A stretch of DNA of 61,496 nt from a virus. Where the stretch lies: the UHGV virus genome UHGV-1354897, one strand, 5' to 3'. The translations under genes were made by a program, and so were the position numbers. This document shows, piece after piece, positions 1 to 61,496 of the stretch. Within the stretch, counting starts at the first letter, position 1. The number at the start of each line of letters is the position of its first letter. The notes below the pieces were generated by a model. That model did not search any database. It was not told where the DNA came from and saw only the letters and a program-made list of their open reading frames with translations.

Positions 1-54
1 CCATAAACTCGTCAAATAATACCAATAGGTACTATATACATTAATAATAAATCC
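1..54. repeat. terminal direct repeat, left copy (identical to 61437..61490)
   Basis: Exact 54-nt identity between window start and end; sequence diverges at position 55. Confidence 0.8.
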
Positions 55-123
55 TTATTTTATATATATTTATAGTTATTATTTACTATTAGTTTAATTA
101 TATTTGTTTTAGTTAGTTGACTG

Positions 124-441
124 AAAGTTTATAAGTTTATAGGGAGCGAGCCAACCGAGATTTCATAAAATGCATAGTATAGTGGTATAGTGGCATTCAC
201 TATGTTTCACTACTACTACTAATTCTTTGTTTGAAAACGGGGTAATAAGGGGAAAACCGTAAACTTATAAACTTTGCTCTGTGTCAAAAATAAAATTAGT
301 GAATAGTGGAATAGTGGTTTATAGTGGCAAACTTTTATAAAGCCAGTAACGGCGCACTATACACATTTTGCCCACTATGTACGCCACTAAGCACTATATT
401 AAAACAATCCTTGCAAATAGCTAATGTCTGTTTTATAGTGG
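124..441. repeat. iteron-like array of (A/T)ATAGTGG octamers in both orientations, bracketed by a 16-bp inverted repeat
   Basis: TATAGTGG at 178..185, 186..193, 320..327, 434..441; AATAGTGG at 302..309 and 310..317; reverse copy CCACTAT at 372..378; inverted repeat AAAGTTTATAAGTTTA (124..139) vs TAAACTTATAAACTTT (260..275). Confidence 0.6.
411..439 (+). promoter_or_regulatory. sigma70-like promoter candidate (TTGCAA, 17-nt spacer, TATAGT)
   Basis: -35 at 411..416 and -10 at 434..439, followed by RBS AGGAGG and ATG at 467. Confidence 0.4.
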
Positions 442-466
442 CTTCACCAGTTGACTAGGAGGATTT

Positions 467-1210
467 ATGAGCGAAGAAACTATCACATCCGCACCATTAA
501 CATCTAAAACTGTGGTTAAAGATCTGTGTTTTGCTGCGTGGGTTGTGCAAGCTTGCTCGCAGTTGCGCGGTGCGCCAACCAAATCACAGGCGCTTGCTAT
601 GGTGGAGGATTACTTCAACGAAGATGTGGAACAGCCTGTTAAAAAAGCTGTAAGACAAAAAGCGGGAAAGCTGGATGCAGAACGGGCGGCTTTCCTTGCA
701 TGGGTTAGCGATAAGCTGGGACATGAACTGGATGCCAAAGAGCTTCGCAGCTATACGGGCAAATTCAATTACCACATGGGCAAGGGTAACGACCCATATG
801 AAGAAGCATTTAAGGTAAAAGAAGATAAGGGTAAGGCGGGGCGCAAGGAAAACGTCGAGCTTAAAGCATGGATAGAGCGCCAAGCCTTGCTCAAAGGGGA
901 TCCTCTGACAGATAAGGAAGCGGATAAATTGACACATCGCTGGTACAGGATGCGCCGGAGCGGCGATGTTCGGGACTGGGATAATCGCGGTCGCTGGCCT
1001 ACGTGTTCCCTGCACCATTACGAAACCGCTACCGCTATCCGTGTCAAGCTTGGCGCTCATTGGGTAGACCTTGCACTATACAGGGATGCTGAACAGGCTA
1101 AAAATATTCTTCCGAACATTGATAATTGGCTTATTAGCTTAAGACAGGGAAGGGAGCCGCAGGACGTTATGTTAGAAGTTAGTAACCATATTATCACAAC
1201 TCCGCAATAA
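467..1210 (+). CDS. hypothetical protein, first gene downstream of the iteron-like array
   Basis: 247-aa ORF with AGGAGG RBS; no motif recognised. Confidence 0.6.
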   Translation: MSEETITSAPLTSKTVVKDLCFAAWVVQACSQLRGAPTKSQALAMVEDYFNEDVEQPVKKAVRQKAGKLDAERAAFLAWVSDKLGHELDAKELRSYTGKFNYHMGKGNDPYEEAFKVKEDKGKAGRKENVELKAWIERQALLKGDPLTDKEADKLTHRWYRMRRSGDVRDWDNRGRWPTCSLHHYETATAIRVKLGAHWVDLALYRDAEQAKNILPNIDNWLISLRQGREPQDVMLEVSNHIITTPQ

Positions 1211-1275
1211 TGCAAAAATAGTTGCAAAGTAAGGCTTTACTGTGTATTGTGTGGACGGTTGTAACGGAGGGTATT

Positions 1276-1479
1276 ATGGATCACGAATCGGAATTTGATT
1301 TGAACTACATAACGGCAGCGGAAATCGAAGACCGTTATGGCATATCTAAGTTTAAGATGTCGCGCATACGTGACAGCATCCCGGGCGCTATCAGAATTGC
1401 TAACCAGTACATCTACAAACGCTCCTTAGCAGTGCCCGTTCTGGAAAAGATGCAAGGCGATAAGCGTCGGAGGTCTTAA
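1276..1479 (+). CDS. small putative DNA-binding protein (possible HTH)
   Basis: GGAGGG RBS before internal ATG at 1276; segment ITAAEIEDRYGISKFKMSRI looks like a helix-turn-helix. Confidence 0.5.
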   Translation: MDHESEFDLNYITAAEIEDRYGISKFKMSRIRDSIPGAIRIANQYIYKRSLAVPVLEKMQGDKRRRS

Positions 1480-1485
1480 TTAAAT

Positions 1486-3828
1486 ATGGAACTGTTTCCC
1501 GCTGAAATTAAAGCTTTCCCACAATGGGCGGTCGCCGATGCGGATAAAAAGCCTCTTGTATGGGACAACGATATTGGACGTTTGATGGCGGCGGACGTTA
1601 CCGATCCGGATATGCTTATGACGTTTGAAGCTGCCAAAGGTTGCGCCGCGCATTTCAACAAACCTTATATTGGCTTTGTGCTTACTGCACAAGACCCGTT
1701 CACCTGCATCGATCTGGATGTGAAGAACGCGACCAATGAACCTGATCCCAAGAAGCACACGACGCCGGAACAGTTGCGCCGCTTCGAACAGATCATGACT
1801 GCGTTCGATACTTACACCGAAGTAAGTCGCTCAGGTTTGGGTGTCCACCTGTGGTTAAGAGGTAACATCGGTAAAGGTCGCCGACGTGATGGTGTCGAGG
1901 TTTATAGTCAGGAGCGTTTTATTATCTGCACGGGCAATCCTGTTTATAACAAACCAGTTGCAGAACGTGATCATTATCTTACTATGCTTGTGAATGAAAT
2001 TGATCTTCAGCGCAAGACATATGAAATTGAACTGGTAGAAAAAGATCCGGTAGAAGACGATGCGACTATTCACCAGCGAGCACTTGAAGCGGACAACGGG
2101 GATAAGTATGCACGCCTATTCAATGGCGAATGGGTTGAAATGGGATTCCCTTCCCAGTCTGAAGCAGACCTTGCCCTTATTTCTATGTATGCATTCTACA
2201 CAGAAAGTAATGAGCAATGCCGTCGTCTGTTCCGTTACAGTGCACTGGGCAAACGTGAGAAGGCTAATAAGAACAATGTTCATATTGACCGTTGTTTGCG
2301 CATGTGCCGCGGTCGTATGGAGCGTGAGCGCATTGCCCAGGAAAACGTAGCGGCGCTGGCGCGGGATTACGCTGCTCGTATGCAAGCCGCACACAGTGCA
2401 ATGCAGCAGGTAACGGAAATGCCTGTGATTGTCGAAACAACACAGGGGCAGACAGTAGTTGCGGAAAGTACATCCATTGATGCAACAGCTATTGACTGGC
2501 CACCGGGACTCGCTGGGGAGCTTGCGAAGTACATCTACAAAGCATCCGTCCGACCAGTAAAAGAAATCTCTATTGTGACTGCGCTCGGCTTTATGGCTGG
2601 GGTATGCGGGAAAGTATGGCAGATTCCGCAATCCGGTCTTAATGGTTATTTTGTCTTAATTGCTCGTTCTGGTGTTGGTAAAGAGACGTTGAACAGTGGG
2701 CTGTCTAATATAGTTAGCCAGATTCAGGACCAGTTTCCGCAGATTCATAGCTTTGTATCTTTTGACAGATGCGCTTCTGGATCTGCACTGCGTAAATCTT
2801 TTGCAGACAAACAATCTTTTATCAACTTGAACGGTGAGTTTGGTAAGATTATCAAAGCAATGGCAACGGCTCCAGCAGGATCGCCGATGCAAAGTTTCAA
2901 GAATGACCTTACCGATGTTTATCAAAAGTCCGGTCAGATGTCTATCGTTGGTGGTATGTCTTATTCTGATAAGGCTAATAATACTGAAGCTCAACAAGGT
3001 GTGGCATATAGCATCATGGGCGAAACGACACCGGATACGTTCTTTGAAGCATTAACCCGTGAAATGATGGAGGACGGATTCTTATCCCGTTTCCATGTTG
3101 TACGCTATGAAGGTGATCGACCACCTTTAAACAAAAATCAGCAGACTACAATGGATCAGCATTTGAAGGACATGGTGTGCCATCTTGTTAACCACACTTT
3201 AGTAACAATGGCAAAGCATCAGAGTATTGAAGTACAGTTTAGCCCGGATGCGGAAACATTATGCGATCAGTTTAACGATGAATGTGATCGCAATATTAAC
3301 GCAACCAAAGACGAAGCGATCCGTCAGCCGTGGAACCGTGCTCACCTGAAGGTCTTGCGACTTTCTGCCTTGTTAGCTGTGGGTGAGAACTGGATCAATC
3401 CGGTGGTACAAACCTATCATGTGCAATGGGCTTTGGACTTCGTGCGTCATGGGCAGGATATTATTATGAAGGAATGGCATAGCGGAGGCATTGGGACTAA
3501 TGATGAAGCTCGTATCCGTACTATGTGTCAGGTCTGTGTGAATTATCTAACTAAAGACTGGGTGAAAGTTAAACGTGTAGATTTGCGCAAAGAAGGTATT
3601 ATCACGCGGGGTGATATTACTACGCGTCTTGCAAGTAAGTCCGCGTTTAAAAACTATCATCACGGATTATCCGCTGCAATCGAGTCTACAATCAAGGAGA
3701 TGGTTGCTATGGGTGCACTTGTTCCGGTAACACGGGAGGAGACTATTAAACTGGGATTTACTGGGGCAGCTTGGCGCATTACGCAAGATGTTGAAGGAAT
3801 TATGGCAAACTTAGGTGAAGAGGAATAA
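1486..3828 (+). CDS. DNA primase-helicase (AEP prim-pol N-terminal domain plus P-loop NTPase)
   Basis: AEP motifs CIDLDVKN and SGLGVHLWL; Walker A-like ARSGVGKET; 780 aa. Confidence 0.75.
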   Translation: MELFPAEIKAFPQWAVADADKKPLVWDNDIGRLMAADVTDPDMLMTFEAAKGCAAHFNKPYIGFVLTAQDPFTCIDLDVKNATNEPDPKKHTTPEQLRRFEQIMTAFDTYTEVSRSGLGVHLWLRGNIGKGRRRDGVEVYSQERFIICTGNPVYNKPVAERDHYLTMLVNEIDLQRKTYEIELVEKDPVEDDATIHQRALEADNGDKYARLFNGEWVEMGFPSQSEADLALISMYAFYTESNEQCRRLFRYSALGKREKANKNNVHIDRCLRMCRGRMERERIAQENVAALARDYAARMQAAHSAMQQVTEMPVIVETTQGQTVVAESTSIDATAIDWPPGLAGELAKYIYKASVRPVKEISIVTALGFMAGVCGKVWQIPQSGLNGYFVLIARSGVGKETLNSGLSNIVSQIQDQFPQIHSFVSFDRCASGSALRKSFADKQSFINLNGEFGKIIKAMATAPAGSPMQSFKNDLTDVYQKSGQMSIVGGMSYSDKANNTEAQQGVAYSIMGETTPDTFFEALTREMMEDGFLSRFHVVRYEGDRPPLNKNQQTTMDQHLKDMVCHLVNHTLVTMAKHQSIEVQFSPDAETLCDQFNDECDRNINATKDEAIRQPWNRAHLKVLRLSALLAVGENWINPVVQTYHVQWALDFVRHGQDIIMKEWHSGGIGTNDEARIRTMCQVCVNYLTKDWVKVKRVDLRKEGIITRGDITTRLASKSAFKNYHHGLSAAIESTIKEMVAMGALVPVTREETIKLGFTGAAWRITQDVEGIMANLGEEE

Positions 3829-3855
3829 ATAAAGGGCCTTTCGGCCCTTTATTGT
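3829..3855. terminator. bidirectional intrinsic terminator
   Basis: Palindromic hairpin AAAGGGCC-TTTC-GGCCCTTT with flanking A/T runs, between convergent genes. Confidence 0.7.
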
Positions 3856-4079
3856 TAGTTGAGATAGTAATCGTCGACGTCGTACCTTGCCATAATTTCG
3901 GATGCTTCCGCTGCACTTTCCGCTTCTTCATAAGCTTGCTCAGCGTCGTCATAAGTACCGTAATACATCCAACCTTCACCCATTGGACGGATATATGCTT
4001 CAAATTTGCCAGTACGCGGGTGACGTACAACTTTATAATCCGCGCCCATTGTGCTATATACTTTATTCAGCATGACCAT
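3855..4079 (-). CDS. hypothetical small protein on the opposite strand within the early block
   Basis: 74-aa ORF with GGAGG RBS; acidic C-terminal half; ends at the bidirectional terminator. Confidence 0.6.
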   Translation of the reverse strand: MVMLNKVYSTMGADYKVVRHPRTGKFEAYIRPMGEGWMYYGTYDDAEQAYEEAESAAEASEIMARYDVDDYYLN

Positions 4080-4182
4080 TTTGTAATCCTCCGTTTTGTT
4101 TATGAGTTAATAGTACAGTTAGACGGATCAGATGTAAAGGCAAATCGTGCTATTTCATAGATGCATTTCAAGTCTAAAGTTG

Positions 4183-4210
4183 TTGCACACATCGTAAGTC
4201 CTGCTATACT
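4183..4210 (+). promoter_or_regulatory. sigma70-like promoter candidate (TTGCAC, 16-nt spacer, TATACT)
   Basis: -35 at 4183..4188, -10 at 4205..4210, upstream of a run of small early genes. Confidence 0.45.
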
Positions 4211-4237
4211 TACAGCATAAAGTTAACGGAGGGAACA

Positions 4238-4312
4238 ATGTTCGAGCTTTTAAAATTATTTGCGGGTGCTATTTTCGTAGCTGGTTATTTCTGGTTTATG
4301 TACATTCTGTGA
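4238..4312 (+). CDS. micro-ORF encoding a 24-aa hydrophobic peptide (MFELLKLFAGAIFVAGYFWFMYIL)
   Basis: GGAGGG RBS 4 nt before ATG; stop overlaps the RBS of the next gene; below the ORF-track size cutoff. Confidence 0.35.
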   Translation: MFELLKLFAGAIFVAGYFWFMYIL

Positions 4313-4320
4313 GGTGTAAG

Positions 4321-4536
4321 ATGAAAATTGAATTAGAAGTTATTGAAGGTCAGGCTCCGGTTGATGAATTTGGTCACATTGACAATGATGTAATTATTAT
4401 CGGATTAGACGGTTCTTTACATGCTGTAGGTAATCAAAATGTAATGGGAGGTCTTTGTAATTGTTGCAGTGATAATTTTCCAAAACACAATCGATATATT
4501 CTCATCCCTAAAAATATCAAAGACTGTGAGGAATGA
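4321..4536 (+). CDS. hypothetical small early protein
   Basis: ORF with GAGGTG RBS before ATG at 4321. Confidence 0.6.
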   Translation: MKIELEVIEGQAPVDEFGHIDNDVIIIGLDGSLHAVGNQNVMGGLCNCCSDNFPKHNRYILIPKNIKDCEE

Positions 4537-4539
4537 AAA

Positions 4540-4773
4540 ATGAGTAAATTAAAAACAACTATCTACACTAAAAAAGCTATTGAAGGCTTTATGCAACATT
4601 TGTCTGAATTGGGTCTAAGCGTCTATGGACCTTGTATGAAGGAAGAGATTGAGTATCCTTCCCTTATGGATTACAATGTTGACGATATTATTAATCGGCG
4701 CAAATGTATTCAGGATGGGAGCTTATTCTATATAGATGATATTACATTAATTGATCACGAGGATGACAAATGA
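4540..4773 (+). CDS. hypothetical small early protein, acidic C-terminus
   Basis: 77-aa ORF, tightly packed with neighbours. Confidence 0.6.
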   Translation: MSKLKTTIYTKKAIEGFMQHLSELGLSVYGPCMKEEIEYPSLMDYNVDDIINRRKCIQDGSLFYIDDITLIDHEDDK

Positions 4774-4961
4774 ATCTTAAACTATTAAAGAATTTATATT
4801 GGACAGTTTGGACTATCCTTACAGTTATTCTTATCGTATATGTTAATAAATCAACTGTCCTGGGAATACTTTATGTAATAGCATATGGTATTAGCTGTAC
4901 TATTGGTTCTGCTGCTTTAGTTGTTATTTCTTATGAGGGTGATAAAGGGGAAGAAAAATGA
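4770..4961 (+). CDS. hypothetical small membrane protein
   Basis: 63-aa ORF with two hydrophobic helices; start overlaps previous stop. Confidence 0.55.
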   Translation: MNLKLLKNLYWTVWTILTVILIVYVNKSTVLGILYVIAYGISCTIGSAALVVISYEGDKGEEK

Positions 4962-5272
4962 GTATTGTAAACACTATCTGTGAGGCAATTTATGCGGAGC
5001 TTATCCGTATTGAAACTAATCTGCATAAAGAAGGACGAAAAGAAATCAAAAGAATTCTTGTAGATTTCCCTACAGCAATGGATATTCGAAGAGATGGTCA
5101 TTTATACTATTGGGGTAGTGAATACATCGATGAATGCGACGGAGGGCATTGTATCCACATGGCTATTATGAATTACCCTATTGTTCCAACCGATCAAGTA
5201 ACAGGTTTTGAGTTGATGTTAAATGATGGTACTTTAGCACCAAAAGCGGCAAAGGGAACCGCGCAAAATTGA
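4958..5272 (+). CDS. hypothetical protein
   Basis: 104-aa ORF, start overlaps previous stop. Confidence 0.6.
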   Translation: MSIVNTICEAIYAELIRIETNLHKEGRKEIKRILVDFPTAMDIRRDGHLYYWGSEYIDECDGGHCIHMAIMNYPIVPTDQVTGFELMLNDGTLAPKAAKGTAQN

Positions 5273-5289
5273 AGCTTGCCATTCAAGAC

Positions 5290-5584
5290 TGCATCCTTTA
5301 AGATAACCACAGTTAACGAGGTTTAACAATTTAACAACATTAACTTAGTGAACGATGCTTAACTCAAGCCCTTGAAAGCGGTAGCTGTACCTCCTTACAG
5401 CAACTACTTTCGCTGGGCTTCCTGGAGCGGACAGGGTAAACCCGCAACTTACTGAACGATGTGAACGATGTTTAACGCGACGGCGCCAGATGTACCAAAC
5501 CGTCACCAGCCTTTGGCGAGGCTGTACAAGTAGGCCAGGATAGACGAAGACGGCAGTCAAAGTAAGCTATCCGACAATCAAGAG
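5290..5584 (+). ncRNA. candidate structured noncoding RNA region
   Basis: About 300 nt without a convincing ORF, GC-richer than flanks, with TGAACGATG-yTTAAC repeated near 5348 and 5456, ending at a strong terminator. Confidence 0.25.
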
Positions 5585-5617
5585 AGCCCAGGAATCCTTA
5601 TGCCTGGGCTTTTTTGT
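5585..5617 (+). terminator. intrinsic terminator
   Basis: Hairpin AGCCCAGG...CCTGGGCT followed by TTTTTT. Confidence 0.8.
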
Positions 5618-5689
5618 TCCTTGTGATCAACAGAACTTCAATATAAAATTCTTTATGAAGTGTTTTACATTAAAGTTATGGAGACAAAC

Positions 5690-6157
5690 ATGGCAGTAAA
5701 TATTCGCGCTAAAGGTCAACGCGGTGAGCGGGAAGTATGCGATTTCTTTAATGCAATTTATGCTGAAATCTACGCAGAGCTGGGGATGCAGTTACCGGAA
5801 AAACCTATTGCTCAGCGTAACCAGAATCAAAGTGCGGTCGGTGGTTGTGACATTAGCAATACGTGCCACCATGCGGTTGAAGTAAAAAACCACGCTACGC
5901 CACAAGTAAACACATGGTGGAAGCAGACTGTTCAATCGGCTAAAGAGCTTGGAAGATATCCAGTTCTGATGTATAAAATAGAACGTAAAGGATGGAAGGT
6001 TGTTCTACCGCTCAATCCAGTCGTCTTTAGCAATGGTGAGTGGCAGTGGTATGAAGTTAAAGACTCCATCCGCGCGGAAATTAGTCTTGATGATTACCGC
6101 ATTATTTTTAAAGCGCACGCGAAACAATGGTTAATTGATCGCGGTTCAATTCAATAA
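5690..6157 (+). CDS. putative Holliday junction resolvase-like PD-(D/E)xK nuclease
   Basis: N-terminal KGQRGEREV, then CDIS and EVK motifs resembling Hjc/RecU-type resolvases; GGAG RBS before ATG at 5690. Confidence 0.5.
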   Translation: MAVNIRAKGQRGEREVCDFFNAIYAEIYAELGMQLPEKPIAQRNQNQSAVGGCDISNTCHHAVEVKNHATPQVNTWWKQTVQSAKELGRYPVLMYKIERKGWKVVLPLNPVVFSNGEWQWYEVKDSIRAEISLDDYRIIFKAHAKQWLIDRGSIQ

Positions 6158-6166
6158 GGTGAAATT

Positions 6167-6760
6167 ATGACTGACGTATTAAATAGCACAGAAAGTTCTT
6201 TTGTAATTGATGTTGAAAAATTTGCCGCAGTATTAAGCACAATTCCGGTCGGTGTGAAACGCTTAACAGACAGCGCCATCTTGCCAGCGTTCGCTACTGC
6301 TGGGGCAGCTTGCTTTGACCTGCACGCGGATCTCAAAAGTGAAGACGGTTGTGAACAAATCATTTTCTCTTACGAGCACATATTCCGCACAGGGTTGGCG
6401 TTTGATATCCCTAAAGGGTATGCGCTTATGGTCTATTCCCGTAGTGGGCACGGATTCAAAAATGACGTGCGTTTGGCAAACTGCGTGGGCGTTATTGATA
6501 GCGATTACACTGGCGAAGTTAAAGTTAAGCTTACTATTGATCATGATGGTTGTTTTACCGTTAGTCATGGTGATCGTATTGCGCAAGCTATGCTTATTAA
6601 GGTGCCTTGCGTGCAACTGGTAGAAGTAGAAGAACTCAAAACTACTGAGCGCGGTGCTAATGGATTCGGGTCAACTGGCACGTCTGCCAATGTGGTTACA
6701 GCAGAGGAAGAAGCTGCTACGCATCCGATCATGACTTCACGTCATTTAGATAAAAAATAA
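6167..6760 (+). CDS. dut: dUTP diphosphatase
   Basis: Conserved dUTPase motifs GVIDSDYTGE and ERGANGFGSTG. Confidence 0.85.
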   Translation: MTDVLNSTESSFVIDVEKFAAVLSTIPVGVKRLTDSAILPAFATAGAACFDLHADLKSEDGCEQIIFSYEHIFRTGLAFDIPKGYALMVYSRSGHGFKNDVRLANCVGVIDSDYTGEVKVKLTIDHDGCFTVSHGDRIAQAMLIKVPCVQLVEVEELKTTERGANGFGSTGTSANVVTAEEEAATHPIMTSRHLDKK

Positions 6761-6823
6761 GTCTTGCTTAAGCACATGGATGTGTTACTATACATACATC
6801 GAAACACAACAGAGGACAGAAAA

Positions 6824-7234
6824 ATGTTCGACGCAGATAAAGCAGTACAAGCAACAGAAGCAGATGTAATTGAGTGGTATAAAACTAAAGCGGAATTGCA
6901 GAAGCTGCAAGCTCGTGAGCGAGCACTCCGTGATAAGATTATTAAGTCCTATTTCCCAGCGCCGTCTGAGGGGACTAATAAAGTTGAAATTACTGGCGGG
7001 GTTATGAAAATGACCCACAAGATTGATCGTAAGATTGATCTTCCAAGCCTTAACGGAATCTTGGGCGATCTGATTAAAGTTGGTGTTAACGTTGATCAGC
7101 TTGTGGAAAATAAACCTGTATTGAAAGTTGCGGCTTGGCGTAAACTTACAGCGGAGCAAGCCGCAGTCTTCAACCAGTGCGTTGAATCTAAAGTTGGATC
7201 TGCGTCACTGGAAATTGTTCCAAATAAAGCTTAA
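6824..7234 (+). CDS. hypothetical protein
   Basis: ORF with AGAGGA RBS before ATG at 6824. Confidence 0.55.
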   Translation: MFDADKAVQATEADVIEWYKTKAELQKLQARERALRDKIIKSYFPAPSEGTNKVEITGGVMKMTHKIDRKIDLPSLNGILGDLIKVGVNVDQLVENKPVLKVAAWRKLTAEQAAVFNQCVESKVGSASLEIVPNKA

Positions 7235-7275
7235 CCACATTAACGGGCGGTCAATCCGCCCAACAGGAAACTAAA

Positions 7276-8067
7276 ATGCGTAAAGAATTTCAGAAAGCTT
7301 ATCATGCCCTGTTAAAAGGTGTTGTAACTGTCAAAGTTAAGTTTGAAGCAGGTGGTCGTCTTTATACCTACCGTGCCCTGGAAAGCGACGAATTACATCC
7401 GGGCGATACTGTTGTTATTCAATATAACGGCAAGTTCTTTACTACGGAAGTAGTAGAAGTGGATCAGTATCCGGACTTCAGCAAGGATGTTGAATATAAA
7501 TGGATTGTGTGCAAAGTGGACGAAGAACGCTATGCCCACTTCCTGGAACAGGAACACATGTTTGAACAACAGATGTTGGCTTTGTCCGCAAACAAAGAAG
7601 CAGAAGCAACCAAGAAAGAACTGATCGAGTTGTACGGTGAAGAAAATGTCGGTTACTTAGCGGGCATTGCTCAGGGTAAAGTGACGGTCCCGACGTTCAA
7701 TGACGTTATTGACACTCTGTTGCAAAATTTTGCAGATGGTGCAGATCTTAACGGTAGTGTTGTTGAGTTTAAAACAGCCCCTTATAATGGTGAAGCTGTG
7801 CAACGTCAGCATGATCTGTATGTTCAGGTGCTGGGACGCGGTTTACGCAAGATGGAAGGTCCGCGTCTAGACTGGGAAAGCCGTTACAATAAACACATTG
7901 CAAACATGCATACTCTGAACGGTTTCACCTGGCGTGACTTTATGGCACCGGGCGCAAATAAGGAGAATAAAGAGGACGTAAAAGCTGCTAAGATTTTGTT
8001 TGATCGTTTTAAGCGTAAGCAGTATCCGATCGAGCAATATATCGAAGAGTTCAAAAACAAACTGTAA
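7276..8067 (+). CDS. hypothetical protein
   Basis: 263-aa ORF followed by a terminator. Confidence 0.65.
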   Translation: MRKEFQKAYHALLKGVVTVKVKFEAGGRLYTYRALESDELHPGDTVVIQYNGKFFTTEVVEVDQYPDFSKDVEYKWIVCKVDEERYAHFLEQEHMFEQQMLALSANKEAEATKKELIELYGEENVGYLAGIAQGKVTVPTFNDVIDTLLQNFADGADLNGSVVEFKTAPYNGEAVQRQHDLYVQVLGRGLRKMEGPRLDWESRYNKHIANMHTLNGFTWRDFMAPGANKENKEDVKAAKILFDRFKRKQYPIEQYIEEFKNKL

Positions 8068-8072
8068 TAAAC

Positions 8073-8100
8073 TAAAGGGGTCTTTAGACCCCTTTTTAAC
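8073..8100 (+). terminator. intrinsic terminator
   Basis: Hairpin AAAGGGGTC-TTTA-GACCCCTTT followed by T run. Confidence 0.8.
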
Positions 8101-8110
8101 AGGAGTTATT

Positions 8111-8734
8111 ATGCGAGTAACAATTATTTCTGATGCAAGTTTTTGTCCAAATACAAAAGCCGCAGGCTATGGCGGATGGGTAGTTTGCAACCGCGGAAGT
8201 AATGCTAATGGCGGGCCATTACGCGGTGCTCCGGATAACAATGCAGCTGAAACAATGGCGATCTGCAATGTCATTTGGGAAGGATTGAAAGCTAATTTAA
8301 TTCAATCGGGTGATCATTTAATTGTGCAAACAGATTGTTCAACAGCTATTAAAGTGTATAAAGAGGCAAGCTGGAAAAGCGAACAGGAAGGTACAGCTTT
8401 CAAATGGTTGAACGATCAACTTCGTAAATATAACCTTACTATTGAGTTTCGCCACGTTAAAGGTCATACAAGTAATCAGGACCAGCGTAGCAAAGCTCAA
8501 AGATTTTGTGATGAACGTGCGCGTTCTGCTATGCGATTGGAAAGAAGTAAGATCCGTTTGCAAGAATGCAAAGAGCTTATTTCCGAAGCAAAGAAAAAGG
8601 AAAATAGACCTAAAAAGGGTAGCGGACATTTACGCCGTAATACCCGTATGAAAGAGAAAGCTCAAAAAGCTGCAATACTTTTAGAACGTTGCGGTATACG
8701 CAGCAGTTCCCATCAACATGATTATTATGAATGA
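8111..8734 (+). CDS. ribonuclease H-like protein
   Basis: RNase H-like motifs ISDASF...GYGGWV, AETMAI, QTDCS, HVKGH...DERAR; AGGAG RBS before ATG at 8111. Confidence 0.65.
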   Translation: MRVTIISDASFCPNTKAAGYGGWVVCNRGSNANGGPLRGAPDNNAAETMAICNVIWEGLKANLIQSGDHLIVQTDCSTAIKVYKEASWKSEQEGTAFKWLNDQLRKYNLTIEFRHVKGHTSNQDQRSKAQRFCDERARSAMRLERSKIRLQECKELISEAKKKENRPKKGSGHLRRNTRMKEKAQKAAILLERCGIRSSSHQHDYYE

Positions 8735-8742
8735 GGTTAACA

Positions 8743-9657
8743 ATGGCATTTAAACCACATTTAGCGACTGACGCGGTTGAAGAAAAGATTAAGTTTCCAT
8801 GCTGCATACTGCCTAAAATCGACGGTGTACGCGGTTTAAATCCGGATGGGCAAATAGTAGGGCGCAGCTTAAAGCTGTTTAAAAACCGCCATACAAGCGC
8901 AATTTTCAGCGGTCCTCAATACATGGGCTATGACGGTGAGCTTGCAGCAGGAGTTGAAACGGACCCGGATCTGTGCCGTAAAACAACCAGTGCGGTAAAC
9001 ACAATTGAAGGTGAACCATTCCTGAAATGGCACATCTTTGATCTGTGCGCGGAAAGTGTTGCCGAGCTGGGCTATGAAGCACGCTACAACATGATGAAAG
9101 ACTTTATAACCACACAGCACGCGAAAGGTGAACTGCTCGATCTGCAAGTTGTGCCAATGTATGTGGTTAAGTCTTTGCAAGAGCTGCTTTACTGGGAAAA
9201 CATCTGGCTTGATATGGGTTATGAAGGTATTATTATCCGTGATCCAAACAAGCCTTACAAACATGGGCGCGGTACAGTTCGAGAAGGCGGATACCTTCGT
9301 ATTAAACGCTTTATTCAGGAAGATGCTATTGTCCTCGATATTATTGAGGGTGAAACTAATCTTAATGAAGCTACCGTTAACGAGCTGGGAAGGACTACAC
9401 GATCTTCACATCAGGAAAATAAAGTTCCTAACGGTATGATTGGGACGCTTGTTTGTAAAGACGTTAAGACGGGTAATACAATCAACGTTAGTCCTGGTAA
9501 ACTAACACAAGAGGATAAGATTTATTATTGGAATAACCCTGACAAGATTAAAGGTTGGACTATTTCATATAAACACTTCCCTCATGGTGTTAAAGATAAA
9601 CCGCGTTTTGCTAACTTTATGCATTTCCGCGATGAAAGTGATCAGGCTTTAGATTAA
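8743..9657 (+). CDS. ATP-dependent DNA ligase
   Basis: Adenylation motif KIDGVRG near N-terminus; size comparable to compact phage ligases. Confidence 0.7.
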   Translation: MAFKPHLATDAVEEKIKFPCCILPKIDGVRGLNPDGQIVGRSLKLFKNRHTSAIFSGPQYMGYDGELAAGVETDPDLCRKTTSAVNTIEGEPFLKWHIFDLCAESVAELGYEARYNMMKDFITTQHAKGELLDLQVVPMYVVKSLQELLYWENIWLDMGYEGIIIRDPNKPYKHGRGTVREGGYLRIKRFIQEDAIVLDIIEGETNLNEATVNELGRTTRSSHQENKVPNGMIGTLVCKDVKTGNTINVSPGKLTQEDKIYYWNNPDKIKGWTISYKHFPHGVKDKPRFANFMHFRDESDQALD

Positions 9658-9722
9658 AAAGTAATTGAGGGTTCAAAGTATATTACGTTACAATGAGCAC
9701 GAACTTAAAAGAGAGGCGTTAA

Positions 9723-10451
9723 ATGGCCATTGAAATTAAAATGTCTTCACAAGTAGTGCAAGACACAGGCGTTAAAATTCTGGTTTACGGTGAAGCGGGT
9801 ATGGGTAAAACCAGCCTTGTAGCCACGCTACCTAAACCAATTTTGATCAGCGCAGAGTCCGGTCTGTTATCTATTGCAGCGGAAAACCTTAATCGCGTTT
9901 ATGGTAACATGGGATTGCCGATCGTTTATGATATCCCAGTTATCGAAGTTAAATGTCTGGAGGACGTTGAAGCTGCTTATCAGTGGTGCGTAACTCCAGC
10001 TAACCAGCAGTATTTCGATTCTATTGCGCTTGACAGCTTGAGCGAAATTGCTGAACAATGTTTAAACAATGCGAAAAAAGGAACAAAAGATCCTCGTCAA
10101 GCTTATGGTACTTTGCTTGAAAAGATGCAAGATCTGATCCGTAAATTTCGCGATATTCCTGGCAAACATGTTTATATGTCTGCTAAAATGGGCAAAGACA
10201 AAGATGAAGTCTCCGGTGTTACCGCGTATGCTCCATCTATGCCTGGGTCCAAATTGGGGCAAATGCTCCCTTATTTCTTCGACGAAGTATTTCGTCTGAA
10301 TGTAAATAAGGATCAGCAAGGTAACTCATATCGTTACTTGCAAACTCAACCGGACTTTAATACAATCGCTAAGGATCGTTCGGGACGTTTAGATGCGGTT
10401 GAAGTCCCACACTTAGGTTCTGTTATCAACAAAATGAAAGGTATCAACTAA
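9723..10451 (+). CDS. Sak4-like RecA-fold ATPase
   Basis: Walker A GEAGMGKTS near N-terminus; about 240 aa; sits beside a DUF669-like gene. Confidence 0.6.
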   Translation: MAIEIKMSSQVVQDTGVKILVYGEAGMGKTSLVATLPKPILISAESGLLSIAAENLNRVYGNMGLPIVYDIPVIEVKCLEDVEAAYQWCVTPANQQYFDSIALDSLSEIAEQCLNNAKKGTKDPRQAYGTLLEKMQDLIRKFRDIPGKHVYMSAKMGKDKDEVSGVTAYAPSMPGSKLGQMLPYFFDEVFRLNVNKDQQGNSYRYLQTQPDFNTIAKDRSGRLDAVEVPHLGSVINKMKGIN

Positions 10452-11320
10452 TGACTATGCCAACTAATTTCCACTTTGACGCGAGCAGCTATCAAGCACC
10501 TTCTTACGGCGCATTGCCGAAAGGTTGGTATAAAGCAGTAATTGAAGCATCTGAATTTAAACCGACCAAAAATGGCGGTATAGCAATCCAGGTAACGTTT
10601 AGCATCATTGATGGTTTTGCTAAAGGTCGTAAAATCTTTGCTCGTTATAACGTTATCAACGACAACGAAGATACTGTGCGTATCGCTTACGAGCAACTGG
10701 GCGCTCTTTCCCACGCTGTAGGCGTAATTCGCTGGGATACCCCTGCTCAACTGCACAACATTCCGCTGAACCTGCGTCTGAAAGTTCGTTCTCAGGAAGG
10801 CTATGAAGACAGCAACGAGCCGAACGGTTACGCTAACATCAACGATCCGGTTAAGTATGCAGAAAAAGAAGCAGGTGCTCCGGCAATGGGTGCTCAAGCA
10901 GCAGTAGCCAACCCGTTCGGTGCAGGTGCTCCAGCACAGCAGCCAGCATTCCCGGGCGCAGCACCGCAGCAGCCAGCAGCTAACCCGTTTGCTCAGCAAC
11001 AGCAAGCTCCGGTACAGCAACAGCAGCAGCCAGTTCAGCAGCCTGTTCAGCAACCAGCACCGCAGCAGGGCGCAGCAGCTCAACCGTGGCAGAACGCAGC
11101 ACCGCAGCCGTGGGATAATCCTGCTCAAAACGCAGCGCCGCAGCAGCCAGTTCAGCAAGCTCCGGTACAACAGCCAGTAGCACCGGAAGCAGCTCAGCAG
11201 CCGTGGGCGCAGCAGGTAGCACAGCCGGGTCAGGCAGCAGCACCACAGCAGCAAGCGCAGCCACAGCAGCAAGCTGAACCGCATCCGGCACAAGCAGCAG
11301 TCCCGCCGTGGCAGCAGTAA
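10451..11320 (+). CDS. DUF669-like phage protein (putative ssDNA-binding) with a long Gln/Pro/Ala-rich C-terminal tail
   Basis: Globular N-terminal ~140 aa, then ~150 aa of low-complexity Q/P/A repeats with PWQ/PWD motifs. Confidence 0.5.
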   Translation: MTMPTNFHFDASSYQAPSYGALPKGWYKAVIEASEFKPTKNGGIAIQVTFSIIDGFAKGRKIFARYNVINDNEDTVRIAYEQLGALSHAVGVIRWDTPAQLHNIPLNLRLKVRSQEGYEDSNEPNGYANINDPVKYAEKEAGAPAMGAQAAVANPFGAGAPAQQPAFPGAAPQQPAANPFAQQQQAPVQQQQQPVQQPVQQPAPQQGAAAQPWQNAAPQPWDNPAQNAAPQQPVQQAPVQQPVAPEAAQQPWAQQVAQPGQAAAPQQQAQPQQQAEPHPAQAAVPPWQQ

Positions 11321-11346
11321 GTTAACTCTCCCTCTGTAGTGTCCCT

Positions 11347-11375
11347 AAGCCGTCGAAAGACGGCTTATTTTTCTA
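11347..11375 (+). terminator. intrinsic terminator
   Basis: Hairpin AAGCCGTC-GAAA-GACGGCTT followed by ATTTTT. Confidence 0.75.
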
Positions 11376-11385
11376 AGGTACTCCA

Positions 11386-12294
11386 ATGGCTATTTATATT
11401 GCAGAAAAAACACTTCAAGCAATCAATGACGGTGTGCAAAAAGATCAGGGCGGGACTTACCGTAAATATCTCGGCGTAGTTATTCCCACAATTGAAGACG
11501 CATATCGCCCCGAAAGCGGCAACCGCAGTCACTTAGGTGCTTCCCTTATTGGACAACAATGTGCTCGCAAGCTGTTCTACGGGTATCGCTGGGCTACTCG
11601 TAAAGAGTTCGATGGACGCCAGCTCCGCCTATTTAACCGCGGACATCTGGAAGAAGCGCGTTTCATTGCTATGCTTCTTGCGGCAGGTATGCAGGTCTAC
11701 CAGCAGGATGAAAACGGACACCAGTTCCGTATCAGCGAAGCTGGCGGACACTTTGGCGGTTCCTGCGATGGTGTGGTTATAGGTTGTCCGGACGTTCAGC
11801 CTGGGATGCCCGTGCTTACTGAAATGAAAACTCACAACGATAAGTCATTCAAGAAGCTGAAAGCTAAAGGTGTCAAAGAAGCTAAACCTGAGCACTATGT
11901 ACAGATGAACGTGTACATGCGAAAGCTTGGACTTGGTGCAGCGTTATATCTTGCTGTAAACAAGAACGATGATGAAGTTTACGCAGAAATTATTCCATTT
12001 GATCCGGTTACTGCGGACATGTATATTGATCGTGGTGTGCAGATTGCTATTGCTACGGATATTCCTGACCGTGCTTTTAAAGACTCTACATTCTTCGAAT
12101 GCAAATGGTGCGACCACTCCTCATTGTGCTGGCGTAAAACTATGCCGGAAGTAAACTGTCGCACATGTCAATTTCTTGAGCCAAAAGATGATGGAACATG
12201 GTATTGCAATTTTCATTCCGTTGCAGTAGATACGCAGGGACAGAAAGTTGGTTGTCAAAACTATCAAGTAGCTAATTATTACGGGAAAGATTGA
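11386..12294 (+). CDS. Cas4/RecB-like PD-(D/E)xK exonuclease with C-terminal Cys cluster
   Basis: Motifs GGSCDGVV and EMKTH; cysteines in CKWCDH, CRTC, WYC, GCQ at the C-terminus. Confidence 0.6.
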   Translation: MAIYIAEKTLQAINDGVQKDQGGTYRKYLGVVIPTIEDAYRPESGNRSHLGASLIGQQCARKLFYGYRWATRKEFDGRQLRLFNRGHLEEARFIAMLLAAGMQVYQQDENGHQFRISEAGGHFGGSCDGVVIGCPDVQPGMPVLTEMKTHNDKSFKKLKAKGVKEAKPEHYVQMNVYMRKLGLGAALYLAVNKNDDEVYAEIIPFDPVTADMYIDRGVQIAIATDIPDRAFKDSTFFECKWCDHSSLCWRKTMPEVNCRTCQFLEPKDDGTWYCNFHSVAVDTQGQKVGCQNYQVANYYGKD

Positions 12295-12295
12295 T

Positions 12296-14272
12296 ATGCA
12301 ACTCCGCGATTATCAACAGGAAGCAGTTTATAGCGTATTCCGCTATTTTGATGCTGAAAAGGGTAACGCGGGGAACCCTTTGATCCTGTTACCAACAGGG
12401 ACAGGAAAATCGCTCGTTATCGCGGGGTTCCTCGATCTGCTTTATAAATGGTATCCAAACCAGCGCGTAATGATGTTAACTCACGTCAAAGAGTTAATTG
12501 CGCAAAACTATGATAAATTAATGAAAGTCTGGCCTGAAGCGCCAGCAGGTATTTACAGCGCAGGTTTGAAGCGTAAAGAAGTTTATAATCTTATCACATT
12601 TGCGGGGATTGCATCTGTTGCTAAGCATCCTAAAAAGTTCGGCAAGGTTGATCTAATCTTTGTGGATGAAGCGCACCTTATTAGTCCGCGTGATGCAACA
12701 ATGTATAAGAAGTTCTTTGCAGCATTGCGTGAAGTTAACCCGTATTTAAAAATTATCGGTCTTACCGCTACACCTTACCGACTGGGTTACGGCTCAATTG
12801 TTAAGGAAAACGAAGACGATGATGCTTTATTTGATAAAGTAACGTTTGATGCAACTACCCCTGAAGCCTTTAACTGGTTCCTGGAGCAAGGCTATTTGCT
12901 TCCGGTTGTGCCAAAGCGTACAAAGATGGAACTGGACCTCAATGGTGTAGGGAAACGCGGCGGTGAGTTTATTCAGAGTGAGCTGCAAAGTGCGGTGAAC
13001 CGCGACGACGCAACACTCCGAGCACTTGAGGAAGCCATTGAATGTGGTGAAGACCGTCAAAGTTGGCTTATATTTTGTTCTGGTATTGAACACGCTAAAG
13101 ATGCGTGTGATATGCTAAACGATATGGGTATTAGTTGCGGATGTATTCACTCAAAGCTTGATGCAAAAGAGCGTGACGAGATTATTGAAAAGTTCAAGCG
13201 TGGAGAGTTTCGAGCGCTGACAAATAACAACGTCTTAACCACAGGTTTCGACCATCCAATGCTTGATCTGATTATCATGCTTCGCCCAACTGCCTCGGCG
13301 GTGCTATGGGTTCAGATGTTGGGTCGCGGTACGCGTCCGGTATATGCGGAGGGCTTTGATCTTTCCACGCAGGAAGGCCGCTTGCAAGCTATTGCAGCAA
13401 GCCCTAAGCAGAACTGCCTTGTACTGGATTTCAGCGGTAATACGCGTCGTTTGGGCCCTATTAACGACCCTGTTAAACCCAAGCGCCCGGGCGAAAAAGG
13501 TGCTGGTACTGCTCCGGTTAAAGAATGCGATGTGTGCGGGTCGTATAATCATGCATCTGCTCGCTATTGTGGTGGCTTTGCACCAATTCCTATGGACAGC
13601 GTTACACAGGAACAAGTTCAACAATTATATTTGAAGGGATTCAGACTACGTGGAACGGATTATGTTAAAGAAGGATTTTGCGGTCATGAGTTTAAGTTCC
13701 AGACGAAACTTAAAAAGGCAGCAAGTACCGAAGCACTGATCAAACAGGACATTCCGGTAGTTGAAGACTTCAAAGTTACGCATGTGACTTATGCGAAGCA
13801 CACTAAACGCAATGACAGCTCCAAACCTCCAACAATGAAGGTGACTTATTATTGCGGTAGTAAAATATTCAGCGAATGGGTAGCTCTACTTCATGGTGAC
13901 TGGGCGGGTCGTAAAGCGGTCGCATGGTGGAAGAAAAGGACGCATCTTCCTTTACCACAAACTATTGAAGAAGCTCTTGATGTTGCTGCAATGCTTAAAA
14001 CACCGAAATACATCAAAGTTCATACCAATAAGAAATGGCCTGAGATATTGAACTACGATTATGATGGTACGTGTTTCGGTAAGTTTGAAGCTCCACAGGA
14101 CGACGAAGCTATTCAAGTTAAAGTATACGGGCAAGATGGAACAACCGAAGGTCCGAGCTATAACGATGATGTGAGCTGGGATGATATTGTTTCGCAGAAT
14201 ACGCAAGGTATAACAGTGAACAATGTGGTTAATCCTGTACAAGTAGATGATCCAGATTACGTTCCGTTCTAA
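12296..14272 (+). CDS. superfamily 2 DNA helicase (DEAH-type) with C-terminal Cys-rich region
   Basis: Walker A PTGTGKS, motif II DEAH, helicase C-domain features, CDVCGS...YCGG cysteines. Confidence 0.8.
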   Translation: MQLRDYQQEAVYSVFRYFDAEKGNAGNPLILLPTGTGKSLVIAGFLDLLYKWYPNQRVMMLTHVKELIAQNYDKLMKVWPEAPAGIYSAGLKRKEVYNLITFAGIASVAKHPKKFGKVDLIFVDEAHLISPRDATMYKKFFAALREVNPYLKIIGLTATPYRLGYGSIVKENEDDDALFDKVTFDATTPEAFNWFLEQGYLLPVVPKRTKMELDLNGVGKRGGEFIQSELQSAVNRDDATLRALEEAIECGEDRQSWLIFCSGIEHAKDACDMLNDMGISCGCIHSKLDAKERDEIIEKFKRGEFRALTNNNVLTTGFDHPMLDLIIMLRPTASAVLWVQMLGRGTRPVYAEGFDLSTQEGRLQAIAASPKQNCLVLDFSGNTRRLGPINDPVKPKRPGEKGAGTAPVKECDVCGSYNHASARYCGGFAPIPMDSVTQEQVQQLYLKGFRLRGTDYVKEGFCGHEFKFQTKLKKAASTEALIKQDIPVVEDFKVTHVTYAKHTKRNDSSKPPTMKVTYYCGSKIFSEWVALLHGDWAGRKAVAWWKKRTHLPLPQTIEEALDVAAMLKTPKYIKVHTNKKWPEILNYDYDGTCFGKFEAPQDDEAIQVKVYGQDGTTEGPSYNDDVSWDDIVSQNTQGITVNNVVNPVQVDDPDYVPF

Positions 14273-14286
14273 TTGACTTCAACATC

Positions 14287-14320
14287 TAATGCCCCTACTA
14301 TTGGGGCATTACTTATTTAT
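14287..14320 (+). terminator. intrinsic terminator
   Basis: Hairpin AATGCCCC...GGGGCATT followed by T-rich tract. Confidence 0.7.
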
Positions 14321-14331
14321 AGGGGATTGCA

Positions 14332-14826
14332 ATGTACGTCCTGATTGATACAGATAAATTTGAACTCTTGGCAAAGCATCCCAATTGGCTGACACTACAC
14401 CAACTTGGAATTATTTGTTGCCCTGAGTCAACACTGGTGACACCAGTAGACGATTTACATGATCTTGAAGATGTTGATCTTCAAATGCTTTATATTAACT
14501 TGACAGAAAACTTAGGAGCTGCACCTTATGAACGGGAAATCGTTGAGCGCATTTTGTTTGATTACTTTACGCAACTTCCAGAAACAATCCTGGATCACGC
14601 CCAAATCAGCGCACAAGCCGAATTCTGTGTGGAATACGATATCCAAGGCTTTTGCTCACCTCAAATTGGGCAATACGTTCCGTCAATGGATGAAGGACTT
14701 TGGAAACCTGCCCGTGCCAAATACGATGCTGAACGGGAGGGTGGTATTATTTCCGGTGCCAGGGTCGTTTGTGAGCAACCCGCATTGCAAGCCGCATGGA
14801 CACCGGGCAGAGGGGCAAAGAGTTAG
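14332..14826 (+). CDS. hypothetical protein
   Basis: 164-aa ORF. Confidence 0.6.
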   Translation: MYVLIDTDKFELLAKHPNWLTLHQLGIICCPESTLVTPVDDLHDLEDVDLQMLYINLTENLGAAPYEREIVERILFDYFTQLPETILDHAQISAQAEFCVEYDIQGFCSPQIGQYVPSMDEGLWKPARAKYDAEREGGIISGARVVCEQPALQAAWTPGRGAKS

Positions 14827-14838
14827 TAAGTTCTAAGC

Positions 14839-14866
14839 TTGATCAAAAATATTTTTAAAAATATTC
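14839..14866. promoter_or_regulatory. A/T palindrome (AAAAATATTTTT followed by AAAAATATT), candidate operator/promoter element
   Basis: Perfect self-complementary dodecamer just upstream of the Ala/Lys/Glu-rich gene. Confidence 0.35.
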
Positions 14867-14953
14867 AGATAAGGGGTTGCGTGTCACAAAATCCTTTGGT
14901 ACATTTAACCCCGTTGGTAACAAACGAACCCATAACAATTCGGAGTGAAGAGA

Positions 14954-15757
14954 ATGAGCAACATTGAAGACAAAAAAGCTGCTGCCGCAGCCGCTGCTGC
15001 CGCCGCTGCAAAATCTGCTAAACCTGCAAAGAAAGAAGCTACTGTGAATGATGCAGAAGCTAAGAAAGCCGCAGCCGCTGAAGCTGCACGCGTAGCAAAA
15101 GAGAAAAAAGAAGCAGAGAAAAAAGCTGCCGCTGAAAAGAAACAAGCTGAAATCCGCACTGAAGCGGAAAACAAATTCAATGCGATTGCTAACGCTGCTG
15201 AAATCCTGAAAAACTCTTTGGCTACCGTCACCGACGAAAGCACTGTTGAACAGATCACGGAAGCGGAAACTCAGGGATCTGCAAACCTGAAGACCATTAA
15301 AGAAGCTCTGAAAGAGCTGAAAGCTGTCGTTAAGAAGTCTAAAGGTGAAGACCTGTCCGGTGCTGTAACTTCTGCTCAGGGCCTGGTGGATGGTCTGGAA
15401 GCTACTATTAAAGGCTTCAAAGACAAGATCCGTGCTGCAAAACAGGCAGAAAAAGAAGCGGAAAAAGCGCGCGCTAAAGAGCTTCGTGAGAAAGAAAAAG
15501 AAGCTAACCGTATGCCGGAACAGAACGGTGTTCGTCGTCCACAACCGGAAACTTCCTGCGGTCGTGCCTGGGCTCTGATGGACCAGATTAGCGCTACGCT
15601 GGGTCAGCCTGCTCCGATCTCTTATGTTCTGAACCTGGCTGGTCGCCATGGTCTGAACGAAGATACCATTAAAACTCAGTATGCACGCTGGAAGAAATTT
15701 AATGGTGTGACTGGTCGCGTACCTGTACCCGTACCGGAAGCCCTGAACGGCTTGTAA
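14954..15757 (+). CDS. Ala/Lys/Glu-rich low-complexity protein with a conserved C-terminal domain (paralog of 60060..60674)
   Basis: GGAG RBS before ATG at 14954; run of 12 consecutive Ala codons; C-terminus aligns with the 60060..60674 product. Confidence 0.65.
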   Translation: MSNIEDKKAAAAAAAAAAAKSAKPAKKEATVNDAEAKKAAAAEAARVAKEKKEAEKKAAAEKKQAEIRTEAENKFNAIANAAEILKNSLATVTDESTVEQITEAETQGSANLKTIKEALKELKAVVKKSKGEDLSGAVTSAQGLVDGLEATIKGFKDKIRAAKQAEKEAEKARAKELREKEKEANRMPEQNGVRRPQPETSCGRAWALMDQISATLGQPAPISYVLNLAGRHGLNEDTIKTQYARWKKFNGVTGRVPVPVPEALNGL

Positions 15758-15782
15758 TATCAAAACATATCACGTTATAATG

Positions 15783-15810
15783 AAAGCGCCCAATGAGGCG
15801 CTTTCTTTTT
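15783..15810 (+). terminator. intrinsic terminator
   Basis: Hairpin AAAGCGCC-CAATGA-GGCGCTTT followed by CTTTTT. Confidence 0.8.
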
Positions 15811-15826
15811 CACTAGAGGATTTAAG

Positions 15827-16534
15827 ATGAATATTAATCAACAAGCTCCCGAGTCTCGTTCTAAAGAAAACGATATGTATTTAGACGTGCATTCGGTATT
15901 CTCTACCATTCAGGGTGAAGGTCCATTCTGCGGTCAACCTGCGGTATTTGTGCGCCTTGCTGGATGTAACCTGCAATGCCCGGGCTGCGACACGGATTAT
16001 ACTGTTGGTCGTTCTCTTTACCACATTGTTGATATCATGCGTTTAATCGAAAGCCGTAAGCTGGAATCTGGCAATAGCACCTCACTTGTGGTTATCACTG
16101 GGGGCGAACCATTCCGCCAGCAAATTAACCCGTTTATTGAACAACTGTTATCACGCGGGTATCTTGTGCAGATTGAAACGAATGGGTCTATGCCTTTACC
16201 TAAGAACTTTTCCCAGCTACCTGTCATTGTATGCAGTCCTAAGACTTCAAAAATTCATCCTACTGTGCTGTACCGAGCAAACGCATTTAAATATGTGCTT
16301 AAAGCGTGCTGTGTAAACGTGGAAGACGGTTTACCGCTTCAGGCATTAGATCATCAAGCTACGCCATTTATCGCTAGACCTCCGAAGGGGTTCAAGGGTA
16401 AGATATATTTACAGCCAATGGACGAGCAGGATGAAGATCTTAACCACAGTAACATCCAAGCGGTTGTCCAAAGCTGTATGAAACACGGGTACACGTTGCA
16501 GCTTCAGGTTCACAAATATATCGGGGTGGAATAA
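15827..16534 (+). CDS. queE: 7-carboxy-7-deazaguanine synthase (radical SAM)
   Basis: QueE-like N-terminus FSTIQGEGPFCG and cysteine cluster CNLQCPGCDT. Confidence 0.8.
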   Translation: MNINQQAPESRSKENDMYLDVHSVFSTIQGEGPFCGQPAVFVRLAGCNLQCPGCDTDYTVGRSLYHIVDIMRLIESRKLESGNSTSLVVITGGEPFRQQINPFIEQLLSRGYLVQIETNGSMPLPKNFSQLPVIVCSPKTSKIHPTVLYRANAFKYVLKACCVNVEDGLPLQALDHQATPFIARPPKGFKGKIYLQPMDEQDEDLNHSNIQAVVQSCMKHGYTLQLQVHKYIGVE

Positions 16535-16536
16535 CT

Positions 16537-16797
16537 ATGAGCGAAAAATATATGTTTGAAAATCGTCCTATTGATGGTATGACCTGGAACAAACTCCAGG
16601 AAGCTGCTTGTCACGGTGCATTAGTTTGCACTAAAGAGCGCGATGTTGAAAAGGCCGGACCTGTTTATAAACTCCGCGACCCTTGTAATGAAGAATACTG
16701 CTTTGTGTTTAGCGATGAAGCTGAACAGTTTAGTAATCCTTACCGCACCGCTGATGAAGCTGCGGAAATGAGTCGTAAATATGCGGATCAATTATGA
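16537..16797 (+). CDS. hypothetical protein inside the deazaguanine cluster
   Basis: 86-aa ORF between queE and queC. Confidence 0.55.
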   Translation: MSEKYMFENRPIDGMTWNKLQEAACHGALVCTKERDVEKAGPVYKLRDPCNEEYCFVFSDEAEQFSNPYRTADEAAEMSRKYADQL

Positions 16798-16806
16798 GGT
16801 GGAATA

Positions 16807-17019
16807 ATGATCACTTTGGAAGAAGCGAAACAGCATCAGGAAATGATCACTGAGCTGGTAGAAAAACTTAATTCTGCAATTGCTCACGCTACTATGCAGG
16901 GTGTGCATGTTGAATTAGATATTAATCACGTTAGTACAATTGGAGCACGCAATCATCCGATTGTGATGTCAAACGTAACAATCAACCCTTGTGATATTAA
17001 AGGTGTAGAAGATGAATGA
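16807..17019 (+). CDS. hypothetical protein inside the deazaguanine cluster
   Basis: 70-aa ORF. Confidence 0.5.
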   Translation: MITLEEAKQHQEMITELVEKLNSAIAHATMQGVHVELDINHVSTIGARNHPIVMSNVTINPCDIKGVEDE

Positions 17020-17200
17020 AGAAACTGTAATTCTTATGCAGAAAATTCAACGTTTACAGGACGAGTTGAATGACGCTATTTGCCGCGCTGCATCAAAGAA
17101 AATACATTCGGAGCTTGAAATACACCAGCGCCGGGTAACATCTGAAGCGGTGGTGGAACAAGTAGTCATTAACCTCAATATTAGTCTTAAAGGTTTCTAA
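17012..17200 (+). CDS. hypothetical protein inside the deazaguanine cluster
   Basis: 62-aa ORF, coiled-coil-like. Confidence 0.5.
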   Translation: MNEETVILMQKIQRLQDELNDAICRAASKKIHSELEIHQRRVTSEAVVEQVVINLNISLKGF

Positions 17201-17201
17201 A

Positions 17202-17924
17202 ATGAACAAATTAGATAAACTGGTATTCCCTGTAAAAAATCATAACTCCGCCGTTGTGGTCCTGTCTGGCGGTCAGGACAGCGTGACCTGTTTAGGTCTT
17301 GCACTTAATAACTATGATAAGGTTTACGCTATTGGTTTTGCATACGGTCAACGTCACACTGTGGAATTAGCTTGCGCTGAACAGATATGTAAAGAACACG
17401 ATGTCCCATTTGTTGTCTTTGAATTACCTGCTTTGAAACAGATTGGCAATAGCGCTTTAATTGGGAACGAAGGTGATGTTAACGAACATCACGAACAGCA
17501 CAACAACCTTCCAGCAAGCTTTGTGCCAAACCGTAATGCTCTTTTCCTGACTACCGCGCACGCCTACGCGCAGAAAGTTGGTGCCCGATATGTGGTTACA
17601 GGCGTCTGTGAAACAGACTATAGCGGTTATCCGGATTGCCGCCAGCAGTTTGTAGACTTGCTTGAAGCTACGTTAAACGTTGGATATGAAACAGATATTC
17701 ATTTCGTTACCCCGCTTATGCGTTTAAATAAAGCAGAAACGTTTGAGCTGGCGGATAAGGTTGGCTTCTTAACCACAGTAATTGAACAGTCCCATACTTG
17801 CTATAACGGTGTCCGTCGCACTCTGCATGACTGGGGCTATGGTTGCGGTGAATGCCCTGCGTGCAAACTGCGTGCTAAAGGGTACAGTGAATTTATGGAT
17901 AACGCTTACAGCAAACACGTTTGA
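17202..17924 (+). CDS. queC: 7-cyano-7-deazaguanine (preQ0) synthase
   Basis: PP-loop VVLSGGQDS and C-terminal zinc site CYNG...CGECPAC; standalone, no fused amidotransferase domain. Confidence 0.85.
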   Translation: MNKLDKLVFPVKNHNSAVVVLSGGQDSVTCLGLALNNYDKVYAIGFAYGQRHTVELACAEQICKEHDVPFVVFELPALKQIGNSALIGNEGDVNEHHEQHNNLPASFVPNRNALFLTTAHAYAQKVGARYVVTGVCETDYSGYPDCRQQFVDLLEATLNVGYETDIHFVTPLMRLNKAETFELADKVGFLTTVIEQSHTCYNGVRRTLHDWGYGCGECPACKLRAKGYSEFMDNAYSKHV

Positions 17925-18044
17925 TCTTACCGCGAAAACCGCACCGCTAGCGCATTGTTTAGGGTGCGGGAACCCAACTATACTACTAAACCTTTTAAAC
18001 CCAACAACCAGCGAATAACGCTGTTAAAACTGGAGAACAAAAGT

Positions 18045-18524
18045 ATGAAATTTATCGTTGCTTATCTGGCTGCAATTACATTCGTAAACCTGGGCTTTTC
18101 CTACCTTCCAATGCTCAATACGCCTCTTGGCGTGGTCCCGATGATGGCTTTCTTTGTAGGTATTATCTTTGTGTTGCGTGACTACGCACAGCGTAACGCT
18201 GGTAAAGGCGTTATCCCTGCAATGATTGTGGGTTGCATCCTTAGCTGGGTATTTGGGGATCCTGCTGTTGTAGTTGCATCCGTTGCATCCTTTGCTCTTA
18301 GCGAGTTTGCGGACTATGCGGTATACACGATTACTAAGAAGCCGTTTCATCAACGTGTATTTATTAGCTCTTTGGTAGCTGTACCGATTGACTCCATTGT
18401 GTTCTTAAGTATTATAGGTATTGTTAATCCGGGATCAATGGTAGCAATGAGCTTAAGTAAGTTCACAGCATCTGCTATTCTTTGGGTTGTTTACGAAGTT
18501 CATTCACGTACAGCGAGAGCGTAA
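18045..18524 (+). CDS. putative queuosine-precursor transporter-like membrane protein (YhhQ/DUF165-like)
   Basis: Multi-pass hydrophobic protein directly after queC; family assignment from context and general resemblance. Confidence 0.45.
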   Translation: MKFIVAYLAAITFVNLGFSYLPMLNTPLGVVPMMAFFVGIIFVLRDYAQRNAGKGVIPAMIVGCILSWVFGDPAVVVASVASFALSEFADYAVYTITKKPFHQRVFISSLVAVPIDSIVFLSIIGIVNPGSMVAMSLSKFTASAILWVVYEVHSRTARA

Positions 18525-18526
18525 AA

Positions 18527-19114
18527 ATGAAAGATAATTTGAATAAGATTTGGCACCAACACGACGGTAAAGGGATGCCTATTTTTCTTCGTAATGAGAA
18601 GTTTGAAGTTCGTTTGCGCAACGGCACACACGTTAAGAATTTATTAGATGGATGGGATTGGGCTATGGAAGGGCGTTCAGCTATGGATGAAAATAGCCCT
18701 TATAAAGTTCAAGATATTATAGCCTGGCGATATATCGTTGCGGATGATTACGTCAAACAAGCTAGCGAAAACACTCGCTCCGGATTGTACCATCAAGCTT
18801 CTGAAACAAGCATAAGTAATACATTTAATGGTGCAGTTTTTACGAAATATGAACCATCTAAAATTCCCATGAATAAATATCAGAAAATTATTTATGGTAA
18901 AGATCAAAACGGCAATGTTGTAAAGTGCATCGTGGATGTGTATGATGTCTTGGAAGCTTGGAAGACAACTAACCCAGCTTTGCAGCATTTAATTAAAAAA
19001 GCGTTGCAGCCGGGCGAACGCGGTCATAAAAGTCTGGTAGAAGACTTGAAAGATATTATTGCATCCGCACAGCGTGCATTAGAAATTGAACAGTCTAAAG
19101 AGGTATTAAAATGA
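18527..19114 (+). CDS. hypothetical protein inside the deazaguanine cluster (candidate tailoring enzyme)
   Basis: 196-aa ORF between the transporter-like gene and queD; no motif recognised. Confidence 0.6.
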   Translation: MKDNLNKIWHQHDGKGMPIFLRNEKFEVRLRNGTHVKNLLDGWDWAMEGRSAMDENSPYKVQDIIAWRYIVADDYVKQASENTRSGLYHQASETSISNTFNGAVFTKYEPSKIPMNKYQKIIYGKDQNGNVVKCIVDVYDVLEAWKTTNPALQHLIKKALQPGERGHKSLVEDLKDIIASAQRALEIEQSKEVLK

Positions 19115-19647
19115 GCTATACAGTAATTCGTTCACATGAAATTTGCGCCGGACATCGTGTTGTAGGTCACGAAAGCAAATGTCGCCACCTCCACGGTCAC
19201 AACTATAAGTTTCACTTTAAGGTTGCTCCGAAGCATGGATGCGGAAAAGTAGTGACACGAGGAAAGCTGATTGAGGACGGTCTGGACAGCGTTGGGCGCG
19301 TGATTGACTTTAGTGTGGTTAAAACTACGCTCTGCCAGTGGCTAGAAGATAACTGGGATCATAAGTTTCTACATTGGGAAAAGGATATGTTGATCAACGG
19401 ACTGCAATGTTGTATTGAAACGGATACTCAATCTGAACGCGGTTGGCCTACTTTCGGTGAAGGGGATGAAGATCTTAAAGCTTTTAACGATTCACTGGTA
19501 TCTTTGCCGTTCAACCCAACTGCGGAAAACCTAGCTGCATATATGGTTGAAGTGATTGGTCCGCTACTGCTTGACGAACATGGCGTTCAACTTGTAGAAT
19601 GCACCATCGAAGAAACTTCGAAATGTCACGTAAACTATAGCCTGTAA
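19111..19647 (+). CDS. queD: 6-carboxy-5,6,7,8-tetrahydropterin synthase
   Basis: Motif CAGHRVVGHESKCRHLHGHNY typical of QueD/PTPS; longer than bacterial QueD. Confidence 0.75.
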   Translation: MSYTVIRSHEICAGHRVVGHESKCRHLHGHNYKFHFKVAPKHGCGKVVTRGKLIEDGLDSVGRVIDFSVVKTTLCQWLEDNWDHKFLHWEKDMLINGLQCCIETDTQSERGWPTFGEGDEDLKAFNDSLVSLPFNPTAENLAAYMVEVIGPLLLDEHGVQLVECTIEETSKCHVNYSL

Positions 19648-19678
19648 TATGACCACATTAACAAGGAAACTGCAAACC

Positions 19679-20287
19679 ATGTCAAAATTTACTATTAATG
19701 ACGAAAGTATTCAATTTGAAATTACTCGCGCGGTGCGCGCTTTACTAACTCGAATTGAAAATTGCACTGAATTACGTCCAGGTTTGGAAGAGACTCCATA
19801 TCGTGTCGCTAAAGCCTATGCTACATGGTTCGGCGGTTATAATGTGGATATTGCTGGTCTGTTTAAGACCTTTGAAGACGGGGCGGAAGGTTCAAATGAA
19901 ATGGTCATCGTCCGTGATATTCCAGTTTATAGCCATTGTGAACACCATATAGCCCCTATTATCGGTCGCGCTGTTGTGGGGTATGTTCCTAACGGTCGCA
20001 TTGTGGGGCTCAGTAAACTGTCTCGCGTTGTGGATGCTTTTAGTCGTCGACTGCAAGTTCAGGAACGTCTTACTAACCAGATTGCTGACGCTATCCAGGA
20101 ACACCTGAATCCGAAAGCTGTATGTGTTTATATTGATGCCAAGCATATGTGCATGGAGTCGCGCGGTGTTAAGCAGGTATGCGGCAGCTCTACTATTACC
20201 AAAGCGTTCCGGGGCGCTACAGAACTGGAGCATGGTAGCGATATTGGTAAAGAATGGCGCCGGGAGTTCCTCGAAGCTTGTAAATAA
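19679..20287 (+). CDS. folE: GTP cyclohydrolase I
   Basis: FolE signature YSHCEHHIAPIIGRAVVGYVPNGRIVGLSKLSRVV; AAGGAA RBS favours ATG at 19679 over 19649. Confidence 0.85.
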   Translation: MSKFTINDESIQFEITRAVRALLTRIENCTELRPGLEETPYRVAKAYATWFGGYNVDIAGLFKTFEDGAEGSNEMVIVRDIPVYSHCEHHIAPIIGRAVVGYVPNGRIVGLSKLSRVVDAFSRRLQVQERLTNQIADAIQEHLNPKAVCVYIDAKHMCMESRGVKQVCGSSTITKAFRGATELEHGSDIGKEWRREFLEACK

Positions 20288-20304
20288 TAGATAGCTTTAC
20301 AGAT

Positions 20305-20343
20305 CAAGCCCATATCGGTCATAATACTGGTATGGGCTTTTTA
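20305..20343 (+). terminator. intrinsic terminator candidate
   Basis: Stem CAAGCCCATA...TATGGGCTT with long loop followed by TTTT. Confidence 0.5.
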
Positions 20344-20358
20344 GTCATTGGAGGAAAT

Positions 20359-20565
20359 ATGGTAAGACAATACTTTTTCAACGTTCGAGCTGTAGAAAAA
20401 GGTACTTTCAGAGTTCTGTTATGTATGGACGGTATTGCTGAAAGCAGTAACGCAAAACAAATTCATGCGGATCTGCATGTTAGAGTTGAACAGATCTTAA
20501 GCGAGCAATGCTTTAAGAAAGAAAATTATCTCATTGAAGTAGTCGCTTTAAACAACGTGGAGTAA
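20359..20565 (+). CDS. hypothetical protein
   Basis: GGAGGA RBS before ATG at 20359. Confidence 0.55.
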   Translation: MVRQYFFNVRAVEKGTFRVLLCMDGIAESSNAKQIHADLHVRVEQILSEQCFKKENYLIEVVALNNVE

Positions 20566-20568
20566 GAA

Positions 20569-21489
20569 ATGAACGTTTTTATGGCAGCAGTTTACACAAA
20601 CGGATATATGCCCGGGCAGCAGCGCTATGAAAAGCTGTCCGAGCATGAGAAAAATATCACGCGCAATCTGCCCCATATTTTGGAATCATACCACTACGTT
20701 GGACGTCAGAAGTATGTTGATCAAATGCGTGCGGATGGGGCTAAAGTGTTTCTCGACTCCGGTGCATTCTCCGCGCACTCGTTAGGTGCTCACATTGATA
20801 TTGTTGAATACTGCGAATACATCAAGCGCAACAAAGACATCCTTCGCGTAGAAGATGGTGCGGTGATGGCGTCAGTGCTCGATGGTATCGGTGATCCGTT
20901 GCAGACCTACCGTAACCAACTTGAAATGGAAGCACGCGGTGCTAAACCGTTACCTTGCTTTCACTTTGGGGAGGACTTCCGCTATCTTGAATACTACATG
21001 AAGAACTACGAATATATCACCATCGGGGGCATGGTAGGACGTTCCACAGACACGCTTAAAACTTGGCTGGACCGCATGTGGGACAAATACATTTGCGACG
21101 GTAGCGGACGTGCTAAGATTAAACTTCATGCGTTTGGTATTACGTCCACAACCATTATGGAACGTTATCCGTGGTATAGCTGTGACTCTTCCTCCTGGAT
21201 TCAAGCAGCAGCGTTTGGAAGTGTGGTTACTCCTCCGTGGGGCCCAATGCGCGTATCAGATAAGTCACCGGACCGCCATCATTTTGGTAAGCATGTTTCA
21301 ACATTAACTGAAATTGAACAAGACGCTGTCCTTAAATACCTTGAGCAAAACGGTTTCACTTACGAACGTTTATCAACAATCTATGAATCACGTGCTGCCT
21401 TCAACTTATGGGCGTATGGTGTAATTGCTACAAACATTAACGCTACCCATGACGGCACATTCCGTGATCGTGTAATGGAGTTATTTTGA
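20569..21489 (+). CDS. dpdA: DpdA-like 7-deazaguanine DNA transglycosylase (TGT superfamily)
   Basis: TGT-like motif FLDSGAFS; sits directly after folE/queD in the modification cluster. Confidence 0.7.
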   Translation: MNVFMAAVYTNGYMPGQQRYEKLSEHEKNITRNLPHILESYHYVGRQKYVDQMRADGAKVFLDSGAFSAHSLGAHIDIVEYCEYIKRNKDILRVEDGAVMASVLDGIGDPLQTYRNQLEMEARGAKPLPCFHFGEDFRYLEYYMKNYEYITIGGMVGRSTDTLKTWLDRMWDKYICDGSGRAKIKLHAFGITSTTIMERYPWYSCDSSSWIQAAAFGSVVTPPWGPMRVSDKSPDRHHFGKHVSTLTEIEQDAVLKYLEQNGFTYERLSTIYESRAAFNLWAYGVIATNINATHDGTFRDRVMELF

Positions 21490-21716
21490 TGGCTAACTTA
21501 AGAAGACCAAAAGGCAAACGTAAATATACTCACACAGGCGTAAGAATTAATTATTACGGTGAAAACAGAGTAGTATTTCTCCACAAGACACCTAAGCAGT
21601 GGCAGGATCCGTCAGGTACATGGTTTAATGCACAAGGAAAACAAATGGGGCTTTACGGATACCCTCCAACCTGCGAATTAGATTTAACCACAATTAGAGC
21701 AATCGAGGATCGCTAA
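21486..21716 (+). CDS. hypothetical protein
   Basis: 76-aa ORF overlapping the dpdA stop. Confidence 0.5.
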   Translation: MMANLRRPKGKRKYTHTGVRINYYGENRVVFLHKTPKQWQDPSGTWFNAQGKQMGLYGYPPTCELDLTTIRAIEDR

Positions 21717-21952
21717 TGACACCAGTATGTGAAGAATATATTACTTCTCAATCTAAAGCTGGGGGTAAAGCGGTAGGTCGTGTTGCTATCGCTAAGTTAA
21801 CAAACGCGGGCTATGAACCAAAAGTCACCCCGCCTCCCCCTGAGCCCTGGATATGGGAGAAAAACGGGGGTCGTATTATAGCCATTACATCGTATATGGG
21901 ACCTTTTAGATTAAAGATTGAGTATCTTGTAGACTTAGATGGGGACTCCTAA
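21716..21952 (+). CDS. hypothetical protein
   Basis: 78-aa ORF. Confidence 0.5.
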   Translation: MTPVCEEYITSQSKAGGKAVGRVAIAKLTNAGYEPKVTPPPPEPWIWEKNGGRIIAITSYMGPFRLKIEYLVDLDGDS

Positions 21953-22905
21953 TGCTTGACGCTCTTAAATTTGTTCAAGGCTCCGTCGCTAAAAAGGAAC
22001 TGGTAGAAGGGCTTACCAGCTTTCTTATCCGTGATGGGCAGGTACAGGGCTTTAACGGTGTTATTGCACTGGGTAGTCCTATTGAGTTGGATATTGATTG
22101 CAAGCCCGAAGCTGGGCCTATGATTAAAGCTATTTCCAACTGCGATGAAACAGTGCAGCTAACAATGATGGCTAACGGTAAGTTAAATATCAAGTCCGGT
22201 CCGTTTCGTGTTGCTATACGCTGCATTGATAAAGAAACGCCGCACGTATTTCCTGAAGGTGATTTGTACGAAATAGACGGCGCTCGCTTCGTGCATGGTG
22301 TAAAGTCCGTTGCTCCATTTGTTGGGTCCGATGCTTCCCGTCCGTGGGCTTGCGGTATCCTGATTAATAACGGTAGCCTGTTTGCTACAAATAACGTCAC
22401 TATTGCGGAATACTGGTTTGGTAATCAGTTCCCTATTGATTGCATAATACCTTCCGTTGCAATTAAAGAAATACTGCGTATTAAAGCTAACCCGACGCAT
22501 ATTCAGGTTAGCAAGAATAACGTAACGTTTCATTATCCGGAAGGTCGCTGGTTGCGGACACAGCTTATTGATGCGGAATGGCCCGATATACGTCGTATTT
22601 TAAATGTTCAATGCAATGCACATCCTGTTGATCCAGGTCTTTTTGAAGGCTTGCATAAAATTAAACCGTTCGCAGAAGACCGACCGCGTGTATATATTGA
22701 AAACGGTCTAGCCCGTACTCACTATGATGATGCAGAAGGTGCAAGCTTCGTATTACAGGACCGCACTATAACGGGAGTGTACAATATTGACATCCTGCTA
22801 TTGCTTGAAAATGTGGTTAAGACGGCGGACTTTAGTTTATATCCGCAACCTTGCGCATTCTTTGGGGAAAACCTTCGCGGTGTATTAATTGGAGAACGTG
22901 TATGA
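21952..22905 (+). CDS. DNA polymerase sliding clamp-like protein (DnaN-like)
   Basis: C-terminal segment LIDAEWPDIRRIL resembles the beta-clamp segment LVDGRFPDYRRVLP (recalled from memory); placed directly upstream of the polymerase. Confidence 0.5.
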   Translation: MLDALKFVQGSVAKKELVEGLTSFLIRDGQVQGFNGVIALGSPIELDIDCKPEAGPMIKAISNCDETVQLTMMANGKLNIKSGPFRVAIRCIDKETPHVFPEGDLYEIDGARFVHGVKSVAPFVGSDASRPWACGILINNGSLFATNNVTIAEYWFGNQFPIDCIIPSVAIKEILRIKANPTHIQVSKNNVTFHYPEGRWLRTQLIDAEWPDIRRILNVQCNAHPVDPGLFEGLHKIKPFAEDRPRVYIENGLARTHYDDAEGASFVLQDRTITGVYNIDILLLLENVVKTADFSLYPQPCAFFGENLRGVLIGERV

Positions 22906-23048
22906 CAAATGAAGAAACATATAAAGAGGCTTGTGATAAGGTTATACTTTCGCGCTCAAATAAAAACCATAAACCTACACCTGCTCCGGAAGGGTTAAGC
23001 GACGATGAACTTTTAAAATGGTTGGAGTCTTTTAAAGATGAGGACTGA
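22902..23048 (+). CDS. hypothetical small protein
   Basis: ATG at 22902 overlaps the clamp stop. Confidence 0.45.
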   Translation: MTNEETYKEACDKVILSRSNKNHKPTPAPEGLSDDELLKWLESFKDED

Positions 23049-25023
23049 TGCTATTGGTTTCTTTTGGCAGGACTTACCGCCTGAGCCAAAAGCAAAGAAA
23101 GAAAAGGTTAAACGTTTACCGCCGGAGCGCACTTGGGAGCGCCCGGATTATCTGCCAAACTTAGAGGAAGCGCGGAACTTCCAATACAACCTGTATACGC
23201 AGGACGAACTTATTCAAGCATGGATTAACCGCGAACCGCTTGTATACGATATTGAATGTTATCCAAACTATTTCTTAATCGCGTTTCGCGGAGTACGGAC
23301 TAAGAAAGTTGTCTACTTCGAAATGTATCACGGTTGTAGTTTGAATTGCTTGTTACTTAACTGGATAATGACAAACTTCCTTATCGTAAGCTTTAACGGT
23401 AACGGGTACGATATGCTAATTGCTACGCTTGCGCTTAACGGCTGCTCTAATGCTCAGCTTAAAGATGCAACCGATAAGATAATCGTTGAAGACTGGCGTC
23501 CTTCTGATGTGTTGAAGAGTTACCGCCTTAAGCGTATGCAGAACGTTAACCACATTGATATTATGGAAGTTCTGCCTGGATCTGGTGGTTTGAAACAATA
23601 TGGCGGACGTGTACATACTCGCCGTATGCAGGATTTACCGTTCAAGCCAAATACAATGCTGACGCAGGACCAGATGTTGATTGCACGCTGGTACTGTATT
23701 AACGACCTTGTACAGACGGAAGAATGTTTTATTGCATTGCAAGAGCCTTTGCACCTTCGTGAAATTATGTCGCAAGAATATGGTGTGGATCTGCGTTCAC
23801 GTTCTGATGCGCAGATTGCAGAAGACGTAATTAAACACGAAATTCAAGCGTTAACTGGTGTGCGTCCCCAGCGTCCCCAAGTTTATCCTGGAACAAAGTA
23901 TGCGTATAACATACCGAACTTTATTCGTTTTCAAACACCTCTGATGAATAGTGTTTTGGATATTGTTCGCGACTGCCGCTTTGTTGTTAGTGATAACGGT
24001 GGTGTTAGCTTGCCCCCAGCGTTAACAGGTCTTGAAATCAAGATTGCGGACGGTGTCTACCGTATGGGTATTGGCGGTCTGCACAGCTCCGAAGAATGTG
24101 CTGGACATGGTAAAGAGCCAGGTATTAAGAAGCGGGACATTGACGTAACGTCCTATTACCCTTCAATTATTCTTAATCAGGGCTTATACCCCGAACAGTT
24201 GGGACCAGCTTTCCTTCGTGTTTATAAAAGCATTGTAGACCGTCGTATTGCGGCTAAGCACTCAGGGGACAAGAACACAGCCAACACGCTGAAGATCGTT
24301 ATCAACGGATCGTTCGGTAAATTGGGTTCAATGTGGTCTGTATTGTACGCGCCACAATTATTGATACAGGTAACTATCACCGGACAGCTATCCCTGTTAA
24401 TGCTTATTGAAGCATTCGAGCTAAACGGTGTTAAAGTAATTTCAGCGAATACCGATGGTATTGTGGTTAAGTATCCCGACCACATGCAGGACTTCGTTGA
24501 TAACATGATCAAGTGGTGGGAATCCGTCACAGGTTTTGAAATGGAATCCACTTATTATGACAAGCTATACAGTGCCAACGTCAATAACTATGTAGCTGTC
24601 AAAGAACCTGATGCAGAAGGTAACGTTGAAGTTAAGCGTAAGGGCTGGTTTGCCAAGACAGGACTTCAAAAGAACTGTACGGGCGAAATTATCATGGAAG
24701 CGGTATGTGAATGCCTGGCCCACGGTACGCCTGTTTCTCGTACTATACGCAATTGCAACGATATTAGAAAATTCATTATCCTACGTGCGGTGAAAGGTGG
24801 CGCGGTATGGAATGGCGAATTTTTGGGTAAGGTTGTACGCTGGTATTTAAGCACCAATGAAGAAACTCCCGAAATAATCTATGCTAACTCGGGCAACCGT
24901 GTAGCTGGTAGCGCGGGAGGTGTCCCAATCATGACGCTACCGGATAAAATACCGGACGACATAGATTATGATGCTTATATAGCTAAAGCAGAGAAGTATC
25001 TCGAAGACATGGGATACGCCTAA
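23038..25023 (+). CDS. DNA polymerase with family B-like motifs (compact, 661 aa)
   Basis: Exo I-like YDIE; motif A DVTSYYPSIIL; motif B KIVINGSFGKLG; motif C-like SANTDGIVV. Confidence 0.75.
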   Translation: MRTDAIGFFWQDLPPEPKAKKEKVKRLPPERTWERPDYLPNLEEARNFQYNLYTQDELIQAWINREPLVYDIECYPNYFLIAFRGVRTKKVVYFEMYHGCSLNCLLLNWIMTNFLIVSFNGNGYDMLIATLALNGCSNAQLKDATDKIIVEDWRPSDVLKSYRLKRMQNVNHIDIMEVLPGSGGLKQYGGRVHTRRMQDLPFKPNTMLTQDQMLIARWYCINDLVQTEECFIALQEPLHLREIMSQEYGVDLRSRSDAQIAEDVIKHEIQALTGVRPQRPQVYPGTKYAYNIPNFIRFQTPLMNSVLDIVRDCRFVVSDNGGVSLPPALTGLEIKIADGVYRMGIGGLHSSEECAGHGKEPGIKKRDIDVTSYYPSIILNQGLYPEQLGPAFLRVYKSIVDRRIAAKHSGDKNTANTLKIVINGSFGKLGSMWSVLYAPQLLIQVTITGQLSLLMLIEAFELNGVKVISANTDGIVVKYPDHMQDFVDNMIKWWESVTGFEMESTYYDKLYSANVNNYVAVKEPDAEGNVEVKRKGWFAKTGLQKNCTGEIIMEAVCECLAHGTPVSRTIRNCNDIRKFIILRAVKGGAVWNGEFLGKVVRWYLSTNEETPEIIYANSGNRVAGSAGGVPIMTLPDKIPDDIDYDAYIAKAEKYLEDMGYA

Positions 25024-25032
25024 ATTCTACTT

Positions 25033-25057
25033 GCAGACCCTTCGCGGGTCTGTTTTA
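25033..25057 (+). terminator. intrinsic terminator
   Basis: Hairpin CAGACCC-TTCG-CGGGTCTG followed by TTTT. Confidence 0.75.
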
Positions 25058-25087
25058 ATATATGCATACAACAAGAGGAGATACAAA

Positions 25088-25372
25088 ATGAGCTTAGTAG
25101 ACGATTACAATAAAGGTAAAATCGACGCGGTGGAACTTAACCGTCAGCTTAATAAACAAAATGAAGAACGCAAACAAGGTAAGTACCTTACAATGATTGT
25201 TGCACTTATCTTCACTGTTATTGGCGGATGTGTTTACGGCTACATTAACCACACTGTTGAAGCTGGCAATGAATGTCGCGCTAAATATCCAATTCACGTT
25301 GGTGTAACTCCACAGGAAGACATTGATGCGCTTCTGGAACTTCAAGCCTTATGTCGTAAAGGGAAAGCATAA
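25088..25372 (+). CDS. hypothetical membrane-anchored protein
   Basis: GAGGAG RBS before ATG at 25088; one central hydrophobic helix. Confidence 0.55.
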   Translation: MSLVDDYNKGKIDAVELNRQLNKQNEERKQGKYLTMIVALIFTVIGGCVYGYINHTVEAGNECRAKYPIHVGVTPQEDIDALLELQALCRKGKA

Positions 25373-25905
25373 TGAAACGTTTATTACTCGTAGCCTTGCT
25401 GATAGCGCCTGGTGTCCAAGCTGTGGATTTAAAAGATGCAGCAAAGAAACTATGCCAAGACCATCCTATTAAGTTACAATGTGAAGAGCTTGTATCCAGC
25501 ATGTTAACCAATTCTTACGTGATGGGACAAACGCAGCTTGGATGTGAGTTAGGTATTATTGATGCGTGCAAAGCAGCGCGTACCAATAAACATTTTGAAA
25601 AGAACGCACGTTGGCTGGAGCAGCGCATTAGAACCCTTGATCATAGGGGTACTTTTGGGGGGCTAGCCGCGTGTAAAACCTTAAAGGGGTACATTAGCAT
25701 GGCTGGTAAAGAAAAGAGCGTAGCAAGCGATTTAGCTGCGGATGTAGCAAGTCGCGAACCGTGGCAACATGGTGACAAACCAGTAGTTTACATTCACGTC
25801 TATTACTGGAATAATATGACAGCGGAGCAACAAGAAGCGTTGAAAGTTTTAGCCGACGTTATTGTTGTTCCTGAGGAACCATCACCGGAAACACCGGAAG
25901 CGTAA
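25372..25905 (+). CDS. putative secreted/periplasmic protein with cleavable signal peptide
   Basis: N-terminus MKRLLLVALLIAPGVQA with AxA-type cleavage site; six cysteines in the mature part. Confidence 0.6.
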   Translation: MKRLLLVALLIAPGVQAVDLKDAAKKLCQDHPIKLQCEELVSSMLTNSYVMGQTQLGCELGIIDACKAARTNKHFEKNARWLEQRIRTLDHRGTFGGLAACKTLKGYISMAGKEKSVASDLAADVASREPWQHGDKPVVYIHVYYWNNMTAEQQEALKVLADVIVVPEEPSPETPEA

Positions 25906-25911
25906 CAAATA

Positions 25912-25936
25912 AATACCCGCGTTCGCGCGGGTATTT
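25912..25936 (+). terminator. intrinsic terminator
   Basis: Hairpin TACCCGCG-TTCG-CGCGGGTA followed by TTTT. Confidence 0.8.
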
Positions 25937-25948
25937 TAAGGAGCGAGC

Positions 25949-26134
25949 ATGGCTAAAGCAGCAAAAGGTTATCGACAGACCTTTAAATTGATAGGCGGAC
26001 CGTGGGACGGGCAGAAGGTGCAATTATATAGCGCTGGAACGCTGGAATTTTCAGTGAAAAGCTTCGACTCACGTCCAGGGCGCTATGTACCCACGGGCAA
26101 TAATTATAATCTAATTTGGGAGTTTGCTAAATAA
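25949..26134 (+). CDS. hypothetical small protein
   Basis: 61-aa ORF with GGAG RBS. Confidence 0.5.
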   Translation: MAKAAKGYRQTFKLIGGPWDGQKVQLYSAGTLEFSVKSFDSRPGRYVPTGNNYNLIWEFAK

Positions 26135-26341
26135 ATGAATGAATATGTGGTTATGTATTTTGTGATTGGCGCAATTGTTGCAGCAATGACTTATTTCTTT
26201 TGTTGGAATAACTATGACTATGCGCTAGCCCATAAGAAACGTTGGGAGAAGATTGTGGGTCTTCTATGTATACTCGCTTGCTGGCCAGTCACTATTATTG
26301 CGACTGCGTATGATCAATACATGTACAGGAGACGCAAATGA
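26135..26341 (+). CDS. hypothetical small membrane protein
   Basis: 68-aa ORF with two hydrophobic helices. Confidence 0.5.
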   Translation: MNEYVVMYFVIGAIVAAMTYFFCWNNYDYALAHKKRWEKIVGLLCILACWPVTIIATAYDQYMYRRRK

Positions 26342-26619
26342 TGGAATATCTATTAGTTGTCGTTGCGCTATTTCTAATCATTGTTGTTATAATGACCGGA
26401 GATAGTAATGAGAAGGGCTTTACAGCAATGAGCAGGGCGTTATTACGCGCCCTTGCTGTAGCACTACTTGGGACCAGCTTTGCTATGGCGTTTGGGATTG
26501 TAGACATCCCTAGCACCTATTATGGCTTTGTTAAAGTTCAACACCAACTTACTTATGCTACCGTCGTCGGATTGGGTGCTGTAACACTTGCAATCCTGTC
26601 AGCTTTTCATAAGCGTTAA
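26338..26619 (+). CDS. hypothetical small membrane protein
   Basis: 93-aa ORF with three hydrophobic segments; last gene of the rightward block. Confidence 0.5.
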   Translation: MMEYLLVVVALFLIIVVIMTGDSNEKGFTAMSRALLRALAVALLGTSFAMAFGIVDIPSTYYGFVKVQHQLTYATVVGLGAVTLAILSAFHKR

Positions 26620-26621
26620 AC

Positions 26622-26648
26622 AAAAAGGGGCTCTAGCGGCCCCTTTTC
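26622..26648. terminator. bidirectional intrinsic terminator at the convergence of the two transcription blocks
   Basis: Hairpin AAAAAGGGGC...GCCCCTTTT with A run on one side and T run on the other. Confidence 0.8.
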
Positions 26649-26653
26649 TCTTC

Positions 26654-26857
26654 TTAGAATATACGAAAGAAAGCACCGTATGGGTATACGCCAAAAGTAT
26701 TGAAAACAGGCGGTGCAAAAGCATTTACAAACACAGGAGTTGGCGCTACTGGTTGAAAAGTTTTGCAATTACACGCTGCTTGAGCCAATTGCCCCTGAAG
26801 TATACCTGCTTGTGTTGCAGGACTGCCTAGACAGCAACGGTTAGTATTACCACACAT
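26654..26857 (-). CDS. small Cys-rich protein, last gene of the leftward block
   Basis: 67-aa ORF with AGGAGG RBS; six cysteines (CC, CNC); Pro/Phe-rich C-terminus. Confidence 0.55.
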   Translation of the reverse strand: MCGNTNRCCLGSPATQAGILQGQLAQAACNCKTFQPVAPTPVFVNAFAPPVFNTFGVYPYGAFFRIF

Positions 26858-26868
26858 AGTAGACCTCC

Positions 26869-27153
26869 TTAAAGGTCGCTTTCGTTATCCTGCTTGGAAC
26901 TGGGCTTTTCGGCTTCAATCATCCCAAGTACCGCAATAACTTTAACAGCAATACGCTGAGCCAGACTGATTTGCTGCTGTGTTAATTTTCCGGTCGACAC
27001 CACAGTCATTAATCCGCTTAAGTTTCCAAGAGACTTGAAATCACTGAATGCGGATTTCATAATAGTAAGTTGATCATGACCTTCATCAGCTATAACATGA
27101 GCACGAATAGAAAGTCCTTCAACAACTTTATCAATACCTTCATTCTTCGTCAT
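26869..27153 (-). CDS. hypothetical protein
   Basis: 94-aa ORF. Confidence 0.55.
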   Translation of the reverse strand: MTKNEGIDKVVEGLSIRAHVIADEGHDQLTIMKSAFSDFKSLGNLSGLMTVVSTGKLTQQQISLAQRIAVKVIAVLGMIEAEKPSSKQDNESDL

Positions 27154-37243: not shown

Positions 37244-37802
37244 CTTTTTTACTCCCCCAAAAGATTGAACGTTCAGCCATTTGCGCAACATATCTAAAGA
37301 ACCGATCACCCGGATGTAAACGTTGCTGACTTTCATCCGTATAGCGATCCGGTAAACCCTGCGACCAACGCTCAAAGACATTGGCAATAACATAACTCAA
37401 CGCATTCTGTTGCCCTGCTTGTAAAGCAGTGTCTGTGATAAACCCTTCAAATAATACGTTTGCACCAGTGACAACGCCTTGATCGTTCATAACCGCAAGA
37501 TAGCAAATAACATTGCGGCCAATAACTTCTTCGTTTAACGTTTCTCCTACAAGACTCATATCCAGACCGCTAAGTGCCATGGACATAGTGCTTGAGCTTG
37601 TGCTGTTTTCTTCTGTAACCGATCCAACATCCCCTAGAGTGCCTACACCAAGAAAAGTCTGACCATTGATAATAACAGTTCCTGTTCCAGTATGAACGCG
37701 GGTTATACCGGAAGGGAAGTCTATTTCCGCTGCCAACACTAGCGCAACGTTTGGTTGCTCCATTGCGCTAAGAAGGCTGTCGCTAAACGGACTGAATAAC
37801 AT
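37218..37802 (-). CDS. minor tail protein
   Basis: Position between tape measure and J-like gene; translationally coupled to neighbours. Confidence 0.55.
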   Translation of the reverse strand: MLFSPFSDSLLSAMEQPNVALVLAAEIDFPSGITRVHTGTGTVIINGQTFLGVGTLGDVGSVTEENSTSSSTMSMALSGLDMSLVGETLNEEVIGRNVICYLAVMNDQGVVTGANVLFEGFITDTALQAGQQNALSYVIANVFERWSQGLPDRYTDESQQRLHPGDRFFRYVAQMAERSIFWGSKKDAPGFTYE

Positions 37803-38386
37803 TAAAATGCCTCCGAGAATTTTAAAGTAAAGGAGTTATTAAAAGCAGGCTGACGTTTAACTCCATTTGTGTTTTCGGCTAAACGGAAAGATCCTTGTGG
37901 TTTCTGAGTTTCAATCTTTGCACCGTTTGGAGGGATGCTTCTTAACATCGGGGCAATATTTAAAATCACGTTACCAGAAGAATCACTCCAAGCATCTTCT
38001 GTTATTAATTTTAATTCATTGTTCACTGCGATGTAGTCCCCTTCCCATAATACCTTACGGTCAGGAGTCCAGCCCTTAGTTGACAAAGTTGTCCCAGTGT
38101 TATTTGCCCCATTAACCACAGGTGATCCCATTGGAGGTCGACCCCAGCGACCAAAATCCTGAAGCATAATCCGACCAGCTTTACCATCAAGTTTGGCTAA
38201 CGTTGATTCAAGCTTTCTAGACTGCCAATCATTTAAATTGCTGAATGTTAGCGTAGCTTCCCATCGCGATCCAGGATAGGACACAGTTTGGGAAGCCCCA
38301 TTGAAGGGGCTTGTAAATTCTACAGCGTTTGAGACTAGATACCATTCCATTTCCGATGGTCTAAGCTCTTCGGGCCAAGTGAGCAT
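37802..38386 (-). CDS. minor tail protein
   Basis: Immediately downstream of the tape measure gene, overlapping stop/start. Confidence 0.55.
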   Translation of the reverse strand: MLTWPEELRPSEMEWYLVSNAVEFTSPFNGASQTVSYPGSRWEATLTFSNLNDWQSRKLESTLAKLDGKAGRIMLQDFGRWGRPPMGSPVVNGANNTGTTLSTKGWTPDRKVLWEGDYIAVNNELKLITEDAWSDSSGNVILNIAPMLRSIPPNGAKIETQKPQGSFRLAENTNGVKRQPAFNNSFTLKFSEAF

Positions 38387-38389
38387 ATA

Positions 38390-41300
38390 TTACCCCATTG
38401 CAGTTCTACGAATTGTTCCTCGGGATGCAAAGTCAGTAAGAACTTTATTATATCCCTGCTCCGCACCATCACGAGCTGCTTGCTGCATGGCTTGCGTGAG
38501 CGCAGCATCGCCATTTCCTTGCACCGTGATATACTGAACAATGCTAACACCACCGGACATATTCACGCCACCTTGTTGTGAAGCTTGACTATCCAGGAAG
38601 CGGTTTAACTTGTCATTAGACGGGGCATTAAGTACACGTTCACCTTTATCCAATAACCATGTACCTTCGCGCGGAACATTATCAATACCGTCATGCGCCA
38701 TACCAGCGATTGCTAAGCCACCCACAGTAGCAGCAGACGCATAACCCATAGCTTTCACTATACCAGCCATAGCTGCGCCCATTGTAGCACCGCCTTGCTG
38801 TGTACCCCACGCAAGCGCCGCTGATGCCGCTGTCTCCGTGTTAGCAAGGATTGATGGAATTTGCATTGCTTTCTGTGCGGCAAACATTGCCTTATAAATA
38901 AAGTTCTGTTTACTAACACCTTCTTCCAGCCCTGACAGTATAATACCCAACGATTCCTGAGAAAAGGATATCATTCTGTTCATAAGAACTTTATCCAGGT
39001 TTTCCCTTTCCATACTTGCTTTCTTCAGGACTTGTGTTTTAGCATCTTCGTAAAGCTGATAGTAAGCTAGATCATCGGCTCGTTGTTTTGCATTAAGCTC
39101 TGCAATCTTTGTATTTTGCTCGTACGCGATTTTTTCATAGTCCGTCATACCTTCATCTAACAGACCCTGAGCAAACTTACGATTCTTCTTACGCTCGTCC
39201 AGTTTCTTTTGAGCTTCTTCTGCATCGTAAATTGCAGCAGCAAGACTAACAACTTCTGCTTTTTCCGCAGCAGTTGCAGACGCATTGAGCTTATTGAGGG
39301 CGACAGCTTGGGCTTTCGCTTTGGCGTTTTCCTTAACCCCTGTGGTTACTTCGTTAAGCTTGTTTCGTAAATCGTCAATAACCTTGGCGTTTTGTTGATC
39401 CGCCTTAATAGCGTCTTTTGTAGCTTTAGTCCTGTTTCTCTCTGCTTCTTCAAGATCGTAGTTTTTGCCAAGGGCTTGGGCTAAATCTTGAGCATACTTA
39501 ACAAGCTCTTTAGCGGATTCGCTTGTTGCCTCTGAGCTAACGTCCTGACCCATAGCTACTTTGCGAATAAGACTTCCGTATGTATCCGCATCCTTGCCCA
39601 GCGTCTGATACAGTCCCCTAAGGATTGCAGCTTGGCGAGCATTGCCAGCACCTTTAACCGTGTTAACATCAATCTCACGGTTAACGTCCCCGAGTTGGCC
39701 TTTAAAGCGATCCAATACTTTTTCGTCAATTAGCGGACCGGATTTAATGTTAAGGACAGCCTTCATATCCGCAGCAAGCTGACGCGCTAGAGGGATTATT
39801 TTCTCTATAGCGGGGCTTGTCATTTCAAGTACATTGTTATATCGACGTTGTGCGTCTTCCGCGCGTTCAGCGGCTAGCTTGACGTTATCCGTAGCAATCT
39901 GTAAGTTCTTTTCTGCACTAGCAGTATCTCGACCGGATGCAGCTCGACGCTTCAATTGTGCTTCATAGAACTTCTGCGTTTCCGTTGCAGATTTTAGAGC
40001 GGTCTGTTCCCGCTTCATTTGCTCTTCAAGTTCAGGAAGAATTGCTCTAGCTTTGACCGCGTTAGCTGCCAACTGAGCTTCTGTCATTTGCATCAGTTTT
40101 TCGCGTACACTGTCAACACTATCCGCAAACTGATTGTTTTCCGCACGACCTGCTTCCAGCGACGCTTTATAGGAGTAAATTGCACCCGCTGCCAGCATTG
40201 CTACACCAACAGGACCGCCAATTAACCCCATAGCACCGCGCAGCACGCTCATTGCTGTAGCTGCCCGGCTTGCTGCTGGTACAGTTGCATTAAGAGCAGC
40301 ATTGAGCGCTTGCCGCGCTTGTACGTCCGCCATAATTGCCGCAGAGTGAGCACGGGTAGCATTGATAAGCGCAAGACGAGCACCCGCTTCCGCTGCCGTA
40401 CCCTTAGCAACCGCTAACGCACCGCGTGCAACCTGCAAAGATGCAAGGGAAGCAGCACGGTCCGCAGCCGCTTTTTGTGCAGTAACGCCAATGGAGCTTT
40501 GCATCACCGCCGTAGTTGCCGCAGTTTGTGCAGCTTCCATCTGAGATGCTTTTGCAGCAGCTATAGACGCTTTAGTCTTAGCAAGCATTGCCGTAATGAT
40601 ACGGGCGGTGATTACTGTGGCTAAAGCTGAACCAACCGTTACAACCGTTCCTAAGTTTTCGGATAATGCAACAAACGTCTGTCCCAATGCAGCAACAGCA
40701 CCTTGAGTCTTTTGGGATTCGCCCATAAACTTAGTCAGGTTGTTTGTTGCAACTGTCCATTGCTGGTTGAACGTTGGCATAGTGCGGCTGAATTCTTTAT
40801 CAATTGTATCCGCGGCACCAGACAACGATTTGATAACCACATCTGCGGTTAACTTACCGCTGTAGGCCAGTTCACGCAATTGTCCAATGGTAACGCCTAA
40901 CGAATCGGACATGATTTGAGTTAAGCGCGGAGCTTGTTCTGCAACAGAGCGGAATTCATCCCCACGCAGAACACCGGATGCCATTGCTTGCGAAAACTGA
41001 ATAAGGGCAGCACTTGCTTCATGGGATGTTGCACCGGAAACAATCATTGCTTTGTTAATTGTTTCGGTAATGCGTCCAAGCTCCATCCCTGTCATACCAG
41101 TATTCTTCATCGCACGCTGGAGACGGGAGTACAGAGTTGCAGTCGCTTCTAAGCTTGTACGAGAACGCTGGGCAATATCAAACACGCGTTGCTGCGCATC
41201 TGCAACGGTTTCATTACCCGTACGAGCCAGTTCAAGTTTGTTGGTGAGGATAGTCCAGGAGTCCGATAGCGAAATAACACGGCTAATAGTGTCAACGCTA

Positions 41301-41506
41301 ATCATTCCTACAATTGCAGCATCCAAACGACTTGTGACAGTTGCAAGTTCGTTAGATGTGTTAGACAATGTTTTATAGCTGGAGGTAACACGTTGAGCAG
41401 ACCGCTCCGCTGTGTCACCTGTACGCGCTAAGTTCCGCAACATAGAGTCCGCGGTAGTAATCCCTCTCGCGTCAACTCTGATTACTAGCGAAGCGGTTTC
41501 GGCCAT
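38390..41506 (-). CDS. tail tape measure protein
   Basis: 1038-aa largely alpha-helical Ala/Gln-rich protein with central hydrophobic Gly/Ala-rich segment; preceded by the chaperone frameshift pair. Confidence 0.85.
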   Translation of the reverse strand: MAETASLVIRVDARGITTADSMLRNLARTGDTAERSAQRVTSSYKTLSNTSNELATVTSRLDAAIVGMISVDTISRVISLSDSWTILTNKLELARTGNETVADAQQRVFDIAQRSRTSLEATATLYSRLQRAMKNTGMTGMELGRITETINKAMIVSGATSHEASAALIQFSQAMASGVLRGDEFRSVAEQAPRLTQIMSDSLGVTIGQLRELAYSGKLTADVVIKSLSGAADTIDKEFSRTMPTFNQQWTVATNNLTKFMGESQKTQGAVAALGQTFVALSENLGTVVTVGSALATVITARIITAMLAKTKASIAAAKASQMEAAQTAATTAVMQSSIGVTAQKAAADRAASLASLQVARGALAVAKGTAAEAGARLALINATRAHSAAIMADVQARQALNAALNATVPAASRAATAMSVLRGAMGLIGGPVGVAMLAAGAIYSYKASLEAGRAENNQFADSVDSVREKLMQMTEAQLAANAVKARAILPELEEQMKREQTALKSATETQKFYEAQLKRRAASGRDTASAEKNLQIATDNVKLAAERAEDAQRRYNNVLEMTSPAIEKIIPLARQLAADMKAVLNIKSGPLIDEKVLDRFKGQLGDVNREIDVNTVKGAGNARQAAILRGLYQTLGKDADTYGSLIRKVAMGQDVSSEATSESAKELVKYAQDLAQALGKNYDLEEAERNRTKATKDAIKADQQNAKVIDDLRNKLNEVTTGVKENAKAKAQAVALNKLNASATAAEKAEVVSLAAAIYDAEEAQKKLDERKKNRKFAQGLLDEGMTDYEKIAYEQNTKIAELNAKQRADDLAYYQLYEDAKTQVLKKASMERENLDKVLMNRMISFSQESLGIILSGLEEGVSKQNFIYKAMFAAQKAMQIPSILANTETAASAALAWGTQQGGATMGAAMAGIVKAMGYASAATVGGLAIAGMAHDGIDNVPREGTWLLDKGERVLNAPSNDKLNRFLDSQASQQGGVNMSGGVSIVQYITVQGNGDAALTQAMQQAARDGAEQGYNKVLTDFASRGTIRRTAMG

Positions 41507-41913
41507 TATCTTCTCCTTTTTCTTCTACCTTTATTTTGATTTTGCATTTGACTTTCCATGAGTTTAGCATTTTGTTCAGCTTCTGACACGCGCTTTTCAA
41601 GCCATAGCTGCCGCAGTATTTCGCATTCGTATGGTTGAAGATGTAAGCCCATTGTCACTTGATAGCTGTGCAATTCTGTATAACTAAAATCTCCTCCAGT
41701 GTAGATATCATCAAATAAAGTAGATAGATATTCGAAGCAAAGCGGTATTTCCTTTTCCCGATATTCTTTAAGCTTAGGTGGCGTCTTACCAGACTGTTCC
41801 TCAACCTTTTGCAGTTGCGATAATAAAGAAGATCCCCCGCCGGGGACTTTACTATTTAGTTCCCATTGGAGGATCTTCTTATCAATTAACTGTCTGCGCG
41901 CTTTTAGAAAAAA
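41506..41913 (-). CDS. T-domain extension of the tail assembly chaperone, reached by -1 programmed frameshift (G-T fusion)
   Basis: Slippery heptamer T-TTT-TTC at 41907..41913 just before the stop of the upstream gene; the -1 frame stays open for about 134 codons and ends at a TAA overlapping the tape measure ATG. Confidence 0.7.
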   Translation of the reverse strand, partial: FFLKARRQLIDKKILQWELNSKVPGGGSSLLSQLQKVEEQSGKTPPKLKEYREKEIPLCFEYLSTLFDDIYTGGDFSYTELHSYQVTMGLHLQPYECEILRQLWLEKRVSEAEQNAKLMESQMQNQNKGRRKRRR

Positions 41914-42311
41914 TTACTATCTTTAGCGGCAAATACGTTAAGGTCTTCTCGAACAGTTGGGTTCTCCGTTAAGAACTCAAACACGTTGTCAACAGTCGGT
42001 GGCTCGTCAAAAGTCCAACCTGCTACAAGGTTACACAGTGAACGGGTAAGGATGTCTTCCTTCATAGCATCTGTTACTTCCCCGTCTTTACCCTGCATAA
42101 GTGCCAACAGTTGACGTTGTGCTTTCAATTCTGCGTCACGATACTCTGTGCAGTAGCGACTACGAATGTAGAGTTTTTCGCCAGTGTCGCCTACACCAGG
42201 AATAACCACATTCATAGGCTTAGTGTTTGCCGGATCGTTAGCCCGGCTCACAGTTTTAAAATCACGGAAGCTTTTAGCTACTGCAACTTTGCCTTTTTTG
42301 GTGTCGGTCAT
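41904..42311 (-). CDS. tail assembly chaperone (gpG-like)
   Basis: 135-aa ORF between major tail protein and tape measure, ending at the slippery site. Confidence 0.7.
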   Translation of the reverse strand: MTDTKKGKVAVAKSFRDFKTVSRANDPANTKPMNVVIPGVGDTGEKLYIRSRYCTEYRDAELKAQRQLLALMQGKDGEVTDAMKEDILTRSLCNLVAGWTFDEPPTVDNVFEFLTENPTVREDLNVFAAKDSNFF

Positions 42312-42320
42312 TTCTTATCC

Positions 42321-43244
42321 TTATTCTGCCGCTAAAACGCGGGTAATTTTGATGGAACTTGCGGTTGTTGGGTCCAGCAATCCGCGGTAGCCCATATTAA
42401 GCATGATATCACCTTCACCGTCAATAGGACGCGGAGCCTCAGTGAATTTCACGCGAGGGATTTCCACTGTGTATTTCTGTTCCGGATTGGTCGGGTCAAT
42501 CAGGTCAAACTTGATTGATGTCTCCACTTCATCCAGATACTTCATACGCAGTTTATTATCCAGGAAGTAAACGTTAGCTGTACCAGTTACAGCACGGCGA
42601 CCAGCAGACGGTTCAATGGAGAACTTCGAGCCAACAACGAAGCGTGGGGCGATATCGTTTTCAACGGTAAGACCGATTTCCGTAATAACGCTGATCTCTT
42701 CGTTGTTTTCCAGCAAGCGACCGGAGAAACCATCCATCGGTGAAGTAGTTGTACGCTCTTTGATAGTTGCACCAGCAGGAAGCGATTCCGCAATTTCCAT
42801 CGAGCGACCAACAATGCCGAACTCTACTGTGGTCATGTTTTCAGCAGACAATGCGAAAGTCATGCTATTAACTTCACAACCGCGATAGATTGTATATTTA
42901 CCTGACGGCAGATCTGCGTTATAGTCTACGAAAGTAAATGACTGACGGACAATACCACCTTTAAGGACGTTGTCTTGCCATTCACCGCGCAGTGCTGCCG
43001 CAATGAGGTCGTCAAATGTACCGAAGGACATTTCGCCTGTTACCGTACCTTCAACGCTTCGAGCGCCAAGACGGAAATCTGCGGTTTCTGCGTCATCGCG
43101 CAACTCTTCAGACTCCAGCGTCGCGATGTTAATATCCAGACCGGAACTCGTCACACGAAACGGGGTAAACTTTGCGTTCGCTGGAGTTGTGTTGCTCACA
43201 TCTTCTTTGACGTAATAACACGAATAACGTGAACCTGTAGCCAT
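42321..43244 (-). CDS. major tail (tube) protein
   Basis: 307-aa ORF immediately upstream of the chaperone pair; beta-rich composition. Confidence 0.65.
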   Translation of the reverse strand: MATGSRYSCYYVKEDVSNTTPANAKFTPFRVTSSGLDINIATLESEELRDDAETADFRLGARSVEGTVTGEMSFGTFDDLIAAALRGEWQDNVLKGGIVRQSFTFVDYNADLPSGKYTIYRGCEVNSMTFALSAENMTTVEFGIVGRSMEIAESLPAGATIKERTTTSPMDGFSGRLLENNEEISVITEIGLTVENDIAPRFVVGSKFSIEPSAGRRAVTGTANVYFLDNKLRMKYLDEVETSIKFDLIDPTNPEQKYTVEIPRVKFTEAPRPIDGEGDIMLNMGYRGLLDPTTASSIKITRVLAAE

Positions 43245-43258
43245 ATTTAGATCCTCTC

Positions 43259-43708
43259 TTACCTCGGCTCACGAGCCGACCAATAGATTGTGATAAAGTT
43301 AACGTCCCAGTTATCTTCAACCCCGCCTTTGGTAAAATCGTTCAGCGAAGTTTGCCCACCTTGCGAAAAGTCTAAACTGACAATCCGTAACGTGTGGTCA
43401 TCCGGGCACGGGATACGCAAGCCCAGTTTAAACTTTTTCCGAATGGAATCCAAGATTTGATTCTGTTTAGATGTTCCGGTGTTTAACGGACTGTACACTG
43501 TGACTTGATAGAATCCTGGAATTTCATTCAGACCGTTGTCACCTAACGTTGCCGCGTATGTGGATGCAGGTGCATTGATTGCCTTTAACCACATCTGATT
43601 CGCTTTAGGTGTAAACTTCTTGTTCTTCCACGCTATACCTATATCCGGTCCAACGGCTTCGCGTAGCATCTTATTAAATGCGTCATTGATAAAATCGTAT
43701 CCCAGCAT
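43259..43708 (-). CDS. tail completion/terminator-like protein
   Basis: Position between head-tail joining genes and major tail protein. Confidence 0.45.
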   Translation of the reverse strand: MLGYDFINDAFNKMLREAVGPDIGIAWKNKKFTPKANQMWLKAINAPASTYAATLGDNGLNEIPGFYQVTVYSPLNTGTSKQNQILDSIRKKFKLGLRIPCPDDHTLRIVSLDFSQGGQTSLNDFTKGGVEDNWDVNFITIYWSAREPR

Positions 43709-44115
43709 TATAGTTTTCCTTCTACAATAGCTTGGCGTATCAACATTGGAAGCTTCGCTACGTTAATACGCACCATGCCATTTGGCGCTTGCTGCGACCA
43801 ACCAAGATATTCAAGTTTCGGAGCATACGGGGTTAAGTTGCTAAAGTAGAAAGTCCAGTCTTTATCATCTGGCAACTGTCTTACGATAACCCTAGCTTCC
43901 GCTTTAGCTAATTCCCCAGTAGGATCAAGGCGGATAGTTTCCGTCGCATATGGTGCACCAATGGATGAACGCCAACCGCCTTTTGTGCGTCCTGTCTTAA
44001 CAGGGGTATCCTGAATCACGTTCTCCGTAAACTTGACAACAACCTTTTTGGCTTGCTCCCCAGTCTGGACAAGCACCTTTTGACTTGCACGCCGTATATC
44101 CGCCCCGAATCCCAT
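43708..44115 (-). CDS. head-tail joining / tail completion protein
   Basis: Gene order; translationally coupled. Confidence 0.45.
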   Translation of the reverse strand: MGFGADIRRASQKVLVQTGEQAKKVVVKFTENVIQDTPVKTGRTKGGWRSSIGAPYATETIRLDPTGELAKAEARVIVRQLPDDKDWTFYFSNLTPYAPKLEYLGWSQQAPNGMVRINVAKLPMLIRQAIVEGKL

Positions 44116-44495
44116 TATCGCGTCACCTTGAAAGTATAAAGAACAGAAACATTAGCAGGTCTTGTATCAACGAACTCGTTGATTGTCCATACTTCCAACT
44201 CACCGTCGGGAGACATGCGCTCAATGCGTGCAGTCATTGCTTTATCACGTGTCAGCGGCGGAGTCATTGGATAGGTTAAGACTTTCAATTCGCCAGTAGC
44301 AACAAGGCTCCCACCGATCATTTTTTCCTTCGGAGAAAGAAAAGCTCCAATAAATGGGTAGCGTTTTTCAACACTAGGATTGTCCCACTCATCTTGACCT
44401 TCTCCTTCTTCCATGACCACAAGGGTACAGTTCACGCCAGCGTCGTTGATCATTTGCTTTGAAGCTTCAACTAACTGCTCATAAGGAAAGCTCAT
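44115..44495 (-). CDS. head-tail adaptor-like protein
   Basis: Gene order; translationally coupled. Confidence 0.45.
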   Translation of the reverse strand: MSFPYEQLVEASKQMINDAGVNCTLVVMEEGEGQDEWDNPSVEKRYPFIGAFLSPKEKMIGGSLVATGELKVLTYPMTPPLTRDKAMTARIERMSPDGELEVWTINEFVDTRPANVSVLYTFKVTR

Positions 44496-44498
44496 AAA

Positions 44499-45005
44499 TC
44501 ACCGTATTAATCTGTTACCCATTTGATAACCCAGCAAAGGTGATAAAAACGTCATTGCTTTATCGTAAGTCTTTGCTGGTCCGGATTGCGCGGTACTACC
44601 AGTTGCATATTCAATCTCAAGCCCTTCCACTTTAGTTCTTTTGACTGCATATGCTGTAGTTTTACCGTTAAGAGGACCGCCAGATGCAGAGTCCGCTGTA
44701 AGCTGGCAAACCGCGTTTATAAGCGCCTTTGGTAAAGGGCTTTGGGGTAGCTCGAACCCATCCACAAACACCCCGTAGCGTGGCCAATTTAGCGGTTGCT
44801 GTGGGTCCATTTTATAACCCTTAAACCGTTGGCCGTATCCTTCCACAAAATCCATAGCGTCGAAGATCTTTGTCTTTAGATCTTCATCTTCACTTGGAAG
44901 TACAATACCTCGCATTGCGGCATACATGCGGACTTGTTCAATGGTCACATAACTGTTGGCGTCCGATACACCAGTACCATCTTCAACTATCAGTGGAATC
45001 TCCAT
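44499..45005 (-). CDS. head-tail connector / head completion protein
   Basis: Gene order. Confidence 0.45.
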   Translation of the reverse strand: MEIPLIVEDGTGVSDANSYVTIEQVRMYAAMRGIVLPSEDEDLKTKIFDAMDFVEGYGQRFKGYKMDPQQPLNWPRYGVFVDGFELPQSPLPKALINAVCQLTADSASGGPLNGKTTAYAVKRTKVEGLEIEYATGSTAQSGPAKTYDKAMTFLSPLLGYQMGNRLIR

Positions 45006-45143
45006 CTTTCTTCCTCATTGCGATGGTTGTAGGGATAAGTGGCGGGAGCTCTTCTTCAGGAACAGAAACGGCGTCTTCTTGACGCCGTTTTCTATTACGT
45101 CGGAGGAGCCACAACACATATTGTCTATGGCTCATTTCCATGA

Positions 45144-45797
45144 TTAACCTCGACGCATCATATTACGTGCAACCATACGGGCGACCGGATCGTCAATAGG
45201 GTTCTGGAAGCGATGGTCAGAAAGCATGTCTTCCGGTTTACGTTTTTTCTGCGCTTCAAGATACATCTGAGTTGCAGTAAGACCGGACTTAGGACGACGA
45301 CTTTCTTGCTCAACGATAATCTTATCCAGATCCGCTTGAACGTCTGCAATAGCAAGCTCCAGCGCGTGCTTAGTGTGGGCAATCTCTTTAACCACATCGC
45401 TAAGCTTTTCGCTCTTCGCTTTCAGTTCTTCATCGGTTAAGCTGGAAGCGTCACCGATTTTTTCCGGCTCCAGAAGAGCACGCAGTGCTTCGCTAATCTT
45501 AACTTCAATTTGCATCGTTGCAACCGCGACTTTCTTTTGTTCTTCATGAGCTTTCTCCTGTTTAACAGCTTCATGTAAAACTGGATCAGCAGATTTAACA
45601 GGTTCCACTGGCTCTGGCTCTTCCAGCACGCGGTTATCGCGGGTAAACAGTGGAGCAGCAGTTGTAATATCGTCGCGGGTTAAAGATGGGTTAGCGGTAG
45701 CGAAACGCAAAGCATCCACTTTAGGTAGACCGTCGCTAGTCCAATGATTCGGGTTATCCGGATCAAGTTCTAACAATGCTTCAATTAATGTCTTCAT
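45144..45797 (-). CDS. hypothetical acidic coiled-coil protein
   Basis: 217-aa ORF between the Ig-like gene and head-tail genes. Confidence 0.55.
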   Translation of the reverse strand: MKTLIEALLELDPDNPNHWTSDGLPKVDALRFATANPSLTRDDITTAAPLFTRDNRVLEEPEPVEPVKSADPVLHEAVKQEKAHEEQKKVAVATMQIEVKISEALRALLEPEKIGDASSLTDEELKAKSEKLSDVVKEIAHTKHALELAIADVQADLDKIIVEQESRRPKSGLTATQMYLEAQKKRKPEDMLSDHRFQNPIDDPVARMVARNMMRRG

Positions 45798-45813
45798 TGT
45801 TTAATCCTTATTT

Positions 45814-46137
45814 TTAGGTCACATTAATAACACATGTACCAGTAACACTATCCTTTGCCTTGGACGTTACTGTCAAGTTTGAAGTACCACTGCTTGCGGT
45901 TGTGGTCACGGTAATTGTACCGTCCCCGTTGTCTTTAATTGTAGCAGAGGAACCGTCAACTGACGCACTATACGCTTTGTTTGTAGTTCCGCCTGGGACA
46001 AAGTTTATTTTAACAGTAACCGTTTTTACTTCTGAAGTTGTGGTGTCAATCTTAGCAGGATCGAGAGTAATCGAAATTGGCTCCACCTGCAACGATTTTT
46101 CCATCAAGTCATGTCGTTCATAACGTTGATAACGCAT
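45814..46137 (-). CDS. Ig-like domain protein (putative capsid decoration)
   Basis: Thr/Ser/Val-rich beta-strand pattern typical of bacterial Ig-like domains; directly downstream of the capsid gene. Confidence 0.5.
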   Translation of the reverse strand: MRYQRYERHDLMEKSLQVEPISITLDPAKIDTTTSEVKTVTVKINFVPGGTTNKAYSASVDGSSATIKDNGDGTITVTTTASSGTSNLTVTSKAKDSVTGTCVINVT

Positions 46138-46206
46138 GGTTGTTCTCCTAAAAAAGAGGGGACATAAATGTCCCCAAAATACTACAGCGCGGCGTTGAGT
46201 GAAGCC

Positions 46207-47268
46207 TTAGGAACCCTGATACTCACGAGTGATCAGGCGAGCAACTTTAAGCTGCTTGCGCTCAGGGAACGCACGACGCCAGGAATCTGCATGGGCCAGG
46301 TTGTTAGTAGTTGCAGCGTTAGACGGACCACCTTTAGCAGTTTGAGCAGCAGCCCAAGCATGGCCAACAGGATGCAGAATCCATTCAACACGGTTGTGAA
46401 GAACTTCTTCACCAGCGCCTTGGTTAGCAGCTTCGTCACGAACAACCGCAGTCGGCACTTTCGGTGAACCAGCACCCATTGCAGTCGCGCCCGGGCCAAA
46501 CAGCCAGCTTTCAAAGATACCAGTACGCGGATCGTGCGGCATGGAGTCGTCTTCAATAATACGCAGACCCTGATAATACTCAAACTGAGTTTCACCGCGA
46601 GCATCTGGAATGAAGTCGATCAGGTTCAACTGACGCATACGGTTACGAACGGTAGAGTGTACCATAATCATGGTCAGACCGCGAGCAGCATCACCCATCG
46701 TTGCCGTTGCGTTGATGAAGTTAGACGCGGTAAAGTTGGTCTGGTTATTCGTAAAGGACTCGCCAGAAATATCGAAAGTCAAATCGTCGTTATGGGATTT
46801 CTTCGCATTGGCAAATACACCTTTCCAGGTTGCAATGTATGCAGCTTGCAGACGGCGAACCCACCACGCAGACACGCGATTACCGATAGCGGTCATTGGG
46901 TCGTTACCAATCAAAGCAGATACCAGATCCGCAGAACCCCAGGATTTTGAACGACTCATACGAACCTGAACTTCAGATCCGGTAGTGATGTTAGAAGGTT
47001 TGGACGGATCGCCTTTATCAACAGCGATATCTTCGTCTTCATCTTTCAGGTCGTTATAGAACGGCTCGTTAAAAGTCAGACCTGCACCAGCAAGGTTAGC
47101 AGATAAACGCTCGTCCATTACAACCGCACCGGATTGGATCAGAGCAGAAAGTTCGGCGGTCTGCGTCTGCACATAACCAGTGAAGATCTCAGGGACAATG
47201 ACATCCTTCAAACGAGTCAGGTCAGTTTCGCCACGACCAAAGGGTAGAATAATTTTAGATTTAGACAT
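46207..47268 (-). CDS. major capsid protein
   Basis: 353-aa ORF directly downstream of the scaffold gene, with structured leader hairpins. Confidence 0.7.
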   Translation of the reverse strand: MSKSKIILPFGRGETDLTRLKDVIVPEIFTGYVQTQTAELSALIQSGAVVMDERLSANLAGAGLTFNEPFYNDLKDEDEDIAVDKGDPSKPSNITTGSEVQVRMSRSKSWGSADLVSALIGNDPMTAIGNRVSAWWVRRLQAAYIATWKGVFANAKKSHNDDLTFDISGESFTNNQTNFTASNFINATATMGDAARGLTMIMVHSTVRNRMRQLNLIDFIPDARGETQFEYYQGLRIIEDDSMPHDPRTGIFESWLFGPGATAMGAGSPKVPTAVVRDEAANQGAGEEVLHNRVEWILHPVGHAWAAAQTAKGGPSNAATTNNLAHADSWRRAFPERKQLKVARLITREYQGS

Positions 47269-47343
47269 ACTTGTCTCCAGGAAAAGGATTGATTTGTTTA
47301 CTGTTGGTAGCCTTTCCCCGTGGAAGGCTGTTTAGGAACCCGT

Positions 47344-47376
47344 GTCCCTGATGTGTTGAAACTTAACATCAGGGAC
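47344..47376 (-). promoter_or_regulatory. stable hairpin in the scaffold-capsid intergenic region
   Basis: Perfect 10-bp stem GTCCCTGATG...CATCAGGGAC with 13-nt loop; a second imperfect hairpin lies at about 47308..47330. Confidence 0.5.
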
Positions 47377-47390
47377 GTCGGGATGTCAAC

Positions 47391-48263
47391 TTATTTCTTA
47401 GCAGGACGTACAGGCTTCAGCGGGTCTACGCCATTCTTTTCAGCTAAACGTTTAGCTAAAGATTGATTAGTTTTCCAGAGGTTCATCTGCTTAGAGATGT
47501 TCCAGCCGTCGTGACTGTATGGGTCTTCACCGTGATGGCCGCCAGCGCCCGGACCAGATGCACCGCCACCAGCAGATCCTTCAACCCAGTGCGGACGCTT
47601 CGGAAGGATTTCGTTCAGCCAGTCCGCCGGAGTCAGGTAAGGAGTTACACCAGCCCCATCTTTCGTAACCACATTGCCGTTCTCGTCGACGGTCATCTGC
47701 AACTGTGCATAAGTTACAGCGTCTTCGATAGCAGATGGACGCAATTTAGCACCAGAAGCAGCGGCAATAACTGCATCTTTAATCTTCGCTTTAGTTTCGC
47801 GAGTGCGGTAGCCTTCAATTTCCTGCTTAACCGTGTCACGCTCGGTGATAACAGTTTGCAATTGGCGCTCAAGCGGCGCAAGACGGGCTTTAACCATCTT
47901 TTCGATGTCTTCCGGAGTACCTTTACCGTTAGCGGCAGCTTCCAGTTGAGGGATACGATCAAGGTCCGCAAGAACTTCTTCAACCGGACGCCCAAGTGCG
48001 CTAATTTGTTGCTTCACTTGACGATGATCGTTACGCTCTTTTGCTAATGCACTTTCCAGACGACGAACGCTATCAGCAGGGGCTACACCTTTGACTTTTG
48101 CAAGAACGTATTTACCACCCTGCTCTTCGTAAAGAGCAGCAAACTCTGCCGGGATCTCTTCCGCAGATGCATATTCGTATTCCAGTTCCACATCACCTTC
48201 ACCGCGAGCGCGTGGATTAATTAGAGCAAAACCAACACTAATAGCTACAGAACTCTTTTTCAT
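47391..48263 (-). CDS. capsid scaffolding protein
   Basis: 290-aa acidic alpha-helical protein between portal and capsid genes; Gly-rich C-terminus. Confidence 0.6.
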   Translation of the reverse strand: MKKSSVAISVGFALINPRARGEGDVELEYEYASAEEIPAEFAALYEEQGGKYVLAKVKGVAPADSVRRLESALAKERNDHRQVKQQISALGRPVEEVLADLDRIPQLEAAANGKGTPEDIEKMVKARLAPLERQLQTVITERDTVKQEIEGYRTRETKAKIKDAVIAAASGAKLRPSAIEDAVTYAQLQMTVDENGNVVTKDGAGVTPYLTPADWLNEILPKRPHWVEGSAGGGASGPGAGGHHGEDPYSHDGWNISKQMNLWKTNQSLAKRLAEKNGVDPLKPVRPAKK

Positions 48264-48358
48264 TTCTTATCTCCGTTGTCACCCGTGTGACGTTTTTGGG
48301 GCTGAGCCGTCCCAGCCCCGTGTTCGTTAATATAAACCAATCAACTTGCAAGTTGCAA

Positions 48359-49855
48359 CTATTCTTTATTGGAAGCGTCGTCTTCCTTAGGATCTTTGTT
48401 TACTTGCTGCTCTGCGTTTAAATCAGCTTTAGCATCATCGGGCAGAGGCCACTTCTTAAGCTCTTCTTCAAGAATTGCCATTTCTTCTTCAAAGCTTAGT
48501 GTGGTCAAGCCCTGATCAACAAGCCAGCCATGAATAGACTGCAAGCTGATTGGAGCCTTAAGGTTGCGTGCAGTAATAATTTGAACAAAGTCCTGACCGT
48601 TAAACATGCTCTTGGTAAATTCAAGATTAGGCTTAACCACAACTTTCTCTGGATCAGCACCCATCCATTTAGCGCAGACCTTCAGCAAGTTTTCCAAACC
48701 TGCCGCACCAGTATATGCAATTCGAATCAGGCTAGCGGTACGCGCAGCAATACGCGTTTTCATAGCTTCGCCTGATTCCTGCGTGCTCTTGGTGTTGTTT
48801 ACCATCTGCCCAGCTTTAATCTGAGCTTCCTGCTTATCCGCTGCCAATGCAAGGCGTTGCTCGGACAAACCATCGCCGCTAACGCCTACATATTTAGCGT
48901 CACCCCCAAGAGCAACGTTAATCACCGCACCAGGACCAATACGTTGAGGGGCTTTATCCCCATTCTCACCCGAGCCACCAACAACAACTAACGTGTCCTG
49001 ACCTTGCATATGCAGACTTTGACGGTAATCGGCGTCACTTCGGTACATGCTTAAGCAGATGTTAGCTAGCCCCAACAATGGAGGCGCTTCCGGTGCTGGG
49101 GTAATATCTGTTGTATTAACAAACTGGAAAGGTATTTCGTCCAGCGTCTTACCTTTATAATAAGGAGCAATCATTTGCCCTTCATCATAATTGGTATTGT
49201 TGATAAATAAATGCTGGGAGTAGACCGCCCCACCTGCAACTTCATCTGTGTCCATCGGACCTAATTGCAGGACGCGATAACGCTTCTCTTCTTTCCAGTC
49301 AAACTGATTGACACGTACAGGCCCACTTTCATCCAGAACAACCATGTTCAAGTTAATATTGCCTAATTCATCTTTACCATCATCCCAGTTGATAATGGAT
49401 AAAGCATCATAAACGCTAATATACGGTCTGTTATTTACATCCTCACCTTTTGGCAAGTCCAGCAGCAGACCCAAACGTCCATTTTTTAACTGCATTTCGT
49501 TGATGCGACGTAGCAGAGCAATAATGTCTTCACCATCCGCAGTACACAGCTCCCGCATGTATTCCATTTCAGGGGGAAGCTGGATTGTAGGAGGCTTCTG
49601 GTGCAACAGACCTAAATTGTTTGTGACAGCACTTGAATAATCGTCAGGGAAGTTGGCACGCAGACGATAAGCGAGCCAACGTTGAAAGCCCAAATCATTA
49701 GGATTATTCATCCCATCAATAAGCATGGAAGCTAAAGGTGGCAGATATTTAACACCTTCTTCCTTAATTTTATCTTCACCCTCATAGCAGTCGTTGCACT
49801 TAACCCATGCATCCTTCCACTTGTCATATAGCGGGTGAGTTGCATCAATACCCAT
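48359..49855 (-). CDS. portal protein
   Basis: 498-aa ORF immediately downstream of the large terminase. Confidence 0.7.
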   Translation of the reverse strand: MGIDATHPLYDKWKDAWVKCNDCYEGEDKIKEEGVKYLPPLASMLIDGMNNPNDLGFQRWLAYRLRANFPDDYSSAVTNNLGLLHQKPPTIQLPPEMEYMRELCTADGEDIIALLRRINEMQLKNGRLGLLLDLPKGEDVNNRPYISVYDALSIINWDDGKDELGNINLNMVVLDESGPVRVNQFDWKEEKRYRVLQLGPMDTDEVAGGAVYSQHLFINNTNYDEGQMIAPYYKGKTLDEIPFQFVNTTDITPAPEAPPLLGLANICLSMYRSDADYRQSLHMQGQDTLVVVGGSGENGDKAPQRIGPGAVINVALGGDAKYVGVSGDGLSEQRLALAADKQEAQIKAGQMVNNTKSTQESGEAMKTRIAARTASLIRIAYTGAAGLENLLKVCAKWMGADPEKVVVKPNLEFTKSMFNGQDFVQIITARNLKAPISLQSIHGWLVDQGLTTLSFEEEMAILEEELKKWPLPDDAKADLNAEQQVNKDPKEDDASNKE

Positions 49856-49866
49856 ATACCCTCCAG

Positions 49867-51426
49867 TTAAATACCGATAGTTTTACCGACACCTGTATAA
49901 ACAGCTTGATCCAGAACCATATAACGTACTTCATCGCCCATATGGTCTTCACATTCCGTATCAACGTCGTCCTGATCTACTTCATCACGAGGAAGACTTG
50001 GAACAAGTTCAAAAAAATAATTGCAATTATCGAAAACATACATTGCTGGATTTTCACGTGGTCCCGGCAAAGGTTTACCGTTTGCATCTTCCCGCAACGC
50101 GGCTTTAAGAAACTCACGCATTTTCTGCCATCCGCGTTTACGCGACCCAGCAGATTTATCACTTCTCTTCCAATGGATGCCGTTATACAGCTTGCCGTTG
50201 AGACGGATTTTCTTCGCCATTGTTGCAGCGGTGGAGTTATTGTTCTCCAGATCCCAAATAGAATTATCCGCAGGTCCAGGAACTACACGGTCGTGTATAC
50301 CCCAGGCCAATTCCCGCTCCAGTATACCGCTTGCAATCTCTGAGTCCAGCAAATGTAGGCCTTCGTTTGTTTTACCGTTAGTGCCGTACCATTCGTTAAT
50401 ACGGAACAAGTCACCGCGAACAGTAGAGAATGTAGTACCATCTTCACGTACAACATCCGAACCGTCACTAATAGCCCACCAGCCAACGGAGAATGGTTTT
50501 GAAGAACCCCAGTCGAAAGAACGTGTAATCTTCCAGCTTGATGGGATTGGGAATGGGCGTATTTTATGAACAGTGCTACGCCACAGATCATCGAACATAC
50601 CGCCGGAGGTGATATCCCAGCTACCGCCTAACCATGCAGCTCGTTTGTTCGGGTCTGTGATGGACATAAGCTCTGCAATATATTTCGGGCTCAGGTTTTT
50701 GTTCTCGCGGTAAGATCCGAAGATATGACATTGCGTCGTAACCACATCTTCCTCTTTCTGCGTCCGCGGGTTAAACACTCGCGTAGTTTTCCTGAGTATC
50801 TTACCCATCGGTGCAGCGTCAATGAAGCGTTTCTTAACCCAGTTATGTCCCGCGCCAAACGGGTTACTGGTAGCAAACACTTCCAGAGGAATGTCTGGTA
50901 AATATGTAACAGTACCGTCCGGATTGATAATCGGATTATCTTCTGGTAGGAATGATGAACGGTTACAGGACATCATTGCTTCAAACAAACGCCCGTCCGG
51001 ATACTTTGTTAATTCGTTCCATCCGATAAACGGGTATTCGTGACCATGATAAGACCAATAATCCTTTTCTTTGCAAGCAACACGGAACAGCAATTCTTCC
51101 CCAGTGGGCCAAACCCATTTATAATCAGACTTGGAACTAAGGAATTTAGCACCATCTTTAAATTCAGGGAACCAACGCTGTGATTTGGTTACAAGGTCAT
51201 CAAGGTTTTTATATTCACGGTCGAATATAATGCCTTTCCAGAATTTACCGTACCCTACGCCAACATTCTTACGGAAACGCATAAGCTGGCAGTCTGTTTT
51301 TCCAGGACCGCGAGTTCCGTGGTATAAGATGATATCGGCAGGGCAGGATAAAGCGAGCGTCTGTGAACCTGGATGTGGCTTCCAGACTACTCGCGGCATG
51401 TTATCAGGTTGTCGGTTTAGCTCCAT
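49867..51426 (-). CDS. terL: terminase large subunit
   Basis: 519-aa ORF with P-loop-like GTRGPGKTD near N-terminus; follows the small-subunit gene. Confidence 0.75.
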   Translation of the reverse strand: MELNRQPDNMPRVVWKPHPGSQTLALSCPADIILYHGTRGPGKTDCQLMRFRKNVGVGYGKFWKGIIFDREYKNLDDLVTKSQRWFPEFKDGAKFLSSKSDYKWVWPTGEELLFRVACKEKDYWSYHGHEYPFIGWNELTKYPDGRLFEAMMSCNRSSFLPEDNPIINPDGTVTYLPDIPLEVFATSNPFGAGHNWVKKRFIDAAPMGKILRKTTRVFNPRTQKEEDVVTTQCHIFGSYRENKNLSPKYIAELMSITDPNKRAAWLGGSWDITSGGMFDDLWRSTVHKIRPFPIPSSWKITRSFDWGSSKPFSVGWWAISDGSDVVREDGTTFSTVRGDLFRINEWYGTNGKTNEGLHLLDSEIASGILERELAWGIHDRVVPGPADNSIWDLENNNSTAATMAKKIRLNGKLYNGIHWKRSDKSAGSRKRGWQKMREFLKAALREDANGKPLPGPRENPAMYVFDNCNYFFELVPSLPRDEVDQDDVDTECEDHMGDEVRYMVLDQAVYTGVGKTIGI

Positions 51427-51961
51427 CTTCAGTCTCTTTAACTAGTCGTTGTTGAGACTCGGATGCAGTTTTTTCCCATTCGTCAATATTTGCTACAGCA
51501 GGGACTATCATTACGCCGCCTCTGTTAGTAACATCAATTTTAGCCTTCTTGGGAGCATCCAAATCATAAATTTGTGCAAGCTTGCCCAATGCGGCTACTC
51601 TAGCAGCTTGAGAAGATCCCGGTCCTGTATAATGAGCTTCACGTTTTAATGCTTCAATGATATGCTGACGCTCTAGGTCTGCTTCAATGTTAGCTTGCTC
51701 AGAAGTACGTTGAACACGGGATCTTTCAATCTCCTTGAGCTTCCATCGAACGTAACAGTCCGTGGCAAAGCGTTGGCCAAGCTCCTGTGCAAACATAGCA
51801 TTGAACCCGCATCTCATGCAAGCGTTAGTCCAATTGTAGTCGAACATATACTCAGCAACAACTTTGTCACGTATTGCCATCTCGTCAGCGGACAAGCTAT
51901 TTGCATACTGGATATAGTTCGTCCAGTCACGATCATATTGCTCTTGACTTGCCCCGTTCAT
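51404..51961 (-). CDS. terS: terminase small subunit
   Basis: 185-aa ORF immediately upstream of and overlapping terL. Confidence 0.55.
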   Translation of the reverse strand: MNGASQEQYDRDWTNYIQYANSLSADEMAIRDKVVAEYMFDYNWTNACMRCGFNAMFAQELGQRFATDCYVRWKLKEIERSRVQRTSEQANIEADLERQHIIEALKREAHYTGPGSSQAARVAALGKLAQIYDLDAPKKAKIDVTNRGGVMIVPAVANIDEWEKTASESQQRLVKETEDGAKPTT

Positions 51962-51981
51962 GGAAGCTCCCCTTCTTATTG

Positions 51982-52287
51982 CTATTTAGGCTGAATATAA
52001 TTGCTTGATCCTACAAAATCAAGCGAAACATTTTCAGCTTCATAGCGTATGATTTCCTTAACCCTTAGCTTACATTCAGTCAGAGCAGTTTCTGTATCCT
52101 GTAAACGTCGGATAATATCTCTTGTGTAAACCAAAGGAATTTTCTCAACTTCCCGACATTCCACCAGTAGATGTGCGGGTAGTCTTACCTTCACTATCTG
52201 TGGAGCTGGAGGAGGTTGAGTTTGCGTCGAGCAACCTGCGCAAATCATCAGGAATACGCTCGTTAAGATAAGCTTTGACGTCAGCAT
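51982..52287 (-). CDS. putative outer-membrane spanin lipoprotein (o-spanin), overlapping the i-spanin gene
   Basis: From internal Met: MLTSKLILTSVFLMICAGCS with lipobox-like Cys, then Pro-rich PPPAPQ; different frame from the i-spanin 3' end. Confidence 0.45.
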   Translation of the reverse strand: MLTSKLILTSVFLMICAGCSTQTQPPPAPQIVKVRLPAHLLVECREVEKIPLVYTRDIIRRLQDTETALTECKLRVKEIIRYEAENVSLDFVGSSNYIQPK

Positions 52288-52621
52288 TGCTTTTCTCCAG
52301 TGTCTGCAACTTGTCCTGAAGCAACTTGTGGTTATGTTGTTCATCTTGAATTGCAGAAGTTAGTTTCTTGAAAGAGTCCGTGTCCTTCTCCCTTTGTGCA
52401 GCAAGAAATACAACAGCCTCGCCCAGCTTTGCATTGTCTTTCTCCACAACGGTTAAACGTTCTTCAGCCAAACTTAAATTTGATTTGTTAAGCTCGTTCT
52501 GTGACCACAGGTAGGCGGCCACCCCGCATAAAAACACTACCGCGCCGATCATCAAATACTCGATAAACAGACGCGGTTTAGCTTTTATGAAGCCGAAGAA
52601 GTTATTTAGAATCATTTTCAT
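52145..52621 (-). CDS. putative inner-membrane spanin (i-spanin)
   Basis: N-terminal transmembrane helix followed by coiled-coil; immediately after the holin. Confidence 0.55.
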   Translation of the reverse strand: MKMILNNFFGFIKAKPRLFIEYLMIGAVVFLCGVAAYLWSQNELNKSNLSLAEERLTVVEKDNAKLGEAVVFLAAQREKDTDSFKKLTSAIQDEQHNHKLLQDKLQTLEKSNADVKAYLNERIPDDLRRLLDANSTSSSSTDSEGKTTRTSTGGMSGS

Positions 52622-52946
52622 GTTTGCAGTCCTCTGAGTCGAGTTTGATCCCTGTCCGCGATGCTAGAAGCGACTTTAGAGCTTTTAGCGTAGCACGTGA
52701 ACCCGCCCAAGCGAATAGGCCAGCAAGGCCAAAAGCGAACCAAAGGCTGATATTAAACTCCCTGTAGATCGCGTACATTATAACGCCGAAGAACGCGGCG
52801 GATAAGCCCTCAAGACATGCAATGCTTAACCGTACTTTCTTACCAGCGTCAATTGTGCGCATGACGTAACCGAGAGCTCCCCCAATGAGGGAAATCAGAG
52901 CAAACCCCGCTAGAACTGCCCAATGTTCGTTTGATGAGTTGAACAT
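52602..52946 (-). CDS. putative holin
   Basis: Small protein with three hydrophobic helices and charged C-terminus; GGAGGG RBS before ATG at 52946; between endolysin and spanin candidates. Confidence 0.55.
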   Translation of the reverse strand: MFNSSNEHWAVLAGFALISLIGGALGYVMRTIDAGKKVRLSIACLEGLSAAFFGVIMYAIYREFNISLWFAFGLAGLFAWAGSRATLKALKSLLASRTGIKLDSEDCKHENDSK

Positions 52947-52982
52947 GTTCCCTCCAATAAAAAGGGGCTGACGCCCCATCAG

Positions 52983-53420
52983 TTAAATTACCATTGCAAT
53001 AGCGCGGTCGATCACGTCATCAGTATAAGGCATCATGCCATTTTCATGACGAATGATTGCTTTCACCAAACCTGACATTATCGTCTTGTCGAAGACATTA
53101 ATTGGATCGTTAGGTTGAACACCAATTGCTTTAGCAACAGAGCGAATATACGCTTCCGTATCGTTTTCGTTAGGTGGTGCCCAGCGAGCGATAATTTCAC
53201 GTACAGTGTCGATGTTTTTCTTACCCACATTGGGCAAGCCTTCACGTTTGGTGTAGTTTGTCAGGACTTTCGCCAGAGCGCGGATGCCGTAGATCGGTTG
53301 CGTAAATTGTGCAAAAGATTTGTCGGTCCGCTTATCAACAGGGACCAATCCCTGCCAATTATCACCCCAGCGAATGTTACCTGGATTGTTGTTACGAATA
53401 CCACGAGGTTGAAGCGCCAT
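52983..53420 (-). CDS. putative endolysin (family not identified)
   Basis: 145-aa product from ATG at 53420 with GGAGGA RBS; N-terminal motif GIRNNNPGNIRWGDNWQGL; assignment mostly from position. Confidence 0.4.
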   Translation of the reverse strand: MALQPRGIRNNNPGNIRWGDNWQGLVPVDKRTDKSFAQFTQPIYGIRALAKVLTNYTKREGLPNVGKKNIDTVREIIARWAPPNENDTEAYIRSVAKAIGVQPNDPINVFDKTIMSGLVKAIIRHENGMMPYTDDVIDRAIAMVI

Positions 53421-53502
53421 ATCGAGTTCCTCCGCTTGACATGAACCACTCAAGGGTAACAGAGAAACTTGATACGGCGCAAGGAGAATTGATCTAAGAA
53501 GA

Positions 53503-53763
53503 TTACCCGTCAAACCACTCGCTAATGTACCAGCTAACAAGACCTTTTCCACCTTTATCGACCCCGTAGCTGGAGTAAAAAGTGAAGTTATCGGGTTCGT
53601 GTTGCAGGATAACCATAAAGTCATGCTGAGTGCTGTCAATAATTGCAATGGCGATTTCCTCGTTATCTGTGATAAAGATTTCGCCACCAATTACAACATG
53701 CGTCCCGTGGTCAACTACCTTGCTGTGATAAGCAGGTGGGATCAGGTGACTGAATGTAGTCAT
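53503..53763 (-). CDS. hypothetical protein
   Basis: 86-aa ORF. Confidence 0.5.
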   Translation of the reverse strand: MTTFSHLIPPAYHSKVVDHGTHVVIGGEIFITDNEEIAIAIIDSTQHDFMVILQHEPDNFTFYSSYGVDKGGKGLVSWYISEWFDG

Positions 53764-54228
53764 TTAAAAACCCTCAAACGATATTGTATCAACGCCAAGA
53801 AATGCACATGTGGTATGCTTGATTGCTAGCTCGATAGCTTCGCGTGCGCTTGCACCAGCAGCCAGAGCTCCCGCAGCAAACACGCAACCACTGCCATCCG
53901 ACCCCCATCCATCCAGCATGGGTTCGCTCAAAGTACCATCATTATAAATAAAATGGCAAGTACCTTCCGGAGTAACAGCAAGACCGCAAGTTTGCCCATA
54001 ATCGTCATCTTTGCTGTAAACTTTAATATCTGGGAACTTAACAGGCTCAGGACTATTAAAATAGCGCAACACCTGATCGGTAAATGCTGTAAGACCGCAC
54101 AAGCCTAGTAAAAACCGTCCACGATGTCCATTTACGCTGTGAACTTTCTTATATGCAGTCACAACTTCCCCGCGCATAACTCCACGGTCCGCAGCTAATA
54201 CTTTTCCATCGTAAGCAATGGTTGTCAT
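53764..54228 (-). CDS. HslV/proteasome-beta-like Ntn-hydrolase peptidase
   Basis: N-terminus MTTIAYDGKVLAADR with Thr at position 2; C-terminal GWGSDGSGCVFAAGALAAGASAREAIELAIKHT resembles HslV segment GSGGPYAQAAARALLE...ARDIAEKALDIA (recalled from memory). Confidence 0.55.
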   Translation of the reverse strand: MTTIAYDGKVLAADRGVMRGEVVTAYKKVHSVNGHRGRFLLGLCGLTAFTDQVLRYFNSPEPVKFPDIKVYSKDDDYGQTCGLAVTPEGTCHFIYNDGTLSEPMLDGWGSDGSGCVFAAGALAAGASAREAIELAIKHTTCAFLGVDTISFEGF

Positions 54229-54410
54229 TTAATTTTCCTTTGGTCTTGGATAATAACAATACATAAAACAAACAGAATAAGACAGATGCACAGTCCTGTA
54301 CTTGCAAAGATTCGGATAACCGTGGAAGGTTGTTCGACTACTGTATAGGTATAAAGCCCAGCGAACATTAACGTCGCAAATAAAAACAATCCGGCGTATA
54401 GTTTGGTCAT
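54225..54410 (-). CDS. hypothetical small membrane protein
   Basis: 61-aa ORF with two hydrophobic helices. Confidence 0.45.
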   Translation of the reverse strand: MTKLYAGLFLFATLMFAGLYTYTVVEQPSTVIRIFASTGLCICLILFVLCIVIIQDQRKIK

Positions 54411-54472
54411 TGTGTACCCCTCTTATTCGATGGGTACACAATACAATGAAGGATTATCTGATAGCAAGGTTT

Positions 54473-54895
54473 TTAATTAAGCACAATCTCAACGTCTTTA
54501 ACCCAAGTATGAATGATAAATGCTCCTGGCTGTTCAGGATCTTGATCCGGGCCAACGTAGAACTTTTTACCTTCCCAACCTTTAATTGGGTCATGTACAA
54601 TAAACTTGTGATTAGTTGTATCGATCACAACCTGATGCAGTGCTCCAGGAACATTGAGACTTGGGACAGTGCACAAAAACAAACCACCCATGTATATAGT
54701 TTCACGCCCACCGCCTACAGAACAGATGTGGTCAACATTGTTTTGTACTAAATATTCGGAAATTGTTATTTCCCAGTTATTGTAATATCGATCATGAAAT
54801 TCCGCAATTACTTCTTCTACAGGTCTATTAAGGATCATCGCCAGACACGCAGAAACGCATGTATTCAATGTTGGTTGCTTGACGTGTTTAATCAT
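54473..54895 (-). CDS. papain-like cysteine peptidase (C39-like)
   Basis: QPTLNTCVSACLAMIL matches the C39 catalytic-Cys signature; downstream His/Asp candidates in NHKFIVHDP. Confidence 0.5.
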   Translation of the reverse strand: MIKHVKQPTLNTCVSACLAMILNRPVEEVIAEFHDRYYNNWEITISEYLVQNNVDHICSVGGGRETIYMGGLFLCTVPSLNVPGALHQVVIDTTNHKFIVHDPIKGWEGKKFYVGPDQDPEQPGAFIIHTWVKDVEIVLN

Positions 54896-54896
54896 C

Positions 54897-55367
54897 TTAT
54901 GCCTCGTATATGACTTCCGGCTCGTTATTATAAGGACGCAGCAGCAAACGCGCTACCAGCGCCGTACGCTCGCTCAACCCTTGCGGATGCACAAACCCAA
55001 CGAACTGGTAGTGACAACCGCGCAGGTGGTGCAAGCTCTTAGCACAATGACACGCTTCCAAACGAAGTGTCTCGCCCGACTGCCATTTAACCACAATGGT
55101 AGAACTCGCGGTCATGTTAATTTCTACGTCACCAATATCTATTTGAAGACGTAAAAGATCTTCTACAACATTACGGACATAGACAAGGATCTGTGATGTA
55201 GGCATAACAATGAGCCCATTCCAATCCTTCCCGCGACCCAATCCGCAATAACGCGCAAAGTTGGCTATCAACTGCGTTTCTGTAACCTGTTTTACTTCAA
55301 ACGACTTCTTCAGTTGGCAGTCTTTGGATTCGTCCATTGCATCAACAATAGTTTTAACGTCAGTCAT
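54897..55367 (-). CDS. hypothetical protein
   Basis: 156-aa ORF; Cys/His cluster EACHCAKSLHHLRGCH. Confidence 0.55.
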   Translation of the reverse strand: MTDVKTIVDAMDESKDCQLKKSFEVKQVTETQLIANFARYCGLGRGKDWNGLIVMPTSQILVYVRNVVEDLLRLQIDIGDVEINMTASSTIVVKWQSGETLRLEACHCAKSLHHLRGCHYQFVGFVHPQGLSERTALVARLLLRPYNNEPEVIYEA

Positions 55368-55370
55368 TAT

Positions 55371-55763
55371 TTACTCCGCTAATGTGTAAGGAATACCGGA
55401 TGCTTTAATCCGTCTGTACATGTCCATAGTACCAGCTCCGCCCGGAAACACAATAGCGTGATCTGGTTTGGGATCAGTATCCAGCATTACTTGATTGCGG
55501 TAAGCGCCTGCTTGCGCATTATAAGCTCCCTTGGCGTTATACCGTATCTTGGTATTTGGTAAGGAAAGATTGTCCCACGGGGCAGGGAACGCTTCTGTCT
55601 TAACACCGTTGCGCTCTGCCCAATGTGCGCAAATCCGGTCAACACCGTCAGCGTCACCGTGACGAAGTGTGGTTATCCTTCTTTGCGTATGCAACTTATC
55701 CAGTTGAGCATAAATATACTCTACATGTTTAAAATCACGCCCTCCGGTGACGACTAATAGCAT
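55371..55763 (-). CDS. DUF2493-like (SLOG-type Rossmann) protein
   Basis: Pattern VVTGGRDF...LD...HGDADGVD...FPGGAGT matches the DUF2493 consensus as I recall it. Confidence 0.55.
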   Translation of the reverse strand: MLLVVTGGRDFKHVEYIYAQLDKLHTQRRITTLRHGDADGVDRICAHWAERNGVKTEAFPAPWDNLSLPNTKIRYNAKGAYNAQAGAYRNQVMLDTDPKPDHAIVFPGGAGTMDMYRRIKASGIPYTLAE

Positions 55764-55826
55764 TATTTCTTCTCCAATGGTTTCAACATTTCATCAATAA
55801 AGCCTTTCCAATATTTGATATTTTCT

Positions 55827-56369
55827 TCAATCACCAATAACCTCCTTAAAACGGTTATACAAATCACGATAGAACAAAGGACCATATTTGTTACGACGCA
55901 GGAAGTCCTTTGCTACAGCTTCCAGAGCTTCGCAGCGATCACGCAACTCTTGAGCCTTCTTCTCGGTATGCGCCCACACCTCTTCGCTGGTCACACCCGG
56001 CGGATTCATTGCACCAACAATTTGACGCAAACGAATATAAGAATCGGATAAAGCGTGTTCAGCAGCACGCATGTCGACAAGGTTAGTTTCAGCATTTTCG
56101 GCACGTTCTTCCTGAGCTCGCCATTCAGCTTCTAACTGGTCAATGCGCATGTCACGATAACCCAGCTCCGCAGCAATATCACCTTTGCTGTGCAAGCCTT
56201 CGGACGTCATCGCCATAACATGACGGGAGTAATAACCTCCAGCTTGATCCAGTTCCCAAGCGTCACGCTCACGGTATAAACAATCACACTCCACCAGAAT
56301 AGGTTCACCCCACGGTTGAACGCCACCACTATCAACCATTCCTGTCCCGTTACATTTTTGACAGCTCAT
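55827..56369 (-). CDS. hypothetical protein with N-terminal CxxCxGxG zinc-ribbon-like motif
   Basis: MSCQKCNGTGM...CDC; AGGTGGAG RBS before ATG at 56369. Confidence 0.55.
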   Translation of the reverse strand: MSCQKCNGTGMVDSGGVQPWGEPILVECDCLYRERDAWELDQAGGYYSRHVMAMTSEGLHSKGDIAAELGYRDMRIDQLEAEWRAQEERAENAETNLVDMRAAEHALSDSYIRLRQIVGAMNPPGVTSEEVWAHTEKKAQELRDRCEALEAVAKDFLRRNKYGPLFYRDLYNRFKEVIGD

Positions 56370-56371
56370 TA

Positions 56372-56596
56372 TTATCTCCACCTGTTACGGTCATTGCATT
56401 TATATTCATACTCGGTAATAACCTGAGGATACATTGGCATAACATTACCTTTTGCATCGTAGATATATTGCCAAATGATAACCTCCCGGCTATTACCAGT
56501 ACGTTGACAATTTTGCCGCTCCATTTCTTTGGAGTCTACAATTGCAAATACAACGAAAGCGGCAATTATAGCGCCTAATATCATGAATATTTTCAT
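56372..56596 (-). CDS. hypothetical small membrane protein
   Basis: 74-aa ORF with one N-terminal hydrophobic helix. Confidence 0.5.
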   Translation of the reverse strand: MKIFMILGAIIAAFVVFAIVDSKEMERQNCQRTGNSREVIIWQYIYDAKGNVMPMYPQVITEYEYKCNDRNRWR

Positions 56597-56895
56597 GGGT
56601 TAAGCCTATATTCTTTGATTTCCCTTAGCGTATCACGCCAGTCCATACCTTCAAGGTCAACTTCACCGCAGTAGCGAACTCGCCAACCATCAAAGTTTAT
56701 CAACCATTGTTTCTCCGCTTCATAGAAATCAGGTTCTTCGTCATAGCAATGTACTTTACCGTCTGCATCTACAGCGATAAAGTTAGCCCAGGGCTCAACA
56801 GGGATAGTAAACCCATAATAGTCGGTAAATACTTGCGTCTCCTTGTTAACAGAAGGAATTTCGTGTCCAGTTTCATCCATTCCTAAATAAAGCAT
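56593..56895 (-). CDS. hypothetical protein, member of a two-gene paralog family (partner 57226..57507)
   Basis: Shared motifs P-x-WAN-[FW]-[IL]-AVD and Y-x-E-P-x-[FI]-[YD]-E with the 57226..57507 product. Confidence 0.6.
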   Translation of the reverse strand: MLYLGMDETGHEIPSVNKETQVFTDYYGFTIPVEPWANFIAVDADGKVHCYDEEPDFYEAEKQWLINFDGWRVRYCGEVDLEGMDWRDTLREIKEYRLNP

Positions 56896-56946
56896 AACAA
56901 CCTCCAGATAATTAAGGGCTCCGTAGAGCCCATTATAGATTGATAA

Positions 56947-57225
56947 TTATACTTCTTCCAAGAAATTGGGACTTACAAGACCATTATAAGGTACTTCATA
57001 GGTATCCATATCTTCGTTATACCCGTCTTTACCAAAGGTAACGATAACCGTATGTGGCCATCCTTCGTGACAGCTGTATAAATCCTTCACCACCTTATTA
57101 ACAGTAACAATAGTACCAGCTTTTAACTCCAGAAACTGCGTAACGTCATCCGGAGTATAGCCTACAGCGCCAATATCTGTGGTTAAACGATACTCTTTAC
57201 CTTCAACAATATCTTCTACAAACAT
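56947..57225 (-). CDS. hypothetical protein
   Basis: 92-aa ORF. Confidence 0.55.
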   Translation of the reverse strand: MFVEDIVEGKEYRLTTDIGAVGYTPDDVTQFLELKAGTIVTVNKVVKDLYSCHEGWPHTVIVTFGKDGYNEDMDTYEVPYNGLVSPNFLEEV

Positions 57226-57507
57226 TTAAGCCTCCGAACTAACATTAACTAAAGAATTTACCCAACGACCTTCTTCGAAAGGAAACTTGCAGATATATTC
57301 GGATTTACCCATATCCTCATACCATTTGTCGTAATCGTCGCATTCGTCTATATAAGGTTCCTTTTCATATGCGTATAGATCTTCGCATTTATCAACCGCA
57401 AGCCAGTTTGCCCAGGCAGGTACTACAACCTGAGTCCCAAAATAGTTAACAATCTTTTTCCCCTCTTCTACACGCATTCTTCTTTCCTCTATATATTTTT
57501 CTGCCAT
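57226..57507 (-). CDS. hypothetical protein, paralog of 56593..56895
   Basis: See the 56593..56895 entry. Confidence 0.6.
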   Translation of the reverse strand: MAEKYIEERRMRVEEGKKIVNYFGTQVVVPAWANWLAVDKCEDLYAYEKEPYIDECDDYDKWYEDMGKSEYICKFPFEEGRWVNSLVNVSSEA

Positions 57508-57845
57508 TCACGAACAGTTTCTAACATAGATTTATAATCGTCATCCCAATCATAATTCTCAACATCCTTTTGAAGTTTGGCGATCATTTCTTCAAGGCTG
57601 TTAGCTGGTAAGTAGCTTTCACCAAATGCAGCAAGACGTTTCTGATAATCGGGGCTTTGTTCATCCACCCAGCCAAATTCAGCTTCAAATGAATCACAAC
57701 CAGAGCACGATCCATAAGAACCTTCACAAACCCCCAATACACCATCTTTTCTTATCAGGGCAAGCCATTCACCCTGATAACAACCAAACTCAACAAAATC
57801 TAATACTTCGCATCCAGCAGCTTCTAATGCTAATTGGTAAGACAT
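57489..57845 (-). CDS. hypothetical acidic protein
   Basis: 118-aa ORF; Cys cluster CEGSYGSCSGC. Confidence 0.55.
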   Translation of the reverse strand: MSYQLALEAAGCEVLDFVEFGCYQGEWLALIRKDGVLGVCEGSYGSCSGCDSFEAEFGWVDEQSPDYQKRLAAFGESYLPANSLEEMIAKLQKDVENYDWDDDYKSMLETVREWQKNI

Positions 57846-58087
57846 TCTTCTTGCTCCTCTACATATTTAGTGACACATTTTTGAAAATTAAGAACGATAT
57901 TTTTCTCTTTTACGGAGTGAAATTTAACACGTTCCGGGCAGATAATCCAGCCTTTAAAACGTTGAGTAGCGTCATTCCATGCAGCACGACCATAATAGCC
58001 GCGATATGGACCTAATCGCATTGTATTTACCTCTGTAACCACATTGTTGGAGGAGTTTGTCGTGGTGCTTGCGCTGGGGTCGCACAT
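57830..58087 (-). CDS. hypothetical protein
   Basis: 85-aa ORF with AGGAGG RBS. Confidence 0.55.
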   Translation of the reverse strand: MCDPSASTTTNSSNNVVTEVNTMRLGPYRGYYGRAAWNDATQRFKGWIICPERVKFHSVKEKNIVLNFQKCVTKYVEEQEECLTN

Positions 58088-58455
58088 AAATACCTCCTTG
58101 ATGCTCTAAAAACTGGTGAGAATTGATAGAAATTGGTTGCATCCGCTTAAAGATGGTAGCTATGGGTAGCTACAAGACGGATTATACGTTGACGACTCAG
58201 AATTTACTACCAAAATCCATATATTTAGAAAGGATGAGTGCAATATATTCAAAAAGAAGGTAGGTGGGGTCATGGATGTAGGTGGATAGGCTATGTGACA
58301 GGTGAGATTTAGACAAGGACTTACTATCAGGATGGACAGGGCACGCCCCGGCGATCCAAGTACCTGGAAAAGGATGGGTCGGGTCGCGCGGCTGGGCCTG
58401 CGTGGGTCGGTGTGCGCTGTGCGAGCTGTGCGCGACGCTGTGCGCCTGTTTCGCC

Positions 58456-58494
58456 CGAGCTAATGCATTACCATTACCTTTGTGCATTAGCTCG
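58456..58494. promoter_or_regulatory. perfect 12-bp inverted repeat (CGAGCTAATGCA / TGCATTAGCTCG) with 15-nt loop, in a GC-rich repeat-laden noncoding region
   Basis: Direct reading; neighbourhood also has GCTGTGCG repeats, GTAGGTGG repeats and palindrome GTAGCTATGGGTAGCTAC near 58158..58175. Confidence 0.5.
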
Positions 58495-58514
58495 CTAGCG
58501 TGGCGCTGTGTGCG

Positions 58515-58673
58515 TTATAGCGCGGTTCCCCATTTCCGTTCGTGGCGCTCTGCATACCGCTGTTCCATTACTTCGTTGTATTTGCGATCCCATTTAGCAT
58601 CACATACTTCGGTTACAATTAGTGCCACCAGTGGACCAACTACCGCAACGACCATCATGATTAAAATTAACAT
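58515..58673 (-). CDS. putative small membrane protein (52 aa)
   Basis: ACGGAGG RBS before ATG at 58673; hydrophobic N-terminus MLILIMMVVAVVGPLVALIV. Confidence 0.4.
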   Translation of the reverse strand: MLILIMMVVAVVGPLVALIVTEVCDAKWDRKYNEVMEQRYAERHERKWGTAL

Positions 58674-58729
58674 TTTGTACCTCCGTATTTGGTTGATGTG
58701 TGTAGTATCCACCAGACCGATCATGTTGT

Positions 58730-58873
58730 CTAGGCATTTTGTGCTATTAATTGCGCGTAGAACTCGCGCCCTGTCTGCATAGCCTGCGCCCATGTAGTCT
58801 CTTCGTACTCCATGCGCATGACCTGCAATAATAACGCGTGCTGTGCGCGTGTAAGCGTGTATTTGCGTGACAT
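58730..58873 (-). CDS. putative small protein (47 aa)
   Basis: Hand-translated ORF MSRKYTLTRAQHALLLQVMRMEYEE... with GAGG RBS; below ORF-track cutoff. Confidence 0.3.
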   Translation of the reverse strand: MSRKYTLTRAQHALLLQVMRMEYEETTWAQAMQTGREFYAQLIAQNA

Positions 58874-58874
58874 G

Positions 58875-59024
58875 TTAATATACCTCTACCAGTTTAACGA
58901 TGGCGCTAAAATCAGCGATTCCAAGTTGCATCTCTGAGCGGACGAAACCTTCTGCGGCTGCACGGTTCGGAGCTTTAACGTCTCCAATGTAGTTACCGTA
59001 GTACATGACTTTAAACTTTCTCAT
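58875..59024 (-). CDS. putative small protein (49 aa)
   Basis: Hand-translated ORF MRKFKVMYYGNYIGDVKAPNRAAAEGF... with GGTGGAGG RBS; stop coupled to the next start. Confidence 0.35.
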   Translation of the reverse strand: MRKFKVMYYGNYIGDVKAPNRAAAEGFVRSEMQLGIADFSAIVKLVEVY

Positions 59025-59247
59025 TTTATTTTCCTCCACCTTTCGGCTTTATCTTTCCTTTGACTATATAGTACGCCATGACTTGATCTATGTCTAGGCC
59101 AAACGTGGCATTTTAGCGTAGCGTTGCTGCAAAGCTGTAGATGCAAAACAATTCTAAAATAGCACTTTTGGCCTATTCAATATCACGATGCAAGGCTATT
59201 ATTACTTCAACAAAGCAATACTGCTTAACCACATTAAGGGTTACATC

Positions 59248-59400
59248 ATGGAATTCAAATTAGTGGAACTCGAGTCCGGTAAAATAGCTGGTTATGTATC
59301 TGCCCCAAGCTGGGAGGAGGCTGAAATCTTCTTAATGGGTCAGTTCGATATGTACATTAGCGACATCTACAAGGAATACGATTTAGTCCAAATTAAGTGA
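59248..59400 (+). CDS. small acidic protein (50 aa), first gene of the rightward block
   Basis: AAGGGT RBS before ATG at 59248; Glu/Asp-rich. Confidence 0.5.
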   Translation: MEFKLVELESGKIAGYVSAPSWEEAEIFLMGQFDMYISDIYKEYDLVQIK

Positions 59401-59441
59401 TTTATATCTTGCCTAGTTGATCCAACTGGGCAATAATAAGT
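59398..59441 (+). repeat. 44-nt intergenic element, copy 1 (TGATTTATATCTTGCCTA...TAATAATAAGT)
   Basis: Starts on the TGA stop codon; contains an imperfect hairpin; near-identical flanks shared with 59971..60014. Confidence 0.6.
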
Positions 59442-59469
59442 CAACTTAAACAAAACGAGGATATACATC

Positions 59470-59973
59470 ATGGCTACCAAACTAATTGGCAAGGGTGCTT
59501 TCACTAAAGCATACCTTCTGGATTCAGGTCGCGTACTTCTAAAATCTTGCGACCCTATTAAAGAATGCATGGCGTGGGGATGGTTTCCTGAGCATGAATT
59601 ATTTCCCCATGTCACAATGATAGACACAGGAGTCTACGAAATGGATTATTATCCTCGTGTTCGCAGCTTAAAGAGCGCTTTACAACCTGAGCAATACGCA
59701 CTCTATAAACAACTCCGCAGCTTGTGCGCAGGGTTAGAGATGCCGCGTAATACATATGACAACTATAGCTATCTATATGATGTTTTCAGTAATAGCGACC
59801 TGGCCCAAGACATTAAAGATGTGCTCCTGGAAGCTTTGGATGCTTGCGCTAATATTGGTCCGCAAATGTGGTTTGAAATCAGTCCTCGCAATGTGGCGGT
59901 AAAAAACGGAAAACTTGTTTTGCTGGATGTTTTCTTTTGTACACAAGCTCTAAAGAATATCAGAAATAGTTGA
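59470..59973 (+). CDS. minimal protein-kinase-like protein (T7 gp0.7-like)
   Basis: Gly-rich loop LIGKGAFTKAY, candidate Lys in RVLLKS, catalytic-loop-like ISPRNVAVKNGKLVLLDVFF; only 167 aa. Confidence 0.45.
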   Translation: MATKLIGKGAFTKAYLLDSGRVLLKSCDPIKECMAWGWFPEHELFPHVTMIDTGVYEMDYYPRVRSLKSALQPEQYALYKQLRSLCAGLEMPRNTYDNYSYLYDVFSNSDLAQDIKDVLLEALDACANIGPQMWFEISPRNVAVKNGKLVLLDVFFCTQALKNIRNS

Positions 59974-60014
59974 TTTATATCTTGCCTACTTCAACTTAGT
60001 AGGTAATAATAAGT
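59971..60014 (+). repeat. 44-nt intergenic element, copy 2
   Basis: TGATTTATATCTTGCCTACTTCAACTTAGTAGGTAATAATAAGT; same flanks as copy 1, different central hairpin. Confidence 0.6.
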
Positions 60015-60059
60015 ACAACTTAGCAAGACTACTAAACAATCCAACAGAAGGAATATACC

Positions 60060-60674
60060 ATGTCTAAAGTAACCCACCGCGAACAGGATAAAATGCGCTA
60101 CACCATGAAAACGAATGCACGCCGCGCTCTGAAGACCCGCTGGGGCCAGGTTGCACGCGATGCACACGAACAGCTTATCCATCAGGACGACATTGGTTTT
60201 TACATTATCGAGAAGGAAGTCCTTCAGGTGCTGCGCGATCACGAAAAAGCGCAACAGCCGGAGCACAAAGTCCCGGCACCGACCGCCGCGCCAGCTGCCA
60301 GCGTCTCGGTACTGCGCCCGATGGTAAATCCGGAAATTGTCAAAAGCTGCCTCGAAGCTCTGGAGCAGGAGGAAGAGAAAGATATGAAACATGCAAAAGC
60401 TGCCACGCAGGTTTCTGAAATCAAAATCGAAGAGCCAAAAGCTGCCGCGCCAAAACAGGATGTAAAAGCTGCTCGCTGTGATTTCAAAAATGGCGCTCGC
60501 AAGCCTCTGAAAGGAAAAACTGCCGAAGTGTGGGCAATGGGTGACAAACTTTTAGCCGAACTGGGCCGCACGCCGGAGCTGAAAGAAATGAAAGCTGCAA
60601 TGCCTTCTTACAACGGGACGACGGTAGCCATTCAGTTCTACGCTTGGCGCAAATATAACGGCCTGGACGCATAA
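60060..60674 (+). CDS. Ala/Pro/Lys-rich protein sharing a C-terminal domain with the 14954..15757 product
   Basis: C-terminus NGARKP...EVWAMGDKLLAELGR...AIQFYAWRKYNGL aligns with NGVRRP...RAWALMDQISATLGQ...KTQYARWKKFNGV; GC-richer than neighbours by eye. Confidence 0.65.
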   Translation: MSKVTHREQDKMRYTMKTNARRALKTRWGQVARDAHEQLIHQDDIGFYIIEKEVLQVLRDHEKAQQPEHKVPAPTAAPAASVSVLRPMVNPEIVKSCLEALEQEEEKDMKHAKAATQVSEIKIEEPKAAAPKQDVKAARCDFKNGARKPLKGKTAEVWAMGDKLLAELGRTPELKEMKAAMPSYNGTTVAIQFYAWRKYNGLDA

Positions 60675-60729
60675 TCTATAACCACACTGTTCACTGACGG
60701 GCTTCTGCGGGAGCCCTAAGGATAAGAAG

Positions 60730-60906
60730 ATGCAATTAGATAGTTTCGCAACTCAATACTTAAAAGACCTTCAGCGTCGTGTGAATGAAGCACGTGCCAA
60801 AGAAGGCCTTAAACCTCTAAACCAGTCCCAGCTTGTTGGCGAATTAATCGAGCAAGCTGCCACTCAGTCAACATTATTCGTCGGCTCTGTGTTCGTAAGG
60901 AAATAA
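60730..60906 (+). CDS. hypothetical small protein (58 aa)
   Basis: AAGGA RBS before ATG at 60730; stop coupled to the next start. Confidence 0.45.
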   Translation: MQLDSFATQYLKDLQRRVNEARAKEGLKPLNQSQLVGELIEQAATQSTLFVGSVFVRK

Positions 60907-60907
60907 T

Positions 60908-61234
60908 ATGAAAAAGTTCATCCGCTCTTACACTGACATCCGAGGCTTGCGAAAAGGAACGGTTTATGAAGTTGCCGACTTCGGAAATAAAATATTGGTC
61001 CCTTATTACAATAAAGACGAAAAGCCGGTTCCAATGACCAGCGTATGCTTCACCCGCCTTATGCAGGACAAGTTCCTTGTAGAAGTGCAACCGATGCGCA
61101 AAGAAGGCACATCCGAAATCTGGTTTGTGCACCGCCAGGAACCGGATAGTATTTGGTCCGACTGGATAAGCGAAAAACTGTCGGGTATTATGTCCGACGA
61201 TACGCTAGCCCACTTCACACCTGTACAGCTCTAA
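60908..61234 (+). CDS. hypothetical protein
   Basis: 108-aa ORF with AAGGAA RBS. Confidence 0.6.
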   Translation: MKKFIRSYTDIRGLRKGTVYEVADFGNKILVPYYNKDEKPVPMTSVCFTRLMQDKFLVEVQPMRKEGTSEIWFVHRQEPDSIWSDWISEKLSGIMSDDTLAHFTPVQL

Positions 61235-61436
61235 AATACTCCCGGGCCAGCCCTCCTACTGGTCCGGTTAACCGCGCAATAAAGTCCTCCTCCAATATCT
61301 CGCGATTAAGCGCATTATAGCTTGATATACCTTCCGATCACAATAGTTCAATAAATTTCCCTCAAAAGCACTTGACTTCTCATTTTTGATCTGCATCCGT
61401 TCAGGTTTATGAAAATTTATAGAGTTTATATAATGA

Positions 61437-61490
61437 CCATAAACTCGTCAAATAATACCAATAGGTACTATATACATTAATAATAAATCC
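61437..61490. repeat. terminal direct repeat, right copy (identical to 1..54)
   Basis: Exact 54-nt match to the window start. Confidence 0.8.
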
Positions 61491-61496
61491 CCAAAC

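What the first reader, a model, noticed from the sequence alone, without database searches (positions are those of the whole stretch)
25372..25905. Signal-peptide-bearing Cys-containing protein preceded by a membrane-anchored protein
A clear Sec-type signal peptide with an AxA cleavage site predicts periplasmic export, which is unusual among replication genes. The position and type fit a superinfection-exclusion factor or a periplasmic enzyme inhibitor.
Basis: inference. Interest (0 to 1): 0.4.

Follow-up and report, generated by a model that had tools for sequence, protein, structure and literature searches.

The report
Two phage genes fused by one G
The 177-codon "secreted protein" is two ordinary, conserved small Seuratvirus genes (a signal-peptide, four-cysteine periplasmic protein and an unrelated acidic 68-residue protein) joined in this genome alone by one extra G in a G-run; the function of both genes is still unknown.

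Summary
The window is a Seuratvirus coliphage genome, about 95% identical to SeppeHuegi, Seurat and CAjan. The ORF 25372-25905 exists and starts with a canonical Sec signal peptide (MKR-LLLVALLIAP-GVQA|VD). The gene before it (25088-25372) encodes a one-pass membrane protein.

The 177-codon frame is a one-off. Every relative examined has two genes here: 33 phage records, 6 metagenome contigs, 3 IMG/VR contigs, 3 Logan contigs and all database protein clusters.
- Gene A: 89-100 codons, signal peptide plus four invariant Cys.
- Gene B: about 68 codons, with its own Shine-Dalgarno and ATG. It is absent from Hafnia phage yong3.

In the window a G5 run is G6 (25657-25662). This removes A's TAG stop and reads in frame into B.

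A's C-terminus is evolutionarily labile; other frameshifted tails occur in SLUR25/63 and in divergent clades. B is frameshifted in viable phage CSP1.

The membrane protein and A are always stop/start overlapped. Both are under purifying selection and carry conserved periplasmic cysteines. They most likely form a periplasm-facing accessory pair.

No sequence or fold match supports T4 Spackle, known lysozyme inhibitors or any known exclusion protein. Programmed frameshifting is not supported. Interest is low.

The parts
25033..25053 (+). Terminator-like hairpin plus T-run directly after the DNA polymerase gene. It marks the 5' border of the small-gene cassette.
   Evidence: Scan. The equivalent site is annotated as a terminator in phage Seurat.
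25088..25372 (+). Gene 'up94': a 94-aa bitopic membrane protein. It has a basic N-terminus (predicted cytoplasmic), a TM segment at about residues 35-54, and a C-terminal domain of about 40 aa with Cys63/Cys89 (predicted periplasmic). Its stop overlaps the start of gene A (TAATG).
   Evidence: hydropathy. phrog_26834 covers the full length. Present in 36/36 Seuratvirus records, including yong3. The stop/start overlap with A is kept in Seurat, OddieOddie, STP-SP5, yong3, L011 and L012. pN/pS is 0.14.
25372..25422 (+). Sec (signal peptidase I) signal peptide of gene A, residues 1-17. Predicted cleavage is VQA|VD.
   Evidence: The pattern is kept in all homologues (VQA, VNA, AYA, AFA, ASA). pN is about equal to pS while hydrophobicity is retained, as is typical for signal peptides.
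25372..25662 (+). Gene A proper (codons 1-97 of the ORF). The mature product is about 80 aa, 9 kDa, pI 8.45, predicted all-helical, with four invariant Cys (C28, C37, C58, C66).
   Evidence: phrog_23744 matches 1-97/97. All database relatives are 89-98 aa. Alignment. AF2 model with five helices, pLDDT 65. Core pN/pS is 0.18.
25657..25662 (+). G6 homopolymer. It is G5 in every relative. The extra G removes A's stop (the TAG at 25664-25666 is now out of frame) and puts A in frame with B.
25663..25698 (+). The former A-B intergenic spacer, here translated as the linker LAACKTLKGYIS. It contains gene B's Shine-Dalgarno AAAGGGG (25683-25689).
   Evidence: A 1-nt insertion is tolerated here in OddieOddie. 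The spacer carries three in-frame stops in STP-SP5.
25699..25905 (+). Gene B: 68 aa, acidic (pI 4.5), with no Cys, no signal peptide and no TM segment. It is an independent gene with its own start.
   Evidence: phrog_22730 matches 1-68/68. Annotated separately in all relatives. Absent from yong3. pN/pS is 0.18. Frameshifted to 59 aa in viable phage CSP1 (PMC13577005).
25911..25936 (.). GC-rich hairpin followed by TTTT on the + strand. It is the terminator-like 3' border of the up94-A-B unit.
   Evidence: and the sequence.
25372..25905 (+). The fused 177-codon ORF as it stands in this window (signal peptide, A, 12-residue linker, B).
   Evidence: The exact 177-aa product is present once in the 15-billion-protein collection, on a 4.3-kb Logan contig.

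Best explanation
The finding covers two independent, conserved Seuratvirus accessory genes that one extra G has joined into a single reading frame. The G5 run is G6 at 25657-25662.

Shown:
- Gene A (codons 1-97) encodes a small protein with a cleavable Sec signal peptide and four invariant cysteines.
- Gene B (codons 110-177) is a separate acidic 68-aa protein with its own ribosome-binding site. That site is intact here, so B can still be made on its own.
- A's last ~10 codons and the spacer tolerate frameshifts in nature, and B tolerates a C-terminal frameshift in a viable phage.

Inferred:
- The extra G is more likely a genuine, tolerated slippage mutation (about 0.7) than a homopolymer sequencing error (about 0.3).
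- If genuine, this phage exports an A protein carrying a 12-residue linker and a B domain on its C-terminus, and also makes free B.
- Mechanism of A (export about 0.85): it is translated coupled to the preceding one-pass inner-membrane protein up94, exported by Sec and cleaved after Ala17. DsbA oxidises it to a two-disulfide helical protein of about 9 kDa. It acts at the periplasmic face of the inner membrane together with up94's Cys-pair ectodomain.
- My best guess for the job of this pair is to block envelope passage of superinfecting phage DNA or tail components, in the manner of Imm/Sp or HK97 gp15 (about 0.25-0.3). Lysis-timing control or another envelope or host-takeover role is about as likely in aggregate.
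- The 177-aa protein is not a designed bifunctional secreted protein.
For: Fusion by one base:
- Pairwise alignment with Seurat shows a single-G difference. Seurat has a 97-aa and a 68-aa ORF.
- Fifteen loci were parsed directly: all are G5 and split, and only the window is G6.
- A 71-nt junction query found 0 of 33 phage records identical. Thirty align over 70 nt, OddieOddie over 71 (G5 plus an extra spacer A), and SLUR25/63 over 69.
- All 6 metagenome matches have the G5 length.
- tblastn shows two frames in 32 records.
- PHROGs splits the ORF into two families.
- All A-family clusters are 89-98 aa.

Independence of A and B:
- yong3 has up94 and A but no B.
- STP-SP5 has three stops between A and B.
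- B's SD and ATG are conserved.

The genes are real: pN/pS is 0.14 for up94, 0.18 for the A core and 0.18 for B.

Labile ends:
- SLUR25/63 have G4 reduced to G3, giving a 100-aa A.
- Divergent clades end A at ...NP or ...KP.
- The A tail has pN about equal to pS.
- CSP1's B is frameshifted yet growth is normal (PMC13577005).

The G6 is probably genuine:
- The other eight 1-nt homopolymer indels relative to SeppeHuegi are all intergenic.
- Only 9 of 145 coding homopolymer runs lie within 5 codons of a stop, so a random error would rarely land there.
- The identical 177-aa product occurs in a Logan assembly.

Export and pairing:
- Signal-peptide anatomy and hydropathy.
- Invariant Cys.
- up94's stop overlaps A's start in every clade.
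Against: - No experiment shows export, a disulfide, an up94-A interaction or any phenotype.
- The A model is of low confidence (pLDDT 65), and no fold or sequence relative with a known function was found. The functional part is therefore analogy only.
- The expected exclusion lipoprotein of these phages is encoded elsewhere (PMC8594841).
- Lysis suppression in a Seuratvirus maps to other genes (PMC13577005).
- I could not inspect reads, so a homopolymer error at 25657-25662 is not excluded. The Logan contig may come from the same data.
Confidence: 0.8

Rival explanations
1. Sequencing or assembly artefact. The phage really has G5, and the extra G at 25657-25662 is a homopolymer miscall. The genome would then carry the normal separate genes A and B, and no fused protein exists.
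For: The G6 state is unique among all relatives examined: 0/33 phage records, 0/6 metagenome contigs, 0/3 IMG/VR and 0/3 Logan contigs. It sits in a homopolymer, the classic site of such errors.
Against: The rest of the 61-kb window shows no other coding frameshift against SeppeHuegi; the other eight 1-nt homopolymer indels are all intergenic. A random error would hit one of the 136 mid-gene coding runs far more often than one of the 9 near a stop. An identical 177-aa product is on record from a Logan assembly. Natural 1-nt indels in the same cassette are documented in SLUR25/63, OddieOddie and CSP1.
Confidence: 0.3
2. Programmed recoding. In the common G5 phages a -1 ribosomal frameshift or polymerase slippage on TTTTGGGGG would make an A-B fusion in addition to A and B. 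The window would then be a hard-wired fused allele of a functional two-form system.
For: In the E. coli clade and in L011, B's frame is -1 relative to A and is open back across A's stop. The T4G5 tract followed by a stop codon could pause ribosomes. The A tail and spacer block is unusually conserved at nucleotide level, with pi about 0.03 against pS about 0.2 in the flanks.
Against: - There is no X XXY YYZ heptamer in A's frame (ACT TTT GGG GGC TAG).
- G5 is too short for known transcriptional slippage.
- OddieOddie's extra spacer base and STP-SP5's three stops break any fusion frame.
- yong3 lacks B altogether.
- B always keeps its own SD and ATG.
- The consensus RNA fold has no compensatory pair.
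- An open spacer of 11-19 codons is expected by chance about 40-60% of the time.
Confidence: 0.04
3. A single 177-aa secreted, Cys-containing protein is the functional unit, and it acts as a periplasmic lysozyme or enzyme inhibitor or a Spackle-type exclusion factor.
For: The ORF is continuous in this window and starts with a good signal peptide. T4 Spackle is likewise a 97-aa precursor giving a small helical disulfide-bonded periplasmic protein (PMC7677548). This resembles the A part.
Against: - The single-ORF state is found only here.
- There is no sequence or fold similarity to Spackle, Ivy, MliC/PliC or any solved structure.
- Mature A is basic (pI 8.45), whereas Spackle docks onto a strongly basic lysozyme surface (PMC7677548).
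Confidence: 0.03
4. up94 and A regulate lysis timing as an antiholin or spanin modulator, rather than excluding other phages.
For: A membrane-anchored protein plus a periplasmic protein is the architecture of several lysis regulators (T4 RI/RIII, P1 LydB). Seuratvirus CSP1 shows lysis suppression, and its authors suspect further factors (PMC13577005).
Against: In CSP1 the minimal lysis-suppression set is CSP1_020-022. These are the lateral tail fibre, a 235-aa one-TM protein and a 122-aa protein; up94 and A are not part of it (PMC13577005). A's hydrophobic stretch of about 12 residues is too short for a signal-anchor-release domain. The lysis cassette is about 25 kb away.
Confidence: 0.12

Closest known systems
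T4 Spackle (Sp, gp61.3) together with Imm: a superinfection-exclusion pair
   Same: Sp is a 97-aa precursor whose signal is cleaved to give a helical, disulfide-bonded periplasmic protein of about 75 aa. It works alongside a small inner-membrane protein, Imm. Here gene A is a 97-aa precursor giving a predicted helical Cys-rich protein of about 80 aa, encoded next to a small membrane protein (PMC7677548).
   Different: There is no detectable sequence or fold similarity. A has four Cys rather than two and is basic rather than acidic. up94 has one TM segment, not the Imm topology. No tail lysozyme target was identified. The host phage is a siphovirus.
Cor / Llp-type receptor-blocking lipoproteins of T1/T5-like and small siphoviruses
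   Same: These are small exported proteins made by lytic siphoviruses to protect the infected cell or its debris from further adsorption.
   Different: They are lipoproteins with a lipobox Cys and are encoded beside the receptor-binding genes (PMC8594841; Seurat gp20). A has no lipobox and lies after the polymerase gene.
Inner-membrane injection blockers (P22 SieA, HK97 gp15)
   Same: up94 is a small phage-encoded inner-membrane protein with a periplasmic domain, the general design of proteins that stop incoming DNA at the inner membrane (PMC10883804 for SieA; HK97 gp15 from general knowledge).
   Different: There is no homology. Those systems are prophage-expressed single proteins. Here the phage is a virulent one and the protein has a secreted partner.
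Twin CX9C (CHCH) / small-Tim type helical hairpins
   Same: Two CXnC pairs (C28-x8-C37 and C58-x7-C66) lie on predicted helices in an oxidising compartment. The remote relatives P0039-P0041 keep the pattern of a signal peptide, then CX9-11C, a gap, and CX9-18C.
Homopolymer-indel gene fusions or splits in phage genomes (ordinary slippage mutations or sequencing errors)
   Same: A 1-nt change in a G-run moves a stop codon. Sibling events occur in the same cassette in SLUR25/63, OddieOddie and CSP1/CSP1C (PMC13577005).
   Different: Here the shift happens to run exactly into the next gene's frame, creating a signal-peptide fusion.

Membership tests
Sec-dependent, signal-peptidase-I-cleaved secretory proteins | Tripartite N-terminal signal: a positively charged n-region, a hydrophobic h-region of 7-15 residues, and a c-region with small or neutral residues at -3 and -1 | tested here: met
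   MKR / LLLVALLIAP / GVQA|VD. Maximum hydropathy is 2.4 at residues 4-18. The same layout is seen in all 8 family representatives.
Sec-dependent, signal-peptidase-I-cleaved secretory proteins | Not a lipoprotein (no lipobox Cys at +1), not Tat (no twin arginine), and not a long TM anchor | tested here: met
   The first Cys is residue 28. There is no RR motif. The hydrophobic stretch is about 12 residues.
Sec-dependent, signal-peptidase-I-cleaved secretory proteins | Demonstrated export and cleavage | not testable with these tools
   This needs PhoA fusions, fractionation or N-terminal sequencing.
T4 Spackle (Sp) superinfection-exclusion proteins | Sequence homology to Sp | tested here: not met
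   phmmer against all PDB chains (which include the Spackle structures) gave 0 hits at E<=10. The PHROG hits are only two unannotated families plus weak signal-peptide-level matches.
T4 Spackle (Sp) superinfection-exclusion proteins | The flat helical-bundle fold of Spackle | tested here: inconclusive
T4 Spackle (Sp) superinfection-exclusion proteins | Binds and inhibits the tail-associated lysozyme of the same phage group | not tested
   No tail muramidase was sought in this genome. A biochemical assay is needed.
Periplasmic lysozyme inhibitors (Ivy, MliC/PliC and relatives) | Match to the family profile | tested here: not met
   Pfam-A scan at E<=1 gave only two sub-threshold unrelated hits, IMPa_N_2 and DUF5053. 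NCBIfam gave none. A is predicted all-helical.
Cor/Llp-type exclusion lipoproteins | Lipobox with Cys at +1, and a location beside the receptor-binding genes | tested here: not met
   There is no lipobox. The gene follows the DNA polymerase gene. The 'putative lipoprotein' moron is between the tail-fibre genes in Seurat.
Programmed -1 ribosomal frameshift sites | A slippery X XXY YYZ heptamer in the upstream frame | tested here: not met
   In G5 relatives A's frame reads ACT TTT GGG GGC TAG. No heptamer of that form is present.
Programmed -1 ribosomal frameshift sites | The frame relation and the open overlap are conserved across relatives | tested here: not met
   OddieOddie and STP-SP5 have B in A's own frame behind one or three stops. 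yong3 lacks B.
Programmed -1 ribosomal frameshift sites | A downstream stimulatory RNA structure supported by covariation | tested here: not met
   RNAalifold gave 26 pairs with 0 compensatory changes and a covariation term of +1.5.
T4 RI-type antiholins | An N-terminal signal-anchor-release TM domain, and a genetic link to lysis inhibition | tested here: not met
   The hydrophobic stretch is too short for a TM segment. Seuratvirus lysis suppression maps to CSP1_020-022 (PMC13577005).

The most novel reading that the evidence does not exclude
The conserved ~65-nt block holding two G-runs (25646-25649 and 25657-25662) could be a slippage-prone switch. It would let Seuratviruses toggle gene A's C-terminus between three natural states: 97 aa; 100 aa in SLUR25/63; and a 177-aa signal-peptide-A-B fusion here that carries B into the periplasm. 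Alternatively it could allow low-level -1 frameshifting to the fusion in G5 phages. Either way this would be phase-variable or recoded dual localisation of an accessory protein in a virulent phage.
Probability: 0.04. Interest if true: 0.55.

Novelty: new member of a known kind. Interest (0 to 1): 0.17.

Why it matters
Mostly as a correction. The "177-aa secreted protein" should not be carried forward as a gene model, because it is two already-catalogued hypothetical gene families (phrog_23744 and phrog_22730) joined by one base.

What remains of modest interest is a genus-specific, translationally coupled pair: a one-pass membrane protein and a secreted four-Cys protein. The pair is under purifying selection in all Seuratviruses and has no recognisable relatives or fold. 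It is a tractable candidate for a new envelope-level phage function such as exclusion, injection block or lysis control, and the BASEL Seuratvirus isolates make it directly testable.

The naturally occurring fusion allele and the frameshifted tails also show which parts of A and B tolerate change.

Tried and rejected
- Homology. Pfam, PHROGs, NCBIfam and PADLOC scans of A, B, up94 and the three downstream small ORFs gave only unannotated PHROGs and sub-threshold noise. phmmer of A and B against PDB sequences gave nothing.
- Deeper searches. Word-indexed searches of 5.8 billion proteins, with a single sequence and with a profile, and a full HMMER profile search of 1.84 billion representatives found a tiny family: 7 clusters, 3 strong representatives and 3 weak hits of 88-109 aa with the same Cys pattern, none with a name. 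The B family is equally narrow.
- Programmed frameshift or RNA element. This was rejected on frame relations in OddieOddie, STP-SP5 and yong3 and on the lack of covariation.
- Promoter in the conserved junction block. No sigma-70 match was found and the motif is unique in the genome.
- Logan contig. I tried to retrieve the contig that carries the identical 177-aa product; it is not on record in the position index. L010, which shares the identical up94 protein, is a different strain (95% identity) with G5.
- Literature. No paper assigns a function to these genes. The CSP1 paper maps lysis suppression elsewhere but documents a frameshift in B.

Full report
**What the window is.** The region around the finding is 93-96% identical to about 34 Escherichia phages of the genus Seuratvirus (Queuovirinae), including SeppeHuegi, KurtStettler, Seurat and CAjan. 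A whole-window blastn against SeppeHuegi is collinear over nearly the whole genome. The finding lies just downstream of the family-B DNA polymerase gene (23038-25023; phrog_1252).

**Check of the observation.**
- An ATG-to-TAA ORF of 177 codons is present at 25372-25905 on the + strand.
- Its first 17 residues, MKR-LLLVALLIAP-GVQA, followed by VD, form a textbook signal-peptidase-I signal. There is no lipobox and no twin arginine.
- The preceding ORF starts at ATG 25088 behind AAGAGGAG and encodes 94 aa. It has a basic N-terminus, one strongly hydrophobic segment at about residues 35-54, and a tail of about 40 residues with two Cys. Its TAA overlaps the finding's ATG.

**The ORF is two genes.**
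- PHROGs matches residues 1-97 end-to-end to one 97-position family (phrog_23744, E=1e-64). It matches residues 110-177 end-to-end to a different 68-position family (phrog_22730, E=2e-47).
- In phage Seurat the same DNA is annotated as gp28 (97 aa) and gp27 (68 aa), each with its own ribosome-binding site.
- The pairwise alignment shows why: Seurat reads ACTTTTGGGGGCTAG and the window reads ACTTTTGGGGGGCTAG.
- With G5, gene A ends ...T-F-G-G-TAG. After a 32-nt spacer that contains AAAGGGG, gene B starts at ATG.
- With G6 (25657-25662) the TAG (25664-25666) falls out of frame. The spacer is read as LAACKTLKGYIS, and A runs in frame into B's ATG (25699).

**How general the split state is.**
- tblastn with the 177-aa product hits 36 phage records. 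In 32 the match is in two frames spanning 496-497 nt, against 498 here. In OddieOddie and STP-SP5 it is in one frame but crosses stop codons.
- A 71-nt junction query found no identical record among 33. Thirty align over 70 nt; OddieOddie over 71 (G5 plus an extra A in the spacer's A-run); SLUR25/63 over 69.
- A pattern allowing either run length found 6 metagenome contigs, all with the G5 length.
- Direct parsing of 15 loci gave G5 and two ORFs in every one.
- All protein clusters related to A in 5.8 billion sequences are 89-98 aa.
- The exact 177-aa product occurs once, on a 4.3-kb Logan contig, which I could not retrieve.

**A and B are independent genes.**
- Hafnia phage yong3 has up94 and A (31% identity, same four Cys), but the next gene is the homologue of the window's 61-aa ORF. 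B is absent.
- STP-SP5 has three stops between A and B.
- B always keeps its SD and ATG.
- All three genes are under purifying selection: pN/pS is 0.14 for up94, 0.18 for the A core and 0.18 for B.

**Labile ends.**
- A's C-terminus is not constrained as protein. The divergent clades (STP-SP5, L011, L012, P0037) end at ...NP or ...KP, using the TGA in CCTTGATC.
- The E. coli clade reads 8 codons further. SLUR25/63 carry a G4-to-G3 change that gives a 100-aa variant ending ...LDHRVLLGASRV.
- Codons 88-97 have pN about equal to pS.
- B is frameshifted after codon 44 in Cronobacter/E. coli phage CSP1 (59 aa). This is the 'CSP1_029' of Kim & Ryu 2025. Its derivative CSP1C has lost that base and regained the 68-aa form, with unchanged adsorption, latent period and burst size (PMC13577005). 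Single-base indels in this cassette are therefore recurrent and tolerated.

**Real mutation or error?** I cannot see reads. Three points favour a genuine allele:
- The other eight 1-nt homopolymer differences from SeppeHuegi are all intergenic, so the assembly is not littered with frameshifts.
- Of the 169 homopolymer runs of 5 or more in the window, 145 are coding and only 9 lie within five codons of a stop. A random miscall would rarely land in such a harmless place, whereas selection would leave exactly such mutations.
- The same product appears in a Logan assembly, though that may come from the same data.

I put genuine at about 0.7 and error at about 0.3. Either way B's own initiation region is intact.

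**Recoding considered and rejected.**
- In the E. coli clade and in L011, B's frame is -1 relative to A and is open across A's stop.
- Against this, there is no X XXY YYZ heptamer, and G5 is too short for transcriptional slippage.
- OddieOddie, STP-SP5 and yong3 break the relation.
- The consensus RNA fold has no compensatory pair.
- I give this about 0.04.

**What A and up94 may do.**
- The mature A is about 80 aa, 9 kDa, pI 8.45. It is predicted to have five helices, at low confidence (pLDDT 65). C28-x8-C37 and C58-x7-C66 are invariant.
- up94's C-terminal Cys pair is also conserved in yong3, STP-SP5 and L011.
- In every clade up94's stop overlaps A's start.
- The unit up94-A-B is bracketed by terminator-like hairpins at 25033-25053 and 25911-25936.
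- Two of the next three small ORFs have 2-3 TM segments.
- The simplest reading is a translationally coupled membrane-anchor plus secreted-partner pair acting at the periplasmic face of the inner membrane.

**No link to a known function.**
- No Pfam, NCBIfam, PADLOC or PDB sequence hit was found.
- No fold match was found in the PDB or BFVD.
- The family is confined to Seuratvirus, plus a few weak signal-peptide/CXnC look-alikes.
- T4 Spackle is the closest analogue by architecture: a 97-aa precursor giving a helical, disulfide-bonded periplasmic protein of 75 aa (PMC7677548). Membership fails on sequence, and A is basic.
- The receptor-blocking lipoprotein of these phages is encoded by the tail-fibre genes (PMC8594841).
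- Seuratvirus lysis suppression maps to CSP1_020-022 (PMC13577005).
- I therefore commit only weakly, at about 0.25-0.3, to an injection-blocking or exclusion role for up94 plus A.

**Verdict.** The underlying genes are ordinary, already-annotated hypothetical proteins. The fused ORF is a one-base curiosity. Interest is low.

Noticed in passing
window 25633-25698: A ~65-nt block (A's last codons plus the A-B spacer) varies far less than neighbouring synonymous sites: pi is about 0.03 against pS of about 0.2. It is still recognisable in divergent clades, where it is wholly intergenic. It contains AGGGGTAC twice. No promoter match was found, there is no covarying RNA structure, and the motif is unique in the genome. 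Its function is unexplained.
   Followed up: partly
L019 (phage SLUR25, LT907986) 675-705; equivalent to window 25646-25649: SLUR25 and SLUR63 have G3 instead of G4 in the upstream G-run. This frameshifts gene A's tail to give a 100-aa variant, a second natural indel allele at this junction.
   Followed up: yes
L020 (phage CSP1, KY982929) 33-212; equivalent to window 25699-25905: Gene B carries an extra A after codon 44 in CSP1 (59 aa). This is the 'CSP1_029' of PMC13577005. Its clear-plaque derivative CSP1C lost the base and regained the 68-aa consensus with no change in growth parameters.
   Followed up: yes
window 27686-28054 (-) and 28126-28962 (-): These minus-strand ORFs match in size and position CSP1_022 (122 aa) and CSP1_021 (a one-TM protein of about 235 aa). 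Together with the lateral tail fibre, those genes were shown to suppress lysis by acting on the holin in Seuratvirus CSP1 (PMC13577005). They lie only about 2-3 kb from the finding. Homology was not checked directly.
   Followed up: partly
window 26135-26341 and 26338-26619 (+): Two further small conserved ORFs have 2 and 3 predicted TM segments (phrog_23919, phrog_15669; function unknown). Four of the six small genes after the polymerase terminator are therefore envelope-targeted.
   Followed up: partly
window 29011-34876: The tail-fibre and receptor-binding region is the main stretch that does not align, or aligns at only about 73%, with SeppeHuegi. This suggests a different receptor-binding module.
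   Followed up: no
window 16000-22900: By comparison with the Seurat and SeppeHuegi annotation, the genes upstream of the polymerase are the 7-deazaguanine (dPreQ0) DNA-modification set (FolE, QueD, QueC, QueE, DpdA). This is the hallmark of Queuovirinae.
   Followed up: no
L005 3461-3652, L011 1965-2156, L012 940-1131: The divergent Seuratvirus clades carry an extra 63-codon ORF overlapping the end of the polymerase gene, ahead of up94. It is absent from the E. coli clade and from the window.
   Followed up: no
phage records MH230177 (Aeromonas phage SD04) and KY982929 (Cronobacter phage CSP1): The junction cassette of SD04 is about 93% identical to that of the E. coli Seuratviruses, and CSP1's up94 and A proteins are about 96% identical to the window's. 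The CSP1 paper itself works in E. coli, so the host labels may not reflect a real difference in host range.
   Followed up: no

What the first reader, a model, noticed from the sequence alone, without database searches (positions are those of the whole stretch)
41506..42311. Programmed -1 frameshift site joining the tail chaperone to a 134-codon extension
A canonical slippery heptamer T-TTT-TTC (reverse strand, forward coordinates 41907..41913) lies immediately before the chaperone stop codon. The -1 frame is then open for about 134 codons and terminates on a TAA that overlaps the tape measure ATG. This matches the conserved G/G-T arrangement of siphovirus tail assembly chaperones.
Basis: seen in the sequence. 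Interest (0 to 1): 0.5.

Follow-up and report, generated by a model that had tools for sequence, protein, structure and literature searches.

The report
Tail chaperone G/GT programmed frameshift site
The slippery site is real and almost certainly lets a small share of ribosomes slip back one base to make a long form of the phage tail-assembly chaperone. This is the textbook lambda-type G/GT frameshift and is already annotated in the near-identical phage Seurat, so it is ordinary.

Summary
On the minus strand a 135-codon chaperone ORF (42311..41904) ends ...AAT TTT TTC TAA. The heptamer T_TTT_TTC (41913..41907) is in the X_XXY_YYZ register. The -1 frame is closed by TAG TAA just before it, then open for 133 codons to a TAA (41508..41506) that overlaps the tape-measure ATG.

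The window is a Seuratvirus, 97-99% identical to Seurat and ECP2304. GenBank records for Seurat and SA126VB already annotate this exact join as ribosomal slippage.

Comparative evidence is strong. All 31 representative lineages tabulated, down to about 21-25% protein identity, keep an in-register slippery heptamer at the same alignment column. Four different heptamers occur, and the preceding codon's third base always matches. The 78-codon part of the extension that has no start codon evolves as coding sequence in the -1 frame.

G has tail-chaperone family and fold support. The extension passes Pfam Phage_TAC_18.

One unannotated extra is a conserved, synonymous-site-constrained RNA hairpin that starts 22 nt after the heptamer. 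That is too far for a classical stimulator, and its function is unknown.

Verdict: correct interpretation, already known, low interest.

The parts
42321..43244 (-). Tail tube (major tail) protein gene, 307 aa, immediately upstream of G (context)
   Evidence: PHROG 290, E 1.1e-81. The orthologues in L052-L055 carry Pfam Phage_tube_2. Relatives annotate it as tail subunit or tail tube.
41904..42311 (-). G ORF: tail assembly (tape measure) chaperone, 135 aa, the zero-frame product, ending ...DSNFF*
41907..41913 (-). Slippery heptamer T_TTT_TTC (X_XXY_YYZ) in the zero-frame register; encodes Phe134-Phe135
   Evidence: Sequence. An in-register heptamer sits at the same alignment column in 31 representative lineages: TTTTTTC in 24, TTTTTTA in 4, AAAAAAG in 2, GGGAAAG in 1. 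The preceding codon's third base always equals X, although nine different amino acids occupy that position. F134 is invariant in 66 G homologues. U_UU.U_UU.C belongs to the efficient E. coli motif class H_HH.U_UU.Y (PMC4066793).
41904..41906 (-). G stop codon TAA, directly 3' of the heptamer (a possible 'shifty stop' context)
   Evidence: Adjacency is not conserved: the distance from heptamer to stop is 0-90 nt in relatives.
41914..41919 (-). TAG TAA in the -1 frame immediately 5' of the heptamer. These stops close the -1 frame upstream, so the shift window is exactly the heptamer.
   Evidence: -1 frame open only from 41913.
41506..41907 (-). T extension: 133 sense codons in the -1 frame (LKARRQLID...RRKRRR) plus TAA 41508..41506. 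It has no start codon for the first 78 codons.
   Evidence: Translation. Pfam Phage_TAC_18 scores 38.8 bits against a cut-off of 27, over residues 35-104. PHROG 569 covers profile positions 130-256. Third-position substitution bias is [2,3,22] in the start-less part and [7,6,37] overall. The first candidate start is TTG at 41673, and it has no Shine-Dalgarno sequence.
41506..42311 (-). GT fusion coding region: 42311..41907 joined to 41907..41506 with base 41907 read twice, giving 268 aa
   Evidence: The conceptual fusion matches PHROG 569 end to end (E 1.8e-76, profile positions 11-256 of 256). It aligns without gaps across the junction with fusions from 9 other lineages. The identical join is annotated in Seurat KM236243 and SA126VB OL960573.
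41821..41884 (-). Conserved RNA hairpin inside T: a 17-bp stem with one bulge (5' arm 41884..41868, 3' arm 41838..41821) plus inner helices. It starts 22 nt after the heptamer. Its role is unknown.
   Evidence: Free energy is -29 kcal/mol, z -4.58, and 0 of 200 shuffles fold as well. It ranks second among about 45 non-overlapping 70-nt windows of the locus. Synonymous sites are frozen: 13 of 19 codons against 6 of 35, p = 2.8e-4. Hairpins occur in the same neighbourhood in 9g, Kpn2-P2, L029, L032, EC151 and Vid5. Three compensatory pairs are seen in the 9g/Kpn2 clade. No Rfam family matches.
38390..41506 (-). Tape measure protein gene (1038 aa). Its ATG 41506..41504 overlaps the T stop, and its own AGGAG Shine-Dalgarno sequence lies at 41517..41513.
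   Evidence: PHROG 339, E 8e-177. Sequence.

Best explanation
This is the lambda-type G/GT tail-assembly-chaperone recoding site of a Seuratvirus.

Most ribosomes translate G (135 aa) and terminate at TAA 41906..41904. A minority slip back one nucleotide on U_UUU_UUC, where the single host tRNA-Phe re-pairs UUU to UUU and UUC to UUU. These ribosomes read on in the -1 frame and make a 268-aa GT protein (...DSNFF-LKARRQ...), ending at the TAA that overlaps the tape measure start.

By analogy with lambda, G and the G part of GT coat the tape measure protein. The T part recruits the tail tube protein, so the fixed G:GT ratio set by slippage efficiency governs tail assembly.

- **Shown here:** the sequence anatomy, coding selection on the start-less -1 frame, nucleotide-level conservation of the slip site, and family and fold assignments.
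- **Inferred:** that slippage actually happens, its efficiency, and the protein functions.
For: - **Anatomy.** It is exact, and the shift window is confined to the heptamer.
- **Coding selection.** The T stretch without any start codon has variable sites at codon positions 1/2/3 of 2/3/22.
- **Family matches.** T passes the Pfam Phage_TAC_18 threshold, and the match begins 44 residues upstream of the first possible start. The fusion matches PHROG 569 end to end at E 1.8e-76.
- **Slip-site conservation.** All 31 representative lineages tabulated, spanning Escherichia, Klebsiella, Pantoea, Enterobacter, Providencia, Pseudomonas, Xanthomonas and metagenomic phages, keep an in-register X_XXY_YYZ at the same column. 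Every fetched locus with enough sequence has one. Four different heptamers occur. FF is always encoded TTT TTC. The preceding codon always ends in the base that completes the heptamer, although nine different residues are found there.
- **Gene order.** Terminator, tube, G, T, tape measure.
- **Motif efficiency.** U_UU.U_UU.C is under-represented in E. coli genes, shifts at more than 0.1% without a stimulator, and falls in the efficient class H_HH.U_UU.Y (PMC4066793).
- **Prior annotation and biology.** The same join is annotated as ribosomal slippage in Seurat and SA126VB. G/GT biology is summarised in PMC5009743.
Against: - No protein-level evidence for GT exists for any Seuratvirus in the literature I could search.
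- No structure starts at the classical 5-9 nt spacer, and no upstream Shine-Dalgarno-like stimulator is visible. Efficiency therefore cannot be predicted, although lambda G-T is not known to need a stimulator (my recollection of Levin et al. 1993, not checked here).
Confidence: 0.92

Rival explanations
1. This is a mechanistic variant rather than a true rival. The shift is a single-tRNA P-site slip at a 'shifty stop': UUC in the P site and UAA in the A site, with slow termination giving time to slip. It would not be tandem A/P-site slippage. The protein product is identical.
For: In the window, in 9g and in Kpn2-P2 the stop codon follows the heptamer with no spacer.
Against: Adjacency to the stop is not conserved; the distance is 3-90 nt in Vid5, L032, EC151, PSTCR4 and the Pseudomonas/Xanthomonas types. 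The full heptamer, including its first base, is conserved everywhere. That argues that both tRNAs re-pair.
Confidence: 0.15
2. RNA polymerase slippage on the T6 run adds one U to some transcripts. Standard translation of those transcripts then yields the same GT protein.
For: One extra U in the run gives AAU UUU UUU CUA AAA, which is exactly the GT sequence (reasoned). Homopolymer T runs dominate the family.
Against: To my knowledge, productive transcriptional slippage in bacteria needs runs of about nine or more A or T, and here there are six. Homologues with GGGAAAG, or with the overlapping TTTAAAG, keep the X_XXY_YYZ codon register. That fits tandem tRNA slippage, which a three-base run cannot replace with polymerase slippage. 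The register itself, with the run always starting at a codon's third base, has no meaning for the polymerase.
Confidence: 0.04
3. There are two separate genes. G is one, and the other is a short protein (48-70 aa) initiated at an internal TTG, GTG or ATG of the downstream frame, as many GenBank records annotate. No recoding occurs.
For: Several relatives annotate short ORFs at TTG 41673, GTG 41658 or ATG 41652 equivalents.
Against: - The 78 codons upstream of the first possible start are under -1-frame purifying selection, with position counts [2,3,22].
- These codons are conserved as protein out to 21-40% identity lineages.
- They contain the first 44 residues of the Phage_TAC_18 match.
- The candidate starts have no Shine-Dalgarno sequence and are not conserved.
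Confidence: 0.03
4. The frame break is an assembly or sequencing error in a homopolymer, or a pseudogene, and the true gene is one continuous ORF.
For: Homopolymer runs are error-prone.
Against: The same two-frame arrangement, with the G stop kept, is found in 35 independent phage records and in dozens of metagenomic contigs from different laboratories and platforms. It also occurs with non-homopolymer heptamers.
Confidence: 0.01

Closest known systems
Escherichia phage Seurat CPT_Seurat13/14 'tape measure chaperone' (GenBank KM236243; also SA126VB_14/15, OL960573)
   Same: The locus is 97.4% identical in nucleotides. It has the identical heptamer, the identical join (slippage at the last T of TTT) and a 268-aa product of 99.2% identity.
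   Different: There is no functional difference. The window is simply another isolate or contig of the genus. Its closest relative, ECP2304 (99.1%), annotates a split ORF instead.
Bacteriophage lambda G / G-T -1 programmed frameshift (Levin et al. 1993; Xu et al. 2004, 2013, 2014, as summarised in PMC5009743)
   Same: The position between the major tail gene and the tape measure gene is the same. The short zero-frame product, and the longer -1 fusion made at a heptamer near the 3' end of G, also match. No classical stimulator is evident. The inferred role is setting a fixed G:GT ratio for tail assembly.
   Different: The heptamer is U_UUU_UUC rather than G_GGA_AAG, though one distant homologue, L047, does use GGGAAAG. 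The stop codon abuts the heptamer. I did not detect sequence similarity to lambda G or T. T belongs to Pfam Phage_TAC_18 and G is near Phage_TAC_4.
HK97 tail assembly chaperone (PDB 2OB9)
   Same: It is the best structural match of the G model among 48,164 PDB chains, with 83 residues aligned.
E. coli dnaX and IS3/IS911-type -1 frameshift signals
   Same: Tandem slippage on an X_XXY_YYZ heptamer in an enterobacterial host.
   Different: Those signals rely on a hairpin or pseudoknot 5-9 nt downstream, and often on an upstream Shine-Dalgarno-like element. Here the only conserved structure begins 22 nt or more downstream, and no such element is seen upstream.

Membership tests
Lambda-type G/GT tail assembly chaperone with -1 programmed ribosomal frameshift | The gene pair lies between the major tail (tube) gene and the tape measure gene | tested here: met
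   Tube gene 43244..42321 (PHROG 290; orthologues carry Pfam Phage_tube_2), then G, T and the tape measure gene 41506..38390 (PHROG 339). A tail terminator and a Neck1 gene lie upstream.
Lambda-type G/GT tail assembly chaperone with -1 programmed ribosomal frameshift | The downstream ORF is in the -1 frame, overlaps the end of G and lacks its own initiation signal | tested here: met
   The -1 frame is open from 41913. The first ATG, GTG or TTG is 78 codons in (41673) and has no Shine-Dalgarno sequence. The +1 frame closes after 7 codons.
Lambda-type G/GT tail assembly chaperone with -1 programmed ribosomal frameshift | A canonical X_XXY_YYZ heptamer lies in the zero-frame register within the overlap | tested here: met
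   T_TTT_TTC at 41913..41907. The overlap consists of the heptamer alone.
Lambda-type G/GT tail assembly chaperone with -1 programmed ribosomal frameshift | The slip site and two-frame arrangement are conserved among divergent homologues | tested here: met
   31 of 31 representative lineages keep it, with four heptamer types at one alignment column. The preceding codon's third base always completes the heptamer.
Lambda-type G/GT tail assembly chaperone with -1 programmed ribosomal frameshift | The extension is a real coding sequence under purifying selection in the -1 frame | tested here: met
   Variable columns by codon position are [2,3,22] in the start-less part and [7,6,37] overall. The G control gives [13,5,67].
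Lambda-type G/GT tail assembly chaperone with -1 programmed ribosomal frameshift | Both G and a low-abundance GT fusion are made, and both are required for tail assembly | not testable with these tools
   This needs mass spectrometry, western blotting and genetics. No such data were found for the Seuratvirus group.
Pfam Phage_TAC_18 (PF23812) | Score above the curated gathering threshold | tested here: met
   The T segment scores 38.8 bits against a cut-off of 27, E 1e-9, over residues 35-104 of T. The called T ORFs of L052-L055 carry the same family.
Pfam Phage_TAC_4 (PF08748) | Score above the curated gathering threshold | tested here: not met
   The window's G scores 14.2 bits against a cut-off of 21.1 (E 0.051), so I do not file it as a member. 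The relationship is indirect: 36 of 66 profile-detected homologues match at E <= 0.01, best 7e-7. PHROG 313 'tail assembly chaperone' matches at E 3.6e-11.
Classical structure-stimulated -1 PRF signal (dnaX / IS3 type) | A stable hairpin or pseudoknot begins 5-9 nt (rarely 12-15 nt) 3' of the heptamer | tested here: not met
   The conserved stem begins 22 nt after the heptamer in the window, 26 nt in L052-L054 and 27-35 nt in 9g, Kpn2-P2, EC151 and Vid5. The lower helix at 14 nt is not conserved. Spacer ranges are taken from PMC5009743.
Transcriptional slippage recoding | A long homopolymeric A or T run (about 9 or more) as the slippage site | tested here: not met
   The run is six T's. Homologues use GGGAAAG and TTTAAAG, which have three-base runs. 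The threshold length comes from general knowledge, not from a tool.

The most novel reading that the evidence does not exclude
The conserved hairpin at 41884..41821 is a functional RNA element of the G/GT module that acts outside the classical spacer range. It starts 22-35 nt after the slip site and always 10-29 nt after the zero-frame stop, so it lies in RNA that only frameshifted ribosomes cross. Three roles seem possible. It could tune frameshift output from a distance. It could act as a 3' stabiliser or processing site that uncouples abundant tube and G expression from scarce T and tape measure expression. Or it could protect the ribosome-poor T region from Rho or nucleases. As far as I know, no such element has been described for tail chaperone frameshift cassettes.
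Probability: 0.3. Interest if true: 0.4.

Novelty: already known. Interest (0 to 1): 0.12.

Why it matters
The G/GT frameshift fixes the ratio of two chaperone forms needed to build a siphovirus tail of the correct length. Recognising it matters mainly for annotation. Of the seven Seuratvirus records and ten more distant records I inspected, only two annotate the join. The others list a truncated 48-115-aa 'hypothetical protein', or nothing at all. The comparative table built here, with four interchangeable heptamers at one homologous column across hosts from Escherichia to Xanthomonas, is a clean illustration of nucleotide-level selection on a slip site. It adds no new principle. The only point with research value is the constrained downstream hairpin at a non-canonical distance.

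Tried and rejected
- **Fusion-protein database search.** Searching the 5.8-billion-protein database with the 268-aa fusion returned nothing. G alone and a G profile worked.
- **Metagenome locus search with all ten lineages.** The 10-lineage alignment had no block conserved enough for the search for related loci. A five-sequence alignment worked.
- **PDB sequence search.** G and T gave only noise or nothing.
- **Rfam.** A scan of 41300..42500 gave only sub-threshold microRNA-like hits caused by the long hairpin.
- **Terminator reading of the hairpin.** The inner GUCCCCGGCGGGGGAU + CUUCUUUAUU element scores as terminator-like. However, the region has no more such sites than shuffled sequence, and the U-tract is absent in the 9g clade. 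I rejected it as the general explanation.
- **Lower helix at a 14-nt spacer.** The pairing CAGUU/AACUG (window nt 22-26 with 98-102) would place the structure in the rare 12-15 nt class, but it is not maintained in L052-L054.
- **Strand specificity of the hairpin.** Sense and antisense stabilities are similar, so this was inconclusive.
- **KS_A8 tblastn row.** The odd single-piece match is not a natural in-frame variant; its locus has the same arrangement as the window.
- **Second heptamer at 37826.** T_TTA_AAA is an ordinary overlapping gene junction with GGAGG and ATG.
- **Literature.** Searches found no paper discussing the frameshift in Seurat, Vid5 or EC151.
Full report
**1. What is in the sequence**

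The chaperone ORF is read on the minus strand from ATG 42311 to TAA 41906..41904 (135 aa). It ends GAT AGT AAT TTT TTC TAA.

The heptamer T_TTT_TTC occupies 41913..41907 in the X_XXY_YYZ register, and the stop codon abuts it. In the -1 frame the two codons just before the heptamer are TAG TAA (41919..41914).

From 41913 the -1 frame is open. After the slip it reads CTA AAA GCG ... for 133 sense codons, to TAA 41508..41506. That TAA shares one base with the ATG of the 1038-aa tape measure ORF. The tape measure gene has its own AGGAG six nucleotides upstream.

The two frames can therefore be joined only within the heptamer. The +1 frame closes after seven codons.

**2. Is it more than chance?**

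I scanned both strands of the 61.5-kb window for an in-register slippery heptamer with at least 100 open codons upstream and at least 70 open -1 codons downstream. Two sites pass. One is this site. The other, at 37826, is a normal overlapping gene junction with GGAGG and ATG. TTTTTTC is under-represented in the window, with 10 occurrences against 20.8 ± 4.7 in shuffles.

**3. Identity of the genome and prior annotation**

The region is 99.1% identical to Escherichia phage ECP2304 and 97.4% identical to phage Seurat. Thirty-five phage records match, nearly all Seuratvirus (Queuovirinae).

GenBank KM236243 (Seurat) annotates a two-piece CDS 'tape measure chaperone' over the homologous 806 nt. 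SA126VB does the same.

ECP2304, GottfriedDienst, KS_A8, Skure and CSP1C instead list G plus a 48-70-aa ORF. None of the ten more distant records I opened has a join. The Seurat genome announcement mentions a tape measure chaperone but not the frameshift. I found no paper discussing it.

**4. Context and protein families**

The gene order is Neck1/tail completion (44115..43708), tail terminator (43708..43259), tail tube (43244..42321), G, T, tape measure.

- **T.** The segment passes the Pfam Phage_TAC_18 threshold, with 38.8 bits against 27, over residues 35-104.
- **GT.** The conceptual fusion matches the 256-position PHROG 569 profile end to end, at E 1.8e-76.

**5. The extension is translated without a start of its own**

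The -1 frame has no ATG, GTG or TTG for 78 codons. The later candidates (TTG 41673, GTG 41658, ATG 41652) have no Shine-Dalgarno sequence and are not conserved.

In ten Seuratvirus sequences, the variable columns in this start-less stretch fall on -1-frame codon positions 1/2/3 as 2/3/22. The whole extension gives 7/6/37, and G in its own frame gives 13/5/67. The stretch is therefore protein-coding in the -1 frame, and ribosomes can enter it only from G.

**6. Conservation of the slip site**

I fetched loci from annotated phages, from IMG/VR and from Logan/NCBI assemblies. Every locus with enough sequence has an in-register heptamer joining a G-like ORF to a -1 ORF of 90-133 codons.

Conceptual fusions from ten lineages (21-40% identity to the window) align without a gap across the junction. 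F134 is invariant, and it is also invariant in 66 G homologues.

Over 31 representative lineages:

| Heptamer | Lineages |
|---|---|
| TTTTTTC | 24 |
| TTTTTTA (overlapping TTTAAAG or TTTAAAC) | 4 |
| AAAAAAG | 2 |
| GGGAAAG (the lambda heptamer) | 1 |

FF is always encoded TTT TTC. The preceding residue varies (L, N, H, F, R, D, V, A, S), but its codon always ends in the base that completes the heptamer. That is selection on nucleotides, not on protein.

The distance from heptamer to G stop ranges from 0 to 90 nt. The abutting stop in the window is therefore not an essential part of the signal.

U_UU.U_UU.C is among the motifs that Sharma et al. list as under-represented in E. coli genes and as shifting at more than 0.1% without a stimulator. 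It falls in their efficient class H_HH.U_UU.Y (PMC4066793). The window encodes no tRNA, so the host tRNA-Phe does the slipping.

**7. Mechanism**

The best-supported reading is tandem -1 slippage of tRNA-Phe on U_UUU_UUC. This gives G (135 aa) and a minor GT (268 aa; junction ...AAK DSNFF LK ARR...).

By analogy with lambda, G and the G part of GT bind the tape measure protein. The T part recruits the tube protein, and the G:GT ratio (about 30:1 in lambda) is critical (PMC5009743).

Alternatives:

- **Transcriptional slippage** would give the same protein. It is disfavoured by the short run and by homologues whose heptamers contain only three-base runs.
- **P-site-only slippage at the stop** is possible in this genus but cannot be the family-wide mechanism.
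- **Independent initiation** and **sequencing error** are excluded by the evidence in sections 5 and 6.

**8. An extra feature: a constrained hairpin at a non-canonical distance**

Downstream of the slip site there is a 17-bp hairpin at 41884..41821. Its free energy is -29 kcal/mol, z -4.58, and 0 of 200 shuffles fold as well. It is the second most stable of about 45 non-overlapping 70-nt windows in the 3.2-kb locus.

*Evidence that it is selected*

- In six Seurat-like genomes (56-100% G identity) I looked at degenerate codons whose amino acid is the same in all six genomes. In codons 3-32 after the slip, 13 of 19 such codons are unchanged. Further downstream only 6 of 35 are unchanged (Fisher p = 2.8e-4). 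All ten such codons inside the core arms are frozen.
- Hairpins of 11-17 bp occur in the same neighbourhood, in different sequence and register, in 9g, Kpn2-P2, L029, L032, EC151 and Vid5.
- Within the 9g/Kpn2 clade, 96% of cells pair, against 24-55% when partners are slid. Three pairs show compensatory double changes.

*Why it is not a classical stimulator*

The conserved stem starts 22-35 nt after the heptamer. Classical stimulators start at 5-9 nt, and a minority at 12-15 nt (PMC5009743). In every one of these lineages the hairpin lies 10-29 nt after the zero-frame stop, so only frameshifted ribosomes traverse it.

More distant Pseudomonas- and Xanthomonas-type loci lack this hairpin. Some of them have hairpins at 5-8 nt instead. 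No Rfam family matches.

I cannot assign a function to this hairpin. Candidates are listed under the novel case.

**9. Verdict**

Both the observation and the interpretation are correct. The phenomenon is the textbook G/GT frameshift, and this very site is already annotated in the type phage of the genus. Novelty is therefore 'already known' and interest is low.

The residual value has two parts. One is correcting the split-ORF annotations that most relatives carry. The other is the unexplained conserved hairpin.

Noticed in passing
window 41884..41821 (- strand): A conserved RNA hairpin constrained at synonymous sites lies inside the T coding region. It starts 22 nt after the heptamer and 19 nt after the G stop. 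Analogous hairpins occur in 9g, Kpn2-P2, EC151, Vid5 and L032, but at a non-canonical spacer. Its function is unknown.
   Followed up: yes
window 41901..41896 (- strand; GCGCGC, 5 nt after the heptamer): The codons CTA, GCG and CGC just after the slip site are invariant at synonymous sites in six Seurat-like genomes. The same A(A/U)AGCGCGCA string is present in Vid5, which is only about 40% identical in protein. It may be a sequence element in the 'spacer'.
   Followed up: partly
window 41847..41832 (- strand): The inner stem GUCCCCGGCGGGGGAU followed by CUUCUUUAUU scores as an intrinsic-terminator-like site inside the T frame. The U-tract is not conserved in the 9g clade.
   Followed up: partly
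L006, L007, L008, L009, L013, L014, L029, L039, L042: about +390 to +460 nt from the heptamer (start of the tape measure gene): In many lineages, though not in the window itself, the most stable 70-nt RNA window of the whole locus lies just inside the 5' end of the tape measure gene.
   Followed up: no
whole window: TTTTTTC is about two-fold depleted on both strands taken together. There are 10 occurrences against 20.8 ± 4.7 in dinucleotide-preserving shuffles, and every shuffle had at least 10.
   Followed up: partly
window 37826..37820 (- strand): This is the second site that passes the heptamer-plus-long--1-ORF filter (T_TTA_AAA, 15 nt before a stop). The downstream gene (37802..37218) has its own GGAGG and ATG overlapping the stop, so it is an ordinary gene junction. 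The three consecutive 194-aa ORFs listed there are unrelated, and the third is over-extended.
   Followed up: yes
relatives: MZ501071, OR880647, PP627279, MK672798, PQ202980, NC_024146, NC_042120, MW464860 and others: Most database records of this chaperone pair annotate a truncated downstream ORF or none, instead of the frameshifted fusion. Only Seurat KM236243 and SA126VB OL960573, of the 17 inspected, carry the join.
   Followed up: yes
one search hits MH230177 (Aeromonas phage SD04) and KY982929 (Cronobacter phage CSP1): Two records labelled with Aeromonas and Cronobacter hosts are 97.7% identical to the E. coli Seuratviruses over this region. This suggests either a broad host range or questionable host labels.
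   Followed up: no
whole window: ARAGORN found no tRNA or tmRNA genes, so slippage must use the host tRNA-Phe.
   Followed up: yes

What the first reader, a model, noticed from the sequence alone, without database searches (positions are those of the whole stretch)
53764..55763. Gene group with an HslV-like Ntn peptidase, a C39-like cysteine peptidase and a DUF2493 protein
Three adjacent or near-adjacent leftward genes carry catalytic signatures: an N-terminal-Thr HslV/proteasome-beta-like protein, a papain-like C39 signature (CVSACLAMIL) and a SLOG-type DUF2493 domain. A 61-aa membrane protein and a Cys/His-rich unknown are interleaved. Two peptidases beside a nucleotide-processing-like domain could be a host-modulating or counter-defence module.
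Basis: partly seen in the sequence, partly recalled or inferred. Interest (0 to 1): 0.65.

Follow-up and report, generated by a model that had tools for sequence, protein, structure and literature searches.

The report
Two small peptidases before phage terminase
A known type of E. coli phage (Seuratvirus) carries, just upstream of its lysis and DNA-packaging genes, a tight run of small genes that really do encode a proteasome-like threonine peptidase, a C39-like cysteine peptidase and a nucleotide-binding SLOG protein, but they look like independent accessory enzymes of unknown role rather than one counter-defence machine.

Summary
Window 53764-55763 (minus strand) holds five tightly packed ORFs, with a sixth just downstream. 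All six are under strong purifying selection (dN/dS 0.04-0.11).

The three domain calls hold:
- HslV/proteasome-beta-like Ntn peptidase: PHROG 6e-33, profile against solved HslV 1.5e-7, and Thr2, Asp14, Lys28, Gly45 and GSG112-114 conserved.
- YAcAr/DUF2493 SLOG: Pfam 3e-18.

The "Cys/His-rich unknown" is a Walker-less paralogue of the phage's own large-terminase ATPase domain.

The window is a near-complete Seuratvirus genome, and public records already carry most of these labels. The "module" reading is only partly supported. Each family occurs alone in many other phages. The HslV-like family habitually sits beside terminase, portal and head genes. The C39-like gene sits in the replication/nin region of lambdoid phages. 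The YAcAr gene is a presence/absence cassette. Even so, the trio is adjacent in three related genera. No function is known. Counter-defence is neither supported nor excluded.

The parts
55371..55763 (-). YAcAr (DUF2493) SLOG-superfamily protein, 130 aa. Both Gly-rich nucleotide-binding loops are present (TGGRD near the N-terminus, PGGAGT near residue 108).
   Evidence: Pfam PF10686 3.1e-18, above the cut-off. PHROG 289 1.1e-23. 791 phage records hold homologues. Absent from sister phage ECP2304, with breakpoints at the gene borders.
54897..55367 (-). 156-aa paralogue of the large-terminase ATPase domain that has lost Walker A and Walker B. It carries invariant Cys/His residues (C41, C106, C108, H114, H127).
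54473..54895 (-). Standalone C39-like papain-fold cysteine peptidase, 140 aa. Predicted tetrad Gln7/Cys13/His87/Asp102.
54225..54410 (-). 61-aa protein with two hydrophobic helices. Its stop overlaps the HslV-like start (ATGA).
   Evidence: ORF list. PHROG 22841 6e-45. dN/dS 0.07. A 61-aa ORF occupies the same position and overlaps the HslV-like start in Hafnia phage yong3, but phmmer found no sequence match there.
53764..54228 (-). HslV/proteasome-beta-like Ntn threonine peptidase, 154 aa, with no propeptide (Met-Thr start).
   Evidence: PHROG 1040 5.9e-33. Family profile against solved HslV 1.5e-7 and BPH 2.7e-7. T2, D14, G45 and G112/G114 are invariant and K28 aligns with HslV K33. Present at 95-100% identity in all Seuratvirus records found.
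53503..53763 (-). 86-aa protein of unknown function, directly abutting the HslV-like stop. A homologue follows the HslV-like gene in phages yong3 and Kpn2-P2 as well.
   Evidence: PHROG 23528 3e-50. phmmer hits immediately downstream of HslV-like in L094 (3e-19) and L091 (5.7e-5).
51404..53420 (-). Downstream context in the same orientation: endolysin (52983-53420), holin (52602-52979), overlapping spanins (52145-52621 and 51982-52344) and the terminase small subunit (51404-51961). TerL (49867-51426), portal, scaffold and major head protein follow.
   Evidence: PHROG hits. Seurat RefSeq annotation.

Best explanation
This is a real, co-oriented and translationally packed run of conserved genes. 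It lies in the 'pre-terminase' region of a Seuratvirus (Queuovirinae), immediately upstream of the lysis cassette, terminase and head genes. It is best read as a string of independent single-domain proteins rather than one multi-part system.

(1) The HslV-like protein is a propeptide-less Ntn threonine peptidase of a phage-specific short family (about 140-155 aa). It has all proteasome/HslV catalytic residues but no cognate HslU. By analogy with HslV, BPH and Anbu it should form a ring-shaped, self-compartmentalised peptidase (inferred). Across many phage lineages its gene sits beside or inside the terminase-portal-head module. It is therefore most likely a late-expressed peptidase whose substrates are linked to packaging or head assembly, or are present at that stage (inferred, about 0.3).

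(2) The C39-like protein is a standalone Gln/Cys/His/Asp papain-fold endopeptidase with nucleophile Cys13. It probably makes a specific cut after small residues in an unknown phage or host protein. In lambdoid relatives it is a replication/nin-region gene, so it probably acts independently of the HslV-like protein.

(3) YAcAr is an optional nucleotide- or ligand-binding SLOG cassette.

(4) The 156-aa protein is a catalytically dead offshoot of the terminase ATPase domain. It may be a terminase regulator or a mimic.

Shown here: gene reality, folds, catalytic residues and the distribution/synteny patterns. Inferred: oligomeric state, timing, substrates and biological role.
For: - Gene reality and selection.
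- Domain assignments.
- Genome identity and existing annotation.
- HslV-like context. Of 54 dereplicated lineages from 83 loci, 12 have TerS, TerL or portal within 300 bp, 20 within 1 kb and 26 within 2 kb. This is a lower bound, and the rough binomial p is 6e-5 against a 15% expectation. The positions include upstream of TerS/TerL, between TerL and a P22-type portal, between a T7-type portal and scaffold/capsid, and between head and Neck1 genes. In Ralstonia phage YL1 the gene overlaps the start of a 513-aa gene of large-terminase size (not profile-tested), which is followed by a 781-aa, portal-sized gene.
- Start of the operon. In Nonagvirus JenP1 and Klebsiella Kpn2-P2, the operon that runs into lysis and TerS starts only 2-3 genes upstream of the C39-like gene.
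- Independence of the families.
- YAcAr indel.
- p156 is a TerL paralogue.
- HslV-like and C39-like are present in every Seuratvirus record found and in Nonagvirus and related phages. This fits a life-cycle role better than a fast-turnover accessory gene.
Against: - No expression, proteomic or genetic data exist for any of these genes in the searchable literature.
- The region upstream of terminase is a general hotspot for accessory genes; HNH, methylase, lysis and Nin genes are also neighbours. Position alone therefore does not prove a morphogenetic role.
- T7- and P22-type heads mature without a protease.
- The trio is adjacent in Seuratvirus, PSTCR4 and Vid5 with shuffled order, and HslV-like is next to YAcAr in the unrelated L005. 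This argues for some functional coupling that this reading plays down.
- The promoter and terminator scan was no better than shuffled sequence, so the transcription unit is inferred only from orientation and spacing.
Confidence: 0.5

Rival explanations
1. Counter-defence or host-modulating module. The SLOG protein would bind or destroy a nucleotide immune signal or NAD-derived messenger. The TerL-like protein would act as a decoy for terminase-sensing immune receptors (Avs1-3, Upx). One or both peptidases would cleave host defence or regulatory proteins.
For: - YAcAr-family SLOG domains in phages have been predicted to use NAD+ or nucleotide-derived signals in conflict systems (PMC7824862, read).
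- The YAcAr gene is a presence/absence cassette, which is typical of anti-defence genes.
- The trio is adjacent in three genera with different order, and there is an HslV-YAcAr pair in an unrelated phage.
- Standalone TerL-ATPase-like phage proteins (T4 vs.8; Ksap2 weakly) interact with Avs2 (PMC11564622; bioRxiv 10.64898/2026.04.30.721860).
- HslV-like genes lie next to the very genes (terminase, portal) that Avs receptors sense.
Against: - There are no hits to defence-related models, and no anti-defence library was available.
- KpAvs2 still defends against Queuovirinae Bas19-25 by sensing TerL, so p156 does not block that receptor.
- HslV-like and C39-like are core and highly conserved in the genus rather than variable.
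- The families are mostly found apart.
- There are no experimental data.
Confidence: 0.2
2. Pure juxtaposition. The genes are unrelated morons that accumulated in a permissive slot between early genes and the lysis/packaging operon. The recurrence of the trio in related genera is inherited synteny only.
For: - Each family is widespread on its own and in different contexts.
- dS values are very uneven along the cluster (0.08 to 0.96), indicating a mosaic recombination history.
- The YAcAr indel.
- The pre-terminase slot holds many kinds of accessory genes.
Against: - Adjacency survives 28-35% protein identity and a change of gene order (Vid5 against PSTCR4).
- HslV-like next to YAcAr in an unrelated Mu-portal phage.
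- The HslV-like family is non-randomly placed near packaging genes.
Confidence: 0.2
3. The phage HslV-like subunit hijacks the host AAA+ unfoldase HslU (or replaces host HslV in HslUV) to redirect ATP-dependent degradation during infection.
For: - The catalytic residues are those of HslV.
- The E. coli host has HslU (established knowledge).
Against: - The protein shows only remote similarity to HslV: below the Pfam cut-off with no NCBIfam HslV hit. It is about 20 residues shorter, with the H2 region replaced by a loop (reading of the alignment).
- It is equally similar to BPH, which works without a known ATPase.
- The family occurs in phages of many hosts.
- The interface could not be tested because no multimer modelling was available.
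Confidence: 0.07

Closest known systems
HslV (ClpQ), the bacterial proteasome-beta homologue (MEROPS T1B), and the orphan homologues BPH and Anbu
   Same: N-terminal Thr right after Met with no propeptide. Asp17, Lys33, Gly45 and GSG-motif equivalents are conserved. A family profile matches solved HslV (1.5e-7) and BPH (2.7e-7) over almost the full length. Like BPH and Anbu, it has no adjacent AAA+ partner.
   Different: About 154 aa against 175-200 aa. It falls below the Pfam PF00227 cut-off and has no NCBIfam HslV hit. There is no HslU in the genome. It is phage-encoded and habitually linked to terminase, portal and head genes. Its oligomeric state and activity are unknown.
Peptidase C39 domains of bacteriocin/peptide-exporting ABC transporters (PCAT1, ComA, LahT)
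   Different: It is standalone at 140 aa and is not fused to a transporter. Pfam gives 13.7 bits against a 22 cut-off. No double-glycine leader peptide is encoded in the genome. It occurs in phage replication/nin or DNA-metabolism regions.
YAcAr (PF10686/DUF2493) SLOG proteins of phages and plasmids, often annotated 'DprA-like' or 'GTP-binding domain'
   Same: A clear Pfam member. It has the same size and Gly-rich loops as the many phage homologues.
   Different: Nothing distinctive. It is a single-domain version with no fused effector, and no ligand is known for any member.
Standalone terminase-ATPase-like phage proteins (T4 vs.8; Bas60 Ksap2)
   Same: p156 is a small protein homologous to and structurally like the TerL ATPase domain. 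vs.8 is described as a TerL-ATPase homologue, and Ksap2 as weakly similar to D6E TerL.
   Different: p156 lacks the Walker A lysine loop and the Walker B acidic residues that vs.8 retains. It has an invariant Cys/His set. The family is restricted to Queuovirinae. It has not been tested with any immune sensor.

Membership tests
HslV / proteasome beta (Pfam PF00227, MEROPS T1) | N-terminal threonine nucleophile exposed after Met removal (or propeptide cleavage) | tested here: met
   The ORF starts with MTTIAYDG and has no upstream in-frame start. T2 is invariant in 16 homologues.
HslV / proteasome beta (Pfam PF00227, MEROPS T1) | Asp17, Lys33, Gly45 and the Ser/Gly (GSG) loop of the active site | tested here: met
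   D14, G45 and G112-S113-G114 are invariant. K28 aligns with HslV K33 in the profile-to-4hnz alignment.
HslV / proteasome beta (Pfam PF00227, MEROPS T1) | Score above the curated family thresholds | tested here: not met
   PF00227 gives 16.2 bits against a 22.4 cut-off. No NCBIfam HslV hit. Only PHROG 1040 and a custom profile against the PDB are significant.
HslV / proteasome beta (Pfam PF00227, MEROPS T1) | Cognate HslU AAA+ partner encoded with it | tested here: not met
The neighbours are small non-ATPase genes.
HslV / proteasome beta (Pfam PF00227, MEROPS T1) | Stacked-ring oligomer with peptidase activity | not testable with these tools
Peptidase C39 (Pfam PF03412, clan CA) | Papain-like fold closest to C39 peptidase domains | tested here: met
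   [not shown]
Peptidase C39 (Pfam PF03412, clan CA) | Gln oxyanion residue, Cys nucleophile, and His and Asp in C39 spacing | tested here: met
   Q7, C13, H87 and D102 are invariant in 14 sequences down to 32% identity. C13 lies at the N-terminus of helix 13-22.
Peptidase C39 (Pfam PF03412, clan CA) | Score above the Pfam gathering threshold | tested here: not met
   13.7 bits against 22, E 0.058, and only residues 3-24 matched. A family profile finds no C39 chain in the PDB by sequence.
Peptidase C39 (Pfam PF03412, clan CA) | Association with an ABC exporter and a double-glycine leader substrate | tested here: not met
   It is a standalone 140-aa protein, and no GG-leader motif occurs in any window ORF.
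YAcAr / DUF2493 SLOG (Pfam PF10686) | Match above the curated threshold | tested here: met
   65.8 bits against 28.2, E 3.1e-18, profile positions 3-64 of 66.
YAcAr / DUF2493 SLOG (Pfam PF10686) | Gly-rich nucleotide-binding loops of the SLOG fold | tested here: met
   Read directly from the translation: VVTGGRD at residues 4-10 and FPGGAGT at about 106-112. Whether they bind a ligand is not testable here.
Large terminase ATPase domain | ASCE/RecA-like fold and sequence homology to TerL | tested here: met
   [not shown]
Large terminase ATPase domain | Walker A P-loop lysine and Walker B acidic residues | tested here: not met
   TerL GTRGPGKT(37-44) corresponds to 'FEVKQVT', and TerL FIGWNE corresponds to 'FVGFVH'. 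K47 in 'GRGKDW' is not conserved in homologues.
Known anti-phage defence system components (PADLOC-DB) | Match to any defence-system model | tested here: not met
   No hit for any of seven proteins at E<=0.01. No anti-defence protein library was available, so membership in known anti-defence families was not tested.

The most novel reading that the evidence does not exclude
The short phage HslV-like proteins could be a previously unrecognised class of late-acting morphogenetic protease. They would be Ntn-threonine, proteasome-type enzymes that process or clear scaffold, head or packaging proteins in phages lacking any canonical prohead protease. In Seuratvirus such a protease would work alongside a Walker-less terminase-ATPase paralogue that regulates or mimics TerL, for instance as a decoy for terminase-sensing immune receptors.
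Probability: 0.15. Interest if true: 0.75.

Novelty: new variant of a known kind. Interest (0 to 1): 0.4.

Why it matters
Proteasome-type peptidases that work without a partner ATPase (BPH, Anbu) are still functionally enigmatic. This work points to a phage family of them, fixed next to terminase, portal and head genes in many unrelated phage lineages. That would give a tractable genetic system (E. coli K-12 BASEL Seuratviruses) to find out what such an enzyme does.

If the family turns out to act in capsid maturation, it would add a fourth catalytic type to the known prohead proteases. If it or the neighbouring TerL-like protein acts on terminase-sensing immunity, it would bear on how phages cope with Avs/Upx receptors.

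As it stands, the gene group itself is an already-sequenced, partly annotated feature of a well-sampled phage genus, and its role is unknown.

Tried and rejected
- Single-sequence searches of the three enzymes against PDB sequences found nothing useful. A C39-like family profile also found no C39 chain by sequence, so only structure comparison worked.
- NCBIfam gave no meaningful hits, and PADLOC gave none.
- The sigma-70 promoter and terminator scan of 51.5-59.5 kb was no better than shuffles. It therefore could not define transcription units.
- I looked for a double-glycine leader substrate for the C39-like peptidase in all window ORFs. There was no strict match, and the loose matches fell only in antisense ORFs and the Ig-like decoration protein.
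- I looked for a phage HslU and found none.
- I looked for a universal partner gene next to HslV-like genes. There is none. The upstream neighbour differs between lineages (DnaT_2-like, 92-aa, 142-aa and 255-aa scaffold families).
- Literature searches for functional work on phage HslV-like peptidases, DUF2493 in phages, and Seuratvirus proteomics, transcriptomics or essentiality returned nothing relevant.
- I considered a lysis role because of the adjacent lysis cassette and the small TM protein. I rejected it for lack of any supporting similarity, and because the HslV-like family is just as often inside head modules far from lysis genes.
- I considered a link between the C39-like gene and DNA-modification genes (methylases, Mom, PAPS reductase, and QueC nearby). 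I left it as unproven, because in the largest group of contigs the neighbours are O/P replication and NinB/NinG genes.
Full report
**What the window is.**
- The region 53400-56400 is 92-97% identical at the DNA level to about 35 sequenced phages of the genus Seuratvirus (Queuovirinae). These include Seurat, CAjan, the SLUR phages, BASEL phages such as VogelGryff, and 'Aeromonas phage SD04'.
- The window is essentially a whole genome of that type.
- GC skew and ORF orientation show a long leftward block from about 58 kb to 26 kb.
- Read in the direction of transcription, this block contains many small genes, then the finding's genes.
- After those come endolysin, holin, overlapping spanins, TerS, TerL, portal, scaffold, major head protein, and the head-tail and tail genes.

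**The observation.**
A sixth ORF of 86 aa abuts the HslV-like stop.
- The ORFs fall into two tightly packed blocks. YAcAr, the 156-aa ORF and the C39-like ORF are separated by 3 nt and 1 nt. After a 62-nt gap, the TM ORF overlaps the HslV-like start (ATGA), and the HslV-like and 86-aa ORFs have no gap.
- Against phage Seurat, all six have dN/dS 0.04-0.11. They are therefore real, constrained genes.
- dS ranges from 0.08 to 0.96 along the cluster, which indicates a mosaic history.

**HslV-like protein (53764-54228).**
- Pfam Proteasome is below threshold (16.2 against 22.4 bits), and NCBIfam finds nothing.
- PHROG 1040 'peptidase HslV family' scores 5.9e-33.
- A profile of 16 homologues matches solved HslV chains (best 1.5e-7) and the orphan homologue BPH (2.7e-7) over nearly its full length. 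Weaker matches to 20S beta subunits follow.
- T2, D14, G45 and G112/G114 are invariant, and K28 aligns with HslV K33.
- The protein starts Met-Thr, as HslV does, so no propeptide is needed. Methionine aminopeptidase removes Met before Thr (established knowledge).
- It is about 20 residues shorter than HslV.

**C39-like protein (54473-54895).**
- Sequence evidence alone is weak: Pfam gives E 0.058 over residues 3-24 only, and there is no PDB hit by profile.
- With 14 homologues, AF2 gives a confident model (pLDDT 93.3, pTM 0.89).
- Foldseek's best matches are the C39 domains of PCAT1, followed by staphopain and ComA.
- Q7, C13, H87 and D102 are invariant down to 32% identity, with C39-like spacing.
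- The nucleophile should be C13, at the N-terminus of helix 13-22.
- The protein is standalone, and no double-glycine leader is encoded in the genome.

**YAcAr protein (55371-55763).**
- This is a clear PF10686 member (3.1e-18, above threshold).
- Both Gly-rich SLOG loops are visible in the sequence.
- Homologues occur in 791 phage records. These include Ackermannviridae and mycobacteriophages, where they are labelled 'DprA-like' or 'GTP-binding domain'.

**The 'Cys/His-rich unknown' (54897-55367).**
- Homologues are confined to Queuovirinae-type phages.
- A full profile search of 1.84 billion representatives finds only two clusters, both from the family itself.
- The AF2 model is of moderate quality (pLDDT 71, pTM 0.69).
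- Independently, BLASTP against the window's own TerL aligns residues 29-125 with TerL 44-136 (26% identity, E 3e-4).
- hhalign of the family against a TerL alignment gives probability 89% and E 2e-6.
- The shared signature is F..x.G.G.G..W.G(I/L)I, directly after the TerL P-loop.
- The paralogue lacks the P-loop (TerL GTRGPGKT against 'FEVKQVT') and the Walker B acid (FIGWNE against 'FVGFVH'). It cannot be an ATPase of the usual kind.
- Standalone TerL-ATPase-like phage proteins have been noted recently. T4 vs.8 retains its Walker motifs, and Bas60 Ksap2 resembles D6E TerL only weakly. Both activate Avs2 (PMC11564622; bioRxiv 10.64898/2026.04.30.721860).
- KpAvs2 still restricts Queuovirinae through TerL.

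**Is it a module?** From the HslV-like side:
- 80 IMG/VR loci plus others were collected and dereplicated to 54 lineages at 60% identity.
- 12 lineages have TerS, TerL or portal within 300 bp, 20 within 1 kb and 26 within 2 kb. At least 33 have some labelled packaging, head or neck gene within 2 kb.
- These counts are lower bounds, because only multi-member neighbour clusters were labelled.
- The placements cover several unrelated terminase and portal families:
  - just upstream of TerS/TerL;
  - between TerL and a P22-type portal;
  - between a T7-type portal and scaffold/capsid;
  - between a head-assembly protein and the capsid;
  - between head and Neck1 genes.
- In Ralstonia phage YL1 the gene overlaps the start of a 513-aa gene of large-terminase size (not profile-tested), which is followed by a 781-aa, portal-sized gene.
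- Pfam and PHROG scans of 144 mid-sized neighbours found TerS to be the commonest identifiable neighbour.
- The rest were adaptors, scaffolds, lysis enzymes, HNH, methylase and NinB/G.
- There was no C39, and the only YAcAr was the L005 protein that I added by hand.

**From the C39-like side.**
- 197 phage records carry the gene, against 60 for HslV-like.
- In Ackermannviridae it lies between the two topoisomerase II subunit genes.
- In two metagenomic phages it lies among DNA methylase, Mom and PAPS-reductase genes.
- In about 30 lambdoid-type contigs it follows the O and P (DnaC-like) replication genes and precedes NinB/NinG.
- In four of those contigs an HslV-like gene is also present, but 3-5 kb downstream, just before TerS/TerL.
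- In that lineage, therefore, the two peptidases belong to different regions and probably to different temporal classes.

**Evidence for some linkage.**
- The C39-like and HslV-like genes remain within 0-2 genes of each other in Nonagvirus JenP1, Klebsiella phage Kpn2-P2, Hafnia phage yong3 and Providencia phage PSTCR4, at 28-35% protein identity.
- PSTCR4 has YAcAr, C39 and HslV directly adjacent and overlapping.
- Pantoea phage Vid5 has C39, YAcAr and HslV adjacent in a different order.
- An unrelated Mu-portal-type phage has HslV-like followed directly by YAcAr.
- Against this, the sister Seuratvirus ECP2304 lacks the YAcAr gene, with clean breakpoints at the gene borders.
- Nonagvirus and Kpn2-P2 also show no YAcAr in the region.
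- In JenP1 and Kpn2-P2 the operon containing both peptidases starts only 2-3 genes upstream, after a divergent intergenic region, and runs into lysis and TerS. This places these genes at the head of the late block.

**What is already known.**
- RefSeq Seurat and CAjan already label the genes 'peptidase HslV family' and 'GTP-binding domain'.
- ECP2304 says 'proteasome subunit alpha type-2', and yong3 says 'ATP-dependent protease HslV'.
- CSP1C carries 'HslV', 'cysteine protease', 'T3SS chaperone' and 'DprA', but with all product names shifted by one gene.
- I found no experimental work on any of these genes.

**Conclusion.**
- The interleaved unknown is a degenerate terminase-ATPase paralogue.
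- The gene group is a conserved feature of a known phage genus, not a new system.
- The best-supported reading is a set of independent small enzymes in the pre-terminase region. The HslV-like peptidase belongs to a phage family that is non-randomly tied to packaging and head modules, so it probably acts late.
- A counter-defence role remains possible but has no positive evidence.
- The most interesting open possibilities are that the HslV-like family is a new kind of morphogenetic protease, and that the TerL paralogue regulates or mimics terminase.

Noticed in passing
[not shown]
   Followed up: yes
window about 55372-55826, compared with L095 (Escherichia phage ECP2304, OR880647) 2308-2357: The YAcAr/DUF2493 gene is a clean presence/absence cassette. 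A sister Seuratvirus that is 98% identical from the 156-aa gene onward lacks it, with breakpoints at the gene borders.
   Followed up: yes
L002 (Escherichia phage CSP1C, PQ202980) whole fetched stretch: The product names in this GenBank record are shifted by one gene relative to the CDS they belong to. 'Endolysin' sits on the holin, 'HslV' on the 86-aa gene, 'cysteine protease' on the 61-aa TM gene and 'DprA' on the 156-aa gene.
   Followed up: partly
L129 (IMG/VR copy of Pantoea phage Vid5) 6001-7309; L090 (Providencia phage PSTCR4) 2531-4016: The C39-like, YAcAr and HslV-like genes are directly adjacent in two other genera but in different orders. The order is C39-YAcAr-HslV in Vid5 and YAcAr-C39-HslV in PSTCR4.
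   Followed up: partly
L012, L013, L029, L072, L046, L058, L064, L066, L021, L032, L048 and others: Short HslV-like genes lie inside head-morphogenesis operons of T7-like and P22-like viral contigs. They sit between portal and scaffold/capsid, between scaffold and capsid, or between TerL and portal. No canonical prohead protease was seen among the labelled neighbours.
   Followed up: partly
window 53503-53763 (-); L094 4461-4727; L091 3967-4359: A homologue of the 86-aa protein follows the HslV-like gene directly in Seuratvirus, Hafnia phage yong3 and Klebsiella phage Kpn2-P2. It is therefore a possible partner of the peptidase. Its function is unknown.
   Followed up: no
window 52983-53690 (-): The mechanical ORF for the endolysin starts at a TTG 90 codons upstream of the annotated start. 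The real start is most likely the ATG at 53420 (145 aa), as in phage Seurat. A terminator-like hairpin lies at the endolysin/holin junction (52964-52977).
   Followed up: partly
window 56593-56895 (-) and 57226-57507 (-): Two small upstream genes are paralogues (phmmer 4.6e-5) sharing a 'VP(V)E/AWAN(F/W)(I/L)AVD' core. Their function is unknown.
   Followed up: no
window 55827-56381 (-): The 184-aa protein just upstream of YAcAr begins with a CxxCxGxG zinc-ribbon-like motif (CQKCNGTG), followed by a coiled-coil-like region. It has only weak PHROG hits to families of unknown function.
   Followed up: no
window 53503-55763, compared with L001 (Seurat): Synonymous divergence from Seurat is very uneven along the cluster: C39-like 0.96, HslV-like 0.53, 156-aa 0.36, YAcAr 0.27, TM 0.10 and 86-aa 0.08. 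This indicates recombination that swaps individual genes.
   Followed up: partly

What the first reader, a model, noticed from the sequence alone, without database searches (positions are those of the whole stretch)
58090..58560. Repeat-rich, GC-rich noncoding region with a perfect 12-bp inverted repeat
About 430 bp without convincing ORFs contains the palindrome GTAGCTATGGGTAGCTAC, tandem GTAGGTGG repeats, three GCTGTGCG repeats and a perfect 12-bp inverted repeat (58456..58494). The composition is far more GC-rich than the A/T-rich intergenic regions elsewhere. Candidates are a packaging site, a second origin, or a regulatory hub for leftward transcription.
Basis: seen in the sequence. Interest (0 to 1): 0.5.

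Follow-up and report, generated by a model that had tools for sequence, protein, structure and literature searches.

The report
Phage genome end in noncoding junction
This 430-base gene-free stretch of a Seuratvirus phage genome most likely holds the exact spot (58338|58337) where the packaging enzyme cuts the DNA to make one end of the virus chromosome, followed by the start signals for the next block of genes.

Summary
All the motifs are at the stated coordinates. 58088-58514 is noncoding and is the longest gene-free stretch of the genome. It contains the genome's most GC-rich 120 nt and its only 12-bp perfect inverted repeat.

The window is a Seuratvirus (Queuovirinae) genome assembled as a collapsed circle. 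The region occurs once per genome, only in this genus.

The decisive evidence is comparative. Two independent Seuratvirus records carry exact terminal duplications: ECP2304 (3,695 bp) and Hafnia phage yong3. Their inner boundary falls at the same homologous nucleotide, window 58338|58337. That is 1 nt before the invariant block TCCATCCTGATAGTA and 22 nt after a conserved GTACT.

In the sister genus, the HdSG1 record ends exactly at the 9g nucleotide (28,243) that was published as the physical DNA end.

I therefore read the region as the junction holding one physical genome terminus, the inner boundary of a direct terminal repeat of about 3.3-3.7 kb.
- The GC-rich repeats and hairpin are the last ~180 bp of the repeat.
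- Beyond the cut lies a C-rich, G-poor, structure-free tract, a plausible Rho-dependent terminator.
- After that come a promoter/operator and a structured 5' leader for the next gene.

The function of the hairpin and of the GCACAGC repeats is unresolved. No read data were available for this phage.

The parts
58337..58338 (.). Inferred physical genome terminus: the inner boundary of the direct terminal repeat (DTR) and the terminase cut. The DTR side has the higher coordinates (58338 upward, through the window end and start, to roughly position 190).
   Evidence: ECP2304 record: 1-3695 equals 59896-63590, with the boundary ...GGGCCCTT|ATCCATCCTGATAGTAAG. yong3 record: it ends ...GGGTTGGGAT, and the internal copy continues |GTCCATCCTGATAGTATCC. 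Both map to the same column of the alignment of 35 unique sequences (34 homologous copies and one chance match).
58322..58336 (-). Nearly invariant block TCCATCCTGATAGTA, immediately outside the cut (+2 to +16). It is the candidate terminase recognition or cleavage determinant.
   Evidence: Only TCY/ATY variants occur among the 34 homologous copies, which include STP-SP5 and yong3 at 70-78% overall identity. It is unique in the genome.
58359..58364 (-). Conserved GGTACT (GTACT is invariant), 22 nt inside the cut. It is followed by a variable 22-nt spacer that exists in two alleles.
   Evidence: GGGTAG lies 20-21 nt before the left DTR boundary of both ECP2304 and yong3.
58456..58494 (-). 12-bp perfect inverted repeat with a 15-nt loop, inside the DTR about 120-155 bp from its end. 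Function unresolved.
   Evidence: z about -3.7 on both strands. It has no U tract, unlike the genome's real intrinsic terminators. STP-SP5 has a different 8-bp stem around a similar loop. Of five stem substitution events, three keep G-U pairing in minus-strand RNA and two break a pair.
58416..58444 (-). Three GCACAGC (GCTGTGCG on the + strand) direct repeats spaced 12 and 9 bp apart, within the genome's GC maximum (58340-58459). Together with the rest of 58356-58460 they form 'module D'.
   Evidence: Module D is replaced by an unrelated ~240-nt module in ECP2304, SA126VB, GottfriedDienst, Dru_SM1 and Skure (aligned here) and, judging from the same split BLAST matches, in SLUR25/63 and SHIN8. 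TerS is 99.5-100% identical in both types.
58252..58512 (-). Conserved single-copy noncoding core, found only in Seuratvirus. It starts at, or within about 10 nt after, the stop codon of most of the several unrelated upstream genes; Seurat gp69 runs on into the hairpin.
   Evidence: The core is more conserved than third codon positions of the neighbouring gene: WildeMaa 95 vs 63%, yong3 76 vs 56%, STP-SP5 78 vs 68%.
58221..58337 (-). C-rich, G-poor, structure-free, untranslated tract on the leftward sense strand. It is a plausible Rho loading (rut) site just beyond the DTR boundary. It includes the two CCACCTAC (GTAGGTGG) copies.
   Evidence: 58307-58228 has C 30 and G 5 per 80 nt, the strongest C>G window of the leftward arm. 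58320-58221 has an MFE of -0.2 kcal/mol per 100 nt, the least structured sense-strand window of the genome (mean -20.8, sd 6). The composition is kept in yong3 (C33, G3), ECP2304 and WildeMaa.
58181..58209 (-). Leftward promoter candidate TAGTAA-17-TATAAT. It overlaps a near-palindrome CTGAG TC GTCA, which is a perfect CTGAC TT GTCAG in STP-SP5.
   Evidence: The homologous TAGAAA-17-TATACT is flagged in STP-SP5.
58189..58216 (+). Rightward (antisense) promoter-like site TTGACG-16-CAAAAT, positionally conserved in three lineages. Function unknown.
   Evidence: yong3: GTGACG-16-TAAAAT. The count of such sites is not above chance, and the module is absent from phages that carry the HNH endonuclease.
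58088..58180 (-). Structured 5' leader of the 85-aa gene. It includes the palindrome GTAGCTA-N4-TAGCTAC (58156-58173) and the ribosome-binding site AGGAGG.
   Evidence: The minus-strand fold of 58214-58115 has z -3.0, against -0.7 for the plus strand. The hairpin is compensated in STP-SP5 (GTACC...GGTAC).
57830..58087 (-). First gene of the unique leftward arm (85 aa, phrog_24875, unknown function).
   Evidence: It shows a coding substitution pattern: identity at codon position 2 is 97.4%, position 1 92.7%, position 3 91.6%.
58515..58673 (-). Last gene inside the DTR on the leftward strand (52-aa membrane-type protein, phrog_7482).

Best explanation
The region is the noncoding junction where one physical end of the virion chromosome is made.

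Shown:
- The window is a Seuratvirus genome assembled as a collapsed circle.
- In two independent relatives deposited as linear genomes with exact terminal duplications, the inner boundary of the duplication falls at the same homologous nucleotide, window 58338|58337.
- That position is 1 nt before the invariant TCCATCCTGATAGTA and 22 nt after a conserved GTACT.

Inferred:
- Terminase, or an associated nuclease, recognises these flanking blocks in replicated concatemers and cuts there.
- This makes the right end of a direct terminal repeat of about 3.3-3.7 kb. The repeat carries the divergent immediate-early promoters and the early genes on both sides.
- What follows the cut is the beginning of the unique, long leftward arm. 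It starts with a C-rich, G-poor, unstructured, untranslated tract, which probably loads Rho and stops immediate-early transcripts from running into the structural genes.
- Next come a promoter with an operator-like palindrome and a structured 5' leader for the 85-aa gene.
For: - Identity of the phage and distribution of the element.
- ECP2304 has an exact 3,695-bp terminal duplication whose boundary lies inside the core.
- yong3 has a terminal duplication, 1,546 nt verified at 100% identity, with its boundary at the same alignment column although the region is only about 70-76% identical. A random assembly break would hit this 427-nt region about 0.7% of the time, and the same nucleotide twice essentially never.
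- Validation in the sister genus: Kulikov et al. 2014 (PMC4276943, section 3.5) mapped the 9g physical end at nt 28,243 from read starts, with reads crossing it, which they took as a direct terminal repeat. The HdSG1 record ends at exactly that nucleotide and has a second internal copy.
- The most conserved block of the whole region abuts the cut.
- The region is noncoding.
- Rho-type features.
- Promoter and leader.
Against: - No read data exist for this phage. The window itself shows only a 60-nt assembly overlap at an unrelated position, so the terminus is inferred by homology.
- I do not know how the ECP2304 and yong3 records were finished, and yong3 is flagged 'circular'.
- The Seurat genome paper inferred pac-type headful packaging from TerL similarity (PMC4342423).
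- The left boundary of the repeat is not conserved between ECP2304 and yong3 and cannot be placed in the window.
- The 9g terminus region shows no sequence similarity above chance to this region.
- No data show which sequences terminase binds. The hairpin and the GCACAGC repeats remain unexplained, and they are dispensable in phages that have an identical TerS.
- Rho termination and both promoters are predictions only.
Confidence: 0.7

Rival explanations
1. The site is a pac site for headful packaging rather than an exact DTR boundary. Terminase would make only the first cut of each packaging series at 58338|58337, later cuts would be imprecise, and the terminal duplications in the records would reflect how the assemblies were finished.
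For: The Seurat authors inferred headful packaging from TerL. TerL matches Pfam Terminase_6N, the T4-type family. In 9g, 85 reads crossed the end and coverage was stepped, a pattern a pac phage would also give.
Against: Exact terminal duplications of 3.4-3.7 kb exist in three records from different labs: ECP2304, yong3 and HdSG1. Their inner boundary is precise to the nucleotide. The repeat lengths (verified 3,695; inferred about 3,424 and about 3,362 nt) are similar across the two genera.
Confidence: 0.13
2. The region is purely a transcription-unit boundary with no DNA end. A Rho-dependent terminator (hairpin plus C-rich rut) closes the immediate-early leftward operon and a promoter starts the next one.
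For: It has the strongest C>G bias of the arm and the least structured sense RNA of the genome, and it is untranslated. No intrinsic terminator is found in any lineage. A promoter and leader follow.
Against: This does not explain why two records end exactly at 58338|58337, or why the adjacent 15-mer is invariant. As an additional function it remains plausible (about 0.4).
Confidence: 0.1
3. The region is a replication origin. The GCACAGC and GACCC repeats would act as iterons for the phage primase-helicase, next to an AT-rich unwinding region, possibly primed by the rightward G-rich transcript from the + strand promoter (an R-loop).
For: Direct repeats are spaced 12 and 9 bp apart. The adjacent segment is 36% GC. 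A + strand promoter-like site points into the most G-skewed DNA of the genome. The cumulative GC skew reaches its minimum near 59-60 kb. The phage encodes a 780-aa primase-helicase-type protein.
Against: The repeat module is replaced by unrelated DNA in about a quarter of relatives. The + promoter module is missing in phages that carry the HNH endonuclease. The skew minimum is confounded by divergent transcription. Nothing ties the initiator to these repeats.
Confidence: 0.04
4. The region encodes a small noncoding RNA, or a real small protein such as Seurat gp70 / CAjan gp75.
For: Several GenBank records annotate ORFs here. The sequence is more conserved than neighbouring synonymous sites.
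Against: ORF length and frame are not conserved, and there is no codon periodicity and no protein-family match. There is no Rfam match even at E<=10. The whole-region fold is no better than shuffles, and the RNAalifold covariation term is unfavourable.
Confidence: 0.03

Closest known systems
Physical end and terminal repeat of Nonagvirus phage 9g (Kulikov et al. 2014, PMC4276943)
   Same: Same subfamily (Queuovirinae) and the same genome layout. The DNA end lies in the large noncoding region at the head of the structural-gene arm, several kb upstream of terS (4.6 kb in 9g, about 6.4 kb here). The repeat carries the divergent early promoters. HdSG1 has a repeat of about 3.4 kb.
   Different: There is no sequence similarity above chance. 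In 9g the end lies 132 nt before the first gene of the arm, inside the divergent intergenic region. In Seuratvirus, three or four small genes lie between the early promoters and the end.
Long direct terminal repeats of T5-like phages (established knowledge; Davison 2015 review, recalled from memory)
   Same: A kilobase-scale exact DTR carries the earliest-expressed small genes. The inner edge of the repeat is rich in repeats and palindromes.
   Different: The T5 repeat is about 10 kb and is associated with two-step DNA transfer. Nothing here tests two-step transfer, and the terminases are not shown to be related.
T7/T3 concatemer junction (pac sites, hairpin intermediate, RNA polymerase pause site; recalled from memory)
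   Same: Defined cuts at both edges of a terminal repeat. A palindrome or hairpin and transcription stop signals sit at the junction, and the repeat is presumed to be duplicated during packaging.
   Different: The T7 repeat is 160 bp and depends on phage RNA polymerase. Seuratviruses encode no RNA polymerase, and no sequence is related.
Lambda tR1/nutR-type Rho-dependent terminator downstream of early genes (established knowledge)
   Same: An untranslated, C-rich, G-poor, unstructured RNA lies right after short early genes, with a hairpin in front of it.
   Different: There is no boxA/boxB-like site: the hairpin has a 12-bp stem and a 15-nt loop. No N-like protein was identified, and termination is untested.

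Membership tests
Direct-terminal-repeat genome terminus (terminase cut site) | Exact duplication of a terminal segment in complete linear genome records | tested here: met
   In relatives: ECP2304 1-3695 = 59896-63590 at 100%; yong3 1879-3424 = 61278-62823 at 100%. The window itself is a collapsed assembly.
Direct-terminal-repeat genome terminus (terminase cut site) | Boundary at the same nucleotide in independent genomes, next to conserved sequence | tested here: met
   Both boundaries lie 1 nt before TCCATCCTGATAGTA, at window 58338|58337.
Direct-terminal-repeat genome terminus (terminase cut site) | Pile-up of read starts at the boundary and about twofold coverage over the repeat | not testable with these tools
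   No reads are available. A read-start pile-up is published for the sister phage 9g, and HdSG1 ends at the same nucleotide.
Direct-terminal-repeat genome terminus (terminase cut site) | A second defined boundary (the left end of the repeat) | tested here: inconclusive
   It is defined in the ECP2304 record and inferred in yong3, but the two sequences differ and the site cannot be located in the window.
cos site (cohesive ends) | Short single-stranded overhang, no long terminal duplication, usually next to terS | tested here: not met
   Related records carry duplications of 3.4-3.7 kb. The site is about 6.4 kb from terS.
pac site of headful packagers | One defined initiation cut with permuted, imprecise other ends | not testable with these tools
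   This was inferred for Seurat from TerL only. The exact duplications argue against it but cannot exclude it.
Rho-dependent terminator | An untranslated stretch of 80 nt or more on the transcribed strand | tested here: met
   427 nt without a conserved ORF.
Rho-dependent terminator | C-rich, G-poor and free of secondary structure | tested here: met
   C 30 and G 5 per 80 nt; MFE -0.2 kcal/mol per 100 nt, the genome extreme; composition conserved in other lineages.
Rho-dependent terminator | Rho- or bicyclomycin-dependent RNA 3' ends | not testable with these tools
   No Seuratvirus transcriptome was found in the literature searched.
Intrinsic (Rho-independent) terminator | GC-rich stem with a short loop followed by a U tract | tested here: not met
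   The hairpin has a 15-nt loop and no U tract. The genome's true terminators at 3828, 25911, 34137 and 45066 all have these features.
Protein-coding gene (Seurat gp70 / CAjan gp75 annotations) | Conserved frame and length, with an excess of third-position substitutions | tested here: not met
   ORFs of 53-209 aa, frameshifting indels, variable sites 16:13:15 by codon position; no PHROG or Pfam match.
Known RNA families (Rfam 15) and tRNA/tmRNA | Match to a covariance model | tested here: not met
   No hit at gathering scores or at E<=10; no tRNA.
Iteron-type replication origin | An array of direct repeats retained in all relatives, next to an AT-rich region | tested here: inconclusive
   The repeats and the AT-rich flank are present. 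The repeat module is replaced in about a quarter of relatives.

The most novel reading that the evidence does not exclude
The junction may be an integrated device in which DNA-end formation and transcription control are physically coupled. In this reading the terminase cut site sits between the end of the immediate-early operon (hairpin plus exchangeable terminal module) and a Rho loading tract plus promoter. Stalling or termination of RNA polymerase at the repeat boundary would then help mark or expose the cut site, as at the T7 concatemer junction but with host RNA polymerase and Rho. The two interchangeable terminal modules (GC-rich repeats, or the 240-nt module with its own promoter) would be alternative solutions for the same step.
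Probability: 0.15. Interest if true: 0.65.

Novelty: new member of a known kind. Interest (0 to 1): 0.45.

Why it matters
Seuratviruses are widely used E. coli phages: CAjan, Seurat and several BASEL collection members. They are deposited opened arbitrarily at terS, were described as headful packagers, and carry contradictory 'hypothetical protein' calls across this region.

Placing a defined terminus and a direct terminal repeat of about 3.3-3.7 kb here has four consequences.
- It corrects those annotations.
- It gives the true chromosome structure: virion DNA of about 65 kb, with the immediate-early genes present at both ends.
- It names a precise 15-nt candidate recognition block for the terminase.
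- It tells anyone rebooting or engineering these genomes where the ends must be.

It also explains why this noncoding block stays constant while the genes on both sides are shuffled.

Tried and rejected
- **Coding gene.** Rejected: the frame and length are not conserved, there is no codon periodicity and no family match.
- **tRNA, tmRNA or a known RNA family.** None found.
- **Globally structured RNA.** The fold z-scores are -0.12 and -0.92 and the covariation term is +4.
- **Intrinsic terminator.** The hairpin lacks a U tract.
- **Host- or plasmid-derived DNA.** No match in 5,426 E. coli genomes or in PLSDB.
- **Second copy in the genome.** None.
- **More divergent homologues.** Scans of IMG/VR and of metagenomes returned only close Seuratvirus relatives plus chance hits.
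- **TerS co-variation with the GC-rich versus alternative module.** TerS is 99.5-100% identical in both types, so that module is not the TerS specificity determinant.
- **Sequence homology with the 9g terminus region.** Shared 7-8-mers are at chance level.
- **Early assumption that cos/pac lies next to terS because records start there.** Withdrawn: records are opened at terS by convention.
- **SLUR75 record starting about 60 nt outside the region.** Judged an arbitrary assembly break.
- **Literature.** No Seuratvirus transcriptome or terminus mapping was found.
- **Left repeat boundary in the window.** It could not be located.

Full report
**1. What the window is.**
The window is a complete genome of a Seuratvirus (subfamily Queuovirinae). 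The query 57800-58900 matches 35 phage records, including Seurat, CAjan, CSP1 and slur01. Bases 1-54 repeat at 61437-61490, so the window is a circularly collapsed assembly with a unit length of 61,436 bp.

Genes run rightward from about 59188, across the window junction, to about 27 kb; these are the replication genes, including a 780-aa primase-helicase-type protein. Genes run leftward from about 59040 down to about 27.1 kb: small early genes, then terS at 51404-51961, terL, and the structural genes. Divergent early promoter-like sites lie at 59040-59187.

The finding sits 0.55-1.0 kb into the leftward arm, after three small genes of 54, 47 and 52 aa.

**2. The observation.**
- The 12-bp inverted repeat is the only perfect one of that length in the genome, with 0.1 expected by chance.
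- GCTGTGCG occurring three times within 30 bp never arose in 100 random genomes.
- 58340-58459 is the GC maximum of the genome at 70.8%, but 58088-58260 is only 36% GC.
- At 427 nt this would be the longest gene-free stretch. The next longest intergenic gaps are 271 nt (8068-8338, from a crude greedy ORF call that may undercall genes there) and 183 nt.

**3. It is not a gene.**
The only sizeable ORF shared by relatives starts at ATG 58487 on the minus strand. Its length is 53, 58, 58, 58, 61, 71, 71, 79, 92, 96 or 126 aa in 11 relatives aligned here, and 172-209 aa as annotated in two more records. Single-base indels shift the frame. The 44 variable sites fall 16:13:15 over codon positions, so no frame on either strand shows coding periodicity.

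The neighbouring 85-aa gene shows the normal coding pattern: mean identity to the window is 97.4% at codon position 2, 92.7% at position 1 and 91.6% at position 3.

No overlapping ORF matches PHROGs or Pfam. GenBank annotators disagree, calling minus-strand ORFs, plus-strand ORFs, or nothing.

**4. Distribution and anatomy.**
The region is present once per genome. It was found only in Seuratvirus: 36 GenBank records, 3 IMG/VR contigs and 8 metagenome contigs, with nothing in E. coli genomes or plasmids.

Read on the transcribed (minus) strand, a conserved core runs from TAACGCACACAGCG (58512) to CCCCACCTACC (about 58252). It begins at, or within about 10 nt after, the stop codon of most of the several unrelated upstream genes; Seurat gp69 runs on into the hairpin. 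It is followed by at least three different downstream modules:
- the promoter plus 85-aa gene, as in the window;
- an HNH homing-endonuclease cassette;
- a 450-nt insert in SD04.

The middle of the core (58356-58460, carrying the GCACAGC repeats) is replaced by an unrelated ~240-nt module in about a quarter of the phages.

The core is more conserved than third codon positions of the adjacent gene: WildeMaa 95 vs 63%, yong3 76 vs 56%, STP-SP5 78 vs 68%.

**5. The turning point: genome ends.**
I had at first discounted a packaging role, because most records start at terS. That is only a convention.

For the sister genus, Kulikov et al. mapped the physical end of 9g DNA at nt 28,243 from a pile-up of read starts. 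Reads also crossed that point, which the authors took to indicate a direct terminal repeat. In NC_024146 that nucleotide lies in the 603-bp noncoding region at the head of the structural arm, 132 nt before its first gene.

The HdSG1 record (63,595 bp) ends exactly at that nucleotide and has a second, internal copy of the region. Terminal duplications in deposited records of this subfamily therefore mark real ends.

Two Seuratvirus records are likewise longer than the unit genome.
- **ECP2304 (63,590 bp):** 1-3695 is identical to 59896-63590. The boundary reads ...GGGTACTAATAATCACCCGAGGGCCCTT | ATCCATCCTGATAGTAAG.
- **Hafnia phage yong3 (62,823 bp):** 1879-3424 is identical to 61278-62823. The boundary reads ...CTAGGTACTTAGGACGCTAAGGGTTGGGAT | GTCCATCCTGATAGTATCC.

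These phages come from different hosts and different laboratories and are only about 70-76% identical here. Even so, both boundaries fall in the same alignment column, window 58338|58337.

In an alignment of 35 unique sequences anchored on this point (34 homologous copies and one chance match, L024), the 15 nt just outside the cut (TCYATYCTGATAGTA) are the most conserved block of the region. GTACT is invariant at -27 to -23. The 22 nt between them vary and exist as two alleles.

At the other (left) boundary of the repeat in ECP2304 and yong3 the sequences differ. Both, however, have GGGTAG 20-21 nt before the cut and GATAGAA within 30 nt after it. This hints at a shared recognition logic, but two genomes are too few to establish it.

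**6. Interpretation.**
The finding region is the junction that contains one physical end of the chromosome, the inner boundary of a direct terminal repeat of about 3.3-3.7 kb. In window coordinates the repeat runs from 58338 upward, across the window junction, to roughly position 190.

The repeat therefore holds the GC-rich part of the finding, the three leftward immediate-early genes, the divergent early promoters, and the first rightward early genes.

The inference that terminase recognises GTACT...N22...|.TCYATYCTGATAGTA is mine and is untested. TerS is 99.5-100% identical in phages with either terminal module. The GCACAGC repeats and the hairpin are therefore not what TerS specificity depends on, and their role is unresolved.

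The hairpin is locally very stable (z -3.7). It has a different stem around a similar loop in STP-SP5. Of five stem substitution events, three keep G-U pairing in minus-strand RNA and two break a pair, which is weak evidence for an RNA-level role.

**7. What lies beyond the cut.**
On the leftward sense strand, 58337-58221 is untranslated. It has the strongest C-over-G excess of the whole arm (C 30, G 5 per 80 nt). It is also the least structured 100 nt of any sense-strand RNA in the genome (-0.2 kcal/mol against a mean of -20.8 and sd of 6). The composition is preserved in divergent lineages.

No intrinsic terminator exists here in any lineage, whereas the genome's real terminators are canonical. 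These are the defining sequence features of a Rho loading site. A terminator here would stop immediate-early transcripts from entering the structural arm. I rate this at about 0.4, as a function additional to the terminus.

Next comes TAGTAA-17-TATAAT (58209-58181), overlapping a near-palindrome. Its STP-SP5 homologue is flagged by the promoter scan.

A rightward promoter-like site (58189-58216) is positionally conserved in three lineages. It is absent from HNH-carrying phages, and such sites are not more frequent here than chance.

**8. Rivals.**
- Headful pac initiation at the same site cannot be excluded without reads (0.13).
- A pure transcription boundary does not explain the shared record ends (0.10).
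- An origin (0.04) has only the repeats and the AT-rich flank in its favour, and the repeat module is dispensable.
- An RNA or protein product (0.03) fails the tests in sections 3 and 4 and.

**9. Novelty and verdict.**
Defined ends with long terminal repeats are a known kind of phage chromosome structure, and the 9g end was published. For Seuratvirus, the only published statement I found predicts headful packaging, and I found no description of this junction.

I class the finding as a new member of a known kind, of moderate interest. It is useful for annotation, for engineering these phages, and as a defined terminase site for study. The main limitation is that the terminus is placed in this window by homology, not from its own reads.

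Noticed in passing
window 1-54 and 61437-61490: The two ends of the window are identical. This is an assembly overlap of a circularised contig, so the unit genome is 61,436 bp. The overlap lies inside the inferred terminal repeat but is unrelated to its boundaries.
   Followed up: partly
window 59391-59456 and 59964-60029 (+): A 66-nt intergenic element is repeated between rightward early genes at 73% identity. An 11-bp hairpin (TTGCCTAGTTG...CAACTGGGCAA) sits between promoter-like hexamers TTGCCT and AATAAT, which resembles the promoter-stem-loop elements of T4-type phages.
   Followed up: partly
L012 (ECP2304) 1248-1510; also L002, L011, L015, L016: The ~240-nt module that replaces the GCACAGC repeats has its own strong promoter-like site (TAGCCA-18-TATAAT). 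It is directly followed by a 6-bp hairpin (ACGAAT...ATTCGT), the same '-10 then 5' hairpin' layout as at window 58186.
   Followed up: partly
L003, L013, L014, L015, L016 (phiG7, WildeMaa, SA80RD, Dru_SM1, Skure): An HNH homing-endonuclease gene is inserted just downstream of the core, right after CCCCACCTACC, where it replaces the promoter module. Gene conversion linked to homing could contribute to the uniformity of the core.
   Followed up: no
window 59138-59200: This 63-nt stretch of the divergent early control region is 86-100% identical (mostly >=95%) in all E. coli relatives checked, even where the flanking genes differ. It contains TTGAAT-18-TAGAAT on the minus strand.
   Followed up: partly
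L013 (WildeMaa), minus strand, equivalent to window ~58290: A run of 13 C replaces about 30 nt of the C-rich tract. This lineage therefore pushes the C-rich, G-poor character further rather than losing it.
   Followed up: no
window 150-460 (minus strand): At least six copies of CCACTAT(A) (ATAGTGG on the + strand) lie in the noncoding stretch before the 247-aa gene, close to where the left boundary of the terminal repeat should be. The 9g terminus region likewise has five or six TATAGTA and three ATACCAGGTAAC repeats (L080 13950-14230).
   Followed up: no
window 51962-52144: A 183-nt AT-rich (37% GC) gap lies just upstream of terS. It is the place where a pac or cos site would conventionally be sought, and I did not examine it.
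   Followed up: no
window 58032-58057 and 33145-33170: A 26-nt direct repeat at 88% identity (TCTGTAACCACATTGTTGGAGGAGTT) links the start of the 85-aa gene with the start of the lone + strand gene inside the leftward arm.
   Followed up: no
GenBank records KM236243, NC_028776, MZ501091, PP627281, PP627278 and others: The region is annotated as 'hypothetical protein' with mutually incompatible ORFs of 43-209 aa on either strand. These calls are probably spurious.
   Followed up: yes
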